Of a stretch of DNA of 28,543 bases, positions 1-28,543 are shown piece by piece. The notes beneath the pieces were generated by a model. That model saw only the letters and a list, made by a program, of their open reading frames with translations, searched no databases and was not told the DNA's origin. A program made the position numbers and the translations under genes. This stretch comes from Ignavibacteria bacterium (GTDB lineage Bacteria > Bacteroidota > Ignavibacteria > Tepidaquicellales > Tepidaquicellaceae): positions 1-28,543 of the forward strand of contig JBAZEQ010000001.1 of the NCBI GenBank assembly GCA_041653855.1. Direction: 5' to 3'. Each line of letters begins with the position of its first letter. The stretch's first letter is position 1.

Positions 1-339
1 GGTTTAATATACCATTTTGATTTTGGTACAGGTACACGATTAAGCAAAAAACAGGCAGTATCACAAAAAAGAATGAATAGAATTAAAGGACATCCCGATT
101 TTATACTGTATTACAAGAATAATTCAAATTGGAGTGGATTGGTATTAGAGATTAAAAGGTATGGAGAAAGAATATTCAAAAAAGACGGTAAAACTTATGC
201 AAGTGAACACATCAAGGAACAGGCAGAATATTTAGATAAATTATTTAAGCAGGGATTCAAAACATATTTTGCAATAGGTTATAAAGATTGTATAGAAAAA
301 ATTGTAGAATATGTATGGAGTGGCGTATTAACGAAATGA
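1..339 (+). CDS. VRR-NUC / PD-(D/E)xK nuclease (5'-truncated by window edge)
   Basis: Frame is open from base 1 (GLIYHFDFGTGTRL...). It carries GHPDF...LVLEIK (PD...ExK) and a C-terminal EQAEYLDKL..QGFKTYFAIG segment typical of phage VRR-NUC proteins. Confidence 0.75.
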   Translation, partial: GLIYHFDFGTGTRLSKKQAVSQKRMNRIKGHPDFILYYKNNSNWSGLVLEIKRYGERIFKKDGKTYASEHIKEQAEYLDKLFKQGFKTYFAIGYKDCIEKIVEYVWSGVLTK

Positions 340-470
340 TTGACTTATTAAAATACATATTATTCGGATTGCTTATTATAATTCAAATCAAACAATTTAA
401 AAGAAGAAGAAAAAATGCAAAGAGACAATACAGGTATAAGTCAGACCTGTCCACTGATAGACAAAGTTAA
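336..470 (+). CDS. small putative membrane protein (44 aa)
   Basis: ATG at 336 overlaps the upstream TGA (ATGA). MIDLLKYILFGLLIIIQI is hydrophobic and is followed by basic KRRRK. The C-terminal half overlaps the next ORF. Confidence 0.4.
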   Translation: MIDLLKYILFGLLIIIQIKQFKRRRKNAKRQYRYKSDLSTDRQS

Positions 471-762
471 AGATTTTATAGAATCGGAAACGATTGAAGA
501 TGTAAATATAAGTGGAATTCTCGATACGTTGGAAGAAATAAGAACGATGAATACACAACTTAGAGACATTGCTTGTACAAATATAACTAAAGTTGCAGAA
601 TTAGAAAACGATGTTGAAAACAAAGATGATGAAATCAAAAGATTAGAAAGCGATAACAAGGAATATCAAGAGGAGATTAAAAAACTTGAAAGCAAAATTG
701 AAGAACTCGAAAACAAAATATATGAAGAAGAATGTAAATTTGAAGAATTTGAAAACAAATAA
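415..762 (+). CDS. hypothetical coiled-coil protein
   Basis: 115-aa ORF with an N-terminal TCPLID motif and an acidic heptad-rich C-terminus. Confidence 0.7.
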   Translation: MQRDNTGISQTCPLIDKVKDFIESETIEDVNISGILDTLEEIRTMNTQLRDIACTNITKVAELENDVENKDDEIKRLESDNKEYQEEIKKLESKIEELENKIYEEECKFEEFENK

Positions 763-774
763 AAAACAAAACAA

Positions 775-1539
775 ATGGAGAAAAATAAATTAGACAAACA
801 AGATTTAAGATTTGCAGTTTTAAAGTTGCCCAAAAGACTGAAAGAAATTATGATGTCGGAGATATGGGCAGGGAAAATATTTGTCGCTGGTGGATATATG
901 AGAGCAATTGTATCGAGAGAACCATTAAATGATATAGATTTATTCGTAGGTAGCAAAGAAACAGCTAAAATATTATCAGAGCAACTCGCAGAAAGACCTA
1001 CGGATATATACGAAACCGATAATGCCTACACTATAAAAGGGAAAATCCCTTTGCAGGTTATTCACAGATGGGTATTTGATAAACCCGAAGATATAAGCAA
1101 TAGTTTTGACTTTACAATATGTTGTGCGGTTATCTATTGTGAAAGAGTTAGAAACTCTATTATTAGCAGTAATGAAGAACATAAATTTGATTACAAATGG
1201 GATTCGTATTGTGATGAGTTGTTTTATGTTGATTTAGCAAATAAAAGATTAAGATACAGATGCCCGGTAAGAAACGAAGATGCAGGTGGGAGTATGTTAA
1301 GGGTCTTAAAATATTATCAGCGTGGTTATAGAATACCTCTTGACTCACTTGGTAATGTAATGGCAAGGATGATTAAAGAAATAGAATTTGGGAGATTTGC
1401 TTTCAACCCACCAACCCAAAAAGATGAAAAGGAAATCGGCAAAATAATGACAGGATTATTACGTGTAGTTGACCCACTTATTGACCCGACACGAGAAGCA
1501 CATTTACCATCAATTAACGATGATGATAATAATGAGTAA
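775..1539 (+). CDS. Pol-beta superfamily nucleotidyltransferase, CCA-adding/poly(A) polymerase head-domain-like
   Basis: FVAGGYMR...NDIDLF (GGxxR plus DxD) and SFDFTICC (resembles the class II RRDFTIN motif). No HD domain. Confidence 0.75.
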   Translation: MEKNKLDKQDLRFAVLKLPKRLKEIMMSEIWAGKIFVAGGYMRAIVSREPLNDIDLFVGSKETAKILSEQLAERPTDIYETDNAYTIKGKIPLQVIHRWVFDKPEDISNSFDFTICCAVIYCERVRNSIISSNEEHKFDYKWDSYCDELFYVDLANKRLRYRCPVRNEDAGGSMLRVLKYYQRGYRIPLDSLGNVMARMIKEIEFGRFAFNPPTQKDEKEIGKIMTGLLRVVDPLIDPTREAHLPSINDDDNNE

Positions 1540-1966
1540 ACTAATTCCCATAAAATCCTTTGAATATTATTTTGCTGAGATTACCGAACTTCAGGAAAAG
1601 ATGCAGAGCGAAATAGTAATAATAAACCGGGAAGTTCACGCTGAAAAAGATTTATCTACACTTCGCAACAGATTAGAAATGCTGAATGCTTACAAGTGCA
1701 GATTAAGTTATTTAACTCCATTTGTGCATATACACTATGATATAAAGCTGAAAGAAGTTACAATTGAAGTTCACAAAAAGCTAAGAAAAAACAAAAGTGC
1801 AGCTTACGTAAAAGGATTAATAACAGGAGATATGAGCGATTATAATTATTTAGTAAATGTAACAGAAAGATTAAGTTCACAAATAGAACTACTGAGTAGA
1901 ACAACAATAACAGAAGTTTCTTCATTAACAAAAGAACTACAAACAACAATGATAAATGTTAGATAA
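1532..1966 (+). CDS. hypothetical helical protein (faint UvsY-like character)
   Basis: Likely start is ATG 1532 (MSKLIP), overlapping the upstream stop. All-helical, about 144 aa, in the recombination block. The UvsY resemblance is weak. Confidence 0.55.
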   Translation: MSKLIPIKSFEYYFAEITELQEKMQSEIVIINREVHAEKDLSTLRNRLEMLNAYKCRLSYLTPFVHIHYDIKLKEVTIEVHKKLRKNKSAAYVKGLITGDMSDYNYLVNVTERLSSQIELLSRTTITEVSSLTKELQTTMINVR

Positions 1967-2255
1967 GAAAGAAATACCGGACAAAATAAAGAAGCATTTT
2001 AAACAAAAATATTTTAATAAATATTATAAAAGGACTATGAATACAGTGGCAAAAGTTAGTGAAAATCCTAAAAAAAATAATGTAATTAAAATTACCGAAG
2101 GTACAGATACATATTATTATTCCTTGAAAAGTATTCCGAACACATTTAAAGTACCTTCGGTAGAAAATGCAGACCGGATGCCTGAGAAAGTTGCAAACAC
2201 AATGTCAAAATATTTAACTATGTTACAGGTAGAAAACGAGATAATTGCATTATGA
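1956..2255 (+). CDS. hypothetical protein
   Basis: 99-aa ORF overlapping the upstream gene end. Confidence 0.6.
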   Translation: MLDKKEIPDKIKKHFKQKYFNKYYKRTMNTVAKVSENPKKNNVIKITEGTDTYYYSLKSIPNTFKVPSVENADRMPEKVANTMSKYLTMLQVENEIIAL

Positions 2256-2358
2256 CTAAGCAGATAATTATAAGTTCACACAAAAATTACACTATATACT
2301 ATTATAGAATACGAAATTATTTAATTGATATTTTTTTAAACTAAAACAGAGGTATAAA

Positions 2359-2937
2359 ATGAAAGAAAGAAACGTAGATTATCCGGGCAAAGTTCACAAT
2401 TTTGTTTTTGTTAAGGATTTAAATAAGAACGAAGCACTTTATAAATGTAAGGATTGTGGATTAGAAGGTGTGAGATTTCAACAAAGTAAATCCCTTATTG
2501 TTGTATTGAATAAAAAGAATAAAGGATTAATAGATGTTTGTAAGAAAGATAAAAAAGAAGAATCCCCACAAGTATCAAAAGGGAGTGAATACTTACGATA
2601 TGATTTTTCTACCGAAGAATTATCGGGGATAGCAAAAGAACTCGCACAGGAGAACCTTAAACTTGAAAAAGTTAAACTCGAAAAGAAAAGTGCAGATGCA
2701 GATTTTACAAACAAAATCAAAGCATCAGAATTAAGCATTTCGCAAAATTCTCAAAAACTAAATTCGGGATGGGAAATGAGAAATGTTGATACAGAAACAA
2801 CATATAATTACCCGGAAGAAGGTATGAAAACAAAGCAACGTATGGACACAGGGGAAAAATTCACTGCCGAAAAGATGAAAGATGAAGATTTTAAATTGTT
2901 TTACGATGAAAATAAAGAGGAATCCGGGAAGAAATAA
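2359..2937 (+). CDS. hypothetical protein with N-terminal CxxC and central coiled coil
   Basis: SD-like GAGGT upstream, YKCKDCG motif, and stop overlapping the helicase ATG (TAATG). Confidence 0.7.
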   Translation: MKERNVDYPGKVHNFVFVKDLNKNEALYKCKDCGLEGVRFQQSKSLIVVLNKKNKGLIDVCKKDKKEESPQVSKGSEYLRYDFSTEELSGIAKELAQENLKLEKVKLEKKSADADFTNKIKASELSISQNSQKLNSGWEMRNVDTETTYNYPEEGMKTKQRMDTGEKFTAEKMKDEDFKLFYDENKEESGKK

Positions 2938-5900
2938 TGCAGATAATCCCTCGATATTATCAGGAGAAAGCGGTAAGACAGGGCAAATGGTACTTTGAAA
3001 ATTATCATAAACCATTTGTCCTGGTACTTCCGACAGGATGTCATACCGCAGGATATCCAATATTAACCTACGATGGTAAGTTTATTAACGTAGAAGATAT
3101 TAAAAAAGGAGATTTACTTATCGGTAGAGATAGCACTCCAAGAAAAGTATTAATGATAATAAGCGGAAAAGGTAAAATTTATAGAATAACCACTATAAAA
3201 GGTGAAAGTTTTGAAGTAAACGAAAATCACATATTGCATCTTGAAAGAACAAACACAAGGACAAACAGAAAACAGGATTATAAAGAAGAAGAATTAAATG
3301 TATCAGTTAAAGATTATCTTGAATTTCCGAAAAGCAAAAAGCACGTTTACAAATTAGTAAAAACAGGCGTTCAATTTCATTATGTAAATGAAGAAGGATT
3401 ATTCCTTAATAATACAGTATTAGAACCATATTATTTGGGTTTGTGGTTAGGGGATGGTGATAGTAGAAATCCTTCCATAACAAATATTGATAAAGAAATT
3501 ATAGATTACATTAAAGATTTTTGCGAAAAAAATAAATTAAAATTTAACTATAAAGCTGATAAAAGATGTAGCATAGCAGGGACAACGAAAATACCAAGAA
3601 AAGAAAAAAACTTTAACATTTGTTGGCATATTTTAAATAAATATAATTTATTGTTAAATAAACATATTCCACGCAAATATTTATGTGCAAGTAAAGAAGA
3701 ACGATACTCTTTGTTGGCAGGGTTAATTGATAGCGATGGACACCTTGATAAAATAAAAAATTGTTACGAAATAACATTTAAAGATTATATATTAGCAAAA
3801 GACGTTCAAAGATTATGCTTAAGTTTAGGACTATATGCAAGTTTTAATGAAAAGAATTTTATATTTCGGGGTAAACCATACAAAGCATATAGAATGAGTG
3901 TGTCAGGTTTTGGACAAGAAAAAATACCGTGTAAAGTAGAGCGTAAAAAAGCAAGACCACGACTACAAATAAAAAATCCGTTACGTTTTGGTTTTAAAGT
4001 AGAATATCAAAGAGAAGATTATTATTACGGTTTTGTGTTAGACGGAGATAATCTATATGTTGATGGGAATTTCTTCATACAACACAACTCAGGCAAATCA
4101 GTCTGTATATCCGAACTATGCCATCAACTCGATGAACCGATACTTATACTACAACCAACGCAGGAGATACTCGAACAAAACTATCAGAAACTACAAAACT
4201 ACGGAATAACCGATATAGGAATATACTCAGCAAGTTTCAAAAGAAAAGAAGTAGAAAAGTTTACTTATGCAACAATAGGCAGTATTTACCGGAAACCTGA
4301 GTTATTCAAACACTTCAAAAAAGTGATAATTGATGAATGTGATTTGGTTAATCCGAAGAACATTAAAGGGATGTATAACAAGTTTTTCAAAGCAATTGAC
4401 TGTAAAGATATTTGTGGACTGACAGCAACTCCATACAGAATGATGCAGAAATTTTTTAAAGAAGGAGAGGATTTATTTTATACATCATCACTTCAAACAA
4501 TTACAAGGATTCATCCCTTCTTCTTTAAAAAAATAGCATACGAGATTTCTATAAAAGAGTTAATGGAAAAAGAATATTTGGCTAAACTCGATTACAGGTA
4601 CTATAAAGATTTTGATACAAGTAAAATAAAGATAAATACAACAGGTGGTGACTATGATGCTGAGGATTTAGAAAGATTTTGGGATGATGAAAGACTGAAA
4701 AAAATGTCAAAAGTGATTTATGATATTGATAAAGAGTGCAATTACAATTTAATATTTTGCAGTTCAATTCGACAGGCAAGTGCAGGATGCGAAATGTTGA
4801 GAGCGATGGGATTAAATGCAGAATACATTACGAGTAAACACAACAATAAAGACCGGGAAAGAATAATAAACGATTTCAGGAACGGAAAAATAAAACATCT
4901 ATTAAACGTTAATGTAATGAGTTGTTTATCAGAAGATACTGAATTACTAACAAAAGACGGTTGGGTAAATCACAATAATATTTCAGACAATTCTTTAGTA
5001 GCACAATATGAAGAAGGTGATATAACATTTGATAAACCTCTTGCCATAATCCGAAAAGATATTAAAAACGAATCTATGATAGAGATTAATGGAAGGTATA
5101 TGTCTTTTTGCGTTACAAAAGACCACGATATGTTAATTAAAAAATATAAATATAGTCCATATTATTATAAAACAAAAGCAACAAACATTATAGATAAAAA
5201 AATTACAGTCCCGGTATCGGGATATGCAGAACCATTTATACTTAAAGTTAAACAAGAAACACTACCAAACAGGGGTAGATTTATTGCCACAAACAAGTAT
5301 AACTATAAAAAGAAATATACAGAAGAAAAAGCAAAATTATTAGCAGAAGAATTATATAACAGAAAAATATCTTTGTGGTATAAAGAAACTGCTGAATTAA
5401 CATTAAACGATTGTATGTTTATAGGTTTTTTCTTGGGTGATGGGAGTAGGTATAAAGTAAACGCAGGTGAAGAAAGATTTACTTTATGCCAATCGTTAGG
5501 TACTCCGAATATGATAAAATGGATTGAAAGACTTTTAAAAGAATGTGAAATAGATTATCACAAAAAGGATTACCCACCTCAGAAAATTAAGATAAACAGC
5601 AAAGTAACAATGAGTAAAGGATTTAGAAGATATATATTGTGCAAAGGTACAGGGGGACACGGACAAACAAAAAATGGAATATATAAATATCTACCATATC
5701 TAAAAAAGAAAGGGACAAAATTATTTTGGGGACTTAATATAGCACAATACTATTCTTTAATGACCGGATTATGGAAAGCAGACGGTGTTCATAAAGATAA
5801 TAACGTTTATAACGGTGGTTGTATCATTGGACAATATAAGGAGTTGTTTGATTTATTACAGGCAATTGGAGTATGCAGGGGATTTAAAGTAACGATTAGC

Positions 5901-7454
5901 GAAGTAAAGAAAAGGGAATTTAACAAAAAACAATTATACAATATCTCTTTGTCTAATAAACAAAATTACCAAATAACAAATGATAAAGCAAAACTAACAG
6001 AAGAAAAACAAATTACAAATGTATGGTGTGTAAATATGCCAAAAGGAACAATTATAACAAGAAGAAATGGGAGAGTGGTTGTGTTGGGTAATTGTGGATT
6101 TGACTTTCCGCAACTTGACAGCATCACACTTGCAAGACCTACGATAAGTTTAAGATTATATTATCAGCAATGCCTTGATGTGCATACCGAAATATTAACA
6201 GGCAGAGGTTTTCTTAAATATAATGAAATTACAGAATTTGACAAATCGGCAAGTTACAATATTGAAACAGGGGAAATAAAATGGGAAAACATAGAAGAAA
6301 TAATTGAAAGACCTTTACAGAAAAACGAATATATTTGTGGTGCGACCAATAATTTTCTTGACTTTAGAGTAACTAATCAACATAATTTAATTTATAAATC
6401 AAGAAGGGCTAAATTATATCGAAAAGATAAAGCAGAAAATATATTTAAGTATAAAGATATGATTTATTTACCTGTTTGTGGTGAAGAAAAAGCAAGAGGG
6501 TCTAATTTGACAGATGACGAAATAAGATTTTTAGGTTGGTTTTTATCAGATGGGAATTTAAACAAAAAAACAAAGGGGATTACCATTGTTCAATCGTTAG
6601 TACATAAAGAGTATATAAAAGAAATAAGGAGAGTATTAAATAGTTGTGGGATGAAATTTGGGGAAACAAGGTGCAAAAGAAAAGGTGATTTAGCAAAATA
6701 CCAAGATTGCATTCATTTTTATATTTCCTATGGAAATCCAAGAGGTACAGAAAAAGATAAAAGAGGTTGGGCTTATTTAGAACCATATATTAATAAAAAT
6801 ATGAGTAATGAATATTTTAGAATGACAAGAGAACAAGTAAAAATATTAATTAGTGCTATATTTTTGGGTGATGGATTTAAGAAAAAAACAATTGATTATA
6901 ACTCAAAAACTATATCAATTATAACCGGGAATAACAAAATATATACAGATAACTTACAAGCACTATTAATTACGAGAGGTTTTAGATGTAATGTAAGTTT
7001 ATCCCGAAATTGGTACATACTTTACATAAAAGATGTTAAGCATAGTACAATACCCGGCTATAATGTTAAAAATAATGTCATAAAGAAAAAAGCAATAAAT
7101 AGAGTTAGGTTTAAAAATTACGGTTATAAAGAGTGTATGGTTTGGTGTATTCGCAACGAAACAGGTACTATCGTTACAAGGAGAAACGGAAAAGTTTTAA
7201 TAATGGGTAATTGTGGGAGAGGCATAAGACCATACACATATAAAGACGGAACACAGAAAAAGTGCAAAGTCATTGATTTAACAAACAACGTAAAAAAATT
7301 AGGCAGAATAGAAACGATTGAACTTGCAAAAGAAGATGGATATAAGGACATAGTAAAATCGGAAGTAGGAATAATAACCGGGAAACCGTTATTTACTTTC
7401 AAGATAAAAGACGAAGAAAAAAAACAAAAATATTTAGAAAATGTAAATGTATAA
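2937..7454 (+). CDS. SF2 DEAD/DEAH-box (RadD/UvsW-like) helicase precursor containing three inteins
   Basis: In-silico splicing gives 418 aa: Q motif PRYYQ, Walker A LPTG|SGKS, IIDECD, GLTATP, motif V NVNVMS|CGFDFP, motif VI YYQQ|CGRGIR. Confidence 0.92.
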   Translation: MQIIPRYYQEKAVRQGKWYFENYHKPFVLVLPTGCHTAGYPILTYDGKFINVEDIKKGDLLIGRDSTPRKVLMIISGKGKIYRITTIKGESFEVNENHILHLERTNTRTNRKQDYKEEELNVSVKDYLEFPKSKKHVYKLVKTGVQFHYVNEEGLFLNNTVLEPYYLGLWLGDGDSRNPSITNIDKEIIDYIKDFCEKNKLKFNYKADKRCSIAGTTKIPRKEKNFNICWHILNKYNLLLNKHIPRKYLCASKEERYSLLAGLIDSDGHLDKIKNCYEITFKDYILAKDVQRLCLSLGLYASFNEKNFIFRGKPYKAYRMSVSGFGQEKIPCKVERKKARPRLQIKNPLRFGFKVEYQREDYYYGFVLDGDNLYVDGNFFIQHNSGKSVCISELCHQLDEPILILQPTQEILEQNYQKLQNYGITDIGIYSASFKRKEVEKFTYATIGSIYRKPELFKHFKKVIIDECDLVNPKNIKGMYNKFFKAIDCKDICGLTATPYRMMQKFFKEGEDLFYTSSLQTITRIHPFFFKKIAYEISIKELMEKEYLAKLDYRYYKDFDTSKIKINTTGGDYDAEDLERFWDDERLKKMSKVIYDIDKECNYNLIFCSSIRQASAGCEMLRAMGLNAEYITSKHNNKDRERIINDFRNGKIKHLLNVNVMSCLSEDTELLTKDGWVNHNNISDNSLVAQYEEGDITFDKPLAIIRKDIKNESMIEINGRYMSFCVTKDHDMLIKKYKYSPYYYKTKATNIIDKKITVPVSGYAEPFILKVKQETLPNRGRFIATNKYNYKKKYTEEKAKLLAEELYNRKISLWYKETAELTLNDCMFIGFFLGDGSRYKVNAGEERFTLCQSLGTPNMIKWIERLLKECEIDYHKKDYPPQKIKINSKVTMSKGFRRYILCKGTGGHGQTKNGIYKYLPYLKKKGTKLFWGLNIAQYYSLMTGLWKADGVHKDNNVYNGGCIIGQYKELFDLLQAIGVCRGFKVTISEVKKREFNKKQLYNISLSNKQNYQITNDKAKLTEEKQITNVWCVNMPKGTIITRRNGRVVVLGNCGFDFPQLDSITLARPTISLRLYYQQCLDVHTEILTGRGFLKYNEITEFDKSASYNIETGEIKWENIEEIIERPLQKNEYICGATNNFLDFRVTNQHNLIYKSRRAKLYRKDKAENIFKYKDMIYLPVCGEEKARGSNLTDDEIRFLGWFLSDGNLNKKTKGITIVQSLVHKEYIKEIRRVLNSCGMKFGETRCKRKGDLAKYQDCIHFYISYGNPRGTEKDKRGWAYLEPYINKNMSNEYFRMTREQVKILISAIFLGDGFKKKTIDYNSKTISIITGNNKIYTDNLQALLITRGFRCNVSLSRNWYILYIKDVKHSTIPGYNVKNNVIKKKAINRVRFKNYGYKECMVWCIRNETGTIVTRRNGKVLIMGNCGRGIRPYTYKDGTQKKCKVIDLTNNVKKLGRIETIELAKEDGYKDIVKSEVGIITGKPLFTFKIKDEEKKQKYLENVNV
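3039..4088 (+). mobile_element. intein 1 (350 aa) with LAGLIDADG homing endonuclease, inserted in Walker A
   Basis: Starts CHTAGYPILTYDG, block B VNENHIL, LGLWLGDG and LAGLIDSDG motifs, ends FFIQHN, +1 Ser. Confidence 0.92.
4923..6092 (+). mobile_element. intein 2 (390 aa) with LAGLIDADG-type endonuclease, inserted in helicase motif V
   Basis: Starts CLSEDTELLTKDGW, block B VTKDHDM, IGFFLGDG and TGLWKADG motifs, ends VVVLGN, +1 Cys. Confidence 0.9.
6171..7211 (+). mobile_element. intein 3 (347 aa) with LAGLIDADG-type endonuclease, inserted in helicase motif VI
   Basis: Starts CLDVHTEILTGRGF, block B VTNQHNL, LGWFLSDG and AIFLGDG motifs, ends VLIMGN, +1 Cys. Confidence 0.9.
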
Positions 7455-7457
7455 AAA

Positions 7458-7883
7458 ATGTTAATAAAAATTTTAGAAATAAAAGAGACCGAAGAAGAAG
7501 TTAGAAAAGATATACCGTTTATTGCAAGAGTAAAAAATCAATTCAGCAATGACACAGTTATATTTTTTGGTGATGAAAGACCCTTGGATTGTAGCAATGT
7601 TATAAAAGAAGAAGCAGAAATAAAAAGGTTAAGAAAACATACTAAATCAGGAGCATTTAAAGAGTTAAGATATGTAGTATTCGGAGACAAAGAGTTGTTT
7701 AATCTTTTGCAAGAAGCATACCAAAACGATGCCGAAATAAAAGCAAACGCATCACTCAGAGAAGAAAAACTTAAAATGGGATTAATCAGAGAGCGTATGT
7801 ATGATTGGTTTAAAAGTTTGAAATGGTATGAGAGGTTATTTTACCCATTATTAAAAAATAAATTTAGCAATATTAAATTTTAA
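7458..7883 (+). CDS. hypothetical protein
   Basis: 141-aa ORF starting 3 nt after the helicase stop. Confidence 0.65.
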   Translation: MLIKILEIKETEEEVRKDIPFIARVKNQFSNDTVIFFGDERPLDCSNVIKEEAEIKRLRKHTKSGAFKELRYVVFGDKELFNLLQEAYQNDAEIKANASLREEKLKMGLIRERMYDWFKSLKWYERLFYPLLKNKFSNIKF

Positions 7884-7887
7884 AGCT

Positions 7888-8535
7888 ATGAATAACGAAA
7901 AATTTTTATTTGATATGTTTTGCAATCCCGAACTCGGGAGCGATACAGGGAAAGCAGTTCTCATAGAACCATACGGAATTGTTTATAAAGAGAATATATT
8001 TATTGTAGCAACAGATAGATTTACTTTACTGAAAGTTCCGGTAGAACTCACAACACAAAATAGAACTTACAAAACCTTTGCAGGGGATGATTTCAAGAAT
8101 GTTCTCGATAAAGTTGTTTATAACGTTAATATACCACTCAAAACAGATTTAATAAAAGATGTATTAGACAAACTTCCGAAAACAGATATAGAAGATTGTC
8201 CGGTATGCAAAGGTGAAGGGTTAGTAAGCACAAAAATAATAGATGAAGAAGTTGTTTGTGAGAAGTGTAATGGTGATGGGCATATTCACTTAGAAAAAGG
8301 TGCAGAAAAACCGGACTATCGAGTAAGAATAAAACTATTAGAAGCAGTATTTCAGGCAAGATATTTAAAAAGGTTATATGATGTTACGGAGATATTCAAG
8401 ACCGATGAAATAATAATAACAGCAAATCACAGCAATACAGCAAATGCCTTCTCAGTTTTACAGCACATTGAAGTAATACTGATGCCTGTAAGACAGGGTG
8501 AAGGAATGGAAATAGAATCGGAAATTAAAATATAA
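7888..8535 (+). CDS. DNA polymerase sliding (beta) clamp-like protein with DnaJ-type Zn finger insertion
   Basis: IVATDRFTL resembles the beta-clamp VATDGHRL. FQARYL...VILMP resembles the clamp C-terminal FNxxYL...MP. CPVCKGEG and CEKCNGDG are two CxxCxGxG repeats. Confidence 0.55.
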   Translation: MNNEKFLFDMFCNPELGSDTGKAVLIEPYGIVYKENIFIVATDRFTLLKVPVELTTQNRTYKTFAGDDFKNVLDKVVYNVNIPLKTDLIKDVLDKLPKTDIEDCPVCKGEGLVSTKIIDEEVVCEKCNGDGHIHLEKGAEKPDYRVRIKLLEAVFQARYLKRLYDVTEIFKTDEIIITANHSNTANAFSVLQHIEVILMPVRQGEGMEIESEIKI

Positions 8536-8539
8536 AAAT

Positions 8540-8770
8540 ATGGCAATAACGGTTAAAGAAATAATTAGAAAAATAAGTTATATCTCAAAGTATTATTCAG
8601 CGTGTAGAAAAGAGCATTGTCAAGTGGGTTGGTGGATAAGGCAAATTCACGTAAATCCGTCTATATTATCAAAACTTAAAATACGCATTATGTTAAGAAT
8701 TTTAAGCAAATATAATATATATGTAACAAGAGAAAAAGGAATAAGTTCTTATATGTCCGTAAATCAATAA
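8540..8770 (+). CDS. hypothetical basic protein
   Basis: 76-aa ORF tightly packed between neighbours. Confidence 0.5.
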   Translation: MAITVKEIIRKISYISKYYSACRKEHCQVGWWIRQIHVNPSILSKLKIRIMLRILSKYNIYVTREKGISSYMSVNQ

Positions 8771-8789
8771 AAAATGAAAATAAAAAAAT

Positions 8790-10577
8790 ATGAATATAGA
8801 CATAGGTTGTAAAATAAATCTTGAAAGATTATGCGAAACAAGACTGCTTATTCAGGCAAACTCCGGTGGCGGTAAAAGTTATGCTATAAGAAAACTTCTC
8901 GAAGAAACCAACGGAAAGATTCAGCAGATTGTTTTAGACCTGGAAGGTGAATTTTATTCTCTCCGGGAAAAATATGATTTTGTTGTTTTCGGTCAGGACA
9001 AAGATTATCCGATACACATTAAATATGCTGAGAGAGTTGCAAAAGAACTACTGAAATACAATGCAAGTGCTATCATAGATTTATACGAACTAAAACATCA
9101 CGAAAGAATACTTTACGTTAAAAGATTTCTCGATTCAATGGTAAATGCTCCGAAGGAATTATGGCATCCCTGTTTAGTAATAATAGACGAAGCACATCAA
9201 TTCTGCCCGGAAAAAGGGAATGCAGAATCAATGAATAGTGTAATAGACATTTGCACTCGTGGAAGAAAAAGAGGATATTGCACTGTACTTGCAACTCAAA
9301 GAATATCGAAACTGCACAAAGACGCTGCTGCTGAATGCAACAACAAACTAATAGGCAGGACAGGACTTGATATTGATATGAAAAGAGCATCGGAAGAACT
9401 CGGATTCACAAATAAACAGGATATGCTATCGCTCAGGACTTTAAGAGCAGGGGAGTTTTATGCCTTTGGACCCGCTATAAGCGATGTTATACAAAAAGTA
9501 TTTATATCAAAGGTTAAAACCACTCATCCACAAACAGGTGGTAGAATAGTAGATATTCCGAAAGCAAACGATAAAATCAAAAAGATACTCGAAAAGTTCA
9601 AAGACCTTCCCATCGAAGCAGAAAAAGAAATAAAAAACTTCGATGATTTAAAGAGAGAAAATATAAACCTCAAATCACAAATCACTCAGCTTGGGAAAGT
9701 AAAACCTGTTGACAATGAGTTAGTAAATAATCTTAAAAAAGGGATTGAGATATATAAAAGAGATATTGAAGTATATAGAAAAGCTATTAAAGACAGGGAT
9801 GATTACTATGATGTAAGAATGAAGCAGTTAAACGCTCAGATTGAATATCTTTTAAAAGAATTAACGAAAATACATTTGTTGACAGACCCGATAAAAATAG
9901 AAATTCCAAAAGAAAATATTCCGAAAGATTTTAAAAAACTACCCGATGATTCATCGAGATTAGCTGATGTATTTAACAAGACAATAGAGTATTCAAAACC
10001 ATTATCATTAATCAAATACGAAAGAACAGCAACAAAAAGGATTAAAGAATCTTCAATTAATAATGAGGTATTAAAAGGTGGACAGGTCAACACTGACATC
10101 AAAATCAAAGCAGGTGCAAGACGTATGCTTGAAGCTGCAAGTATGTATTATCCTGAAAGCATCACAAAAGCAAGAATCGGAGCAATAGCAATACTCAGTA
10201 CCCGGTCAGGAACATTTTCATCTTATATGTCAAACCTTCGTTTAAGCGGACTTTTACAGGACAACGGAAATGATACATACACTATAACAGAAGAAGGATT
10301 AATGCACGTTGGCGAAATAAAAATGCCTGATAATTTAGTCGAAATGTGGTGCGGATTATTAAAGTTAGGTGCAAGACGGATGCTTAAGGAATTAGAAGCA
10401 ATTTACCCGGAAGGATACACAAAAGAAGAACTCGGAGAGAGGTCAGAAATATCTCCTCAATCCGGTACATTTTCAAGTTATTTATCTACGCTCCGGAAAA
10501 ACGGATTAGTGAAAGAATCCGGTGGAAAAATAACAATGTCAGAAGAATTAGACACAAAAGAATTTAATAAATATTAA
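8790..10577 (+). CDS. HerA/FtsK-family (DUF87/DUF853-like) ATPase with coiled coil and two C-terminal wHTH-like repeats
   Basis: Walker A ANSGGGKS, Walker B VIIDEAHQF, GRKRG, LATQR. Confidence 0.85.
   Translation: MNIDIGCKINLERLCETRLLIQANSGGGKSYAIRKLLEETNGKIQQIVLDLEGEFYSLREKYDFVVFGQDKDYPIHIKYAERVAKELLKYNASAIIDLYELKHHERILYVKRFLDSMVNAPKELWHPCLVIIDEAHQFCPEKGNAESMNSVIDICTRGRKRGYCTVLATQRISKLHKDAAAECNNKLIGRTGLDIDMKRASEELGFTNKQDMLSLRTLRAGEFYAFGPAISDVIQKVFISKVKTTHPQTGGRIVDIPKANDKIKKILEKFKDLPIEAEKEIKNFDDLKRENINLKSQITQLGKVKPVDNELVNNLKKGIEIYKRDIEVYRKAIKDRDDYYDVRMKQLNAQIEYLLKELTKIHLLTDPIKIEIPKENIPKDFKKLPDDSSRLADVFNKTIEYSKPLSLIKYERTATKRIKESSINNEVLKGGQVNTDIKIKAGARRMLEAASMYYPESITKARIGAIAILSTRSGTFSSYMSNLRLSGLLQDNGNDTYTITEEGLMHVGEIKMPDNLVEMWCGLLKLGARRMLKELEAIYPEGYTKEELGERSEISPQSGTFSSYLSTLRKNGLVKESGGKITMSEELDTKEFNKY
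10113..10512 (+). repeat. intragenic tandem duplication with an 85-aa (255-nt) period
   Basis: GARRMLEAASMYYP...SGTFSSYMSNLRLSGL versus GARRMLKELEAIYP...SGTFSSYLSTLRKNGL. DNA GGTGCAAGACG(T/G)ATGCTT occurs at 10113 and 10368. Confidence 0.85.
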
Positions 10578-10579
10578 TT

Positions 10580-10807
10580 ATGAGTTGCGAAGTACCAAAT
10601 TATATGAATAAAATAGACGATTTTCCCGATACCTGCGGTTGTTGTGGCGGTCCCTTGGATGATGAAGGTTATAGTGGATGGTGCGGGAATTGTTGCAGAG
10701 CAGAAAAGCAAAGAAGTTTAGAACAAGAAAAAAAGCAAAGGAAAAGCGAAAGCATAGATTATTACCAAAAGAAATTCAGCAGAAAACCTAAACAAATAAA
10801 AAAATGA
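10580..10807 (+). CDS. small Cys-rich (Zn-binding) protein
   Basis: CGCCGG...WCGNCC followed by a charged tail. Confidence 0.6.
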   Translation: MSCEVPNYMNKIDDFPDTCGCCGGPLDDEGYSGWCGNCCRAEKQRSLEQEKKQRKSESIDYYQKKFSRKPKQIKK

Positions 10808-11379
10808 AAATATTTTTTGATACAGAATTTACAGGGTTACATAAAAACACAACACTAATAAGCATCGGTCTTGTCAGTGAAGATGGGAATACATTTTATG
10901 CAGAAACACACGACTACGATGAATCGCAATGTGATAATTGGATAAAAACAAATGTAATAAATAATTTGATATTAAAAGATTATAGAATTGCAAAAGACTA
11001 TAATCCGTATGAAAAAAATGTTTGGGTAAAATCAGCGAATAAGAACTTAAAGAAATCTTTAAGTCATTGGTTTGAAAAATTCACGAAGAAATATCCAAAA
11101 GTTGAAATTTGGGGTGATTGTTTGGCTTATGATTGGGTATTATTTAATGATATATTCGGAACTGCATTTGATATTCCAAAAAACATTTATTACATACCTT
11201 TCGATATATGCACTTTATTTAAAATTAAGGGAATAGACCCGGATATTAACAGAGAGGAATTCATAAATTACAACGTAGAGGTTTTTGATACATATAATTG
11301 GGGAATAGGGAACAAACACAATGCTTTATATGATGCGTATATAATAAGGCAATGCTATAATAAATTACAAAAACTATAA
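10804..11379 (+). CDS. DEDDh 3'-5' exonuclease, Rv2179c/RNase AS-like
   Basis: IFFDTEFTGL (ExoI), YDW (ExoII), HNALYDA (ExoIII). Confidence 0.85.
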   Translation: MKIFFDTEFTGLHKNTTLISIGLVSEDGNTFYAETHDYDESQCDNWIKTNVINNLILKDYRIAKDYNPYEKNVWVKSANKNLKKSLSHWFEKFTKKYPKVEIWGDCLAYDWVLFNDIFGTAFDIPKNIYYIPFDICTLFKIKGIDPDINREEFINYNVEVFDTYNWGIGNKHNALYDAYIIRQCYNKLQKL

Positions 11380-11385
11380 TCATTA

Positions 11386-12255
11386 ATGGCAGCAGGAAGA
11401 AAACTTACAATTACAGCAGATTATTTTCCTCACTTCTCGAAGATGGGAACTCCTGTCAGGATAATCGAAAGTAAATTCGGGAACGATGGTTATGCAGCAT
11501 ACTACAAATTGAGGGAATTACTCGGACAGTCTCCCGGACACACACTTGATTTGAGAGCTAAAATAAAATACCTGGATGTACTTTCTTATTTAAAAGTTGA
11601 AGATAGTATATTCCGGCAGATAATACATATTCTTATAGAGTGTGAAGAAATAGACGAAGATTTATGGAAAGAAAACATATTATACAGCGAACAATTTATA
11701 CACGATTTATCGAGATTATATTCAAAACGAGATACTATAATAGAAGATAAACCTGCATTGGTATTTGGGAAGTTACAATTAAATCTATTTACAAAGTCTC
11801 AGGACAGAGTTATCGTATCAGAGCAAGGAGATATTACAACTGAAAATTTAACAAAAAAATATAAAATTGAAAGAAAGGAATTTAGTCAAATGGCAGAAAA
11901 AGAAAAATTAAACTTTATGGATAAGGTACTACTTATCTTTAAAGAAAAGTACGAAAAAAACAAAGGTGTTAAATACGGTGGGAAGGATATTGATAAAAAG
12001 CACTTAGGATTAATTCAAAAGAAGTTCCGGGAAATGTATCCAACTTATAACACAGAGCAGATGATACAACATTATGACAGTTTCTTCGATGCAGTAACAA
12101 GTATTAAACCGATAGATAAAAACAGTGAATTCTACGCAACGATAGATATACCGTTTTTATCTTCACAGCTTGACAAGTTTATTCAACATATAAACAATCC
12201 GAAGTACCAACGGAATAAATCAACACAAAATTATGAAGCAGGAATCGTATCCTAA
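11386..12255 (+). CDS. putative phage replication initiator (DUF4373/Lin1244-like N-terminal HTH)
   Basis: ADYFPH...FGNDGYAAYYKLRELL N-terminus, located directly upstream of a DnaC-like loader. Confidence 0.7.
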   Translation: MAAGRKLTITADYFPHFSKMGTPVRIIESKFGNDGYAAYYKLRELLGQSPGHTLDLRAKIKYLDVLSYLKVEDSIFRQIIHILIECEEIDEDLWKENILYSEQFIHDLSRLYSKRDTIIEDKPALVFGKLQLNLFTKSQDRVIVSEQGDITTENLTKKYKIERKEFSQMAEKEKLNFMDKVLLIFKEKYEKNKGVKYGGKDIDKKHLGLIQKKFREMYPTYNTEQMIQHYDSFFDAVTSIKPIDKNSEFYATIDIPFLSSQLDKFIQHINNPKYQRNKSTQNYEAGIVS

Positions 12256-12943
12256 AACTATAAAGGGACAAACAGAAAAAACTTTGGAAAATATTGTAAA
12301 CAATATTGATATTATAGAATCAGACGAAACTCAATACATTAGCATAAATAAGAGAATAGATAATGTAATGAAAAAGATAGGTGTTCCTGAATATTGGATA
12401 GACAAAAGATTCAAAGATTTGGAAGGGGATAATAATTTTCTTGAAAGTGTTGGGAAAATTAAACAGTGGGATTTTAAAAAACCTGTATCAGTATCAATAT
12501 TATCGAGGTATAGTGGGAACGGTAAAACTCATATATCAGTGTGTTTACTCCGAAAATATATATATGGGGTATTAAACAACAATCCGAATTATGATTATTT
12601 TCCAAAAGAAATGTATACAAAAGAAGGGGACTTATATTACAGGATTCTTGCAAGTTACAAAGAAAATTCCTACGAATCAGAAAAAGATATAGTGGATATA
12701 TACTGCAAATTACCATTTTTAGTAATAGATGATATATTCAAAAACAGAGACAATGAATTCGCATACCGGACAATGCAATATATAGTTGATAAAAGGATTG
12801 ATTGGGAAAGATTACCAACGGTTATAACGTCAAATGTGTTATTAAATGATTTCAAAGATTCTTCTATGAAGTCAAGATTACAAAGTCCTTTATGTCTCGA
12901 ACTGATAAAAACAAAAACAGATTACAGAAAAATAAATAAATAA
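12233..12943 (+). CDS. DnaC/IstB-like AAA+ helicase loader
   Basis: YSGNGKTH Walker A, FLVIDD Walker B, PTVITSN, SRL arginine finger. Confidence 0.8.
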   Translation: MKQESYPKTIKGQTEKTLENIVNNIDIIESDETQYISINKRIDNVMKKIGVPEYWIDKRFKDLEGDNNFLESVGKIKQWDFKKPVSVSILSRYSGNGKTHISVCLLRKYIYGVLNNNPNYDYFPKEMYTKEGDLYYRILASYKENSYESEKDIVDIYCKLPFLVIDDIFKNRDNEFAYRTMQYIVDKRIDWERLPTVITSNVLLNDFKDSSMKSRLQSPLCLELIKTKTDYRKINK

Positions 12944-12947
12944 AATT

Positions 12948-13151
12948 ATGGAAAAGAATAAATTGATAGTCAAACTTTTTATAAAAGCTAAGAAACAAAA
13001 AAAAGAAATAAAACGGATTAGAAAACTTAAAGACGACATTAAAAGAGATTTTATTGCAGTTGGACAACCGTTAAATGATAATATGCTTAAATTTAATAAA
13101 GAACAAACTCAATGGTGTGCTAATGTTTTTCAAAAAATAGAAGGAATTTAA
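12948..13151 (+). CDS. hypothetical protein
   Basis: 67-aa ORF in the packed operon. Confidence 0.6.
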   Translation: MEKNKLIVKLFIKAKKQKKEIKRIRKLKDDIKRDFIAVGQPLNDNMLKFNKEQTQWCANVFQKIEGI

Positions 13152-13154
13152 ACT

Positions 13155-13592
13155 ATGGAATCACTTATTTACAAAAAAATAATGGCTTTGAGTTGGAAAG
13201 AGCCATACGGAACGTTGATGCTCCACGGCAAAATTGAAACCCGAAGTTGGAAAACGAATTACCGGGGATTGGTTTTAATATGTGCAAGTAAGAAAAGCTA
13301 TAATATAGATAGTGTTTTTGATATATCAAACAATATAGACATCATAAATAGAGTAGTACCTGTTTATGACAAATATCCACTAACTGAAGGTAAAGCAATT
13401 GCAATCGGTAAACTTATTGAGTGCAGACCGATGAAAGAAGAAGATGAAAAAAAAGCGTTTGTTAAATACTATCCAGATTTATTTTCGTGGATATTTGAAG
13501 ATGTAAAAGCAATAGAACCTTTTGCTTGGAAAGGGTCTCTCGGATTCAGAGAACTAACATTTGAAGAAAAACAAAAAATAATATTATTATGA
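13155..13592 (+). CDS. ASCH domain protein
   Basis: ALSWKEPYG...GKIETRSWKTNYRG and a C-terminal PFAWKGSLGF. Confidence 0.85.
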   Translation: MESLIYKKIMALSWKEPYGTLMLHGKIETRSWKTNYRGLVLICASKKSYNIDSVFDISNNIDIINRVVPVYDKYPLTEGKAIAIGKLIECRPMKEEDEKKAFVKYYPDLFSWIFEDVKAIEPFAWKGSLGFRELTFEEKQKIILL

Positions 13593-13936
13593 CAGAAAAT
13601 AACTACGACAGTTTTGAAAAGACAGATGCAACAAAACCGGATTTATCGGATGCAACATTTTACCACACAAAAGAAATTATGACAATTGAGAGAGCAAAAG
13701 AGTTAGGATATTCATTAAAACCTCCTCCATCAATAATTATACCTGGGATAAGGGAAGAAATTACGCAGTCGCAGTATAAGATTATCAAATGTAGAAAATG
13801 CAGAGAAGAAATTGCAATGATACGGAACGGAAAAGGTCATTTAATCCCGGTTAATCTCGATACGATTGAAGAAACCGATACAGAATACGACAGTGCGAAG
13901 CACGTAAAACATAAAACAACTTGCAAAGGAAAATAA
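13589..13936 (+). CDS. hypothetical protein with C-terminal Zn ribbon
   Basis: KCRKC...HKTTC, with ATGA overlap on the ASCH gene. Confidence 0.65.
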   Translation: MTENNYDSFEKTDATKPDLSDATFYHTKEIMTIERAKELGYSLKPPPSIIIPGIREEITQSQYKIIKCRKCREEIAMIRNGKGHLIPVNLDTIEETDTEYDSAKHVKHKTTCKGK

Positions 13937-13972
13937 ATTTAAAATAAACCGTTACAAAGAAAGGAATAATTT

Positions 13973-14383
13973 ATGAAAAAAATAGTAATGTTCTTTGTTT
14001 TGATATTCCAATTTATCGGATTATCATTCCAAAGAAAAGTATTTGCTGAAGAAGATAATAAATATCAATCAGGAGATTGTGAAAACACAAAAGCACCGAT
14101 AAACTTATCTTTCGGTGATGCACTCCAACTTATGAAAAGCGGACACAAAGTTTGCAGAGAAGGATGGAACGGAAAAGGAATGTGGATATGTATAGGTAAT
14201 GGGATTTGTGAATTAGAAGCTGATAAATTTTGGAACGTGCATACAAAAGAATTTGCAAGGTCTAAAGGTGGGAGTGCTGAAGTATTACCATATATCATTA
14301 TGAAAACTGCTGACAATAAAGTATTGATGGGATGGTTAGCAAGTCAGACCGATATGTTGGCGAATGATTGGATGTTAGTTTAA
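13973..14383 (+). CDS. DUF2829 (Thoeris anti-defence Tad2-like) protein with hydrophobic N-terminal extension
   Basis: SFGDALQLMKSGHKVCREGWNGKGMW and GWLASQTDMLANDW are the DUF2829 hallmarks. SD AAGGA upstream. Confidence 0.8.
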   Translation: MKKIVMFFVLIFQFIGLSFQRKVFAEEDNKYQSGDCENTKAPINLSFGDALQLMKSGHKVCREGWNGKGMWICIGNGICELEADKFWNVHTKEFARSKGGSAEVLPYIIMKTADNKVLMGWLASQTDMLANDWMLV

Positions 14384-14416
14384 CTTTTAAAAATTTAACG
14401 TAACGGTTTATTTATT

Positions 14417-14701
14417 ATGTCAAAAACAAAAATCATAATTCCAGGAAAAGACGGAGAAGAAAAAGAATACACTATCAACGAAGCGATAAAGTATGAAATA
14501 GAAAGAGGAACAGAACTTTACGGAAATAAAAATTTACCTGATGAATGGCTTACAATTTTAGCTGAGGAATCCGGTGAAGTTGCAAAAGATGTGAACGAAT
14601 TGAGACTTCATCCTCACGCTGCGGTAACAATAAAACCGAAGCTGAAATATGAGTTAATCCAGGTAATTGCAGTTTCTTTAAGATTTATAAACAATTTATA
14701 A
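14417..14701 (+). CDS. MazG-like all-alpha NTP pyrophosphohydrolase
   Basis: WLTILAEESGEVAK (EExxE) and ELIQVIAV, 94 aa. Confidence 0.75.
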   Translation: MSKTKIIIPGKDGEEKEYTINEAIKYEIERGTELYGNKNLPDEWLTILAEESGEVAKDVNELRLHPHAAVTIKPKLKYELIQVIAVSLRFINNL

Positions 14702-14711
14702 GGAGTAAAAA

Positions 14712-14996
14712 ATGATAGAATTAAACAAAAAAAGCAGAGGATTCAGAGCGTTGCTATGGGATATATGGGAATGGTACAAGAGCAGAAAAAAAGCAGAACA
14801 GGATAAAAGATTATTGATAAGAAAGGTGCAGAATATGAAAGAAGAACTCTTGGGTTTATCGGGGAAGAGTAAAGTTGCCTTTGTAAAATACTGTATAGAG
14901 ATTTTACCAACAGGGGATAATTTTTTTAAAGAACCACTTCACGCAACTTATATGTCGTATAAAAACTATAATGCGTTTATGAAACGTATGAAATAG
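14712..14996 (+). CDS. hypothetical protein
   Basis: SD AGGAG upstream, 94 aa. Confidence 0.65.
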   Translation: MIELNKKSRGFRALLWDIWEWYKSRKKAEQDKRLLIRKVQNMKEELLGLSGKSKVAFVKYCIEILPTGDNFFKEPLHATYMSYKNYNAFMKRMK

Positions 14997-15023
14997 ATTT
15001 TTCAAAAGGGAAAGGAAAATAGA

Positions 15024-15278
15024 ATGAAAAAATTTATAATTTTTCTTATAGTATTATTAGTAATAGCAGATTGCTATATGTATTATAGCATAATAGATAA
15101 AGAGAATGAAATTTTAGAGAAAAAAGATACTACTATAATGATTCTCAAATCTATTAAAGAATACTTAGCAGCAGAAAAACCGGACAAAGCAGATGATACC
15201 ACCGGGTATTACAGAGTTTTAATAAAAATTGATACAGCAAAAAGTTACAGAGACACTATAAAAGTAAAATTAAAATAA
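15024..15278 (+). CDS. hypothetical protein with N-terminal TM/signal anchor
   Basis: MKKFIIFLIVLLVIADC, with a purine-rich SD upstream. Confidence 0.65.
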   Translation: MKKFIIFLIVLLVIADCYMYYSIIDKENEILEKKDTTIMILKSIKEYLAAEKPDKADDTTGYYRVLIKIDTAKSYRDTIKVKLK

Positions 15279-15282
15279 TTGT

Positions 15283-15831
15283 ATGGAAAATATCAAACGT
15301 ATTCCATTTGCAGATGCAGTACATAAATATTTTGCAAATGAAACCGGAGAGATATTTGTAAGAAAAAACTCCGAACTTAAATTAGTTACTCAGTACCATA
15401 GCAATAAACGAGACGGTAAACTCGGTGTAAAAATACTCACAAAAAAAAGAGGTTATGTATTTTGGTATGTTGACAAACTTATTATGTGGGCTTTTCACGA
15501 AAGAAAAGGATACGATTATATTATAGTGCATAAAGACAACAATTTAGAAAACAACAACAAAGACAATTTATGTTACAAGAAAGAAAAAAATATAAGTTGT
15601 AAAGTAAGAGGAAATTTATTCAACAGACTGAGCGATTCTGAATTTAAGATTTATACAGATACACTCGACAGAATCCCGAAAATCAATCACGAAAGATTTA
15701 ATATGAAAGCACTGCAACAATATAACAGATTCGTAGCACATCTTAAAAGTAGTGATTTAACAAAAAGGTATGAGAAATTGAAAGAAATATTTAGTAAATT
15801 AGAAGAAAAATACAGGAAGGAAATATTATAA
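15283..15831 (+). CDS. divergent HNH (HNH_3-like) protein
   Basis: YFANETGEIF...YVDKLIMWAF...VHKDNNLENNNKDNL follows the phage HNH layout. Confidence 0.6.
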   Translation: MENIKRIPFADAVHKYFANETGEIFVRKNSELKLVTQYHSNKRDGKLGVKILTKKRGYVFWYVDKLIMWAFHERKGYDYIIVHKDNNLENNNKDNLCYKKEKNISCKVRGNLFNRLSDSEFKIYTDTLDRIPKINHERFNMKALQQYNRFVAHLKSSDLTKRYEKLKEIFSKLEEKYRKEIL

Positions 15832-16226
15832 TGGAAGAAAATAAACCAAAACAAGAAAATCCTCTCGACAAAATGATGAACTTAAATTTAAAGTTTCATC
15901 TAATAGGATTAATGAATACAGCAACACTGCTATCAATCCGTATCGAGCATATAAAAATCTACGGACAGAGCAAAAGAACTATTCATTTATCCGAAAAAGA
16001 ACTGTTTATGTTTAATACAGAAGTTGCTTACTACGAAGAATATTTGAAGTATATAATTGAAGTATTCGACAGTTCAGAAGAAGAAAAAATAGAAATCGCA
16101 AAGATAGTGCATTACTGCGAAGTGAAGATGGGAATAAGAACTTACATAAACATAGTAGCCGAAGGCAATAAAAGAAAAGGAAAAATAACTCAACTCAGGA
16201 ACATAATTGTCCCGAGAAAGAATTAA
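15831..16226 (+). CDS. hypothetical protein
   Basis: TAATG coupling with the upstream gene. Confidence 0.65.
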   Translation: MEENKPKQENPLDKMMNLNLKFHLIGLMNTATLLSIRIEHIKIYGQSKRTIHLSEKELFMFNTEVAYYEEYLKYIIEVFDSSEEEKIEIAKIVHYCEVKMGIRTYINIVAEGNKRKGKITQLRNIIVPRKN

Positions 16227-16230
16227 TTAT

Positions 16231-16452
16231 ATGCAAAAAGAATTAATAAATTTTAAGAACTCTCAAAAAATTAGAAAGTTACTTAAAGAAGGTTACGAAA
16301 TCGAATTATTTATGGTGCATTTAAAATATCGCTTAAACGTAAAAAATAAATTCGGGGATTACATATTTTCCGAATTAAGCAAAAATGAAGGCACAAAACA
16401 AACTGCATCGGTAAATAATCTATTCACAAAATTCTTTAAAACAATTCTATGA
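16231..16452 (+). CDS. hypothetical protein
   Basis: More likely start is ATG 16231 (MQKEL), 4 nt after the upstream stop. Confidence 0.55.
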   Translation: MQKELINFKNSQKIRKLLKEGYEIELFMVHLKYRLNVKNKFGDYIFSELSKNEGTKQTASVNNLFTKFFKTIL

Positions 16453-16661
16453 AGTATAGAAGAAAATGGAATAAATATCAAGAGTTATATTATAAAGGGA
16501 TTTATCCAAAATTAGGATATATGTTTGGGTTGAAAGATTTTATAAATATAACAAGAGCAATAAGAAACTCATTTGAAACTGAAAAGCACATAGATTATGC
16601 GATACAAATGGAAGGTGAAAAAATCGAGATATTATTAGACAAGCGAAAAATTATTAAATAA
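16449..16661 (+). CDS. hypothetical protein
   Basis: ATGA overlap with the upstream gene. Confidence 0.55.
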   Translation: MKYRRKWNKYQELYYKGIYPKLGYMFGLKDFINITRAIRNSFETEKHIDYAIQMEGEKIEILLDKRKIIK

Positions 16662-16697
16662 TCACTATTTTTACAATAAACGAAAATTAAAAATTCA

Positions 16698-16726
16698 TTG
16701 AATATTTTAACAATATATGCTATTTT
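16698..16726 (+). promoter_or_regulatory. putative sigma70-type promoter
   Basis: TTGAAT-N17-TATTTT in an intergenic AT-rich gap. Confidence 0.45.
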
Positions 16727-16733
16727 GAGATTA

Positions 16734-16849
16734 GCAGCAGGGATTAGACTTTTTTTATTATACAAGACCCTTATAGAAAGTCGAAGTTTTAAACATCAAA
16801 GTTTAAATCTTGCTGCAACGACTTATATAGGGGATTCTTGTTTTAAGGA
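16734..16849 (+). promoter_or_regulatory. structured 5' leader 1 (two competing inverted-repeat pairs, A-B-A'-B')
   Basis: A 16734-16750 pairs with A' 16800-16816. B 16762-16783 pairs with B' 16819-16841. Followed by TTTAAGGA SD. Confidence 0.55.
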
Positions 16850-16856
16850 TGTAAAT

Positions 16857-17393
16857 ATGGAAGAAGAAATTTGGAAAGACGTAATAGGATTTGAGGGATT
16901 ATATCAAGTATCTAATTACAGTAGGGTAAAAAGTTTAGAAAGAAAAAGAAACTCATTAAGTAATTCAAAAGCACCTGTTTACGAAAAAATATTAAAACAG
17001 AACATTACTAATATTGGTTATTACAGAGTAGTCTTGTATAAAGACAGTGTTAAAATGTACCGTAACGTGCATCGTCTTGTTGCTTTAGCTTTTTTACCTT
17101 ACACAGAGGGCGAAGTTGTTAATCATATTAACGGAATTAAAACCGATAATTCATTAAGTAATTTAGAATTTGTAACTTCTTCTGAAAACAATCATCACGC
17201 TTATAAGACAGGGTTAAAAAGTAATAAAGGTGAAAAGCAAAGCAGGTCAGTATTAAAAGAAAAAGATGTTAAGATTATTAAATATTATTTAAGTATAGGG
17301 ATTAAAGAAAAACTCATTGCTTATGCGTTTAATGTTTCTAAAGGTTGTATATTTGCAATAAAGACCAACAGAACTTGGAGTGATGTAAAATGA
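16857..17393 (+). CDS. NUMOD4-HNH homing endonuclease
   Basis: True start is likely ATG 16857 after SD AAGGA: EIWKDVIGFEGLYQVSN (NUMOD4), VHRLVALAF, VNHINGIKTDNSLSNLEF, C-terminal HTH-like tail. Confidence 0.9.
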   Translation: MEEEIWKDVIGFEGLYQVSNYSRVKSLERKRNSLSNSKAPVYEKILKQNITNIGYYRVVLYKDSVKMYRNVHRLVALAFLPYTEGEVVNHINGIKTDNSLSNLEFVTSSENNHHAYKTGLKSNKGEKQSRSVLKEKDVKIIKYYLSIGIKEKLIAYAFNVSKGCIFAIKTNRTWSDVK

Positions 17394-17893
17394 AAAAACA
17401 ACTTAACTATTACCAACTTTACTATGCGAAGTATAAAGAAATGGGGGGGCATATTTTAGGTGAACGAAACGGTAATAATTATAAGGTATTAAAGACAATC
17501 ACAATTCCAAATTATGCTAAGAATCCTCGTAATCATTATGAATTACCAAACTTTTTTCAAGTAATAACTAACAAGAAATGTTTAGTAAGTTGGTATAAAA
17601 TTTTAAGAGACATATTAAAAAGTTGGGATAAAAAAGAAAAGAAATTTAAAATAGTTATTTTGGGGGATTGGCATTCGCATATATGTAAAAAACTTATCCC
17701 TTCAGGGGAAGATATAATCACGTCTCAAAAAACAGCAAACATAACGAATAAACTATATGTGCTTGGTATTTGCAGTAGAGATTTAAAGTCAGGGAAAATG
17801 ATATTTAATTTCTACGATTATAAACCAACTAAAGTAAATAAATATTTACCGAAAGATTATAAAAAAAGATTACAAGAAAATGAAAAACAATAA
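17390..17893 (+). CDS. stand-alone JAB/MPN+ (JAMM) metalloprotease
   Basis: EMGGHILG, and GDWHSHICKKLIPSGED matches E..HxH-x7-S-x2-D exactly. Confidence 0.75.
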   Translation: MKKQLNYYQLYYAKYKEMGGHILGERNGNNYKVLKTITIPNYAKNPRNHYELPNFFQVITNKKCLVSWYKILRDILKSWDKKEKKFKIVILGDWHSHICKKLIPSGEDIITSQKTANITNKLYVLGICSRDLKSGKMIFNFYDYKPTKVNKYLPKDYKKRLQENEKQ

Positions 17894-18041
17894 TTGGACA
17901 GAAAAAGCATTTATGGATTGGTGTTATTCTTTAAAACCAAACAAAAAACATTTTCTTAAAAATATACTAAGAAAACTCTATGAATTACTGTAACAATACT
18001 CAAATAGACCCTGCGGTGTGTTCAACAGTTTTCGTTAACCG

Positions 18042-18081
18042 AACTCCATTATTCCTTGCAGGAAGGAATAATACAAGAGTT
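18042..18081 (+). other. hairpin in intergenic region upstream of the small terminase
   Basis: ATTATTCCTT-GCAGG-AAGGAATAAT is a perfect 10-bp stem (18048-18072), extended by AACTC/GAGTT. Confidence 0.5.
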
Positions 18082-18140
18082 TCTAATAAGTTTTCTTTTG
18101 TGAAGGGTTGAATATCCTGCTCATAGATTTATAAAATATA

Positions 18141-18923
18141 ATGGCAAAAACAAAAATAAATAAAAAGAAAATAAATCCTATTGTAAGATTTAAAGGGAAA
18201 GAGAGAACGAACAGTATTCTTTTTGCTAAAAGAGGGACAAAGAAGTTCAAGAAAGGATATAAAATAAATCCTCACGATGCAGGGACTTTTCTTCCGCAAG
18301 CTAAAGTACCTGTTTTAGAGCGACTAAAAACCAATCCGCAGTACAAAGAAAAAATGGAAGAATTTATTGTAGGGATTTATGAAGGAAAAACATTAACTGA
18401 ACTCGGAAAAATTGTAGGGATATCAGCAGTAGCAGTATATAAATGGTTAGCAGATGAAGAATTTCAAAAAACATTTGTTTCGCTAAGACGTGCAGGAGCT
18501 ATAAGTCTTGTACCATCACTTATAAGAAGTGCTAAAGGTGAAGATATACAGGAAACCGAAACAATAACAGAAACTAAAACAGCAAAAGGGAAGACAAAAG
18601 TTAAAAAATATATTACAAGAGTTTATCCGAATCCTGCATCACTTAAATTAGCACTAAATAGTTTTTACCCCGAAGTATTCACAGAACGAACACAAGTAGA
18701 TATGAATACACAAAATGTAAGTGCAGTATTTTTAATCCCATCATCCGGGAACGGAAAAGCAGTATTACCACCACACTTACAAGAAAACATTACCGAAGCA
18801 GATATAAAGAAGTTAAAAGAACTAAATCCGAATGCAATTATTCCCGATGAATTAATACAGCAACTTAAAAACAGAAGCAATGGCGGTAATGGTAATGGTA
18901 ATGGTAACGGAAGCAAAACTTAA
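18141..18923 (+). CDS. putative terminase small subunit
   Basis: HTH GKTLTELGKIVGISAVAVYKWL, helical oligomerisation-like middle, position upstream of terL. Confidence 0.6.
   Translation: MAKTKINKKKINPIVRFKGKERTNSILFAKRGTKKFKKGYKINPHDAGTFLPQAKVPVLERLKTNPQYKEKMEEFIVGIYEGKTLTELGKIVGISAVAVYKWLADEEFQKTFVSLRRAGAISLVPSLIRSAKGEDIQETETITETKTAKGKTKVKKYITRVYPNPASLKLALNSFYPEVFTERTQVDMNTQNVSAVFLIPSSGNGKAVLPPHLQENITEADIKKLKELNPNAIIPDELIQQLKNRSNGGNGNGNGNGSKT
18885..18908 (+). repeat. (GGTAAT)3-GGTAAC microsatellite encoding Gly-Asn tail
   Basis: Directly visible at the 3' end of the putative terS. Confidence 0.85.
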
Positions 18924-18981
18924 TCAAGAAAATAAAATCTCTATAATAAAGTAGAAACTAAAAAAAACGAAAGGATACAAA

Positions 18982-19179
18982 ATGGAACTAAAAGTAAGAT
19001 TCACAAATCCCGACCAAACAGGAGCGGAAGATGGACAAACAGCAGTACAGGAAGCAACAATCAATGTTCCTGATGGAACAACATTGGAAACAGTGCAAGA
19101 TGCGTTGGATAATGCTTTAACACCGTTGACTGATGGCGGTATAAAACCTGTATGGATGTTGCTTTATACACCTGACTAA
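18982..19179 (+). CDS. small acidic protein, possibly beta-grasp-like
   Basis: SD AAGGA upstream. MELKVRF...ATINVPDGTTLETVQDAL pattern. Confidence 0.6.
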   Translation: MELKVRFTNPDQTGAEDGQTAVQEATINVPDGTTLETVQDALDNALTPLTDGGIKPVWMLLYTPD

Positions 19180-19187
19180 AAATCTTT

Positions 19188-19371
19188 AATTTCAAAGAGG
19201 GAACAATTTAAGCACTTGGAACATTTAATTAATTACACATTATTAACTAATAACTCACAAATGAGTAAGTTATTCGCTTAAATCCCGGAAACTACGCAAG
19301 TATGTCAATATTACTTAGGTTGAGGCACAACTACGGAATGAACAACGCAAGGTAGTTCCCCTTTGAAAATT
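19188..19371 (+). ncRNA. candidate structured RNA element
   Basis: TTTCAAAGAGGGAAC pairs with GTTCCCCTTTGAAA (14 bp, 1 bulge) and encloses several internal hairpins. No family recognised. Confidence 0.3.
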
Positions 19372-19385
19372 TAAAAATAAAAATT

Positions 19386-19568
19386 ATGACAATTTTAGAT
19401 AGTTTAGACCCCGACAAACAACTCGCTCGATATAATAAGAAACGTAAAAAATTAGCAATGTTAAAAAAGAAACGTGGGAGTATAAGAAATTATGGAATAG
19501 GCGGAAGTAAAACTGTATTACTTGGAATGAATCATCAATTAAAAAATATACGACTGAGGTATAAATAA
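19386..19568 (+). CDS. small basic hypothetical protein
   Basis: 60 aa, K/R-rich. Confidence 0.5.
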   Translation: MTILDSLDPDKQLARYNKKRKKLAMLKKKRGSIRNYGIGGSKTVLLGMNHQLKNIRLRYK

Positions 19569-19744
19569 TGAGCAAAAAAGATTACGGAAAAAGCACAACA
19601 GAAATAATACTTGAATATAATAAAAAAGAGGAAGAAATATTTCTGAAATGGATTGAAGAATTAAAGCAAAGAGAAACAGATAAATTCTTTATAAGAAAAG
19701 AATTATTAAAAGAAAAAGTTAAAACTTGTGCAGGTAGGATATAA
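19568..19744 (+). CDS. hypothetical protein (58 aa, not in ORF track)
   Basis: TAATG coupling upstream. MSKKDYGKSTTEII...AGRI, ending 3 nt before terL. Confidence 0.55.
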   Translation: MSKKDYGKSTTEIILEYNKKEEEIFLKWIEELKQRETDKFFIRKELLKEKVKTCAGRI

Positions 19745-19747
19745 ATA

Positions 19748-21343
19748 ATGCCGGATTACGTTATTGATTGGAACACTCGTGAACTCAGGATGGTAGTTAA
19801 ACCGCAAAAAGGCGGACAGGAAGAATATTTAAAAATTCCTCTTAATGTATTTGAAGCACTATATTATGGGGATATAGGTTCAGGTAAGAGTTGGAACTTG
19901 GTTATTGACGCATTAGGATTACAATATGAAGGCACGATAGGGAAAAAAGCAATTGACTTTCCGAACTATAAAGGATTTCTATTCCGCAGAACTTCTAAAA
20001 GATTAAACAAATTAGTTGATGAGTGCAAATCGTTCTATGGTTATTATGGCGGAGTATATGCAGGGACCAAACAGAACGAACCGGGAAGTAGTTTTACATT
20101 CCCTTCAGGAGCAAGAGTATTCTTATGTTATATGGAACACGAAAAAGACAAGTTCAACTATCACGGTGAAGAAGCACAATTTATGGGATTTGATGAAATA
20201 ACAGAATTTCTTATAACTCAGTATAGTTTTCTATTTTCAAGATGCAGAAGCACATTACCCGGTATAACTCCACGTATAAGAAGCACTGCAAATGCAATTG
20301 GACTTGGTTTAAAATGGGTAAGAAACAGATTTATATATAAAAATCCAATTGGATTAGTAAAATATTTTCTTCCACCTAAAGACATCGAGAAAGACCCCCG
20401 GGGGCAAGAAGTAAAACAAGGTACTCCGAAATCATTATCGAGGATGATAATTCACGGAAAGATTAATGACAACAAAATATTATTGAATAACGACCCTGAT
20501 TATTTGGATAGAATTTATGCAATGGGAGAGAAATATGTAAAAGCACTATTACAGGATGATTGGTTTGCATTTGAAGGACAGGCATTTGATAAACTATCTC
20601 GTAAAATTCACTTAGCTCAACCTCTTGATATTCCGAAACATTGGAAACGAATTGCAGGATTAGATTATGGAAATGTTGCTGCGTTGGAATGTTTGGCATT
20701 CGACCCGGATACAATAACAAGCAGTAATCCGATGGGAAACGGATATTTCTTCGATGAATGGACATCGGATAACCAGGAGAGAGACACAGAAATTGACAGC
20801 TTAAAATACTACCTAAAAGAAAACGGATTAAAAGACATTACAATTGCATACGATACTGATATGGAAAGTACAGACAGTAAAGTAAAAACAAACAAAACCG
20901 CAGCTTGGTATTTTAAACACGATACAAAATACGGATTCAAATTAAAGATGGTCCCGGTATCAAAAGGAAGAATCGAAACAAATGTAAACTTTAGAATCAG
21001 TTGTAACAGAGAATTTTGGAATAGATTGGATTGGAAGAAAAGCGAAAATGGATTATGGCTTAAAAAACCAAAACTATTCTTTTTAGCAAAAGAAAAATTT
21101 ACAATCCCGGATGAAGCAGTGGCTAAGTGTGATAATCTATTTGAAAGTATGTTTGATTTAATGGATGACCCGAACATTCCCGAAGATATACTTAAACCAA
21201 AAGACGGTGGAGTACCTGACCATCACTACGCAGCAGGTAGATACGCACTTATAACCGGAGTATATCGAGGTGAACTAACCGAAGAACAAGTCAGTGAATT
21301 AGAAGAAGAAAACAGGCAAGACTTTATAGAAAGTGTGGTATGA
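19748..21343 (+). CDS. terL: terminase large subunit
   Basis: YYGDIGSGKS Walker A, GFDEITEF Walker B, RSTAN coupling motif, AGLDYG nuclease Asp, C-terminal DHHYAAGRY. Confidence 0.9.
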   Translation: MPDYVIDWNTRELRMVVKPQKGGQEEYLKIPLNVFEALYYGDIGSGKSWNLVIDALGLQYEGTIGKKAIDFPNYKGFLFRRTSKRLNKLVDECKSFYGYYGGVYAGTKQNEPGSSFTFPSGARVFLCYMEHEKDKFNYHGEEAQFMGFDEITEFLITQYSFLFSRCRSTLPGITPRIRSTANAIGLGLKWVRNRFIYKNPIGLVKYFLPPKDIEKDPRGQEVKQGTPKSLSRMIIHGKINDNKILLNNDPDYLDRIYAMGEKYVKALLQDDWFAFEGQAFDKLSRKIHLAQPLDIPKHWKRIAGLDYGNVAALECLAFDPDTITSSNPMGNGYFFDEWTSDNQERDTEIDSLKYYLKENGLKDITIAYDTDMESTDSKVKTNKTAAWYFKHDTKYGFKLKMVPVSKGRIETNVNFRISCNREFWNRLDWKKSENGLWLKKPKLFFLAKEKFTIPDEAVAKCDNLFESMFDLMDDPNIPEDILKPKDGGVPDHHYAAGRYALITGVYRGELTEEQVSELEEENRQDFIESVV

Positions 21344-21963
21344 TGTTAGAAATAAATAAAATACTTCTTGGCGACTGTTTAGAACTTATGAAGGAAATAC
21401 CTGATAAGTCTATTGATTTGATATTGGCTGACCCTCCGTATGGAATGGGGGAAGATGGAGGAAAATTTCGGGATAGAAAAGGTGGAGGACATAGAATTTT
21501 GGTTAAAAAAGATTGGGATAAGAAAAGACCTGATAAAATTTATTTTAAAGAAATTATTAGAATAAGCAAAAAGCAAATAATATTTGGGGGAAATTATTTT
21601 ACAGATTATTTACCTGTAAGTAGAGGATGGATTTATTGGAGAAAACTTATGGGCGGTGATTTTTCTGATGGTGAATTAGCTTGGACAAGTTTTGATAGAA
21701 CATTGAAAGAATATACATACTGTAATAAATATAAAGGGAAAAACCACCCCACGCAAAAACCTGTTAAACTTTTTGAAATGATTTTAAAAGATTACAGCGA
21801 AGAAGGTCAAACAATCCTTGACCCTTTTAGTGGCAGTGGCACAACTGCAATTGCTTGTCATAATTTAAAACGTAATTTTATTTGCGTGGAAAAAGACCCT
21901 GAATATCATAGAAAAAGTATAGAGAGATACGGAAAACATATTTTACAAGAAAGGATGTTTTGA
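21340..21963 (+). CDS. orphan amino-DNA methyltransferase, beta class (DPPY, probably m6A)
   Basis: ILADPPY, HPTQKP, LDPFSGSGTT in beta motif order. Confidence 0.9.
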   Translation: MMLEINKILLGDCLELMKEIPDKSIDLILADPPYGMGEDGGKFRDRKGGGHRILVKKDWDKKRPDKIYFKEIIRISKKQIIFGGNYFTDYLPVSRGWIYWRKLMGGDFSDGELAWTSFDRTLKEYTYCNKYKGKNHPTQKPVKLFEMILKDYSEEGQTILDPFSGSGTTAIACHNLKRNFICVEKDPEYHRKSIERYGKHILQERMF

Positions 21964-22754
21964 CAAACTATTTGAATAAAATATTAACAGGCAGAGCAGA
22001 AATCGTTTTAAAAGATTTCCCGGACAATTGCATTGATTTGGTTGTTACGTCTCCCCCTTATGATGGTATAAGAAGTTATGAAGGATATATCTTTGATTTT
22101 CCACTGATAGCAGAGCAACTATTCCGAACACTAAAAGTTGGCGGAGTTATTGTGTGGATAGTATCAGATGAAACAACAGACGGGAGCGAATCCTGTACAT
22201 CTTTTAAACAAGCACTGCATTTTAGGTCCCTTGGATTAAAACTTCACGATACAATGATATGGAGAAAATCTTCACCACCGCTTTCTCATAACAGATACGA
22301 ACAGCACTTTGAATATATGTTTGTGTTTAGCAAAGAATACGTAAAGACGTTTAATGCTATCAAAGAACCGAAACTTTATATGGATAACAGAAAAGTTAAA
22401 GATTATAGAAGAAACGTAAAAGAAGGATGTGATAACGGATTTATAGGACAGCAAAAAGATAAAATAAAAGGAAACATTTGGGATATTCCGGTAGGTGGCG
22501 GAATAACTACACCGGATAAAGAAGCATACGAGCATCCTGCTATATTCCCGGACAAACTTGCAAAAGACCATATATACAGTTGGAGTAATGAAGGTGATGT
22601 TGTTTTGGACCCGATGTGTGGAAGCGGAACAGTCCCGAAAATGGCGAAACTTCTACATAGAAACTACATTGGTATAGACATAAGCAAAAAGTATTGTGAG
22701 TTAGCAATTAAAAGAATTAATAAACATAAAATACCAAATGAACTCTTTAGATAA
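21960..22754 (+). CDS. orphan amino-DNA methyltransferase, beta class (SPPY, probably m4C)
   Basis: VTSPPY, HPAIFP, LDPMCGSGT. TTG start overlapping the upstream TGA. Confidence 0.9.
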   Translation: MTNYLNKILTGRAEIVLKDFPDNCIDLVVTSPPYDGIRSYEGYIFDFPLIAEQLFRTLKVGGVIVWIVSDETTDGSESCTSFKQALHFRSLGLKLHDTMIWRKSSPPLSHNRYEQHFEYMFVFSKEYVKTFNAIKEPKLYMDNRKVKDYRRNVKEGCDNGFIGQQKDKIKGNIWDIPVGGGITTPDKEAYEHPAIFPDKLAKDHIYSWSNEGDVVLDPMCGSGTVPKMAKLLHRNYIGIDISKKYCELAIKRINKHKIPNELFR

Positions 22755-22965
22755 TTGTAAGCATTGGAAAAAAGATTCTTTCCTGAAAAACTACGGTACT
22801 TGTAGTAAGAAAACAAATATATGTCAACCCGGCAATACAAGACGAGAACCAATTGCATCAAACGACAGTAGCTTTCAAGGTAGCAGATTAAAATTAAAGA
22901 GAGACTTCAGAGAAATAGAACTCGTAAAAGAAGGTTGTAATTGTATGTATAAAAAAAACACTTGA
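22738..22965 (+). CDS. small Cys-containing hypothetical protein
   Basis: NCKHW...GTC...C...CNC pattern, overlapping the MTase end. Confidence 0.5.
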   Translation: MNSLDNCKHWKKDSFLKNYGTCSKKTNICQPGNTRREPIASNDSSFQGSRLKLKRDFREIELVKEGCNCMYKKNT

Positions 22966-22990
22966 CATTTAATTATGTATATAGTAGATT
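22962..22990 (+). promoter_or_regulatory. sigma70-type promoter
   Basis: TTGACA-N17-TAGATT. Confidence 0.65.
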
Positions 22991-22993
22991 GTA

Positions 22994-23134
22994 GTAGCTG
23001 AAGAAAACAAATGAACCAAAATTTTAAAATAAAATTATCTAAGCACTCTATAAGGAATCAATACAAAGTTCACACATCACAAAAGACTATTGTATTCTTC
23101 AGCAACTTATATGAGTGCTTGGTATTTTAAGGAG
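22994..23134 (+). promoter_or_regulatory. structured 5' leader 2 (A-B-A'-B')
   Basis: A GTAGCTGAAGAAAACAA (22994-23010) matches the reverse complement of A' 23090-23106 at 15/17. B 23029-23054 pairs with B' 23106-23129, abutting SD AAGGAG. Confidence 0.6.
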
Positions 23135-23139
23135 AGAAA

Positions 23140-23499
23140 ATGACATTATTAGAAGAAAGAGAATTAAAAAAGGGGAAAGAATTGGAGAGTGATATTTCGT
23201 CTGCAAAAAAAAGATTAGAAAACGCTCAATTTATTTATTCTTATTGTGTTGAGGATAAATACAATATGTGTAAAAGTAATTACAGCGATAGAATAGATTG
23301 TCCGAATGAGAGGGTGGTGATAAAAGCAGAGAATAGAGATAGCAGCAAGGTTATTTATTTAAAAGATAAAAACATAAGTAAAGTATTTCTTCAGCTTATT
23401 GTTACAAAGTATGAAGAAGAACTTGCAAAACTCGAAAAAGAGTTTGCTGAACTCCCGGCAGAGATAAGTGAAAACAAAGAAGTAGATCCAGATGCCTAA
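23140..23499 (+). CDS. hypothetical protein
   Basis: Strong SD AAGGAG. Coiled-coil ends around a Cys-containing core. Confidence 0.7.
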   Translation: MTLLEERELKKGKELESDISSAKKRLENAQFIYSYCVEDKYNMCKSNYSDRIDCPNERVVIKAENRDSSKVIYLKDKNISKVFLQLIVTKYEEELAKLEKEFAELPAEISENKEVDPDA

Positions 23500-23676
23500 A
23501 ATAAAATATCATTAATAACTAAAGAAGGAGAGAGTATGAAGAAATAAAAAGTTAAAAGTAGAATATTTATCGAAAACTCAGTACAAAGCATTAAACAATT
23601 AAAATATTATAAGCTATGGAGAAGATAAGAAGTCCTACTAAATGAGATAAAAATATAAAAAAAGAACGATAGAACT

Positions 23677-23711
23677 AAATCCCACTACAAATTAATAGTG
23701 GGATTTTTTTT
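23677..23711 (+). terminator. intrinsic terminator
   Basis: AAATCCCACTA-CAAATTAA-TAGTGGGATTT stem followed by a T run. Confidence 0.8.
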
Positions 23712-23862
23712 ATGCGAAAATAAGCAATTTTTGAGGGGGAGAGAGTGGGAGAGGTTAAAATAAGGAATTTTCACAGGAAATAAATTTTGTTAGACAAAAG
23801 ATTTTATTTGATTTATTGATTATTTTTGTAGTATTATTTTATTAATTAAAATATTTACTACA

Positions 23863-24381
23863 ATGAAGAAGTCATTCAGAAATTTCACAATCATTTTTAC
23901 AATACTATTTGTATTGGTTTTAGCATTTATCACATCACAAACAAAAGAAGTAAAGGCAGACCGGCAGACCTCAGCCTGGTTACAAAAACACATCATTGAC
24001 AGTTTGATTACAGGAGATAGTATTCTTGTAATAGACTGTACCTTTCAACAGAACGTAGATTGGTATGATAATGTTGAATTCACTTTAAAAGGGAACGGAG
24101 CAACATCGCAAACCGACAGTGCAGACACAGTAAAAGTATATTCATTTCATACAAACGGAGCAGGAGATACTATCAGGTCAGTTCCGGTAGCAGTCACAAA
24201 CTTAGCAACACTCACACAAACGAAACCGGGAATATTAGCAATAGCAAACGGAACATATTCAAGATTTAAGTTTGAAGGTGATATACATTATTACTATGTT
24301 TTTGTATGGGATAACAAATCATCAAAGAATATAATCATAGATTATGCAATGAAGAAAAGCACATACACAAAGTATTATTAA
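23863..24381 (+). CDS. exported/membrane-anchored beta-rich protein
   Basis: MKKSFRNFTIIFTILFVLVLAFITS signal/TM segment, beta-strand-rich mature part. Confidence 0.75.
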   Translation: MKKSFRNFTIIFTILFVLVLAFITSQTKEVKADRQTSAWLQKHIIDSLITGDSILVIDCTFQQNVDWYDNVEFTLKGNGATSQTDSADTVKVYSFHTNGAGDTIRSVPVAVTNLATLTQTKPGILAIANGTYSRFKFEGDIHYYYVFVWDNKSSKNIIIDYAMKKSTYTKYY

Positions 24382-24493
24382 CAATATTAAGCGGTCCCGG
24401 GAAAAGAGCTAAAAAACTACGCTCATAAATAATCCAGGAGACACGAAAAAAGATAAAGCCATACAATAACATTAGGTAAAAGGAGTAAAAATA

Positions 24494-24910
24494 ATGAAAT
24501 TTCAAAAGTTGTTAATAGTTCTGATGATGCTGATAGCAGTACAAAGCTATTCACAAATCACATTGTATAAGCAGGACACTTTAAGCAAAACACAATCATC
24601 CGTAACATATAATTTAGCAGGGACCTATTACCGGGCAGAGTTATATTGGAAAAGCGACACAGCAATTTACGGAGCAGACACAATCAGGATCGAAAGAATC
24701 GGGGTTGAAGGTGATACCTCGATAGTGTATGGATTGGACAGCAGCAATACAAGAGTAGATTATTTTCTCAATGCAGGAGATAATAAATATAAGAATATTC
24801 GGATTGATGCATTTCTTTCAGAGCGAATAAGAATTGTGTTTAGTAATCTAAATATATATACAAACAAAATACCGTTTGTATTTAAGTTAGTTAAAACAAA
24901 TGTGTATTAG
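24494..24910 (+). CDS. signal-peptide-bearing beta-rich protein
   Basis: SD AAGGAG. MKFQKLLIVLMMLIAVQSYS|Q. Confidence 0.75.
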   Translation: MKFQKLLIVLMMLIAVQSYSQITLYKQDTLSKTQSSVTYNLAGTYYRAELYWKSDTAIYGADTIRIERIGVEGDTSIVYGLDSSNTRVDYFLNAGDNKYKNIRIDAFLSERIRIVFSNLNIYTNKIPFVFKLVKTNVY

Positions 24911-24919
24911 GAGAAAAGA

Positions 24920-26512
24920 ATGAAAAAATTATTTATATTAATATTTTTAGCTATAACCATAAACGCACAAAGTCAATGGGAAGTATGGAGTAAAGCAAAC
25001 GTTCAACCATCCAACACAACATATAACCAAATTGTAAATGCGATAAACTCAGCAACTCTCACAACAGGGTCTTTATATAAAATATCGGATTACGTAACGA
25101 AGCATATCATTCCCGGGACATCAACAGTTAATACAGGAACGGTAGAACCGATTGTAGTAATAGCAACTTCATCGAATACAATCAGTAAAACAGCTTACAG
25201 CATCACTTATCCGAAAGACTACATTGAATATGATTATTCCTTAAATTTGTGTGAAGATGGAATAACAGCACGAGCAGGATTCATTACAAAAAGAATAGAT
25301 AACATTGGCAATGATACTCCGTATGATATGCGGAATGTAAAATTCCGTAGGTGGGGAATAGATTGGACTTCATACAGTAACGATTCACTATGGAATGCAG
25401 AAAGAAATTATATAGTTGGTAATATAGTCAAAAGTTATAGGAATGGTGATACTGCATTATTTTTATGTGTTTGGAATAGATTGGCAGTTGCTGATTCAGT
25501 ACCTCAAATAGACACTATGCATTGGCAGAGAATAATAGGGAACGAGCAGAAGTGGTGCAGTAAAACCACAGGCAATTATTTTTACGGAAAATCTCTCGAT
25601 GCAATTGCAAATTACTACATCGATTATTACACATTTGCAGATACCAGCTGCAGGGGTAATAAAATCGAAAAATCAATTACAGGTTTAAATAATATTGTTA
25701 TGATGGACAGGAACAATTATTTAAACACATTTGAAAAGGACTGTTATAATATAACCCTCTATCGAGGGAGTTATAAAAATTCATTTGGGAAAAGTAATTA
25801 TGAAATGATATTGATTGATTCGTGTTATTTTAACACTACCTTTCAAAACGTTTCAAGGTGCATAATAAAAGGATATGAGAATACGTTAGGCATAACTTGT
25901 TGGGGAAACGTTATATATTCATCCGATAATCTTTTTGGGGTAGGGTGCACAAAAAACGTAATTGGAGATAATGCGAACTACTGCACATTTGGAAATAACA
26001 GCTCAGGAAATATACTTGCAGATAACTGCCATAATGTAACATTCGGAGTTGCATGTAGTTTTAATCACTTAGGACCCGGGAGTTATGTATGCAGATTCAA
26101 CAGCGATAGTTTCAACAATACATTGGGTAGAGACTCATATTCTTGTATATTTGAGATTGATGGATGTTATAATACATTTGGGGATTATTGTTATTCCAAT
26201 TACATCGGGATAAAATCATACACAAACACATTCGGGCATCAATGTTCAATGAACATAATAAAGAATTGGTGTTCAAATAATACATTTGGGGCAGGTTGTT
26301 ATTTAAACACGCTCGGGAGTTACTCTTCTGATAATACAATCCCTGCAAGTAGCCGAGTCAATTTATTCATGGATTACATAAATTCTAAAGACTTCACCGG
26401 AGCAACACAGTTAGCAGACAGTTACAGTAAGATAATTATGAATAGTAATGCGAATGCAAAAGAGATTTGGATATCAGCAGGTGGAACGTGGTATAAATTC
26501 GCAACTCCATAA
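24920..26512 (+). CDS. signal-peptide-bearing parallel beta-helix protein (tail-fibre/adhesin-like)
   Basis: SD AGGAG. MKKLFILIFLAITINA|Q. CBM5/12-like WNAERNYIVGNIV...PQIDTMHW segment and NxFGxxCxx repeats. Confidence 0.75.
   Translation: MKKLFILIFLAITINAQSQWEVWSKANVQPSNTTYNQIVNAINSATLTTGSLYKISDYVTKHIIPGTSTVNTGTVEPIVVIATSSNTISKTAYSITYPKDYIEYDYSLNLCEDGITARAGFITKRIDNIGNDTPYDMRNVKFRRWGIDWTSYSNDSLWNAERNYIVGNIVKSYRNGDTALFLCVWNRLAVADSVPQIDTMHWQRIIGNEQKWCSKTTGNYFYGKSLDAIANYYIDYYTFADTSCRGNKIEKSITGLNNIVMMDRNNYLNTFEKDCYNITLYRGSYKNSFGKSNYEMILIDSCYFNTTFQNVSRCIIKGYENTLGITCWGNVIYSSDNLFGVGCTKNVIGDNANYCTFGNNSSGNILADNCHNVTFGVACSFNHLGPGSYVCRFNSDSFNNTLGRDSYSCIFEIDGCYNTFGDYCYSNYIGIKSYTNTFGHQCSMNIIKNWCSNNTFGAGCYLNTLGSYSSDNTIPASSRVNLFMDYINSKDFTGATQLADSYSKIIMNSNANAKEIWISAGGTWYKFATP
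25880..26340 (+). repeat. 9-aa N-x-(F/I/L)-G-x-x-(C/S)-x-x repeats
   Basis: NTFGDYCYS NYIGIKSYT NTFGHQCSM NIIKNWCSN NTFGAGCYL NTLGSYSSD. Confidence 0.8.
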
Positions 26513-26531
26513 ACCAATAAACAATATTAAA

Positions 26532-26942
26532 ATGGACACAATAAACACAATTCAAAAGTTTCAATCATACGAAGGAATAAATCCTCTCGATGTGATATAC
26601 AACTTCATAATCAGTTATATACTGAGTTGGGAAGTGCTTGTAACGATATTAGTATTTTTAAGTGTGATGGAAACAATCAAGTATTTCAGTGAAGGGACAA
26701 AGTATGGATTTGAAATGAATAAAAAATTGTATGGTGGATTATCTATGGCACTGATATTAATAATTGATTACGGATACGGTATCTTCAACGGAATAGAAGT
26801 ATGGAGTTTTAAGTTTTTAGTAATCAAAGCATTTACAATAATGTTCCCGGTGTTTGCATTATATAACATCATCTTAAAACAAATAGCCGAAGGAATCAGA
26901 ACTCGGTTATATAAAAAGATAGAAGAATTCAAAAACAAATGA
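26532..26942 (+). CDS. holin-like membrane protein
   Basis: Likely start is ATG 26532 (MDTIN). About three hydrophobic segments and a charged C-terminal tail. Confidence 0.55.
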   Translation: MDTINTIQKFQSYEGINPLDVIYNFIISYILSWEVLVTILVFLSVMETIKYFSEGTKYGFEMNKKLYGGLSMALILIIDYGYGIFNGIEVWSFKFLVIKAFTIMFPVFALYNIILKQIAEGIRTRLYKKIEEFKNK

Positions 26943-28543
26943 GTGGAATTTTAGCTGACATATACGCAAGAGATTGCAGAAGTTTAAAAGTATCGAATAA
27001 AAAAGATAAAGATATTCTCGATGCTTATATAGACTATTGTATAAAACTTGCTGAGAACGAAAAGATAAACTCAATGATTTATTACATTTGGGGTAAATGC
27101 GAACTATACTACGAAGGACATCAAATCCCGGTTGGAGTATCGAGCAATGCACTATCAGAATGGGTAAAGAACAATTGGAGTAGCAGCAGGATTGATACAA
27201 CAAAGTTTTGGGTACGTAAATCAAAACGAAATCAGATATTCCACGTTGACAATAAAATCACTGATGTTGTTGACGGATTTATTTCTGAATACTCAAAGGC
27301 AGAAAAGACACTGACGGTAGATAATGAAGATGATCCGAAGTATGATAATATTGCAAAGGTAATCAGGAAGTATATTGAGAAGTTGGAAAACAAAACAGAT
27401 AAGCAGGTATGGACAAACACAAGATTACCTTCGATTGAGAACTTCGCATTATACGGATTGGGATGGGATAAAATTGACTTCAATCATAACATCAATGTTC
27501 CGTATGGAGATTTGGAATATGAATCAATACACCCACGAGATATTGACGTGGACCCGAATTGCAGAGAAAAGTATTTCCAGGATGCAAGATTTTTAGTCAG
27601 AAGAAGAAGATTAGAAATCAATGAAGCTAAAGAATATGTAAAGAGATTAGGAAAAGACCCTTCTCAGGTTGTACCGGACAATGATTACTACGGAACAAAC
27701 GATGCAAGGCAAAGACTACGCAACAACAGTATTGATACTCAGATGTTTACAACTTTCTATGAATTCTATTACAGAAAAATATACTCCGATACAAAAACAC
27801 TATACAAAGAACCGAAGTTAAGAGTTCTCGAAGATACGGAATACAGAGAAGATTCTATTTATTACTTCAATGCAATATATAACAAAGCAATGGGAACACT
27901 GCAACATTGGATGAATCCTTATGTTGACAAGAGAAATCACAGGATATGGCAATTCAACTTATTTCCTTACTGCGGTAGAATGAGTAGAGTGAGATTGTAC
28001 CCGGTCAGTATTGTTGAAAGATTACTAAACTTACAGGATATAATCAATGTAACTTTATCACTCGTTCTTGATAATGGGAGACAAAAGAGTTTAGTAAGAC
28101 TTTTAATGGATAAAGCACTCATCGAGAGCGAAGGTGGAAAAATAAACAGCAGATTATTTGATGTATTAAGGAACGGTGGAATAGCAGACATTGATGTAAA
28201 AGGATTAGGATTAAATGAAAATGTAAGACTAAGTGATTTAATACACGAAGTTAAAATAGCAGATTTACCCCCATCAATTGAAAAGTTTCTTGATATAGCA
28301 CTTGAAAGCATTAAATCTCAGGGAATAAGAAAAGAAGCATTAATCGGAGATTTACCTGAAGGAAGTGGGAATTTATCCGGGGTCGCAATAGGCAAGTTGC
28401 AAAAACAAAACAGACAGATGCTATCCGGTTACGATACTAATATAGAATGGGCAGTAACACAAGAAGGAAACTTCGTTTATAAAGTAATGGCAGAGGAATT
28501 CACTGAAGAAGATTACATCAAAATCCAGGACAGGCAGAAAGAC
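26939..28543 (+). CDS. portal protein, P22-like (3'-truncated; absent from ORF track)
   Basis: ATGA overlap at 26939 and 535 open codons to the window end. LYGLGWDKI, SIHPRDIDVDPN...QDARF, LQDIIN and SGVAIGKLQ match podovirus P22-type portals. Confidence 0.85.
   Translation, partial: MSGILADIYARDCRSLKVSNKKDKDILDAYIDYCIKLAENEKINSMIYYIWGKCELYYEGHQIPVGVSSNALSEWVKNNWSSSRIDTTKFWVRKSKRNQIFHVDNKITDVVDGFISEYSKAEKTLTVDNEDDPKYDNIAKVIRKYIEKLENKTDKQVWTNTRLPSIENFALYGLGWDKIDFNHNINVPYGDLEYESIHPRDIDVDPNCREKYFQDARFLVRRRRLEINEAKEYVKRLGKDPSQVVPDNDYYGTNDARQRLRNNSIDTQMFTTFYEFYYRKIYSDTKTLYKEPKLRVLEDTEYREDSIYYFNAIYNKAMGTLQHWMNPYVDKRNHRIWQFNLFPYCGRMSRVRLYPVSIVERLLNLQDIINVTLSLVLDNGRQKSLVRLLMDKALIESEGGKINSRLFDVLRNGGIADIDVKGLGLNENVRLSDLIHEVKIADLPPSIEKFLDIALESIKSQGIRKEALIGDLPEGSGNLSGVAIGKLQKQNRQMLSGYDTNIEWAVTQEGNFVYKVMAEEFTEEDYIKIQDRQKD

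Follow-up and report, generated by a model that had tools for sequence, protein, structure and literature searches.

A candidate structured 5′ leader with interlocking helices ahead of an orphan gene in a phage-like contig

What purpose might be served by a 174-nt gap between two small open reading frames (ORFs), in which the approximately 145 bases from a promoter to the next gene are capable of forming two interlocked helices? The window analysed here is the whole of one contig (28,543 bp) from an Ignavibacteria assembly; it is phage-like, has a GC content of 31%, and carries every gene on the plus strand. The source assembly measures 2.47 Mb, is 69% complete, and has a GC content of 33%. 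In addition to the large terminase gene, the contig possesses two N6/N4 DNA methylase genes, a NUMOD4-HNH endonuclease gene, and many unknowns. The gap, termed leader 2, separates a 75-aa ORF from a 119-aa ORF, and a second leader (leader 1) is found some 6 kb away from it, ahead of the HNH gene (Table 1). Since the 119-aa gene has a promoter of its own in front and a terminator behind, the unit consists of promoter, leader, one gene, and terminator. Leader 2 would accordingly represent the structured 5′ leader of a small cassette located in the variable region that follows the terminase and methylase genes, a view which belongs to the attenuator reading developed below and which, like the whole of that reading, is advanced tentatively.

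Table 1. Coordinates of leader 2, leader 1, and neighboring features in the window
Feature	Position	Strand	Remarks
Leader 1	16662-16856	+	A 16734-16752, B 16762-16783, A′ 16798-16816, B′ 16819-16841
NUMOD4-HNH gene behind leader 1	16857-17393	+	Protein matches NUMOD4 and HNH_3
Large terminase gene	19748-21343	+	
75-aa ORF	22738-22965	+	Precedes leader 2
Promoter-like site TTGACA-N17-TAGATT	22962-22990	+	TTGACA 22962-22967, TAGATT 22985-22990, A-tract upstream
A, 5′-terminal leader segment	22993-23010	+	Complementary to A′ (23090-23107) at 16/18 positions
39-codon leader ORF (putative)	23011-23130	+	ATG abuts A; spans B, inner helix, A′, and B′
B, lower-stem 5′ strand of rod hairpin	23039-23054	+	Pairs with B′
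Inner (upper) rod helix	23055-23100	+	23055-23057:23098-23100 and 23060-23070:23085-23096
A′	23090-23107	+	Ends in CAGCAAC; 5-nt bulge 23101-23105 in nested fold
B′, lower-stem 3′ strand	23106-23122	+	Bulged U at 23112
U-rich tract, Shine-Dalgarno, and spacer	23123-23139	+	TATTTT 23123-23128, AAGGAG 23129-23134, 5-nt spacer
Orphan 119-aa ORF	23140-23499	+	Behind leader 2
Strong intrinsic terminator closing the leader 2 cassette	23677-23714	+	11-bp stem and 8-nt loop (23677-23706), then T run

The promoter-like site matches the consensus at 10 of 12 positions, and its −35 hexamer shares bases with the 75-aa ORF's stop codon. Because the consensus scan as a whole is not enriched (61 sites found versus 70.7 expected), the best support for this promoter comes from conservation in related phages. 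The closest phage relative that was fetched (L002) has a terminase which is 77% identical, and two fragments, L003 and L004, were retrieved with it; a metagenome scan for relatives via the neighboring genes yielded identities of 37% or less. In both L002 and L004 a promoter block of approximately 52 nt, made up of an A-tract, a stop codon overlapped by TTGACA, a spacer of 17 nt, and the −10 box, is conserved at the same genome position, with about 36 of the 52 positions identical. An ATG follows 25 nt after this block, introducing cargo that differs from the 119-aa ORF, and the ATG of the putative leader ORF in leader 2 aligns with this first post-promoter ATG in each. The 75-aa ORF is a singleton in protein cluster searches and homology to the small ORF that L004 has in this position is not detectable; the homology is confined to the promoter DNA. 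L002 is without both leaders. Leader 1 and the HNH gene are missing from the syntenic place in L002, between the homologue of 15831-16226 and the JAB gene, which indicates that leader 1 belongs to an inserted HNH cassette.

The original prediction placed a TTGACA-N17-TAGATT promoter, the segments A, B, A′, and B′, an end shared with leader 1, and an ATG within 22962-23142, and every one of these is present in the sequence. The pairing of A with A′ exists as well, though its limits are 16 of 18 positions with A′ ending at 23107, not 15 of 17 ending at 23106. For B and B′, which had been drawn as 23029-23054 and 23106-23129, the core of the stem stands and the wider limits contribute only weak A-U pairs: residues 23039-23054 pair with 23106-23111 and 23113-23122 to give 16 bp with a single bulged U and an energy of −19.2 kcal/mol. 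If transcription is assumed to start near 22997, 14 nt of A are kept in the transcript, and the complementarity is 93% when trimmed in this way. The inner helix draws its 3′ strand from A′, and A competes with the inner 5′ strand for this segment; the A:A′ duplex has an energy of −17.7 kcal/mol versus only −5.8 kcal/mol for the inner hairpin. As a separate observation, a 16-nt inverted repeat at 94% identity is also present inside a coding region.

At the 3′ end of leader 2, the sequence TTTTAAGGA occupies 23125-23133, and the TAA of the leader ORF falls within TTTTAAGGAG, 9 nt ahead of the main ATG at 23140. The length of this open frame is insignificant when taken alone (p 0.12). The Shine-Dalgarno bases are predicted to be mostly unpaired in both leaders, with unpaired probabilities of 0.55-0.80 in leader 2 (0.21 for the first base) and 0.63-0.85 in leader 1. 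As a whole, the hairpin of leader 2 is worth −24 kcal/mol, and 5 of the 8 nt behind it are U; a terminator scan limited to loops of at most 8 nt did not pick it up.

These pairings exceed what is expected by chance. The best single helix of leader 2 scores 32, versus 19.2±2.9 in dinucleotide shuffles (p 0.002), and its best crossing pair, scored as two crossing ungapped helices, reaches 56 versus 27.6±13, a value equaled in 0 of 500 shuffles. For leader 1, which has a crossing score of 52, p is 0.004 for both the single helix and the crossing pair. For crossing helices, leader 2 comes out on top of all 1136 natural 149-nt windows of the contig and leader 1 comes next, a ranking within this contig rather than an absolute test, the crude score reaching 48-64 at unrelated places in other, GC-richer contigs. 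GC-corrected fold energies put both leaders among the four most structured 120-nt loci of the contig (z −3.0 and −3.3), while the minimum free energy (MFE) of the whole leader lies at only about z −2 versus dinucleotide shuffles in both cases.

The next question is whether the two leaders are akin. The junction GCAAC(GAC)TTATAT and the TTTTAAGGA end, said in the original prediction to be common to both, are indeed found in leader 1, at 16815-16828 and 16841-16849, respectively. Its A:A′ duplex (−21.0 kcal/mol) again compares with a far weaker inner hairpin that it would displace (−5.6 kcal/mol), and its reading frame, which is that of the HNH gene, stays open over 59 codons (p 0.019). Each leader displays the 3′ end of A′ as a bulge in its nested fold, GCUGCAA in leader 1 and AGCAA in leader 2. 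The A:A′ pairing is cognate-specific, with cross pairs between the leaders attaining only −6.0 and −8.5 kcal/mol. At the level of sequence, nhmmer gave no cross match between leaders 1 and 2, and the best Smith-Waterman local alignment, 26 of 37 positions without gaps from A′ to the Shine-Dalgarno, is insignificant (p 0.13).

Covariance models were built of leader 2 (R1), of leader 1 (R2), and of the leader family described below (R3). Searched against the window, R1 finds leader 1 as its second-best match over the full length, with the start codon in register (22.8 bits, E 7e-4); on the 2.47-Mb assembly leader 1 is the sole other match at E≤1 (E 0.059), and over 150 related genomes nothing comparable was found. 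In the reverse search R2 ranks leader 2 third (13.7 bits, E 0.66), and the two leaders are each other's best plus-strand non-self match. Compensatory changes reported by RNAalifold for the pair were set aside, the helices lying in different registers in the sequence alignment; with only two sequences and such registers, leaders 1 and 2 yield no valid covariation. The shared architecture that had been proposed is thus upheld by the shuffles, by the ranking within the window, and by the retrieval of leader 1 with R1. The likeness of the two leaders is real and rests on architecture plus a short shared 3′ segment. Most likely, leader 2 is a genuine structured leader, under selection and acting in cis, that has diverged from leader 1 as its paralogue.

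Further relatives of leader 2 were sought in several ways. A blastn search against phage records returned no homologue, exact and degenerate patterns in viral contigs gave matches which R1 and R2 rejected, and neither model detected a leader 2 homologue in the loci of relatives. A pattern linking the A′ motif to the B′ tail produced more than 117 mostly random matches and no new member. Rfam 15 at gathering thresholds gave no match in the whole window, in agreement with the suggestion of a possibly undescribed family, and at permissive E-values the regions 22900-23900 and 16600-19450 returned only chance-level matches, none on the leader folds. Identity as a group I intron, riboswitch, tRNA-like element, or ribozyme was rejected, there being no Rfam or ARAGORN match.

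Leader 1 offered another route. Viral contigs encoding relatives of its HNH protein were fetched and the upstream regions folded, revealing in several of them strong hairpins that end in U-runs directly ahead of the ATG. The motif TGCTGCAAC and the tail GGGGATTC...TTTTAAG.ATG of leader 1 recur in one of these (L019/L045). Pattern searches located nine copies in seven IMG/VR contigs of uncultured phages (L044-L050), two each in L045 and L050. A copy begins with a TAnnTTTG box, which we take to be the −7 promoter element of Bacteroidota, and continues with a small hairpin whose loop has 7 nt. Next comes a GC-rich outer stem that encloses another hairpin, also with a loop of 7 nt, and the copy closes with a U-run and a start codon. 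The two loops are exactly complementary and occur in three versions (GUUGCAG/CUGCAAC, GGUCGAG/CUCGACC, and GUACGAG/CUCGUAC), and the GC-rich hairpin is followed by 5-8 U just ahead of the ATG. In the alignment of these copies (A9), which covers only three independent lineages, 97.9% of the cells are paired and 11 pairs have changed on both sides, as opposed to 34-48% of cells paired in slid controls; pairing in the loop-loop helix is 100%, since all 7 pairs are kept, and 4 of the 7 have changed on both sides. Phages which possess two versions show 7/7 pairs between cognate loops and 4-5/7 between cross pairs. The version-1 HNH leaders contain an ORF of 17-18 codons running through the fold, with its stop 1-17 nt before the main ATG and its frame maintained in variants with 5 T as well as 8 T; versions 2 and 3 are without the ATG of this ORF. 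In L048, the gene behind the copy has an N-terminus without the start that the HNH genes have in common. No Rfam match was obtained for the kissing-loop loci, no description was found in the literature searched, and the motif was not found in 185,579 species genomes.

How do these leaders compare with those of the contig? Both sets have promoter, A, B, A′, B′, U-run, and start codon in the same order, both place the pairing partner of A within the B:B′ hairpin, and both occur in multiple copies per phage genome, each with a private pairing sequence. In leader 2, as in the family, the outer stem (23039-23122) encloses the inner hairpin and leads into a U-rich tract, with the ATG within about 20 nt. 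The stretch of leader 1 running from the A′ motif to the ATG, which is its 3′ half, aligns to the version 1 HNH leader with a local score of 27 versus 16.2±2.1 in shuffles (p 0.001), whereas leader 2 shows no sequence similarity to four family members (p 0.81-0.98). Whereas 7-nt hairpin loops serve as A and A′ in the family, the A of leaders 1 and 2 is a linear stretch on the 5′ side that forms a helix of 16-19 bp and would displace the inner hairpin, and A′ of leader 2 consists of the 3′ strand and bulge of the inner helix, unlike an exact 7-nt loop complement. Leaders 1 and 2 also lack the conserved internal-loop motif and GC-rich stem of the family, their promoter is of the TTGACA type rather than a TAnnTTTG box, and the family cargo is a homing endonuclease, which is not so for leader 2, the cargo of leader 1 being NUMOD4-HNH. 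Model R3, comprising hairpin 1, outer stem, and hairpin 2 and run on the window with filters off, gave no match at either leader up to E 10. We accordingly regard both leaders as relatives in design of the kissing-loop leaders rather than members, leader 1 being also a partial sequence relative. As regards the proposal of a family of cis-regulatory RNAs, what survives is a covarying HNH-leader family with the A-B-A′-B′ order to which the 3′ half of leader 1 is locally homologous; leader 2 itself has no homologue in any collection searched, and the registers of the two leaders differ.

The gene behind leader 2 is an orphan. Among 5.8 billion proteins and 1.84 billion representatives the 119-aa ORF is the sole member of its cluster, and it has no Pfam or PHROG match. 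AlphaFold2 modeled the protein with medium confidence (mean pLDDT 67) as a helix, a small sheet, and a helix, for which Foldseek returned no match at E 0.001 or better.

Leader 2 is probably a built-in brake on this gene. Its likeliest function is that of a cis-acting throttle working via attenuation or via the 39-codon leader ORF, and the reading which we prefer, albeit tentatively, is that of a weak intrinsic terminator tuned by the choice of partner for A′. The RNA would form a rod hairpin with B:B′ as the lower stem and the inner helix above it, the rod ending in the U-rich tract that abuts the Shine-Dalgarno. Segment A, comprising the first bases of the transcript, could invade the upper helix, take the place of its 5′ strand, and bind A′, for which the bulged 3′ end of A′ offers a plausible nucleation site. 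The energies of A:A′ in leaders 2 and 1 as against those of the inner hairpins suggest that the pseudoknot and the nested rod are of similar stability. Rod and U-tract together may then act as a weak attenuator, such that only part of the transcripts reach the gene, and the partner of A′ would set the speed at which B:B′ closes and hence the fraction of read-through; pairing of A would also hide the 5′ end of the transcript. In this reading, the use of the promoter, the ending of transcripts at the U-tract, and any effect on regulation are inferences.

Attenuation is preferred because the rod ends in a U-rich tract and the homologous hairpin of the HNH family is terminator-like with its 5-8 U. 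Further points in its favor are the crossing helices, the uniqueness of the R1 match, the duplex energies and their cognate specificity, the conserved promoter block, the terminator downstream, the homology of the leader 1 3′ half to a covarying family, and the precedent of throttling in T4. Against it, the U-tract is short, the hairpin is much longer than typical terminators and was not called by the scan, A:A′ overlaps B/B′ by just 2 nt, unlike a classical antiterminator, leader 2 is without detected homologues, and R3 matches neither leader. The Shine-Dalgarno is predicted to be free as well, so that the fold does not obviously block translation; sequestration in the T4 style is for this reason unlikely.

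A serious rival, though in our estimate an unlikely one, is translational gating of the IncI1/IncB type, whereby the 119-aa gene would need ribosomes that traverse the fold and terminate on its Shine-Dalgarno, and A:A′ would hide the start of the leader ORF and switch the cassette off. It is consistent with the leader ATG abutting A and lying 20 nt past the −10 box, where L002 and L004 begin their first ORF after the same promoter, with a TAA so close to the main ATG inside TTTTAAGGAG, with the through-fold ORF kept in version-1 HNH leaders whatever the number of T, with the long frame of leader 1, and with the logic of leader peptide and pseudoknot in repY-repZ, as described in PMC8053102. 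However, the open frame of leader 2 is of insignificant length and has no clear Shine-Dalgarno before its ATG, the main gene has a strong and predicted-free Shine-Dalgarno of its own, family versions 2 and 3 have no such ATG, and the peptide is without a homologue on which coding constraint could be checked. That the leader acts on mRNA half-life rather than on synthesis appears distinctly improbable; the interrupted rod of ~30 bp would then be an RNase III-type site, or the paired 5′ end a stabilizer. T7 and SP82 early RNAs carry intercistronic RNase III sites, and the rod, the shape of which is common to both leaders, spans about two helical turns with internal loops just 5′ of the ribosome-binding site, while A begins within a few nt of the predicted transcription start. 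Such an element would nevertheless leave the conserved private A:A′ pairing and the U-tract unexplained, and the hairpin of the related family has clear terminator features.

It is improbable that the leaders have no selected function, their complementarities being chance products of an AT-rich spacer or recombination leftovers from cassette insertion. The insignificant sequence similarity of the two leaders, the modest z of the whole-leader MFE, the inverted repeat within a coding region, the high crossing scores at unrelated loci of other contigs, and the failure to find a leader 2 homologue would all fit; ranks of first and second among the 1136 windows, shuffle p values of 0.004 or less, the match of R1 to leader 1, unique in the assembly and unparalleled in 150 related genomes, and the homology of leader 1 to a covarying family argue otherwise. 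Highly improbable is a trans-acting role, in which transcripts ending at the U-tract would give an RNA of ~130 nt that pairs with other copies or targets. Leader-derived immunity RNAs are found in P4 (CI) and P1 (c4), and a role of this kind would explain why the addresses differ within one genome, cognate and cross pairings being sharply different both in the window and in the two-version phages. On the other hand, no complementary target of more than 11 nt occurs elsewhere in the window, and with both partners on one RNA action in cis is simpler. A broader view, which we regard as quite unlikely, would unite leaders 1 and 2 with the kissing-loop leaders as one superfamily of portable promoter-pseudoknot-attenuator modules that travel with selfish nuclease genes and other accessory cassettes among phages infecting different hosts, their A:A′ addresses being private because the leader RNA also acts in trans, in an immunity-like manner, and must avoid cross-talk. 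If so, leader 2 would show a loop-loop kiss evolving into an extended strand-invasion helix.

With leader 2 taken as a cis-acting attenuator, several known systems invite comparison. Phage morons are promoter-gene-terminator cassettes located between conserved phage genes, and the leader 2 unit resembles them in its own promoter, single accessory gene, strong terminator, and position in a variable region, with relatives carrying other cargo behind the same promoter; morons are not, however, defined by a long structured leader. In T4-type phages, hairpins and terminators throttle the homing endonuclease genes I-TevI, I-TevII, I-TevIII, segB, mobE, and seg43(25), the last of which has a stable hairpin immediately upstream of an unsequestered ribosome-binding site (PMC2988022). 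The likeness is that expression of a selfish nuclease gene is kept low by stable RNA structures and weak terminators just ahead of it or within it, and the seg43(25) hairpin is placed as in leader 2. For the most part, the T4 hairpins occlude the ribosome-binding site, and a late promoter within the hairpin allows them to be bypassed (PMC2988022), whereas in leader 2 the Shine-Dalgarno is predicted to be free, an internal promoter is not apparent, and the fold includes a second helix in a crossing arrangement. IncI1/IncB plasmids control repZ/repA through a leader peptide and a pseudoknot, according to the summary in PMC8053102 (citing Asano and Mizobuchi 1998, Praszkier and Pittard 2002). The two share a short leader ORF that ends at the main initiation region and a long-range pairing between a 5′ element and a segment near there. 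In leader 2, by contrast, an antisense RNA gene was not seen, and A′ is placed ~22 nt before the Shine-Dalgarno rather than adjacent to it. The leader ORF is putative, and A:A′ would hide its start instead of activating the main gene.

Two non-identical leaders with interlocked helices, together with a covarying family, suggest a portable RNA control module that tolerates wholesale replacement of its sequence provided that the pairings are kept. To our knowledge, little is known outside T4 about how the accessory and selfish genes of phages are held at low or timed expression. Leader 2 adds a version with a long 5′-end helix, a sigma-70-type promoter, and cargo other than a nuclease. If this interpretation is true, the module would constitute a compact, orthogonal set of natural RNA regulators and would serve as a marker for mobile cassettes in phage genomes.

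The genome of a related phage carries neither leader 1 nor the HNH gene that follows it (window 16662-17393) at the syntenic site (L002:6002-6448), an absence that fits a free-standing homing endonuclease cassette recently inserted just upstream of the JAB gene. A minimal ATG-TAA "start-stop" (window 16849-16854) separates the leader 1 Shine-Dalgarno site from the HNH ATG, and the HNH frame is open for 59 codons upstream of the gene (p 0.019).

A short reading frame of 17-18 codons is found inside the version 1 kissing-loop leaders of HNH cassettes on viral contigs (L044-L050; e.g., L045:6560-6620). It starts in the outer stem, ends directly 3′ of the U-run with its stop codon 1-17 nt upstream of the main ATG, and stays in frame whether the U-run has 5 T or 8 T. 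A second type of HNH leader was observed at two further loci, L021 and L025, where a TAnnTTTG box is followed by a terminator-like stem, and a segment inside this stem is complementary to one located 3′ of the U-run. The paired segments differ in sequence between the two loci (see table), and the pairing therefore covaries.

In two related phages, the promoter block conserved with the leader 2 site precedes different cargo (L004:3060-3744 and L002:12627-13734). This begins with a 20-codon ORF and continues, in a different frame, with a small HNH-like reading frame; the frame change points to either frameshifting or a non-standard start. Farther 3′ is a long pentapeptide-repeat-like gene built from near-identical 15-nt units.

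The table lists the two 120-nt stretches of the contig that rank highest for structure after GC correction. It also gives two further long non-coding gaps; an Rfam search of these gaps returned no match, and their crossing-helix scores are only average.

Structured stretches and non-coding gaps of the window, and pairings in the second type of HNH leader
Feature	Position	Value	Remark
Structured stretch	window 2941-3090	z -4.2	5′ end of 1505-aa ORF
Structured stretch	window 19051-19170	z -3.35	3′ end of 65-aa ORF
Long non-coding gap	window 17894-18140	247 nt	GC above surroundings
Long non-coding gap	window 19180-19385	206 nt	GC above surroundings
Second-type leader pairing	L021:1395-1510		GCUGACA with UGUCAGC
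Second-type leader pairing	L025:1395-1510		UCCGACA with UGUCGGA

The whole assembly has a GC content of 33%, a Shine-Dalgarno core is present upstream of only ~15% of its long ORFs, and a search of the assembly for the SusD family gave no match. Upstream of genes, 18 copies of the motif TTGACA-N16-18-TAnnnT were counted, versus four in coding controls. These findings, the motif counts included, indicate that sigma-70-type promoters are probably in use by the host, which in this respect is probably unlike the phages carrying the kissing-loop family.

Follow-up and report, generated by a model that had tools for sequence, protein, structure and literature searches.

A cassette of predicted exported proteins, one with a tail-fibre-like body, between the terminase and portal genes of a phage from an Ignavibacteria genome

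Tailed-phage particles are taken to be built wholly in the cytoplasm, and phage proteins that carry export signals mostly serve in lysis or exclusion. The phages T5 (Llp) and phi80 and N15 (Cor) encode exported proteins that target, within the envelope, the receptor of the phage itself; the genes adjoin those for receptor binding, and the products guard progeny from debris in addition to excluding superinfection. T5 Llp and phi80 Cor are earlier cases of a receptor being blocked from its periplasmic side. The T4 antiholin RI has a cleavable signal peptide and acts in the periplasm together with the holin (PMC8385771). XepA (XkdY/P31, the 'PBSX exported protein') of the Bacillus subtilis prophage PBSX is exported late, is not present in particles and is encoded by a gene between the tail-fibre and holin genes. 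A role as a lysis effector, assisting envelope breakage for example by membrane depolarisation, has been proposed for XepA; the purified protein is cytotoxic on Bacillus lawns, whereas YomS of SPbeta is not cytotoxic alone (PMC6834076). Prophages of Porphyromonas gingivalis encode Q-rule leader proteins of unknown function, and capsid proteins flagged with signal peptides were also reported for its phages (PMC10367356).

We analysed a stretch of 28,543 nucleotides (the window), which forms positions 1 to 28,543 of contig JBAZEQ010000001.1 in the Ignavibacteria bacterium assembly GCA_041653855.1. RpoB of this bin is nearest to sequences from Ignavibacteriales, KSB1 and Bacteroidota MAGs. The window ends within a phage portal gene that continues on contig C112 (window 28390-28543 corresponds to C112 1-154, a 98.7 % match), and 43.6 kb of the phage is assembled over three contigs, its genome being incomplete. 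Gene coordinates bear out the initial annotation in placing 5.6 kb between terL (end 21343) and the portal gene (start 26939). The features of this region are:

19748-21343, + strand: terL, large terminase gene (phrog_979, E 1.1e-37; tblastn matches are podophage terminases)
21340-22754: two PF01555 methyltransferases, between terL and portal
23140-23499: orphan ORF of 119 aa, between the methyltransferases and the terminator
23677-23706, + strand: intrinsic-terminator-like hairpin (stem of 11 bp, loop of 8 nt), its T run reaching ~23716, conserved in the related contig L006
23717-23862, + strand: conserved intergenic control region, ~93 % identical to L006
23735-23754, + strand: purine-rich G tract inside the control region
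23787-23801, + strand: palindromic box TTGT-TAG-ACAA within an exact 15-mer, inside the control region
23821-23828, + strand: TAnnTTTG-type element inside the control region
23863-24381, + strand: ORF1, 172 aa, an N-terminal leader or signal anchor followed by an orphan body
24494-24910, + strand: ORF2, 138 aa, a Sec/SPI leader (SYS|Q) and then a predicted single jelly-roll domain of ~118 aa
24920-26512, + strand: ORF3, 530 aa, a Sec/SPI leader (INA|Q), a Gln-Trp cap and a fibre-like body
26532-26942, + strand: ORF4, 136 aa, a holin-like membrane protein whose stop overlaps the portal ATG (ATGA)
26939 to beyond the window edge at 28543, + strand: portal gene (PF16510, E 5.6e-15; phrog_156)

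The terminator-like hairpin closes the unit formed by terL, the methyltransferases and the orphan ORF, and with its T run locates at 23677-23716 the terminator previously claimed to precede the three-ORF cassette; the coupling of a holin-like gene to portal was likewise correct. The spacer beyond the hairpin retains its similarity to L006 despite a diverged leader immediately downstream, and may function as a promoter. TTGACA-type promoters and Shine-Dalgarno sites are in use in this phage as well, and the idea of a Bacteroidia-type -33/-7 promoter was rejected, as the TAnnTTTG element is present but the spacing of its TTTG is wrong. The exact 15-mer recurs in the whole bin only upstream of the endolysin operon, which lies on a separate contig (endolysin at C146 4072-4764). 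Late timing is suggested by this shared 15-mer, by the overlap of ORF4 with the portal gene and by a search of the + strand between ORF1 and portal that found no terminator, and ORF1 to ORF4 together with portal appear to form one late operon. By inspection of its sequence ORF4 has hydrophobic segments at residues 35-46 and 66-78, plus one at ~93-115, and a Lys/Arg/Glu-rich C-terminal tail, features that would suit a holin, and it matches no family in Pfam, PHROG or NCBIfam. Its start was placed at 26532, since the longer frame, which begins at 26448, would share 65 nt with ORF3.

One of two options raised by the initial annotation was a superinfection-exclusion or surface-conversion cassette, whose exported products would shield infected or lysogenic cells from other phages by changing or covering the envelope. 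The layout is moron-like, with a terminator upstream and a conserved spacer, the unit includes an exported receptor-binding-like protein, and the Q-rule leader proteins of P. gingivalis prophages (PMC10367356) offer a parallel. We found however no lipobox in ORF1 to ORF3, with Cys lacking at the cleavage site and around it, no PADLOC match, and no integrase or repressor within the window. The cassette is absent from the rest of the host bin and its family was not found in 60 relatives or in 400 genomes of the phylum. Two weak matches within the phylum, confined to the profile's leader portion, were discarded as spurious. Absence from these ~460 related genomes indicates that the cassette is not common prophage cargo. 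Combined with the apparent co-transcription with portal, the 15-nt box of the endolysin operon and the occurrence of the family elsewhere in late tail or lysis operons, it makes exclusion the weaker of the two options, and we consider it highly improbable.

Leaders were called by heuristics and conservation. In ORF2 and ORF3 the leader opens with basic residues, continues with 11 uncharged residues as its core and ends in small residues at -3 and -1 (SYS and INA), after which comes Gln. In the host bin [ASG]Q occurs at residues 15-32 in 50 % of leader-like N-termini (249/497) versus 5.6 % of other ORFs, with an overall Gln frequency of 2.5 %, and the N-termini of T9SS cargo likewise show the Q-rule; a Q-value of 77 % has been reported for Ignavibacterium (PMC5837995). 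The two phage leaders with Gln at +1, already proposed from the sequence, thus match the Q-rule of the host bin. Exposure of Gln by predicted SPI cleavage in phage genes suggests adaptation to the host export route, and is shared with the P. gingivalis prophage proteins (PMC10367356). The latter differ in being prophage cargo of a cultured Bacteroidia host, with no relation to tail fibres or XepA reported, and are likened here by description. The bin encodes 122 T9SS C-terminal domains (PF18962, TIGR04183, TIGR04131), none of them on this contig, and neither a T9SS sorting domain nor any Pfam or NCBIfam match at E <= 0.1 was detected in ORF1 to ORF3. A search of the 69 %-complete bin for a plant-type glutaminyl cyclase (PF05096) gave no match, and neither did a Bacteroides control.

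The initial annotation had claimed Sec-type leaders for all three proteins, which holds for ORF2 and ORF3 and is ambiguous for ORF1, where a long 18-residue uncharged core with a possible ITS|Q site could belong to either a signal peptide or an anchor. The gene caller had placed the ORF1 start at an internal TTG, deleting the leader. The sole relative of ORF1, P0123, retains the same ATG with a different hydrophobic leader and has an internal deletion. ORF1 has no family match in Pfam, PHROG or NCBIfam and no PDB match by profile search, and its comparison with the ORF2 family (hhalign) was not significant, aligning only a short DT..Y..G.GDT stretch.

One crude rule classes 5 of the 38 + strand ORFs in the window as leader-like, three of them ORF1 to ORF3, and leader-like hydrophobic starts are also present on C112 in the probable major capsid protein, which has a strong Shine-Dalgarno motif at its leader-like ATG, and in a scaffold-like protein. 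Since the capsid candidate has one, a leader-like start alone cannot prove export in this phage. The leaders could instead be inner-membrane tethers for assembly or propeptides for a phage protease, leaving the proteins on the cytoplasmic side, a reading to which the anchor-length core of ORF1 and the signal peptides flagged in capsid proteins of P. gingivalis phages (PMC10367356) also lend themselves. The capsid and scaffold-like starts lack the +1 Gln however, while this host-specific SPI mark is present in nine of ten representatives of the ORF2 family and in all six of the Gln-Trp partner proteins described below, and the 11-residue cores of ORF2 and ORF3 are typical of cleaved signals. 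Retention on the cytoplasmic side is accordingly very unlikely in our estimation, and ORF1 to ORF3 probably constitute a late module that is exported and acts outside the cytoplasm.

ORF2 is preceded by a Shine-Dalgarno-like GGAG and belongs to a small family found only in phages, in which the nine representatives with a leader and +1 Gln are only 35-41 % identical to it. Profiles of this family matched no PDB chain at E <= 10, ORF2 matched no Pfam, PHROG or NCBIfam family, and a tightened family alignment retrieved nothing from IMG/VR or JGI metagenomes. The structure model of ORF2 (pLDDT 80) is a jelly-roll, and models confirm for both ORF2 and ORF3 that these are beta-rich proteins. With VIA-align the best fold match of ORF2 is XepA's C-terminal domain (6i56_D; Z 12.0, 115 residues, 3.2 A), followed closely by YomS (6i5o_A; Z 11.9, with 108 of 112 residues at an rmsd of 2.1 A), the next-best match having a Z of 10.4; Foldseek ranks YomS third, below nucleoplasmin cores. 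Jelly-rolls are common, so the modelled XepA-C/YomS-type fold of ORF2 is a resemblance only, at the level of the fold.

XepA of PBSX, which the initial annotation had overlooked, nevertheless appears to be the closest described analogue of the cassette. It is a late phage protein with an export signal, as is predicted for ORF2, and in the siphophage L102 the ORF2-family gene sits, like xepA, between tail-fibre and holin-like genes. In the window by contrast the cassette adjoins a holin-like gene but lies between terL and portal. XepA and YomS form a pentameric disc. ORF2 has no detectable sequence similarity to XepA or YomS and a single domain in place of the two of XepA; its host is a diderm, in which the product would reach the periplasm, and XepA has no large fibre-like partner such as ORF3.

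The analogy raises the possibility that the exported proteins are lysis effectors, placed in advance to disrupt the outer membrane or surface layer, or to depolarise the membrane, at the end of infection. Holin-like membrane genes are linked to the cassette in both complete contexts (ORF4 in the window; 88-aa and 52-aa proteins in L102), the regulatory box is common to the cassette and the endolysin operon, and the modelled ORF2 fold recalls a protein that is cytotoxic in purified form (PMC6834076). YomS, which ORF2 also resembles, is however not cytotoxic alone (PMC6834076), and besides the endolysin C146 already has genes for an i-spanin-like anchor and for another exported protein. Nor would a swappable binding body derived from a fibre be needed in a general lysis factor, and the solenoid of ORF3 is nearest to non-enzymatic adhesins and antifreeze proteins. 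We regard such a role as improbable.

ORF3, preceded by AGGAG, comprises a globular beta domain (~30-210), a beta-solenoid (~245-485) of regular 9-residue repeats with 19 Cys, and a small C-terminal domain. No DNA-level tandem repeat was found beneath the protein repeats. Residues 34-474 (83 % of ORF3) align with the distal two thirds of gp53, a tail fibre of Clostridium phage phiCT453A (KM983327, AJA42543) at 30 % identity and E 3e-34, the alignment beginning at residue 34 of ORF3 and ~168 of gp53. The globular domain and the 9-residue solenoid repeats are common to ORF3, gp53 and ~200 uncultured relatives, which supports the earlier suggestion of a receptor-binding-like protein in the cassette. 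In place of the virion-attachment N-terminus of the leaderless gp53, ORF3 begins with a Sec leader and then a Gln-Trp cap, such that only the leader and ~15 residues of cap precede the fibre-homologous body and a virion-attachment domain is absent. Homologues of ORF3 number 209, and among the 119 listed 118 have fibre-type N-termini in place of a leader. Leaders are kept in the ORF2 family and the Gln-Trp proteins of other phages but not by these homologues of the ORF3 body. The refuting outcome named by the initial annotation did not arise, since the homologues are themselves phage proteins, as opposed to ordinary exported proteins of the host. Structure comparison of the modelled solenoid gave matches of Z 14-20, most alike to non-enzymatic adhesins or antifreeze proteins, and Foldseek returned only weak generic beta-helix or tailspike matches. 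The ORF3-family profile found nothing among PDB sequences, and single-protein IMG/VR scans with ORF3 and with the portal protein returned no relatives. Related reads are present in ERR4515096, ERR4539294 and ERR4524289.

An ORF2-family gene followed by a leader protein with a Gln-Trp mature end was identified at six loci (the window, L004/L006, L102, L104, L105 and L106). The bodies of the six Gln-Trp partners are unrelated to each other, only the cap being common, and two phages with 91 % identical ORF2 proteins have different third genes. From the sequences such replacement appears to be the swapping pattern of host-specificity proteins. The gene order in L102 is tape measure, tail fibre, two leader proteins, the ORF2-family gene, the Gln-Trp protein, and the 88-aa and 52-aa membrane proteins. 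Two candidate additions to the ORF2 family were rejected, the 275-aa leader protein of L102 and the small leader protein encoded upstream of P0021 in L107, both having matches confined to the leader. Gln-Trp as a general host sorting motif was also rejected, since only 9 of the 249 host leaders have Trp directly after the +1 Gln and the QWxxW cap occurs in no host ORF.

These features recall the second of the two options, that of a virion fibre matured in the periplasm, with ORF3 the real receptor-binding fibre and ORF2 its adaptor, docking once the envelope has been opened by holin and endolysin. The homology of ORF3 to the distal modules of tail fibres is genuine, its layout of conserved cap and variable body is that of fibres, it is apparently co-transcribed with virion genes and is the only recognisable fibre on the three contigs, and the pair ends the tail module in L102 and L106. 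The ordinary fibre may however sit on phage DNA that is unassembled, as the genome is incomplete, and in L102, L106 and L107 a leaderless fibre gene lies immediately upstream, making the exported protein there an extra. The cap is only ~15 residues long with no virion docking partner known, assembly after lysis must work amid dilution of the cell contents, and particles do not contain the nearest analogue, XepA (PMC6834076). A broader form of this idea, in which tailed phages of Q-rule hosts send a fibre-derived protein and its jelly-roll partner through Sec to fold in the periplasm and join the particle at lysis with the Gln-Trp cap as docking handle, seems to us as improbable as the specific one.

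The reading we prefer, tentatively and at somewhat less than an even chance when taken as a whole, is that ORF1 to ORF3 form a late accessory module, the diderm counterpart of XepA, with a function in receptor or glycan binding. A promoter in the conserved spacer would drive ORF1, ORF2, ORF3, ORF4 and portal as a single late transcript, and the host Sec system would export ORF1 to ORF3. Signal peptidase I would cleave ORF2 and ORF3 before Gln, which the host would cyclise to pyroglutamate. ORF2 would then fold in the envelope as a jelly-roll of the XepA-C/YomS type, and ORF3 would present a tail-fibre-derived ligand-binding module held by the short Gln-Trp cap. ORF3, probably jointly with ORF2, may attach on the dying cell and its debris to the receptor used by the phage or to an envelope glycan specific to the strain, thereby preventing loss of progeny through re-adsorption or easing their release. 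Such a specific receptor-neutralising or release role is itself doubtful.

Until the outer membrane opens, a receptor at the cell surface is out of reach of a protein in the periplasm, which speaks against a receptor role for ORF3, and its standing as the sole recognisable fibre in the assembled 43.6 kb of phage DNA speaks against a role outside the virion. The cassette resembles Llp and Cor in the proposed logic only, that of exported proteins acting in the envelope on the phage's own receptor. Llp and Cor are small lipoproteins made early or by prophages, unlike ORF1 to ORF3 with their large fibre-like body and apparently late operon. The T4 antiholin RI illustrates no more than that phage proteins linked to lysis can be exported; it is small, sets the timing of lysis and has no fibre-like or jelly-roll part.

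Part of the late gene set of this phage therefore seems to act beyond the cytoplasm, the compartment in which virions are assembled. Apparently a genuine tail-fibre module has been relocated behind a host-adapted secretion signal, in a gene pair whose jelly-roll partner is kept in unrelated phages while the binding body is swapped like a host-range determinant. XepA-type exported late proteins have to our knowledge been without a function since the 1980s-90s, and any confirmed role for the cassette, be it receptor neutralisation, an aid to lysis or the periplasmic supply of a fibre, would give them one. In practical terms host-range prediction would wrongly label such genes as tail fibres. If the periplasm-matured fibre were true it would add an extracytoplasmic step to tailed-phage assembly. 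More broadly the cassette would show how phages of Bacteroidota-like hosts exploit the Q-rule export route.

The window corresponds to the complete contig C1, from a 2.47 Mb bin with 69 % completeness, and carries all its genes on the + strand. The initial annotation had placed three leader-bearing proteins within a gap of 5.6 kb between terL and the portal gene; both the gap and the three proteins were confirmed, the leader of ORF1 being the less clear.

5′ of terL, + strand: replication module, several HNH genes, small terminase
19748-21343, + strand: terL
after terL, + strand: two PF01555 methyltransferases
after the methyltransferases, + strand: 119-aa orphan
23677-23716, + strand: terminator-like hairpin between the orphan and ORF1
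23863-24381, + strand: ORF1
24494-24910, + strand: ORF2
24920-26512, + strand: ORF3
26532-26942, + strand: ORF4 (136-aa holin-like protein), stop overlapping the portal ATG
from 26939, + strand: portal gene, ATG overlapping the ORF4 stop

Contig C112 of the same bin carries the continuation of the portal gene (154 nt overlap at 98.7 % identity) and contig C146, which encodes an endolysin, has a 17-nt promoter motif in common with the window, so that ~43.6 kb of this phage are assembled. This motif, AACACTTGACATTTAAT, with a perfect TTGACA inside, has a single copy in the window (22957-22973, ahead of the 119-aa orphan) and three copies on C146 (about 3217, 5938 and 6290); as a sequence signature it ties C146 to this phage and is likely a phage promoter of another class than the 15-mer box described below. 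C146 4072-5669 is probably the lysis cassette of the same phage, encoding the endolysin (phrog_2649) and two further proteins: one of 117 aa, i-spanin-like in having an N-terminal anchor and a coiled coil, and one of 181 aa that combines a Q-rule leader (SYG followed by Q) with a terminal Phe as in outer-membrane proteins. No lipoprotein o-spanin was seen within it.

Leaders were assigned using sequence heuristics in combination with conservation. ORF2 and ORF3 begin with basic residues, continue with an uncharged core of 11 residues and have small residues at -3/-1 ahead of a Gln; ORF1 has an 18-residue core and its start was placed by the gene caller at an internal TTG. In the related locus L006 the DNA 5′ of ORF1 shows ~93 % identity as far as the same ATG, the leader that follows has another sequence with a similar Lys-rich then hydrophobic pattern, and the mature part is near-identical except for a deletion; we therefore assign the ORF1 start to the ATG. 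The leader and first mature residues are sharply diverged (window 23863-23950, L006 263-350) between flanks of 93-98 % identity, and the L006 relative lacks ~57 internal residues of ORF1. Within the host bin [ASG]Q at residues 15-32 was present in 50 % of leader-like N-termini vs 5.6 % of other ORFs, Gln making up 2.5 % of all residues, and type IX cargo N-termini display the same pattern, indicating that the host obeys the Q-rule. This rule has been described for Bacteroidetes and also for Ignavibacterium, with a Q-value of 77 % (PMC5837995). These features point to a host-adapted leader on two of the proteins and probably on the third, and ORF1-ORF3 would thus be exported. The host bin, whose RpoB is ~60 % identical to those of Ignavibacteriales, KSB1, Calditrichales and Bacteroidota MAGs, combines a strong Q-rule with the type IX secretion C-terminal domain, matched 122 times in the bin but never on C1, and SusD was not found in it; the phage itself carries TTGACA-type promoter motifs and Shine-Dalgarno sites.

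A competing explanation is that the leaders are not export signals. Nine of the 57 ORFs on the three phage contigs are leader-like by a crude rule, including two in the early region (window 13973-14383 and 15024-15278). Just after the portal gene on C112, leader-like hydrophobic N-termini are found on a 520-aa acidic scaffold-like protein (1745-3307) and a 458-aa probable major capsid protein (3401-4777), the latter assigned from SU10_MCP (E 0.017) and a tblastn match (4e-7) to a Microcystis phage capsid protein, its ATG preceded by a strong Shine-Dalgarno motif (AAGGAG, 8 nt before). A hydrophobic start alone is therefore weak evidence of export in this phage; both candidates lack the +1 Gln. 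Lipobox-type leaders ending in Cys also occur within virion gene blocks (C112 7027-7476; about 7650-8004 on the contig of the L102 siphophage), where they adjoin the other leader proteins.

ORF2 and ORF3 are preceded by Shine-Dalgarno-like motifs, and no + strand terminator was found between ORF1 and the portal gene. An exact 15-mer, TTGTTAGACAAAAGA (palindrome TTGT-TAG-ACAA), lies in the spacer at 23787-23801 and on C146 at 3250-3264; these two sites, one ahead of the cassette/portal operon and the other ahead of the endolysin operon, are its only occurrences in the whole bin, making it a candidate late operator or promoter element. The gene arrangement places the unit in late-operon and holin-linked positions, and a single late transcript would run from the cassette through portal, co-regulated with lysis. 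A lysis effector is a further rival reading. The spacer also holds a 20-nt purine-only G-rich tract (23735-23754) in a genome of 31 % G+C, largely kept in L006 and unique in the bin.

Exhaustive HMMER searching recovered ten representatives of the ORF2 family (E up to 1.8e-7, nine at ≤1e-10), of which nine have a leader and +1 Gln despite only 35-41 % identity to ORF2. Together with ORF2 these proteins make up a small phage family whose predicted leaders suggest export as the rule. Searches of 60 host relatives, of 400 sampled genomes of the phylum (two marginal hits cover the leader only), of IMG/VR and of JGI metagenomes did not recover the family, which suggests that it is carried by rare phages, probably virulent ones, and not by prophages. 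Gene order on L102 begins with the tape measure (phrog_25241), two tail genes and the tail fibre (phrog_16641). Next come a leader protein of 275 aa, a lipoprotein, the ORF2-family gene and a Gln-Trp protein, and the series ends with a membrane/coiled-coil protein of 88 aa and a membrane protein of 52 aa with two segments. The L106 neighbourhood is similar with two ORF2-like genes. A third type, on a contig from another sample (L099, 3-4721), has a giant virion protein (phrog_9854, the same PHROG as that on C146) and a 245-aa HExxH-motif protein before the ORF2-family gene.

The L102 order is that of prophage PBSX, in which the gene for XepA, the ‘PBSX exported protein’, lies between the tail-fibre genes and xhlA-xhlB-xlyA; XepA is late, exported and absent from particles, its function is not known, and like YomS it forms pentameric discs (PMC6834076). 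The ORF2 model is a single jelly-roll (pLDDT 80) which, in a comparison with 48,161 chains, most closely matched the XepA C-domain (6i56, Z 12.0) and YomS (6i5o, Z 11.9, 108/112 residues at 2.1 Å), followed by a phage baseplate protein (Z 10.4) and many jelly-rolls (Z 7-9). Foldseek ranked nucleoplasmin cores above YomS and no sequence-level link between the family and XepA/YomS was found; at the level of models this is resemblance, not membership.

In every locus with visible downstream DNA (the window, L004/L006, L102, L104, L105 and L106) the gene after the ORF2-family gene encodes a leader and a mature end starting Gln-Trp, usually as two copies of QWxxW, although in ORF3 once and after Gln-Ser. 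Past the first ~40 residues these partners are mutually unrelated except for L102 and L104, and a relative with a 91 %-identical ORF2 has a wholly different third protein. Sequence comparison thus delineates a gene pair that is conserved while the body of its second protein is swapped. An origin of the cap as a host motif was ruled out, as 9 of 249 host leaders have Trp after the +1 Gln and the cap is absent from all host ORFs in the whole bin. The bin likewise has no further ORF2-family member.

Residues 34-474 of ORF3 match the distal two thirds of gp53 of Clostridium phage phiCT453A (30 % identity, E 3e-34), an annotated tail fibre encoded after baseplate genes and before holin and amidase genes. 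The two have this distal body in common; in ORF3 the alignment starts at residue 34. A large protein collection held 209 homologues; among the matches listed, 118 of the 119 others lack a hydrophobic leader and have N-termini typical of fibres, the exception being P0021, with a leader then Gln, whose gene is preceded by a fibre-like gene and by that of a further small leader protein. The AlphaFold model (pLDDT 71.7) has a confident globular beta domain (residues about 30-210), then 9-residue repeats that form a regular right-handed solenoid (about 245-485), and a small end domain; at Z 14-20 the solenoid matches helices of adhesins, antifreeze proteins and tailspikes, a generic fold match. From its sequence ORF3 is a tail-fibre module without the fibre anchor. 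It could alternatively be a virion fibre that matures in the periplasm: no second fibre was seen in this phage, although in three related loci a normal fibre gene lies upstream.

We read ORF1-ORF3 as a putative accessory module, XepA-like in being expressed late and exported. The initial annotation had proposed exclusion or surface conversion, or an envelope-matured fibre; its interpretation is supported in part, and these two readings are kept as rivals. The function of the module we infer throughout: on dying cells ORF3 might bind either the phage receptor or an envelope glycan specific to the strain, limiting progeny loss or easing release, a guess which would explain a fibre-derived body swapped like host-range proteins. 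We group the module, as a variant, with the ‘exported late phage proteins’, a kind so far little understood. Its interest lies in that the exported part, export being predicted, is a tail-fibre module, and that the pair is kept across unrelated phages.
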